Source of the DNA: Trypethelium eluteriae
Taxonomy: Eukaryota
Reading direction: 5' to 3'
DNA length: 24,550 nt
Assembly: GCA_051942245.1 (NCBI GenBank)
Contig: JAVECL010000032.1
Span: 62,001-86,550 of the forward strand
A program made the translations under genes and the position numbers. This document shows positions 1 to 24,550 of this stretch, piece after piece. The notes below the pieces were generated by a model. It made no database searches and was not told where the DNA came from. It saw only the letters and a program-made list of their open reading frames with translations. Every line of letters starts with the position of its first letter. Position 1 is the first letter of the stretch.

Positions 1-174
1 GCTGCCTGCGTCCATGAGGGAGCCAAATGCTCAACCATCCATGGAGACCAAAGTGCAGCATCCGGCCAAGGGGAGCAAAACTGCTCAGACGCAATAGCTG
101 GGGCTGTTGGTCACCTTGATCGAGGCGACTACCCCATCCAGATCGGTACAAGTGTCCATCTTTCAAAACAATAG
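1..174 (+). other. Possible 3' end of a + strand gene entering from the left edge
   Basis: Frame 1 is open from base 1 to TAG 172-174, and frame 2 is open to TAG 95-97. No recognisable domain, so the frame cannot be chosen. Confidence 0.2.
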
Positions 175-490
175 TAATCGCTGAGTAGAAATGCTGTGTC
201 GTTCGATCCGCCCCAGTGATGCTTTGTACAGCATGTACAGCTAGCTGAATATAGGGTGCTGCCAATGCCCGTGAACTCCACGCTGGGAACAAAAAGAAAA
301 AGGAAAAAAGCAGAAAAACCTTGCCGATGCAGTGGGTATATCCCGTAAAACACCAGAAAGGAGTCAGCCGCACGCCTCGCCATGTGTCATGTATGATTGC
401 TCGTTCCTTTCAACAGATGTCTATGCTTCCTGATACGCCGTCCATGTTCAATGCTTAGCTCCGCCCATTGGTTTCGTGATGCTTCGTATT

Positions 491-3400
491 CTATGCGGTC
501 CCATTCGAACCATTCGATGACGAGCCGCCGTTCATGTGTACTCCGTTCGCCATATTCGTCGTCGTCCCCGCCTCTGTCTTCGTAGACTTCGCTCCATCTC
601 CGTTCTCAAGCTTCATTGTCTTCGCATGGTATTTTTCAAATTGCTCCTTGAGTCTCCGCCCATCCGCCTGGGCACTTGGGTTTGGCCAGTAGCGTCCGGC
701 AACGTAATCCCTGTCGAATTGTTAGTCAAGAAAGCGAGAGTTAGAAGTATTGACTCACCAGTATAGCAGGTCTGAGGAAGCCTTGGTCTTCTTGACTTCC
801 TCCACGATTGTCAAGCCAACGTCTACCAACGTCTGGACAAGGCGACGCGCGAGATCTGTTCCTTGGTAATTCTGTTTCGTAGAGGCGCGCAAGTCTTTGA
901 GCTTCTGATAATTGTTCTCGCGATCACGGAATTCGTGGCAGAGTGTAGAATCGCTCGCAGCCGGTTTCTTATTCGAGGTATCTTCGGTGTTGCGAAGATG
1001 TGTATGAGTGGCATCTTTCTGCTTGGTTTGGGACATTTCGGTGGAGTGTCGACGCGGTCCTGCAGATGAATGGTCATTCTTCAAGGCATGCGAACGTTTC
1101 TGAATTTTGATCGCGTTGAGCTGCTCATCCGACCTTGCGTGCTTAGGCCTCGGCTTGCGAGCGTCGTCATGATCGTCCTCAGCTTTGCGTTTGCGATCTG
1201 GAGTTCCTGCGTAGCCATTTGACTTTCTGTCTGGAGTCGCCTTTCCATTGGGATCTGCAGAAAAGAGACGTTGTCGTGAATCTCGGTGATTGGGGCCACG
1301 AGGTCGATGGAACTGATCTGAGGATGGAACTTTACGCATGGTAGTTGGACCGGGGCTCGAGGTAACCGACTTCTCCATGCGGTGCCTATGCAGACCAGGG
1401 TGCTTCTTGCTGTTGCGGTGATGATTTTCGAGAGCTTTCTTAACAGCAATGTTGGTACCGCCGCTCGTCTTGTCCTTGAGGACTTGGATCAAATAATTTG
1501 CGCGTCGCACCAGGTGAACGGCACCAGGCGATTTGGCATGCTTGTCCTCGTGCCCTTCACGTTCCGCTTTCTTATCAACGCGGTGTTCCTCGAGGAAGAA
1601 TTTATCTCCCATGCCCAAGTCTGGATCATCGCGAATGGCTACCCAGGCTCCGTAGCCATGGCGTGCAATGCCAACGCAGAGCATACCATCTTCACGCGCA
1701 CCCCACGGACAGTCATACTGGGCGGGCTTGCTGGCTTCAGGAACACGAAAGCTTTTCCAATCGGAAGCAGCCTTGACAACCTCCCTCATCATGCGCATTT
1801 CGGTGGGACGTTGCGTGATTGTGTCTGCGTTAAGTCGCTTGACCCCGCGATGATCAAAGAGCACCGCCTTCCTCTCCTTCTTGGTGAGAGCCTTATTTGT
1901 TTCACGCTCGAGAGCTTTCAAACGCTCTTCCTCGTCATGCATGAGTTGGTCAGCCTTGGTGGTGATTTCACCGAGCGTTGCCTTGAGTACGTCCATGTCA
2001 CGACCCTCAAGCCTAGCGTCTTTGAGGAATTCGTTGCGACAGTCGTCAATCGAACCGTACTTCTCGTGCGCGCGGACAAGGTTTCGAACCTCACGTTCAC
2101 TGAGTGGTCGCTTTGGATCTAAGTTGGCTTCTGCATCTCCTTCTGTATCATCCTCGTCAGCAGCAGCAGCGGCCGCAGCAGCCCGAGCCTGCTTCTTGGC
2201 GGCGCGTTGCTCTCGAGCCTCATGCCCATCGCTCGGAGCCTTGCGCTTTCGAGGCTCGGCTTGCTTGAGTAGCTCTTGCGTCATCCGCTCTTCTTCTGCT
2301 TTGCGCTCTTCGTCTTTGACCTGCTTGATCTGATCTTCGGGAATGATATCATCCCACTCGATGTCGGCCTTCACATCCGTATATTCAAAGCTTTTCAGGA
2401 AATCTTCGCCACCACTAGCACCAATACCCTCGGCCTGCTCGGTCTTATGCTCTTCGGCAGTCGCAATGACAGCATCGATATCCATAGACTCAAGCTCCTT
2501 TTGGTTGCCTGTTTGTTCGAACATTCTTTGACCGCGACGCTTGAGGAGCCGATTGATATCTTCAATTGAGCCTGGCTCACCAGCACGCTTGGCCAAGCCG
2601 CTATCCCCAAGATCTTTAGCGTCTTTGTCAGTAATACCTTGCTGGATGGTGAGATATTCTAGGATCATTTTGTTCCTCGCCCGCTCGAGGATGTCCTCTT
2701 CAAGTGTGTCTTTTGAGACAAATCGGAAGACTTGGACAGGCTTGGTCTGGCCAATACGATGAGCACGAGCCATTGCTTGCAGGTCCGCTTGAGGGTTCCA
2801 ATCCGAGTCAAAGATAATGACAGTGTCTGCGGCTGTCAGGTTGATGCCCAAGCCACCAGCCCGAGTCGATAGGAGGAACAGAAAGTCTTCACTGTCGGGT
2901 GAGTTGAAATGGTCGATAGCCTGAGCCCGCTCTCTGGATGATACGGTCCCGTCCAAACGCTGAAACTTTTCGCCTTTCAGTCGGCAATACTCCTCTAGAA
3001 TGTTCAACATTTGCACCATTTGACTGAAGATTAGCACGCGGTGCCCTTCTGCCTTGAGCTTGGTGAGAAGCTTCTCAAGCACCATCATCTTGCCACTGCA
3101 TGTGATGATTTGCTTGAGTATTTCCTTGCGATCATCCGGGTCAATGCCATCGAGTCGTCGCTGCTCCGCAATAGGTACTAAAAAGGCATGATTGCTGCAT
3201 TTCTTGAGTTGCATCGTAATATTGAGCAGAGATGCCTTCTGGCCTTTACCCCCTTGATTCAGAGCGGTGTAGTTCTTTGCAAGAATGTTCTTGTAGTACT
3301 CGAGTTGGTAGTCGGAAAGGGCGACCCTGATGATCTTTTCGCTCTTTGGTGGTAGGTCCTTTTCGACTTTGTTTTTGGTTCGACGCATGACAAGGGGATC

Positions 3401-6160
3401 GATAATCTTACGAATCTCCGCGACTTTCTGAGCTGCCGTCTGGTCATCCAGATCCACCTCATCAGCAATGTCCCCTTGACCGGGCTTCAGGAAGTTGAGT
3501 AGAGCAGCAAGCTCGGCATAGTTGTTCTGCATCGGCGTGCCCGTAATCAGGGTTCGATGTGGGATGCCGAACCCCATTAGGATCTGATAGATATTGGCCT
3601 TTGGATTCTTCAGTCGATGAGCCTCGTCCACCATAAGACTTTGCCATTTGATAGTGCACAAAAAGTCCTGGTCCTTATTGACATATTCGGGTGTCGTGAG
3701 CAAGACGTGGAATTTGTACCGACGACTATTGCTATTGGTGAATAATTCTCGCTCTTTGATGATGGATCGCGAGTTTGGGCCTCCGAGGTATTTGATGTAA
3801 TTGACGTCAGGAGTCCATTTGTTGAAAGTATCGGCCCAGTCACCTACGGTCGAGAGGGGCACAATGAGCAAGAAAGGGCCTTGCTGACCTCTTTCATGGC
3901 GCAACCAATTCAGGAAGGAGATTGTCTGGATCGTTTTACCCAAACCCATTTCGTCTGCAAGAATGACGTTCTCGTTTCTGCACCAGTTATAGGCCAGAAA
4001 GTTGACACCCTCGAGTTGGAAATGTCTGAGTCTGCCATGCTGGATGTAATCTGGTTGTTCGTGGAATCCTTTGTATTCCGAACGTTTGCGAGGCCTAAGT
4101 TCGTCGAGGTTGCTGACAGGTATGTGAGACGTACGATCAAGGAAGCGGTCAATTTCCTCTTGTGCTAATTTGCTCACAAGCGAAGCAGGTTCCCATGTGG
4201 TATCTTTGTACTCGCATCCCTTCCCTGTGAGATGTCAGCACACGATCATGTCAGGCTCGCAAAAAGGCTTACAGAGAATGCAGTATTCCGTGCCATCTTC
4301 ACCATCCCGCGAACCAATAACACGTTCAACTATCACGCAATCTGCAAAGTGGTCTAGACGTAAATTGATATCCATGGCATGTTGCTCTTTTTCTTCGTCT
4401 GGAAATTCAGGATCACTAAGCTTCTCCTGCCACAACTTGAAGTCGCGCCAGAAGTTGTCGAGGCGCTTCCATCCCTTGTACTGTCCAAGGGTGTCCCAAG
4501 TTTCCCACGTCGCGTGGTAGTGCGCTCGACCTTGCCATTTTACCTGCAGTTTTCTCTCAGCAATGCTTCTGCAAGAATGATCAAAGGATAAGATGCTCAC
4601 CCAAAATAAGAAGTCGTACTTGCTCGGGTTTTCTTTTTTCTCTGCAGGGTACTTGGTTAGCCTGAACTGTTTCGTGCAATGGGAGCATGATCGAGTCTCA
4701 ATACCTAAGCCCTCCTTGAGCTTGGCATCCATGACAATGTCTATGCCAGGAGTCGGGTCATCAGCTTCCCAAGTCCAGTCAACTGGTGTGGCAGTTTCTT
4801 CATCGCTGAATGGTTCTTCATCTTCGTTGTAGTTGGCCACCTTGGCAGTTCGTCGTTCTGAGAAGCGCTGAGGAGGAGCGGCAAGAGTGCCATCTTTTTG
4901 CAATCGGTTTCGCTTTCGGGAGGTAACATTGCGACGTCGAGAGCCAGCGCGAGTGTCGAAATCGGATTCAGACTCCGGACTGGTTGTTGTTGTTGTTCGA
5001 GCGGGCGTGGCACGGGTGGAGCCTGTCAAAGGTCAGTCTCAGGTGGGTCTTGTAGTCTGTCAATGGAAGTAGGAAATGGAGCTCACCCTTTGGCTGTATT
5101 TCTGGTTTTCGCTTTTTACGACGCGGCTCATCAGATTCTTCGTCCGAGCTACTCTCGATCTGGTGCTACTATCAGTCAAAAGCTCTGGATCAGCAAATCG
5201 GTAAAGACATACAACGCGGCGGCTTGGTCTTGCACGACCCTGTTGTAATGGGTTAGCAGTGAGTCTCGCCAGGATTTCAAAGGTCCTTACGCTTCGACGA
5301 AGGCCGTATAGCTCTGGATTCTCTCTCATGTAATCATCTTCAGCTGTTGACATTTTACGCTTCGATGCTCTGGCGGGCGAGCTAGAAGACGACTTTTCGG
5401 TGGCTTGAGCAGTGACAGCGATATTCGGAGTCATTTCCATGTCATAATCTGCATCTTCGTCTCCGTCGGCATCTTCATCAGTAGCAGTGTCTGTGAGGGG
5501 TGACCCCGAGGCTTTGCTGGCTGGCGTCGAACTCTGGTCGAGGTCTTCGGGGGAAGTATTTAACGGACGAGACGGATGTTCGATGTCGGAGAGTTCGCTT
5601 TCGCTCGCGTAGTGGGAGTTGCCGGTGGTCGCCATGTTGTCGGCCGAAGGCGACATATGGCCGTTCTGAAAAGGTGTAGAAGTTTGGGAATCGGTAGGAG
5701 AGTGTTGGAGGTAGGACCCCGCTGGAGTGGTGACAGCGTCAGCGTTACTGTTCAAGAACGAATAGATCGCAGAAAGCAGAAATTGTTGCGTTGTAAAGCA
5801 CGCAACTACGCGACTCAGAAATCATCCAAAAACCATTTCTGAGCAGCGTAATTGCCGAATGAATCGAGTCCGACCGTGAAAGCCGGCTCAGGATGGTATG
5901 CAGCTGGACGGCTTCAATGGAGGATTCTGCCCACCGGCGGCACGGCGGAGACCATAGAAGCAGTCCGCAGTGGCGTATGCGATCTGAAGATGCCAGTAAC
6001 ATACAGCACAGGGCATCGGAAGGCAAGGTTCGATGATGGGCATCGATTTGCGATGGATGATGATGGAAATTTGGCGGCCAGCAAGAGGCACGACAACCAG
6101 CCAGCCGGCTGCAAAGATGCAGCAGAGAACAACAGGAAAAGAAGACTACTTACAAGCCAT
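491..6160 (-). CDS. CHD1: Chromodomain-helicase-DNA-binding protein Chd1/Hrp3 (SNF2 family), about 1617 aa. Exons (minus): 6160-6154, 5721-5291, 5239-5213, 5159-5087, 5022-4705, 4641-4601, 4543-4273, 4224-759, 710-491
   Basis: SNF2 motifs ILADEMGLGKT, VDEAHRLKN, TGTPMQNN, LLSTRAGGLGINL and DSDWNPQADLQAMARAHRIGQ. Two chromodomains (VKWQGRAHYHATWE; WKGCEYKDTTWE), a SANT/SLIDE-type region (WGAREDGMLCVGIARHGYGAW) and the Chd1 N-terminal motif ENPELYGLRRS. All 8 introns are GT..AG with frame-consistent phases, and the exons total 4854 nt. The 7-nt first exon is the least certain part. Confidence 0.95.
2157..2181 (-). repeat. Imperfect (GCT)n trinucleotide run encoding poly-Ala in CHD1
   Basis: Plus strand tcagcagcagcagcggccgcagcagc; the protein reads ARAAAAAAAAD. 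Confidence 0.6.
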
Positions 6161-6679
6161 AGCTCAGGAGTCCTCGAAGGACGAAATCTCGAGTGGTCTG
6201 TCAGGGTTTGCAAATTGTGGTGGTGGAGAGGTACAAAGTTGGGGGAAGGTGGAAAGACGTAGATCGGTGCTCGTGGATGAGGCTAGGTGCCAAAGGTCGG
6301 CGGCAGGCCTTGGCTAAAACCTCCAGCCCAATCAGCGCCAATCACCACCAATCGCCGATCAGCCGCCCGGAAACCCCACATCCCAATTTCTTCCCCTCCA
6401 AAAACTGAAGACTCACCTGGCTGGACGACCTCCAAATCACACACTTTACTGCTGCACCTCACAGCGGTGCCTCTTTTTCTGCTTCTTCTGACTCTTCACC
6501 AATTTTCCAGTAATTTCCAGTCCCACTTTTCCAGCGCGAGACCTCTGGCACGGACCGCGAGCTGAGATATTCCATTCGCATCACACTCATTCTCGTGACC
6601 TCTTTATCTTGGCCGTTGATCTTTGAGCAAACAACGCAATTGATTGTCTGGTGACTCCGATTTGCTATAGCATCACACC
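6161..6679. promoter_or_regulatory. Bidirectional promoter/5'UTR region of CHD1 and RLI1, with three CCAAT boxes
   Basis: Head-to-head start codons at 6160 (-) and 6680 (+). CCAATC at 6328, 6338 and 6348. CT-rich tract at about 6470-6530, typical of fungal leaders. Confidence 0.65.
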
Positions 6680-8700
6680 ATGGCGGATAGACTCACTCGG
6701 TATGCTATTGTTTCGACTAGTTTGACTGCGAATAACTCTGCGTATTGACAATCCTTAGTATTGCCATTGTCAATAGCGACAAATGCAAACCCAAGAAATG
6801 CAGGCAGGAGTGCAAGAAATCTTGCCCTGTTGTCCGGACTGGCAAACTCTGCATCGAAGTGACCCCTGACTCCAAGATTGCTTTCATCTCTGAGCGCCTC
6901 TGCATTGGGTGCGGCATCTGTCCCAAGAAATGCCCATTCGACGCCATCAACATCATCAACCTTCCAACCAACCTCGAGACCCAAGTGACCCATCGATACT
7001 CAGCCAATAGCTTCAAGCTACACAGGCTACCTATGCCCAGACCTGGTCAAGTCTTGGGTCTTGTAGGAACGAATGGTATTGGAAAGAGCACGGCATTGAA
7101 GATCCTCAGTGGGAAACTCAAGCCAAACCTGGGTCGATATGACAATCCCCCCGATTGGGAAGAAATTCTAAAATATTTCCGGGGATCTGAGCTCCAGAGT
7201 ATGCTCGGAAGTATGCAGGCGATGTGAGTTGATGCTGATGGTCATGTAGACTATTTCACCAAAGTACTGGAGGATAGCCTCGAGGCTGTCGTGAAGCCAC
7301 AATATGTCGACCAGATCCCGAAAGCAGTCAAGGGTAACGACCGATCCGTCAACGCTCTCATCAAAGGTCGAGCACAGATGGACAATGTCGAGCAAATGAT
7401 GGATGTTCTTGGTAGGTTCCAATTATCTTGGGGCTATCATGCACTAACCTAGCTGAAGAATTGCGATATCTTGAGGACCGCAATATCGAACTTCTCTCTG
7501 GTGGAGAGCTACAACGGTTCGCCATTGCACTGACTTGTGTCCGCAAGGCCGATGTGTATGTCACTAGTGCAGATATTTTGTCTGACGGACTAACTCCTCC
7601 CCAGATACATGTTCGATGAGCCATCATCTTTTCTCGACGTCAAGCAACGTCTTGCTGCTGGTCGAATGATCCGAAGTCTACTTCGCGATGATGACTATGT
7701 CATTGTAGTTGAACACGACTTGTCAGTCTTGGACTACCTGTCCGACTTCATTTGTGTGCTCTATGGCAAGCCTGCTGTCTACGGTGTCGTCACATTGCCT
7801 CAGTCTGTTCGGGAAGGAATCAATATCTTCCTTGACGGACATATTCCAACTGAGAATCTACGTTTCCGAGAAGAGTCGCTTCAGTTCCGTATCGGAGAAG
7901 CAGGTGAAGACTTTATGGTCGATAAGTCACGTGGCTACGGCTATCCAAACATGGAAAAGACACTTGGTGACTTCCACCTTACTATCCAAGCCGGCCAGTT
8001 CACCGACTCTGAAATCATTGTTATGATGGGTGAAAATGGTACTGGGAAGACTACTTTCTGTAGAATGCTTGCCGGCGCCGAGAAGCCCGATGGCACCAAG
8101 AAAATCCCGGCAATGAACATAAGCATGAAGCCTCAAAAGATTACCCCCAAGTTTCAGGGCACAGTCCGTCAACTCTTTTTTAAGAAGATCAAAGCGTCAT
8201 TCTTGAGTCCGCAATTTCAGACTGATGTGTACAAACCCCTCAAGATGGATGATTTCATTGACCAAGAAGTGCAAAACCTCTCTGGTGGTGAATTGCAACG
8301 CGTGGCCATCGTTCTTGCCCTTGGCATCCCTGCCGATATCTACCTTATCGACGAACCGAGTGCCTATCTCGACTCCGAGCAGCGTATCGTCGCTGCGAGG
8401 GTGATTAAACGTTTCATCATGCACGCTAAGAAGACGGCTTTCATCGTCGAGCACGACTTCATCATGGCCACCTACCTTGCCGACCGCGTCATCGTCTTCG
8501 ATGGTCAACCTGCCATCAACGCCCGCGCACAGGCACCGGAGAGCTTACTCACTGGCTGCAACAAGTTCTTGAAGAGTCTCGACGTTACCTTCCGCCGTGA
8601 TCCCAATTCATACCGTCCACGCATCAATAAGCTCGACTCACAGCTAGATCACGAACAGAAGCTCTCTGGAAATTTCTATTTCCTAGAGGAGGAGAGCTGA
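6680..8700 (+). CDS. RLI1: ABCE1/Rli1 Fe-S ABC ATPase (ribosome recycling), about 604 aa. Exons: 6680-6699, 6759-7198, 7250-7411, 7459-7555, 7605-8700
   Basis: Spliced N-terminus [31 protein letters not shown] and [14 protein letters not shown] (two 4Fe-4S clusters). Two nucleotide-binding domains ([24 protein letters not shown] twice, DEPS). C-terminus [28 protein letters not shown]. Exons total 1815 nt, in frame. Confidence 0.97.
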
Positions 8701-8944
8701 AAAGGGCGTCCCAAAGAATGATGGCCCTCCACGCAAAGGACCCCACAATGCACCCCGTGTACTGAGGTCGTTAGCGAGAAGGAGCAAGAGACATAATAAA
8801 CAGCTAGGAGGCGGACTTCCTGACGAAGGGGCCGCGGAGGAGGATGAAGACGAGGACGGCGATGCACGGTGGCAGCGATCTACCTCCTGTGCCTTCACAG
8901 CCCTTGGTCCTATCATATTAAAGCTGGAGTTTCTCGCAAAGTAG
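8687..8944 (+). other. AUG-less +1-frame ORF overlapping the RLI1 stop codon (85 sense codons); candidate recoded C-terminal extension
   Basis: Open between TAG 8684-8686 and TAG 8942-8944. Translates [85 protein letters not shown]. The ORF is directly seen; its translation is unproven. Confidence 0.4.
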
Positions 8945-9578
8945 AGAAAAGGATAGACTGGGTAGGAAGAGAAGCGTACGGGTCAAGCTAGGTGATCGCT
9001 GTCTGGCACCTTTGGTAGCTGTTAGATGGTTCTCGAAACACAGGACTATACCATCATCCAAAGGAGTTCGCTCCGACGTCTGGAGGACGTCTCATGAGAT
9101 AAGGCGGTGAAAAACTTATTTTCTGTAGGAGTTCAATCAATCATTAGATAATCGCGCTTGATTTTCACAGGCTCCAATGGCGATTAACATTGCGGAAATT
9201 GAAATTGTGTACCTGCCTTTTGACTTAGGGTTGAACGTGAGAGAGATGATGATACAGAGGCAGCGACCTTCCATCAGTAAGATATCTTCCACTATTGGGA
9301 CAAGTGCCATGACCATACGATCTCATGCATCCCATTTGGAAAAAAATAGACACCATGAATAATCAATGACATGCATCGAAGCACTTGTTCATGCGTGCAC
9401 TCAGACCCGCAATATAACGATATTAGTCCAGAGCTTACCACATATGCCTGCAGCTAATCGACAGCGTGACGACCTTGCTGACTGCATCTGCTTCGATTTC
9501 AAGAGTTTACTCAATTACATACACAGAATCGCTTCTCCTCACTATTGCCATCTTCCTTCGACTAAAGCAACCTCGTAA

Positions 9579-12333
9579 TCACTCCTTCGCAGAATTAGGC
9601 TCGACCTCCTCGATCTCTCCTTCCTCACTTCCAGATTGCAGTGCGGGATCCTCCTTGGGTGGTTCCGACGACTTGTGGCGGCGCTGTGGCGAATGGGAAC
9701 CGTAGTCGCGGCGTTGTCGCTGTGGTACCACAAAAGAATTACACATTAGCTTTCAAGTTTGAATTTGACTGTTGGGGGCTACAAGTGAAGGAGTACGTGA
9801 AGAAATAAACTTTTACAGCTCCACACGGTTACGCCACGATGGCTACACCGGAATCTGGAAAGCTGTCCCTTCTTCAGAGAAATGTAGCAGGCATAGAAAA
9901 AGTGTTCAAGACACTCATACCCATCCAAATCTACAAGGCTGCGTCATGTGGACTGTGCCAAGTGTAGATATCAGGCTCGGTTTCAGGAACAGGGGTACAA
10001 CTCGTAAAGAGGCAGCCCACCTTATGCAAATAGAGGCCCTCACTGGCCTCACTCTCCTCACTGCGCGGGCGTCGACCCAAGCTGGCGGACCCACTGCCGC
10101 GGTCCTCAGCTCCGGTGCCTTCGCCATAGTCGAGCGCTCGGCTCTTCGATCGCAGGTCAGAGCGCGAGACATAGCCCCTCTCTCTTTCGGCCTCACGCTC
10201 CCGCCGCGCGACATCGTGATTCGTGCCGCCAAACCAGCTATTGCGGCGGTCGCGCCAGTCACGGTCGTCACGCGTGCTGCGTGCGCGCGGCGAGCGAGGC
10301 GGTGGAGACAGGCCCGTGGTGCCGGTGCGGTGGTGCTGACGCTCGCGGTCGGCGATGGCTTTGCGGCGGTCGGCTTCGTAGGGATCGGCTTCTGGGCTGC
10401 GCGTGCGACGGGTGGTGCGGTCGCGGTCGCGGTCACGATCGCGGTGGGAGCTGGAGGCGCCGTTGCGGGGGTCGTGACGGTCGTGGTGGCGGCGTGGGTG
10501 CTCGCGTGTGGTGTCGTCGGCTTTCTCGCGGAGGCGGCGCTGGAACTTGTCGAAGGCTGCCTTACGAAGGTCGTCGGAGTCGAGAGCTTTGTATTCGGGG
10601 GTGTCTTCGACGCGTGAGCGGACGCGTTCCCAGGTATCTTCGAGTGAGACGGGTGGATTGAGGTGCTTGATGCATGAACGAAGATCGTCAATCGCACGAC
10701 GTTGACGCTTTTCGATGTGATGGGATGATTCTTCAAGCTTCTTTGAGAGCTTTTCCTTCAGGCGGTCGAAGATGAGTTGGAGGGAATCAGTGTCAAGATT
10801 TGCGGTGCGACGGTTATTGCGCATAAATTTGAGGAAGTCGTCAAAAGAGGTCTGCGGAATAAGCTCGAAGCGCTGGTCTTCTATAACATCAAGGACATCA
10901 TTACGCTTTGCGCGAAGGGTTGCCTCGTCTTCTTCAACGACGTCCCAGAAGAAATCGAGAGGTGTTGACCCTGGCTGGCCCAGCATATCGGTGTAGCGGT
11001 GGTCGTCTTTAAACAACGGGTAAACATTCATCCATTTAGAGCCCGCTTTGACGTGTCCTTTGGCTCTCAACTCGCCCAGGAGCTCTTTAAAAGCATCGCG
11101 ATTTTTGCGTTCACGGCGATATTTGAGAACCTTCTCTCTTTGACGGCGTTCATTCCAGTCGCGTTCGAGCGTTTTAATGTGATTTTCAAACACACCGAGT
11201 ATCTCAAATTTTTCAAGGGTTCGGAATTTGGGATCATTCTGGAATTTCTCGTTGGACTTGATACGCTCTTGGGCATCAAACCAGCGAGTGTACGGTTCCA
11301 GTCTCATAGACCCAAGAATATCAGCAAGCTCGTCAACCGCAGCTTTGCGCGCGGCTTCTTCTTCTTCGTTGTGCTGGCGGCGGAGCTCTGCGACGTATTC
11401 TTCGAAGAGAGCGCGACGCTCATCTTCGTTATCGGTCGATCGGAATATTGTCTCGTCCTGGATGATTGGTCGGATTGTTTTCCAGCGGGAATAATAGACA
11501 ATCTCGGGGTGTCGTCTGAGCATTATGCCAAAGTCATTGCGGAGCTTGGCGACCCTCTCCTTCTCTCGCTCCTTCTCCTGTTCGCGTTGCTGCAACAGAT
11601 ATTTCTCAAAAGCAAGCTTTCGATCTTTGGGATCTTTCACAGCCCGGTAATGTGGGTCTCTGGCGCAAGCCTCTACCATTTGCTGGAATGTCCAGTCTTG
11701 TTGTACGCCAACTCGTTTGAGCAATTTGAAAAACGCAGCTTCAGCCTCCTCGGCAGAACCAAAATTGGTCTCCTCGGAGCCAGGTATAGCAGCAGCTCTA
11801 AACCCATCAGCAGAGCCGTATCCGAACTGTCTGTCGTGGCCTGTTCTCTCATGGGCACTCCATGGCTCATTGCGCTCATTCTGCGAATTATACTGTTGCG
11901 ACGAATACGGTGGCCGAGAGAAGGTGGAGGCGCCCCCAGCAACGAATGTTTGTTGACTGAAAATCAGTATTAGTAGGGTATTTAGTTTTTCGAGGGAAAT
12001 CAACCTACGTGGTACTGGGTCGCTGAGCAGATCGCTGGGGTGGCTCTGCATCCTTGAACTCCTGTGGCATTTCCCATGTTGTCTGATTCGTTTGCTTGTT
12101 GTGCCAATACTTGCGGCCATCAGAACTGTATTCCGTCCATGGAGAATTCTTGCGAGCTCTCTATTGTTCCTCGTTAGTGCGTATCAGGATAGCTTGGAAG
12201 TAGCACAACTCACTTCAGCCGGTGTCATCAAGGCTTCTGGCTTCTCCCATTGCGTTTCCTTGGTCTGGCTGTTGTAGTAGTAAGTTCTACCATCCGGTGC
12301 CTGGGCCGGCTGCCACAGAGCTACACCGTTCAT
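9579..12333 (-). CDS. PRP40: Pre-mRNA-processing factor 40 (U1 snRNP WW/FF-domain protein), about 782 aa. Exons (minus): 12333-12214, 12160-12009, 11956-10021, 9719-9579
   Basis: Two WW domains (WQPAQAPDGRTYYYNSQTKETQWEKP; WTEYSSDGRKYWHNKQTNQTTWEMP) and multiple FF repeats (EAAFFKLLKRVGVQQDWTF; RDAFKELLGEL; GSTPLDFFWDVVE). R/D/S-rich tail, then a last exon ending QSGSEEGEIEEVEPNSAKE*. Exons total 2349 nt, in frame. Confidence 0.93.
9921..9952 (-). other. Candidate 32-nt stop-containing cassette (poison) exon in PRP40 intron 3
   Basis: Branch CTGAT 9974-9970 and acceptor CAG 9955-9953. The exon reads TCC ACA TGA with an in-frame stop at 9946-9944, and donor GG|GTATGA starts at 9920. Confidence 0.45.
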
Positions 12334-12685
12334 TGTGAAGAGCAGGCGCGATAGCCTCGCGCAAGCTCATCCGGGCAGTAAATTGACGCGTGTTGTGTTC
12401 AGCGAAGCCCGCGAGAGTGCGAGAGCTGACTAAAGAAGTGAAAGCGTAAATTTCCCAAAGTGAGGTTGAAGCTCTAAGGGCTCCGTAGCTAGTAAGTTTT
12501 TGCGCGCAAGCGAGCTTAAGCGCGCGGCCGAGTGATGCAAGCGTTAGATCACTGACCCCTGTCGCGTCACACAACTCGCATCTATCAACCTACCTACTTG
12601 CGCGGAATGCATCCCTGCGAAGGTAAATTCAGACAGCCAGAATTTGCTAAACTCCTTCCTCAACCAATCTCGAGCATGTCTCGAT
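12334..12685. promoter_or_regulatory. Bidirectional promoter of PRP40 and TRS65, CGCG-rich, with an MCB-like ACGCGT
   Basis: 352 bp between divergent ATGs. ACGCGT at 12386-12391, palindrome TTGCGCGCAA at 12500-12509, and at least 8 CGCG sites. Confidence 0.55.
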
Positions 12686-14631
12686 ATGTCCGATCGCCTA
12701 GATGAGTCCAAGATAAGAGCCAGTGTGGATTTCGCAGAAGCGTCGGTGCTAGACACAATTGTTCCTGCCATACCGAGCGTAAATATTCAAGATGCATTTC
12801 ATGATTGGGACGGAACCTCTTCTGCTCAGGGAGCAAGTCTACTCCCATTCATTGAACAGAGGCAGTTTCTACTCTTTGGTGAGCCTCTACTGCTCCCATC
12901 TCCTCGAGGCTTATCCTCTTACTCATTCCTAGGTTACTAGATGAACATATACCGGTTTACCTTGTCCTTCGCGCTCCCGTCACAGGCGAAGATATTCTGA
13001 AATCATATTTGTCACGGTTGGCTATCAATCTGCAAGCTCACGCCGTTGATATCGCTCCGCAACCTCCCTCCAAGGATCCTCCCTCGAATCCAAATACATC
13101 GACTGCTCGTTCACTCGCCCAACCAAAAGACCTCCTGTATTCCGAAGACATTGCCCAAAGCCAGCATCCTTTCATCGCAGTTCGCGCAGTTAGTGATGAA
13201 GAAGATGCCGAGGAAGTCGATACGCAACAAGTTTATGTAATTTGGAGAAAGACCATCTACTTAGGCCGTCCAAAGATTCGCATGCAGAAGCCTGCCATAT
13301 ATTTTGCTGCAACAGCCAGTCTGAAGCACTTCGAGCAAAAGTCATCAATTGACGGGGCAGATGAGTACCTCGAAAGCAATGTAGCCTCTCCAATGAACCT
13401 GCTGGAGCCATTCAATTATGATCCTGCTTTTGCGGGCAAAGGACTATATCTTTCCGCTTCGCGCGTAACTAAGGTTTCTCCTGCAAAGCCTACTACTCAC
13501 GAATTCTCGCCGCCCCTAAGGACGAGCAACCGGAAAATGTTTCAAGCTGCTCCTGCCATTCTGCTAAAAGTACATTATACAAGAATGCCACCTGGTTCCA
13601 AGTTCCCTGTCCTGGCCTCACTCAGCCTGGAAGTCACTGCATTTGCTAGCTCTGATGTTAGAATCGAGGAAATCCACACGCAGCTATCCAATGGAACATG
13701 CGAGACGTTTGGTATCGATAATCTGCAGTTACCCGTGACACAGAGTCCAGGTAACGAGACAACATGGGTTCGCCGGTTGGCATCCACAAATATTCCAGAA
13801 GGAAGAGATAGTGCAAATATCCACCTTTTCGAAATCAAAGTGCTTGGGAAAGTTCTACTTTCTGATGACTGTTCTGCGGCGATCGAGGTCATTTGGAGAA
13901 GCAACGTCGATCTTGGTCCGTTGCCTCCAGCTCCTGGTACAAGGTAATTAATAATCAATTTCTCTTCGAAATCACCTGTCATTGCTGTACCCCAATTGAT
14001 ACGAGGCTTAGGAATTCTCAAAGCTTGTCCAGAGGCCGAGGTGCAAGTATATCTTCCGCAACATCTGCGCAAGCTTTGCGTCGTCCATCCAGTGTAGATG
14101 GAGGCGGAGACCAGAGTCCGCCTTCGACGAATGATTTTGGTATCACCGTCACATTCTCTGGGCCGGCAGAAGTTCATGTGGGTGAGATTTTACGTTGGGA
14201 TGTCCTACTGCTCAACCGTTCTCCACATCGGAGAAGCCTTGCTATTATAGCTTTACCGAAACGGAAGAGAGTCAAATCTAGCCATCACTTTGGACAAAGC
14301 GAGGGTGGTTCTATTGCACATGCCATACTCGACGAGCACACGTTGTATTCTCTTCAAGCACGAGCAACTCTAGAGCCAGTAGGGTTGGTGAGCCTGAGTC
14401 CAGATGTACGGATAGGGTTTGTCTCTCCCGCCATAGTTTGATGTCAAGCTCGCAGTACTAACATCCTGTTCCTCCAGGCCGCTGGCGCCAGGTGCATGTT
14501 ACCAAACGTCGCTTGAATTTTTAGTGTTGACTCCTGGAATTTTGCATCTAGACGCGGTGCGCGTCTTTGACCTTGCCACTCAGCAGTTCATCGACACTCG
14601 AGATCTTCCTGATACTGTAGCATTAGAATAA
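12686..14631 (+). CDS. TRS65: TRAPPII complex subunit Trs65, about 584 aa. Exons: 12686-12878, 12941-13943, 14012-14416, 14478-14631
   Basis: Motifs I recognise from Pezizomycotina Trs65: FIEQRQFLLFDE, VYLVLR, LGRPKIRMQKPAIYF, GITVTFSGPAEVHVGE..W...LLNRS, LVSLSPDVRIGPLAPGAC, LHLDAVRVFDLATQQFIDTRDLPD. Splice phases are consistent and exons total 1755 nt. Confidence 0.85.
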
Positions 14632-15143
14632 GCATGAGAATAATATGAACACGGGCATGTTGAATTTCCGGTGAGTTATTTCACCGGCAACATTTGCCTG
14701 TGACCCGGCAAAGCCAGTAGCGAAAGTACTTAAATCAAGTGATCTCAATGTAGAGCATGACGACGGAGATATAAAGAATTCATCGTAGGATCGTAAAGAT
14801 GCAGGAGCTATAAGAAAACAGTTCCGAAAGATGTCCAAGTGGTCAATTGAAATTTGAAGTGTTTCCCCAAACGCAGGATGTGCCACCATCCAATAGAGAT
14901 GCGCTGAGACTCCGCCTGCATCCTCTCCTCTTTAGGCTCCTTCACGCCGCCGCTCTGAAACCCGCATCCCTTCCTTCAACTCCGCCAGCCCTTCGTTCGC
15001 AGGCACGAACGGCCCTATTTCACCTCTTCCACCTCATCACTCACCTCTCTCCCCACCCTGCTTGGTACACTGTCACGGGCTTTCTCTCACATTCACCAGC
15101 TGAACGCACCTGCCGCACAGTCCACCGAAGTCACGTCATCAAA

Positions 15144-16278
15144 ATGTCGTCCTTTGTCGAACAACGACGTCGCCTCCTGCGAAACCTCAACTCCAGATAT
15201 ATCTACGGCAGAGTGGTCAGTTGAGCCTCGTCCAAGACTTTCGCTGCCATAGCGTGAATTGTGGACGAAATCTACCACGTACCTAAGGCATCTGAAGCTA
15301 ACTTCTTGACAACTGTAGCCTCTGCTCCACGCCTTCGTCTTCCTCTTTCAGCTTGCTATGGTGTCTATACTTACGCGGAAATTCAGTGCCTATTATGATC
15401 GCAGACCTGGTATGATGGCATTAGGATCTACTGGAGAGCGTAGCTTGCTAACCAAGACTTCATTAGTCCTTACGACCATGATAACCAACGCCGTACGTTC
15501 ACGTTCCTTAGTGCAATGAAACAACATGCAGTCCCCATTCACATGCGCAAGTCTAACAATATGCTCCACAGCTACTGGGAGGAATAGCCGACACCGTTGC
15601 GCAGAGTCTCACTGCCATCCGTCAGCGCGCTGTCCGCAAGCCCGGCGGCCCAGATCCCAAGGATGACTTCATCGCCATCGAGATCCACGACCTGGACCGA
15701 AAAAACAGCCTCCCCACACACGAATTGATTCCATCGTCACGCAGCCTCCCGCCACCATTCGACTTTGAGCGACTGACCCGATTCATGTCATACGGTTTCC
15801 TGATGGCACCTATCCAGCATCGGTGGTTCAGCTTCTTGTCGACAACGTTCGCCTTCACCACGAAGTCCAGAACGGTCCCGGCGCTGAAGAGGGTGGCTTT
15901 TGATCAGCTGATATTCGCGCCGCTTGGTATGTTGCTGAGAATGGAAGTTGGCATTTGGCTTGGGCAAGTTGAGCTAATTGATGGGGATAGGTCTTGCTGC
16001 GTTCTTCACATTCATGACGGTGGCCGAGGGTGGTGGTCGGAGAGCAGTGATGAAGAAGTTTCAGGACGTATACATGCCTGCTCTCAAGGCGAACTACTTG
16101 GTGTGGCCTCTGGTGCAGATTCTTAACTTCAGAATTGTCCCTCTTCCTCTACAGATTGTGAGTGTCTCCGGAAAGAGTCTTTCAGTTTCACGCTAACATG
16201 AGGCAGCCATTCGTGTCCACCGTCGGTATTGCCTGGACAGCCTACCTGTCATTGACCAATCAGTCAGACGAGGCGTAG
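15144..16278 (+). CDS. Mpv17/PMP22 family integral membrane protein, about 260 aa. Exons: 15144-15215, 15319-15409, 15467-15492, 15572-15926, 15991-16157, 16207-16278
   Basis: RPVLTTMITNALLGGIADTVAQ, FDFERLTRFMSYG, KRVAFDQLIFAP, KANYLVWPLVQILNFRIVP and FVSTVGIAWTAYLS are hallmark Mpv17/PMP22 motifs. Five GT-AG introns with CTAAY branch points; exons total 783 nt. Confidence 0.92.
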
Positions 16279-16899
16279 GCATAAGTACGCTAGACGACTT
16301 CGATTTTCGACCTAGGCCATGTACTACTTCCTGGGAGTCGAGAAGATCTGCAACCATAGATTCTAAGAATCAAGAGGCTCATATTGTGAACGAGGCGTTA
16401 TGGAGAATCAACACATGGTTCGGGTTATTTACGAGCATTGGGTCACTTTCTGGTTTGTGGGTCGGGGAACATCACAGAGCCTAACGGTGAACAAGGTGTA
16501 CAAACGGCGTCCTGACCTCCGGTATGTTGGTAGTCGTTTCCAACGAGATGCAATATCTTTCATCGGATTTGTTATTCTTAGCGTGCTGATCGAGAGGCGT
16601 ACCAATCATGACGCACCCCGTCCATGCTTCACTAGCTCGAGGTGATAATCCAAAGGTTTCCTGCTTGCCCTTCAAGATGTGTCAATGTCGTCCAAACCTT
16701 TGTAATTTGCGTCTCGTCTATCTACGTGATTTACAGAATTCCACTGGCCTTCCACCCGTCCCCTCTTCTTTCACTCACAAGCCTTACAGCCGCCTGTTTA
16801 ATCCTGGAGATGGATATCAATACTACTTACGTACCGAGACTCTATAGAATCTGACATTTCAACGATGTCTTGCCACGACATTAACCGACAAAATCTCAT

Positions 16900-17990
16900 T
16901 GAAAATGCGGTCATTTATACAAGATGCGCCAAAATGAGCGCTGAATCTGGACTTGCGGGAGACCCTTTGACACATCGTCTATTATGGCGGAGGGTCCTAT
17001 GGAGCCCTACAAGTTGAGAGGAGCAACTTCGTAAACGCATGAGGTCTGGATATTTGAGCTAGCTCGAGCATTCGTGTCGCTCAGCATGAATGAGAAAGAT
17101 GAATCATGTGTTCGATTTCAACTATATCATTTATTCCGGTGCTATCTCAACTGCTGTTCGTTGGTGGGATCTTGCTCATTACGGGACTAAGCTGTGTTTA
17201 TAGCGAGATTATCAGGATAACGGAAATCTCCAAGGATGACCACATGATACTATCAGTTCCTCTTATTCTTTTGGAACTCATGGGATTTGGGAAGACTCTC
17301 GTAAAGCATTCAACTTGTTATTATACAGCTTCCTCTACCAATGGACCAAATGCTGACCTGCTTGCCGATGTGACTTTCTGCAGTACCGGGAAGGCGCCGG
17401 GTTTATTCTCAAGTCTCTTAATTTTTGGGGACGCGGGTCGGGAAAGCTCGTAAAATTCGTCATATTCTTGGTCCGGCTCAGATCTGATCGGATACTCAAG
17501 TGTTTGTCGAGCCTTCCCCAAATCACATCCTTTGGTGGTATAGTAGATACTAATTATCCACGCCTCACCACAATCAGCGCCGAGTTCTGGTCCGCAAACT
17601 TATACTGTGCTACTGCAGAAGGCTCATCTCCTTAAAGTCGACTCCAAGACCGCTGCCGCTTCCAGCACGGTTTCACCGAAACGTACCACCTTGCCTTCCT
17701 ATTTCTGCACAGAGTTTTATCATTGTCAGGGGTCCTTGTTGCACGTACTCTACGAGACAAGGAGTTCGAGACATGCGAGCAATCCATATGAGAACATCGA
17801 CGGGCCCAAAAGTTTGTCGAGAATCAGACCTCCCGGTAAGGCTTGCTACCCAATTTCCATTGTCGGCGTTTAGAGACTGTGATACAGGATATCGGAGACG
17901 AAAGCTCTGGGCTCCTAATCTGACCTCATTGGGTTTCATTGGCAGCAAACTATTCCCTGTCGAATTTTCCCCATTTTTGGCCCCCAAATT
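16900..17990 (-). pseudogene. Possible decayed coding sequence
   Basis: Protein-like fragments in changing minus frames (EGKVVRFGETVLEAAAVLE; LEYPIRSEPDQEYDEFYEL; YHVVILGDFRYPDNLA), broken by stops. No family recognised, and boundaries are approximate. Confidence 0.2.
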
Positions 17991-18559
17991 TTCGGCTGCC
18001 TAGTCTTACCCCATCCTCGGAGAATATGCTAGCCTCAATCGAGGAAGAGAGTGGAGTGTATATCGTTCTCTGCGAGCGACCTTCCGGTGACACTTGATGT
18101 GTCAAAAGGAGAATTGCAGACGTGAGCAAACAAAAAATACTGCGTATGGCAACTCAGTACTGTTGTGGAGCTTTGAGCTCCAAGGCGGTACATAGAGCTG
18201 AGAGCATCCTTGTCGCCCTGAAAATCTCTTTTGCTTTTCCAGCCTTGTGCTTACATTCAGCCATGCAACCACAAGGCTGAAACACAGCCGATCACTTATA
18301 TGCAGCGTGATAGACCTTCTCGAATTGAACGCAAGATCCAAGATTGGCCATATTGTTCCATTCCAGGAGTCAGCATTGACTCATAAGGTGTGCTAGCCGT
18401 TCTGGATAATTCTTCCTCATACTGCTCCAAAATCCAAAGAATTCATTGTGCGTTAACCCATTTATGGTTCAATTTCTACCGTTTCCGAACCGACATAAAC
18501 TTATCAGCAGTCGTATGCCACCTTTACTCCAGATCTAGAGCGAAAGCGTACAACGAGAA

Positions 18560-19993
18560 ATGCCACGTACAGGGTTCAAAGCCTCCCCTGCTCTGCAAAT
18601 TGAGATTCAGGACCAACGACCGATTTATCTTCCAGGTGACACTCTCAATGGCTTCATCCTTAGTGATAAGAAGCCATCCACTCTGCCTCACTCATTACAA
18701 TCCATTCGACTGAAGTTCTTCGGGCGGGCCAAGACGAAATGCGTGGTCAAGTCGGGCAATAGCACGTCCATTTATCGAGGGCGAGCGGTTTTCATTCAAG
18801 TAACGAAGATTATACATAAAGATCATATCTGCGAGACCGGGCAACACGCTTGGCCCTTTTCGATGACCATCCCTGAGCACCCAACACCCAGTATTGCTTC
18901 AAGAGGCGATGCTTTTGATCCGAGCCCGCCGTTCATTTTCACTAGGGATCCTCAGACGAAGCAGGAGACAGACGTGACTCAGCATCAGCTTCCTTCTATC
19001 ATGTACTACTATGATGAGTCTGGGTGGTCAGGCAAGAAGATTCAAGCATACATCGAATACGTACTTCTCGCCGAGGCAGGCTCGACCAAAGCAGTGATGC
19101 CACTCTATGTACGACGACAGTCCGTTCCAAGTCCGATTACAAGTCACGCCATGCAGTTGCGTCCATTTTCTCAGGAGACCAAGACGCTTGCTTTGCTGCC
19201 TGAGTATGCGGAAGGCTCTGCACCGTTTGGTATGAAGTTGAAATCGATTCTCCGGCCGTCGAAGACTCCCAAGTATTCTTACTCTATAATGGTAGCATAT
19301 CCCGCCACCATCCAGCTCGAGCACCCCAAAACGCTTCCTTTCAAGATCTACCTCGTCCCCCATCTGGACTCGAAAGTGACCACGATCTCTCCAGAAGGCA
19401 GCAGTTTGGAACAGCTACCTGTCGTTACCGTCACAAGCATGGAGGTGGAACTCAAAAGTCATGTTCATATCCGTTGCCCTGGTACATTCTCGGATCATAG
19501 CGCTGCAAAACACCATACATACCACATTAGCGGCCGAAGCCTCTCAACACCCATTGCTGTCCCAATCATTCCAAAGTCCGATTCCGAGCCCAAGCAGTCC
19601 CAAGAGACCGCAACTCTTTTTTCCTTCAATCAATATACTGCCTCCAAGCAAGAAACAACAATACCTTCGGCAGCGCTGGATCTCGGCACGCTCTTCTCAG
19701 TCTTTCTTGGGGCAAGGTCTGCCAAACGCCAGATCTATCCCACCTTCGCCACGTACAACATTGCGGTTTCTCACAGCTTGAAATGGAAGGTCAACCTCTC
19801 CTGCGCAGGTGAAAAACATAGCGTTAGTGGAGAGCCGGTCGTGACAGTGCTCGCTCCCAGCGAGGAGCAGGAGGAGATGAAAATGAGACAACTAGGGACA
19901 GAGGGCATGAAGAAGAGCCATGATGAGTTGGAAGCAGGGGCCGAAGCGGCGATAAATCTTGTGGGACAGATTATGCAGGCCGTGACATCGTGA
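18560..19993 (+). CDS. Arrestin-like (Arrestin_N-type) domain protein, 477 aa, intronless
   Basis: IYLPGDTLNG, IRLKFFGRAKTK, YRGRA, HAWPFSMTIP, LPS...AYIEYVL and PTFATYNIAVSHSLKW match fungal alpha-arrestin-like proteins. Single long ATG-initiated ORF. Confidence 0.8.
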   Translation: MPRTGFKASPALQIEIQDQRPIYLPGDTLNGFILSDKKPSTLPHSLQSIRLKFFGRAKTKCVVKSGNSTSIYRGRAVFIQVTKIIHKDHICETGQHAWPFSMTIPEHPTPSIASRGDAFDPSPPFIFTRDPQTKQETDVTQHQLPSIMYYYDESGWSGKKIQAYIEYVLLAEAGSTKAVMPLYVRRQSVPSPITSHAMQLRPFSQETKTLALLPEYAEGSAPFGMKLKSILRPSKTPKYSYSIMVAYPATIQLEHPKTLPFKIYLVPHLDSKVTTISPEGSSLEQLPVVTVTSMEVELKSHVHIRCPGTFSDHSAAKHHTYHISGRSLSTPIAVPIIPKSDSEPKQSQETATLFSFNQYTASKQETTIPSAALDLGTLFSVFLGARSAKRQIYPTFATYNIAVSHSLKWKVNLSCAGEKHSVSGEPVVTVLAPSEEQEEMKMRQLGTEGMKKSHDELEAGAEAAINLVGQIMQAVTS

Positions 19994-20695
19994 GCGTTCA
20001 TATAAAACCTGGGGATTTGCCACGTGGATTTGGTCTTTGGGAGGAAGGCAGAACCGTAAACCGTTTTTGAAGAGACAGGTTGTGAAATCCATCGTGCGCA
20101 GACAATGGACGAAATGCTCTGTAGCTGGGATCGTGCAGCTTCTAGAAAGCTTAATTCGACAGTCTTAATCAGGACTCAAGATGGCTTGCAGCAGTACTAG
20201 CAGATTGCGTGCAGTAGTGCAATGCAAGGCGAGATTTAAACGAGACCCTACGGCTTTCTGTTTGTAAACTTAATTTCCGCAACATACGACCGACGAAGGA
20301 TCCAGTAGACAACCACTAGAAGCTCCTGCGTAAATTGGCGACGAAAAGAGAAGTCATTGGTCTAGTCACATCTTTTTCCTTGAGCCCCACGATCAACGCG
20401 ATAAGGTATTTAGGAAGGGATCCCTTGGTTCTCAATACAGACTAGCACGGACTGCAAGTAATCAGGTGGCCATCATGATCACCATGATGTGAGAATGCGT
20501 TTCAAGTAACCAGGTAGGTGCTACAGGTACCTTGTGTAACGTCTCCCCGCCCTGTGCGTGTCCCTCTACCATTGGATGAAATAGGCCTGAACTGTAAGAC
20601 TATCATGCCTTCATTATGACCCTTCGAGAACTAAGTCGACTCACCTTCTAGTGCACGACAAAATTGATTCAGAGATACAATTTGCTCACATCACG

Positions 20696-21888
20696 ATGAG
20701 TTTGTTGAAACTTCCCAATGAGATCATCCTCGACATAGTCGACTATCTCGACGAGCAATGGCACATCTATGCGACTACCTGCGTAAACCGGCGACTATAT
20801 CGGCTCCTTAGAGACGAATTACTTCGACATAGCATTCATTTCCGAGGAGGGGACGCTCTTATTTGGGCAGCAAGGAAAGGTCGCTCTGACACAGTCCACG
20901 CAACCCTTCGTCTTGGAGCGGATATCAATGCCACCAGGACACGACCACGGGGGATAACTCCTTTGTATGCTGCGGCAAAGACTGGAAGTGTGTCTATGGT
21001 GGAGACATTGCTCAACATGGGTGCAGATCCTGAGGCAGGGGGGGTTCGTAATAGAAAGCCTCTGTACACAGCACTCGTGTCCAGGAATGAAGAGGTCGCT
21101 CGCATACTTTTTGACGAAACTAGCAACATGGACATTTCTATCGCAGAACCGGAACAAGATCAAACAGCTTTGCATGTCGCCTGTTACTGTCGCCTCCTAG
21201 AGTCTATACAATATTTCCTTGAACGGGGTGCCAATGTCAATAGAATCACTTCACAGGCATCCACACCACTTGACCTCATCCTTCGCTCGAGCAACTCAAA
21301 TCCCGGGTACTCTCTATCTGAGAATGATTTCAAAATTGTCTTGCTACTCCTTGAATTCGGGACAAAGCTAAGTGAGAAGACATGTATGTATGGACTCAAA
21401 CATCCCGATCGAAGAGTAAGGGGACTCTTCCAGACAAGTGGTACAGTCAAGGATACAGGGAAAAGAGTGCTGATCGGACGTTCTTGGATGGCTTCGAGTG
21501 CAGAGTTCGATCCAAATGAGTTATATGGATCTAGCGGCATAAATCGGGGGCGTTCTCAACCAGCGAGGTAAGCCACGAGCGACCCTGCGATCTAAACGAT
21601 TCCCAGTAGCACAGCAGACATCTGACCTATGCCTGCAGCCAGGATACCCAGCAATCTGTGGACGAAACCTTTCCTGCATTGAATCACAGTAGCCAACCTA
21701 ATGAACCAGCACAACGTCATGAGTGGACACCGTCTAAGGTCCAACGAATAATTGCAGACTTCTCAAATGCCAAACGTCCGTTGCGAGTCGGACCTCTACC
21801 ACGCGATCCATTCCCCAAACTTGGGCCGCTGGAGATCTCTACCAGGACCAGTGCAGGAGATCTATGGAGGACTTTCAGGGGCCAATAA
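20696..21888 (+). CDS. F-box-like plus ankyrin-repeat protein, about 373 aa. Exons: 20696-21567, 21639-21888; the frame continues past the TAA to 22008
   Basis: N-terminal MSLLKLPNEIILDIVDYL (F-box-like). Ankyrin repeats ALIWAARKG, TPLYAAAKTG..LLNMGAD, TALHVAC..FLERGANVN and TPLDL. Intron AG|GTAAGC..CTGAC..CAG joins in frame to ORF 21658-21888. Confidence 0.8.
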
Positions 21889-22355
21889 CCGTCCATAACT
21901 ACCTCTGCGAAGCAAGCTGATCCATCGAAAGACTTGTCTGAGCCTCTTTTACCATCGCAAATCTCCAATAGAAAGAGCAAAAAGAAGTGGCAGCCCTTAA
22001 AGGTTTAAAGAGCGTAGACTTGGACTATATCGGCGCTTGAACCCTTGATTCAATGCAGAATCCAGGCAGACTTCATGAGGAATAAGTTGAATCAATCTCA
22101 AGGAGCAATCTCTACGAATGTATCCACGATATCATTCGAGACGATACGAAACGGCTGCAAGGCTTCATCGCTGGAGGTCAGCTGTTGGTAAGATCCGCGC
22201 TATTGATAAGTCGTAATGAACCAATGGTTGACCAGTTATGAAAGAATTGTCCCAATGTATGTATGTACATGAACTCTAGAAAATGAAACAGACATGGTAT
22301 CCGCTCCCGGAGTTGAGACACACAAGTGCAATAGAACCATCCATCTAGACTAGTG

Positions 22356-23240
22356 CTAGCTCCCGGTCCGAAATCGACAGTTCCTGGTGTGACGCTGGCA
22401 ATTATCCTTCCGCGAGGAGGTGGCGTGGCATTTTGTACACTCGAATCTTACACCAGCATGCTTGCTCTGACTATGGCGCTCCAAGGTCCTAGCATCTGCA
22501 AAATCCTGTCCACAAGTCGAGCACACCGGTCTTGGTGCGTGCTTTCTTTCGTGGACTAGGAGACGAGACTCTGTGGCAAAGTTTCTCGGACACTTGCTGC
22601 ATTTAAAGTGCACCGCTCGAGGCAAGGTTTGTGTACGGAGTGCTGACGGGATTTCCAAAGTGCTGGCAGGTTGGTTAAATGCACTTGGACTCGAGATAAT
22701 GGGTTCTGTCGATGATGCCATTAATGGCATGTCGTGGGCCTGTTGTCGATCCGTCCAAGCGCCAGTCATGATGTCAGAAGCGTGTTCTTGTGGGGCATTT
22801 TTGAGTGTCCCATCTTGCTGACCTGCGACGTCGAACAAGGGTTGATTGAAAGTAGGAAAAGATTGACTGCTGGAGTGCAAGCTGACTTGTATGGCGGGAT
22901 GTGTGTTAATAGGAGATCTTGTGAGAGGATCATTGAGGATGGTGAATTCCGCAGCATCTGGAGCTTCAACTCCACTTCCGTTTGTCCAAAAGTTCCCAGG
23001 TGGTTCCGAGCCGTTAGAGAACTCAGAATACTCAGGCTCGTGAAAGAGAAATTCTTGTTCTGTCTCGTAAATGGCATTATTCTTCAATGATAGCCATCCA
23101 CCGATCCAGATGTCAACAGAATCATCGACATTGCGTAGATTTAAGTCCTCAAAATAAACGCCATCCGAGCACGTATTGTATCGCTCGTGGGCCCGATCAT
23201 AATTGTAAGAAATTGAGAAGAGGTGGCGGACTTTGTCCGC
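22356..23240 (-). CDS. C2H2 zinc-finger protein (three C-terminal fingers); 5' end uncertain, possible first exon 23415-23374
   Basis: CSKC..F.....L..HERKH, CSTC..F.....L..HSQSKH and CTKC...SRKDNCQRHTRNC (C2HC). The frame is open from 23240 to the stop at 22356, with an acidic/Pro/Ser-rich N-terminal part. Confidence 0.75.
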   Translation of the reverse strand, partial: ADKVRHLFSISYNYDRAHERYNTCSDGVYFEDLNLRNVDDSVDIWIGGWLSLKNNAIYETEQEFLFHEPEYSEFSNGSEPPGNFWTNGSGVEAPDAAEFTILNDPLTRSPINTHPAIQVSLHSSSQSFPTFNQPLFDVAGQQDGTLKNAPQEHASDIMTGAWTDRQQAHDMPLMASSTEPIISSPSAFNQPASTLEIPSALRTQTLPRAVHFKCSKCPRNFATESRLLVHERKHAPRPVCSTCGQDFADARTLERHSQSKHAGVRFECTKCHATSSRKDNCQRHTRNCRFRTGS

Positions 23241-24273
23241 CTATCGTATCCCTATTGGTGATTATCTCTAACAGGAGGTAACCGCCTCCACGCTATAGCG
23301 ACGTCTGATCAGTATGTAGGATATAGTACATTATGTAGTTGATGGACTGGACACATTGGTAAGCAAAACTTACGTGGGTATCGCACCCCTGCTCATCGCC
23401 CAGCACCCAGGACATGACCTAGGTACCCAGGTGCTCAAGGACCCTTTGCCCCGAACAGAAGGCTATCAACCGATCGCGTAACTTTGTAAATGTAATTCGC
23501 TGCCCAAAAGTCTTCGGACAGCTGGATTGTGAAAGATCGTGTAAGGTTTCTCTCTTCATATATAGTTCTGCGGCTTCCAATCTCAGCCTTGTGTGGCATG
23601 GAACGTTATCTTCATGAAAGCTCTCTGAATCTCGTTAGTGGTGGCCTCCAGTTGCTGTGATTGGTCACCTCAACTTCATAGCGAGGCTGATGGTCCTAGG
23701 AAAAATTCGTAGCTTGCGATTGGTAACCTCAAAAACGGAGTCGTTGGTCGCCTCCAACCGACTTCGGAGGCCGATCCTTCGAGGCCGGTCATTCAAGGCC
23801 TCAGTCCCCTACGGTTGTGTGGCAGATGCCCATATCGACTGGACTTAGCTTGGTGAGCGGCGATTGACTTCCTCGCTATCTCGAATAGGGATAGCTGTTG
23901 TGTCTTCAGTAGCTTGTAGTCAGCGAGATGTTTGCTCCGGTCCTGCGGATTTGGAACCAATGAGCGGCGCCGGGGCTCGGTCAAGGCTAAACCAACTTGA
24001 GTCTCTTGTACACTCGCTGCTTTTAATTAGTGGTACAAAATGATCAAAGCCTTCCACCAGGTAGACTACAGCTGAACATGTACTCTAAGAATGGGCATAT
24101 CACCTAGAACCACAGTAAGAACGACCGTTCTCTATCTGAAATCTCACCTTTTTTTCCTTGACCTACGGTACATACGATGTCTGAGTGCTTCACATGGGAC
24201 GAATGCTGCAAAGAATAGACCTCCACGGCTAAATTGAGAAGTTCAAAATGATTTTACAATATCCCAAGCTATC

Positions 24274-24550
24274 TCAATTGACTAACCAGCGGATCGACTT
24301 TCCACTACCCTCTACTTTATCCCTCCAACACCCAGAAGATACATCATACTCATTCTCCATCACCTCCCACACACCATCGTTCCTCCGCCGCGTACACCGC
24401 ACTCCAACCTTCCCCCCCGGTTCATCTGGCAACGTCACGCCAACATCACGCATCCTCCTCCCCTCCGGCACCACCGGCATCATCCTCAACCCCCGTTCGT
24501 CCAGCCCACACCAAAGCTCGTCCTCCTCCTCCGCGTCCTCCTCCAATCCC
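24274..24550 (-). CDS. 3' end of an unidentified protein-coding gene running off the right edge
   Basis: At least 90 open codons with strong strand purine skew and protein-like sequence (EEDAEEEDELWCGLDERG...GVWEVMENEYD...CWRDK). No family recognised. Confidence 0.5.
   Translation of the reverse strand, partial: GLEEDAEEEDELWCGLDERGLRMMPVVPEGRRMRDVGVTLPDEPGGKVGVRCTRRRNDGVWEVMENEYDVSSGCWRDKVEGSGKSIRWLVN

Follow-up and report, generated by a model that had tools for sequence, protein, structure and literature searches.

Does the open frame that begins at the stop codon of the RLI1/ABCE1 gene in Trypethelium eluteriae belong to the biology of that mRNA, and by what route could ribosomes reach it? 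The locus lies in a stretch of 24,550 nucleotides of contig JAVECL010000032.1 (positions 62,001 to 86,550 of the forward strand), which we call the window and from whose first base all positions are counted. An initial annotation of this DNA had proposed that a +1 frameshift at the RLI1 stop, or translation by unrecycled ribosomes, could give access to the frame and that the RLI1 mRNA might in this way sense the activity of its own product.

A conserved open frame behind the RLI1 stop codon

The identity of the upstream gene was confirmed by several kinds of evidence. Upstream exons matched the Pfam families Fer4_RLI, Fer4, and ABC_tran, and the final 199 residues of the product, which ends in ...FYFLEEES, aligned with residues 410 to 605 of yeast Rli1 (608 residues) and with residues 404 to 598 of mammalian ABCE1 (599 residues). 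The RLI1 stop therefore lies at the usual C terminus of the family, and sequence, Pfam, and the Rli1/ABCE1 alignments agree with the initial annotation that RLI1 ends GAG GAG GAG AGC TGA at 8700. The last coding exon is given in Table 1 as an open frame measured from stop to stop, the actual exon start lying somewhere inside it. The downstream frame was likewise found as it had been described: in the +1 frame, a TAG at 8684 to 8686 is followed by 85 sense codons (8687 to 8941) and a TAG at 8942 to 8944, with no methionine codon among them, and in-frame readthrough of the RLI1 stop adds only six residues, KGRPKE, before a TGA. A second assembly from the same species (run X1) covered positions 8300 to 9300 in one contig, with three substitutions and no indels; an assembly frameshift at 8680 to 8705, which had been raised as a possible source of the open frame, is thus unlikely.

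Table 1. Positions of the features at the 3′ end of RLI1 in the window
Feature	Position	Strand	Basis
Last coding exon of RLI1/ABCE1	7594..8700	+	ORF list, Pfam ABC_tran, yeast Rli1 alignment
RLI1 stop TGA, next base A; entry point of the downstream frame	8698..8700	+	
Whole +1 open frame, 85 codons plus TAG	8687..8944	+	ORF list
Conserved core of the downstream ORF, 57 codons, +1 frame here	8699..8869	+	Open in 43/43 loci, pN/pS 0.52, profile
Most conserved part of the peptide, motif plus D/E run, codons G39 to D55	8813..8863	+	Peptide alignment, consensus
Hairpin, 5′ strand (helix 1, 8871-8885; helix 2, 8887-8895)	8871..8895	+	Alignment, RNAalifold, pair counts, fold of the copy in the window
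Hairpin, 3′ strand (helix 2, 8973-8981; helix 1, 8990-9003)	8973..9003	+	Alignment, RNAalifold, pair counts, covariance model

Taken by itself, the open frame in the window is a 1 to 6% chance event, and this one sequence does not exceed chance. Given the base composition, the probability that a frame stays open for at least 81 codons is 0.014 to 0.032 per frame, and 91 of the 1801 stop-free runs in the window were at least 85 codons long. The opposite strand is likewise open here, for 99 codons at 8683 to 8982, in an ORF that had no Pfam match.

We compared the window with 80 RLI1 loci from metagenomes. A downstream ORF (dORF) was present in 48 of these, giving 43 unique sequences with the window included; one of the carriers, L036, also has an intron. 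The dORF is 44 to 142 codons long (median, 64), lacks its own start codon, and is built of a variable basic stretch, a motif resembling G-L-P-D-E-E (matched by a loose pattern in 27 of the 43 loci), and a run of D and E residues. The core in the window reads EKGVPK, the variable basic stretch, GGGLPDEG, and the acidic run EEDEDEDGD. The last ~24 codons of the frame in the window, after ~8869, are lineage specific, overlap the hairpin described below, and are not conserved as peptide; the dORF stops at most 3 codons past the acidic run in 22 to 23 of 43 relatives. A tail of 81 amino acids had been predicted from the window, and it is the first ~57 codons of it that proved to be conserved coding sequence.

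The frame that carries the acidic run was free of stops from the RLI1 stop to that run in all 43 loci, versus 1 and 2 of 43 loci for the other plus-strand frames and 15 to 19 of 43 for the minus-strand frames. In shuffled sequences the dORF frame was open with a median probability of 0.11 per locus. Across 22 pairs of loci (Nei-Gojobori method), pN/pS was 0.52 in the dORF frame (0.34 to 0.75 in each pair) and 1.05 in both the +1- and the +2-shifted plus-strand frames. The minus-strand frames gave 1.06, 0.60, and 1.07, the frame with 0.60 being the one that has its third codon positions in common with the dORF frame. Indel runs were multiples of three in 23 of 27 cases (P = 4 × 10⁻⁸), and D and E codons swapped freely. 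The first three dORF codons, GGC ATC CCA, had few synonymous differences (22 of 26 loci have GGC), and it may be the RNA rather than the peptide that is conserved there. These data establish that the dORF exists, is conserved, and is under coding constraint, and they bear out the protein-like character that the initial annotation had ascribed to the frame in a single sequence. A gene on the minus strand beneath the region was considered and rejected: each minus-strand frame was broken by stops in most loci (24 to 28 of 43), the low pN/pS of one of them is a shadow of the dORF frame, and the minus-strand ORF lacks a Pfam match.

A profile of the 43 dORF peptides found 103 further ORF calls, many of which start with M-R/I-V-E; ORF callers require a start codon, so that the calls among the 103 that start with M are a biased sample. 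None of the 43 peptides matched Pfam at E values up to 0.1, none of 10 protein clusters containing dORF ORF calls was named, and the ESM Atlas held no usable match for the dORF peptide. When the 85-residue frame was searched by word index against proteins of 46 to 149 residues, three candidates with shared words came up, none at an E value of ≤0.01. The literature searched contained no name, family, or description for the dORF element.

Phase and entry point of the downstream frame

The frame of the dORF relative to RLI1 differs between lineages: among the 43 unique loci it is +1 in 27, +2 in 11, and 0 in 5, and one-base differences immediately after the stop account for the changes of phase. 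Purifying selection was seen within all three phase classes, with ratios, for example, of 0.48 for L014 and L019 (frame 0), 0.39 for L013 and L016 (+2), and 0.43 for L007 and L012 (+2). The RLI1 stop was kept in every one of the 43 loci, as TGA in 40 and TAA in 3, and was followed by A in 37 and by G in 6 but never by C, a context that is probably not leaky. The codon before it was AGT (23 loci), AGC (4), TCT (5), TCC (3), TCG (1), GCC (4), GCT (1), or AAC (2).

Conservation of both peptide and frame starts at the RLI1 stop. In the window and in four relatives (L001, L025, L027, and L033), a stop 2 to 4 codons ahead of the RLI1 stop closes the dORF frame; the window has just four open codons there, none of them ATG. 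In the frame-0 loci, the dORF necessarily begins after the RLI1 stop. An in-frame ATG at most 12 codons upstream was present in 10 of the 38 non-zero-frame loci, in 8 of these exactly 3 codons before the stop; it was absent from the other 28, the window among them, and from all 5 frame-0 loci. For the 27 loci of the +1 type, RNAalifold predicted no pairs from −9 to +80 relative to the stop.

These results separate the parts of the original proposal. The alignment of relatives supplied the conserved ORF and the bias toward synonymous substitutions that had been expected of it, but neither a fixed +1 phase nor the shift site was conserved. A dedicated +1 shift site at AGC-UGA-A is not supported by the comparison, given that the phase may be +1, +2, or 0, that the codon before the stop varies, and that no structure was predicted within 80 nt.

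A covarying hairpin behind the acidic run

Directly after the acidic run lies a bipartite RNA hairpin of 23 bp, which in the window spans 8871 to 9003, ~170 nt downstream of the stop. Its two helices are separated on the 3′ side by a nearly invariant 8-nt bulge (8982 to 8989). Compensatory double changes occurred in 16 of the 23 pairs, and 92.4% of the cells in the alignment were paired, versus 78.7% in shuffles (none of 500 reached the observed value) and at most 52.8% when the partners were slid against each other. The hairpin thus exists and covaries. G-U cells outnumbered A-C cells by 63 to 11, an excess indicating that the hairpin belongs to the RLI1-sense RNA.

A covariance model matched the window at 8864 to 9017 with 89 bits. 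It found the hairpin in 29 of 81 sources (24 unique loci), always on the plus strand and directly behind the dORF, and nowhere else in 336,690 bases. With 24 of the 43 unique dORF loci carrying it, the hairpin is not obligatory or has diverged in the remainder. The dORF stop fell ~5 to 8 nt before the first hairpin pair in 15 of 20 hairpin loci; these 20 are the loci whose 5′ strand was placed by a simple pattern, and the 5-nt offset was derived by hand from the layout of the alignment. In an Rfam search of 8000 to 10500 on both strands with E values up to 1, the only match was sR44 at 8425 to 8469, with 16 bits versus a gathering score of 45 bits. The CTAAC or CTGAC motif after the acidic run had at first suggested an intron, with the motif as branch point or, on the minus strand, as 5′ splice site; this reading was discarded, as the blocks that flank the motif are the covarying strands of the hairpin.

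Proposed termination-coupled translation and its alternatives

Each lineage keeps its own dORF frame, the phase varies between lineages, and the point of entry can lie only within a few nucleotides of the stop. On these grounds we propose that translation of the dORF is coupled to termination, independent of frame, and carried out by ribosomes that escape proper release or recycling at the RLI1 stop; judging from comparative sequence data, we put the probability of this reading at about 0.5. The RLI1 3′ UTR of this fungus and of a wide set of relatives would then be a module of two parts, the dORF and the hairpin after it, in which the dORF would be read only by ribosomes leaving the RLI1 ORF, whatever their frame. 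Two such routes are known: post-termination 80S ribosomes that Rli1 has not split may resume near the stop, and ribosomes that stall at the stop may be pushed past it. Both become more frequent when Rli1/ABCE1 is limiting, so that dORF translation would report an insufficiency of Rli1 on the RLI1 mRNA itself. A ribosome finishing the dORF would sit against the hairpin or open it, which makes the hairpin a plausible switch for the fate of the mRNA. The route of ribosome entry and any feedback on RLI1 expression, and with them a role of the RLI1 mRNA as a sensor of its own activity, are what we infer from this arrangement. The feedback could be homeostatic, or it could work as a counter like the AMD1 tail discussed below.

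The nearest precedent is in yeast, where depletion of Rli1 leads to reinitiation by 80S ribosomes in 3′ UTRs, in all three frames and no more than ~10 nt from the main stop, with no preference for AUG and with production of small peptides (PMC5972666, on Young et al. 2015). The anatomy of the dORF matches each of the sequence-level features given in that account (PMC5972666). Like the translation expected of unrecycled 80S ribosomes, dORF translation would start near the stop, require no AUG, and use any frame. In human cells with limiting ABCE1, ribosomes stalled at stop codons continue into the 3′ UTR either in frame or out of frame (Annibaldis et al. 2020, PMC7544199). The suggestion of the initial annotation that unrecycled ribosomes might translate the frame is therefore the option that the data favor, insofar as an ORF that starts at the stop without an AUG and in any frame fits these yeast and human reports.

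The dORF differs from both precedents in being selected. As portrayed in PMC5972666, the yeast phenomenon is a genome-wide, unselected by-product, whereas here a single 3′ UTR frame is under purifying selection in dozens of lineages, lies on the RLI1 mRNA, and is followed by a hairpin. The effect of ABCE1 knockdown in human cells was seen with a reporter and transcriptome wide, and the portions of that report relevant here describe no conserved 3′ UTR frame and none on the ABCE1 mRNA (PMC7544199). A conserved coding extension behind a normal stop is what the dORF shares with the AMD1 tail, which a minority of ribosomes enter by readthrough before stalling at the next stop, where the events at its end regulate the output of the mRNA (PMC13025110). 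According to the same account, however, the AMD1 tail is in frame and dependent on readthrough, (PMC13025110), while the dORF varies in phase and ends with an acidic run and, behind it, an RNA hairpin. Only 5 of the 43 unique dORF loci are in frame with RLI1, and the readthrough product in the window would be 6 residues.

In conventional termination-reinitiation, a retained 40S subunit or ribosome would instead start again beside the stop, on AUG or a near-cognate codon, constitutively and without dependence on a shortage of Rli1. The ATG codons near the stop, clustered at exactly 3 codons before it in 8 of the 10 loci that have one, would suit such an arrangement, as would the M-R/I-V-E starts of many profile-found ORF calls and the nucleotide-level conservation just after the stop. 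Viral termination-reinitiation offers a model, as there too a second ORF starts where the first one stops, or close by, and depends on ribosomes that have finished the first (PMC5972666). At the junctions of caliciviruses and victoriviruses, though, there is an AUG together with an upstream tethering element (PMC5972666), and most dORF loci have no AUG (28 of the 38 non-zero-frame loci, and none in the window). The frame-0 loci lack one as well, the window offers a restarting ribosome just four non-ATG codons, and the M-start calls come from callers that need a start codon. We consider constitutive reinitiation rather unlikely.

A programmed +1 frameshift like those of RF2 and antizyme, taking place at the RLI1 stop, would add the dORF peptide as a tail to Rli1, with the +2 and 0 lineages having switched to −1 shifting or to readthrough. 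Such shifts are classically triggered by a stop codon that is decoded slowly, and in RF2 (prfB) and antizyme, the slow decoding serves as a signal in the mRNA of the termination factor itself or of a sensor. What the dORF shares with these systems is the idea of an mRNA that senses its own activity. The +1 phase is the majority phase, that of the window included, and in nearly all +1 loci a TGA is followed by A, which makes the first +1 codon GAA or GAG; knockdown of ABCE1 also gave a +1 fused reporter product in human cells (PMC7544199). Yet the phase is not conserved, and purifying selection persists in the +2 and 0 loci. The P-site codon comes from both serine families, alanine, or asparagine, none of which permits +1 re-pairing. 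At the RF2 and antizyme sites the phase is always +1, a particular shift-prone codon and stimulators close by are present, and the functional protein cannot be made without the shift. The dORF, in contrast, has no fixed +1 phase, no conserved shift codon, and no nearby 3′ structure, and RLI1 is complete without it. One frame-0 locus, L014, has TAA-G, which would be a tight termination context. Programmed frameshifting is thus an unlikely explanation, even if a mechanism specific to +1 may operate in the 27 loci of the majority phase.

No unusual event at termination would be needed if splice variants or retained introns took the RLI1 stop out or skirted it, or if the dORF lay on a short sense transcript of its own. 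Many relatives have a small intron 7 to 10 codons before the stop, reading through it enters the dORF frame in L021, L022, L055, and L059, and one ORF call of 572 residues (P0067) is exactly such a read-through fusion. These four are, however, 4 of the 17 unique loci that have the intron, a share of about the size expected by chance, and intron retention was dismissed as the general way in. Such an intron is absent from the window and from many other loci, and the window has no GT from the FYFLEEES codons to the stop. Both the stop and the dORF behind it are kept in seven full-length, mRNA-like contigs that are free of introns (L007, L010, L012, L016, L033, L037, and L046), and a separate transcript would likewise be without a start codon. 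Entry by splicing or from a separate transcript therefore strikes us as decidedly improbable. L016 is a spliced RNA from which three plus-strand introns have been removed relative to the genomic L036. We did not accept it as proof of a long RLI1 3′ UTR, as it is without the minus-strand intron further downstream and is merged with the transcript of the convergent gene.

That the dORF is not translated at all, its open frame being a by-product of conserved RNA or DNA elements (a purine-rich tract, the hairpin) or of an antisense gene, could draw on the chance expectation for the window alone, the open opposite strand, the RNA-level conservation of the hairpin part, and the scarcity of synonymous differences in the first codons, but is highly improbable given a frame open in 43 of 43 loci (1 to 19 in the other five frames), a synonymous excess confined to that frame, indels in multiples of three, freely interchanging D and E codons, and minus frames interrupted in most loci.

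Termination-coupled, frame-independent translation by ribosomes left at the RLI1 stop is thus the reading that we prefer. We raise a wider idea more tentatively, and on sequence grounds: it is possible, though doubtful, that filamentous ascomycetes carry a dedicated detector of recycling failure in the mRNA of the recycling factor. A start-less, phase-agnostic dORF would be translatable only by ribosomes that Rli1 failed to remove, and its translation, its basic-acidic peptide, or both would act through the hairpin to reset RLI1 expression.

For annotation, the dORF peptide is one that is absent from the named protein sets queried (Pfam and named clusters), and recoding screens that assume a fixed frame relation would overlook elements of this kind. 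The few translation factors that sense themselves, RF2, antizyme, and eIF1/eIF5 through their start contexts, would be joined by one with a new logic, which if true would be a eukaryotic counterpart of RF2 autoregulation without a fixed frame shift. Whether 3′ UTR translation by unrecycled ribosomes has any function is a question posed in the field (PMC5972666). With a selected, start-less 3′ UTR frame of any phase on the recycling factor's mRNA, that question would become accessible to direct tests, and, if the proposal is true, the frame would be the first case in which the "aberrant" 3′ UTR translation that accompanies depletion of Rli1/ABCE1 has been selected for a function.

The RLI1 terminus and the open frame behind it

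Matches to the Pfam families Fer4_RLI, Fer4, and ABC_tran confirmed the assignment of the gene to RLI1/ABCE1, the ribosome-recycling factor. Its last 199 residues aligned to residues 410 to 605 of yeast Rli1 (608 residues) and to residues 404 to 598 of mammalian ABCE1 (599 residues); the RLI1 stop in the window therefore marks the normal C terminus. The gene ends ...GAG GAG GAG AGC TGA. The initial annotation had described a +1 frame that opens just ahead of this stop and runs for 85 sense codons without a Met codon, and had stated that readthrough in frame 0 would add only KGRPKE; both descriptions were accurate. It had also raised the possibility of an assembly indel at the stop. In a second assembly of the same species (run X1), one contig spans 8300 to 9300 with three substitutions and no indels relative to the window. 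One of these, a G>A change, converts GGC (Gly) to GAC (Asp) within the acidic run, toward the consensus of the relatives.

Considered by itself, the open frame of the window is unremarkable. By composition, the probability of at least 81 open codons is 0.014 to 0.032 per frame, 91 of 1,801 stop-free runs in the window are at least 85 codons long, and the opposite strand is likewise open at this place.

Features of the RLI1 3′ region and its convergent neighbor (window coordinates)
Feature	Position	Strand
TAG preceding the +1 frame	8684-8686	+
RLI1 stop (TGA)	8698-8700	+
dORF core	8699-8869	+
TAG ending the +1 frame	8942-8944	+
Open frame on opposite strand	8683-8982	-
Hairpin 5′ strand	8871-8895	+
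Hairpin 3′ strand	8973-9003	+
Hairpin bulge (8 nt)	8982-8989	+
Run X1 substitutions	8622, 8859 (G>A), 9113	
PRP40-like gene	9931-12183	-
G+C-rich stretch (67-73%)	~10050-10650	

A conserved downstream coding frame

To collect RLI1 loci, metagenome contigs were searched with the last 199 RLI1 residues; of 588 matching stretches, 531 could be confirmed, and the analysis used the best 80 of them. The stop codon was placeable in 76 of the 80 loci and in the window; L041, L048, and L058 end ahead of it, and L080 has too little sequence after it. Beyond the stop, L043 has just 107 nt of sequence and L042 almost none. A related ORF (dORF) lay directly 3′ of the RLI1 stop in 48 entries, corresponding to 43 unique loci counting the window. 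It often starts with (E)KG[IV]P, continues through a variable middle that is often basic or Ser/Thr/Gly-rich to a G-L-P-D-E-E-like motif, and ends in an Asp/Glu run, with the ORF closing within 3 codons of this run in 22 to 23 of the 43 loci. Where an acidic block was present, the stretch separating it from the RLI1 stop was always free of stop codons, so that the "no stop" filter excluded no locus. The variable part contains a long Arg/His-rich insertion in L005, L006, and L021; in L005 and L006, the peptide has ...NEDFG at its end in place of a plain D/E run. Loci lacking dORF comprised a first group (L044, L047, and L049 to L057), in which L053 and L054 end FFLDNTGI like the yeast chain up to its aligned end, and a second group of more distant eukaryotic sequences (L060 and L064 to L079). 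From the assignment in the initial annotation and the contrast with the yeast-type loci, we infer that dORF carriers are filamentous ascomycetes.

The region tested for coding potential began at the RLI1 stop and extended through the acidic run (40 to 80 codons). The frame encoding the D/E run was stop-free in 43/43 unique loci, the other two plus-strand frames were open in 1 and 2 loci, and the three minus-strand frames were open in 15, 19, and 17; with each locus interval shuffled, the median probability of being open was 0.11. Across 22 nucleotide-aligned pairs, pN/pS (Nei-Gojobori) was 0.52 in the D/E frame (range over pairs, 0.34 to 0.75) and 1.05 in both shifted plus-strand frames. Minus-strand values were 1.06, 0.60, and 1.07, the 0.60 frame being the one whose third codon positions are common with the D/E frame. 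Indel runs in these alignments came in multiples of three in 23 of 27 cases (P = 4e-8). A profile of the 43 peptides retrieved 103 proteins (E ≤ 0.001) among 1.84 billion representatives, all 43 to 142 residues long with the sole exception of P0067; 19 of 20 inspected matches were ORF calls of the dORF element in other assemblies, and ten clusters that were examined were unnamed and solely from metagenome or run assemblies. A Pfam search with the 43 peptides gave no match. The openness, pN/pS, and indel pattern bear out the earlier impression of a protein-like downstream frame, and from these comparisons we conclude that dORF is a real plus-strand coding frame under moderate purifying selection.

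Proposed access to dORF from the RLI1 stop

Splicing near the stop had been raised earlier as an alternative route into the frame; in the window, this region contains no intron, and no GT lies close to the stop. Seven contigs (L007, L010, L012, L016, L033, L037, and L046) carry an uninterrupted RLI1 ORF of 602 to 610 residues, and all seven keep the RLI1 stop followed by dORF. L016 matches genomic L036 at 99.5% identity once three plus-strand introns are taken out, which identifies it as spliced RNA; dORF is also present in L036, where the final seven RLI1 codons follow an intron. Read-through of the small last RLI1 intron reaches the dORF frame in 4 of 17 intron-bearing loci (L021, L022, L055, and L059); P0067, an ORF call of 572 residues, is a case of such read-through.

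L016 was rejected as a marker of the RLI1 3′ end. It lacks, at 2584/2585, a 53-nt segment of L036 (3832 to 3884) with GT-AG ends on the minus strand, and is thus an assembler merge with the transcript of the convergent gene, which must contain an intron within or close to its 3′ end and overlap or abut the RLI1 transcript. The convergent neighbor in the window is PRP40-like; it contains FF domains (matches to Pfam FF and FF_PRPF40A) and has an Arg/Asp/Ser-rich C-terminal part within a G+C-rich stretch.

Relative to RLI1, dORF lies in the +1 phase in 27 unique loci, the window among them, in +2 in 11, and in frame 0 in 5. Phase changes trace to one-base differences in short A/G runs directly behind the stop, and purifying selection is maintained in each phase class. 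All 43 loci retain the RLI1 stop (TGA in 40, TAA in 3), which is followed by A (37) or G (6); the preceding codon is AGT (23), AGC (4), TCT (5), TCC (3), TCG (1), GCC (4), GCT (1), or AAC (2). Of the 38 loci with dORF in a non-zero frame, 10 have an ATG in the dORF frame no more than 12 codons upstream. In L004, L009, L011, L023, L030, L046, L062, and L063, an ATG in the dORF frame lies exactly three codons ahead of the stop, created by the RLI1 C-terminal codons AAT-GAG or GAT-GAT, and for this reason many dORF ORF calls begin M-R/I-V-E. The dORF frame is closed 2 to 4 codons upstream of the stop in the window, L001, L025, L027, and L033, and in the 27 loci of the +1 type, the first 80 nt 3′ of the stop had no predicted structure. 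Variable phase, variable junction, upstream closure, and the lack of near-stop structure together argue that entry into dORF must occur at most a few nucleotides from the RLI1 stop, in whichever phase a lineage has, without a conserved start codon. Scanning-dependent initiation appears unlikely. On this evidence, the dedicated +1 frameshift site first proposed is ruled out as a general mechanism.

A conserved hairpin and a proposed role for dORF

Two nucleotide blocks past the acidic run are conserved whether or not the ORF has already ended, and they pair with each other. RNAalifold analysis of 20 loci yielded 23 predicted pairs in two helices (14 and 9 pairs), between which an 8-nt bulge of almost invariant sequence lies on the 3′ side. 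Compensatory double changes were found at 16 of the 23 pairs, and 92.4% of cells were paired, versus 78.7% in shuffled alignments; for all five measures, 0 of 500 shuffles reached the observed value. Sliding the partners by 1 to 3 columns left at most 52.8% of cells paired. Since G-U cells exceeded A-C cells (63 versus 11), the hairpin belongs to the RLI1-sense RNA. A covariance model matched 29 of 81 sources (24 unique loci), always on the plus strand directly behind dORF and nowhere else in 336,690 bases. The window hairpin has a minimum free energy of -53 kcal/mol (z = -2.6); an equally good fold arose in 0 of 200 shuffles. A search of Rfam returned no match. The invariance of the bulge while the helices covary suggests a putative sequence-specific binding site.

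Of the 24 hairpin loci, 20 had a 5′ strand that a simple sequence pattern could place, and in 15 of these 20 the dORF stop lies ~5 to 8 nt ahead of the first pair (a distance that includes an offset derived from the alignment layout). A ribosome terminating there would adjoin the helix or open it at the base. The window and some other loci have lost this dORF stop, and their frame continues through the hairpin 5′ strand. This accounts for the last 24 codons of the +1 frame initially annotated: the frame is open over its full length, but those codons are run-through of the hairpin.

Among titles and abstract openings on Rli1/ABCE1, we found no description of a conserved dORF/hairpin element; topics covered were reinitiation, dORFs, autoregulation, frameshifting, readthrough, C-terminal extension, and feedback, including Pezizomycotina and Neurospora. 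The closest work at that level concerned Rli1 depletion in yeast (PMC5972666), limiting ABCE1 in human cells (PMC7544199), the AMD1 tail (PMC13025110), and uORF control of human ABCE1 (PMC8389594). The element is akin to 3′ UTR translation on recycling failure and to autoregulatory recoding; for its combination of properties (phase-agnostic and start-less, yet conserved), we could not find a prior description.

As outlined in PMC5972666, 80S ribosomes in Rli1-depleted yeast resume translation no more than ~10 nt from the main stop, using all three frames, and produce small peptides. Together with readthrough accompanied by frameshifting under limiting ABCE1 (PMC7544199), this gives two published cases of frame-independent, AUG-independent translation from a stop codon. 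Because both depend on the activity of the very protein encoded by the RLI1 mRNA, we propose that ribosomes improperly released or split at the RLI1 stop would translate dORF, that its output would track Rli1 insufficiency, and that the hairpin would serve as a downstream effector or barrier. The product could be either a separate peptide or an extension of Rli1 itself; in the four loci whose last intron is stop-free into dORF, intron retention would yield an Rli1-dORF fusion.
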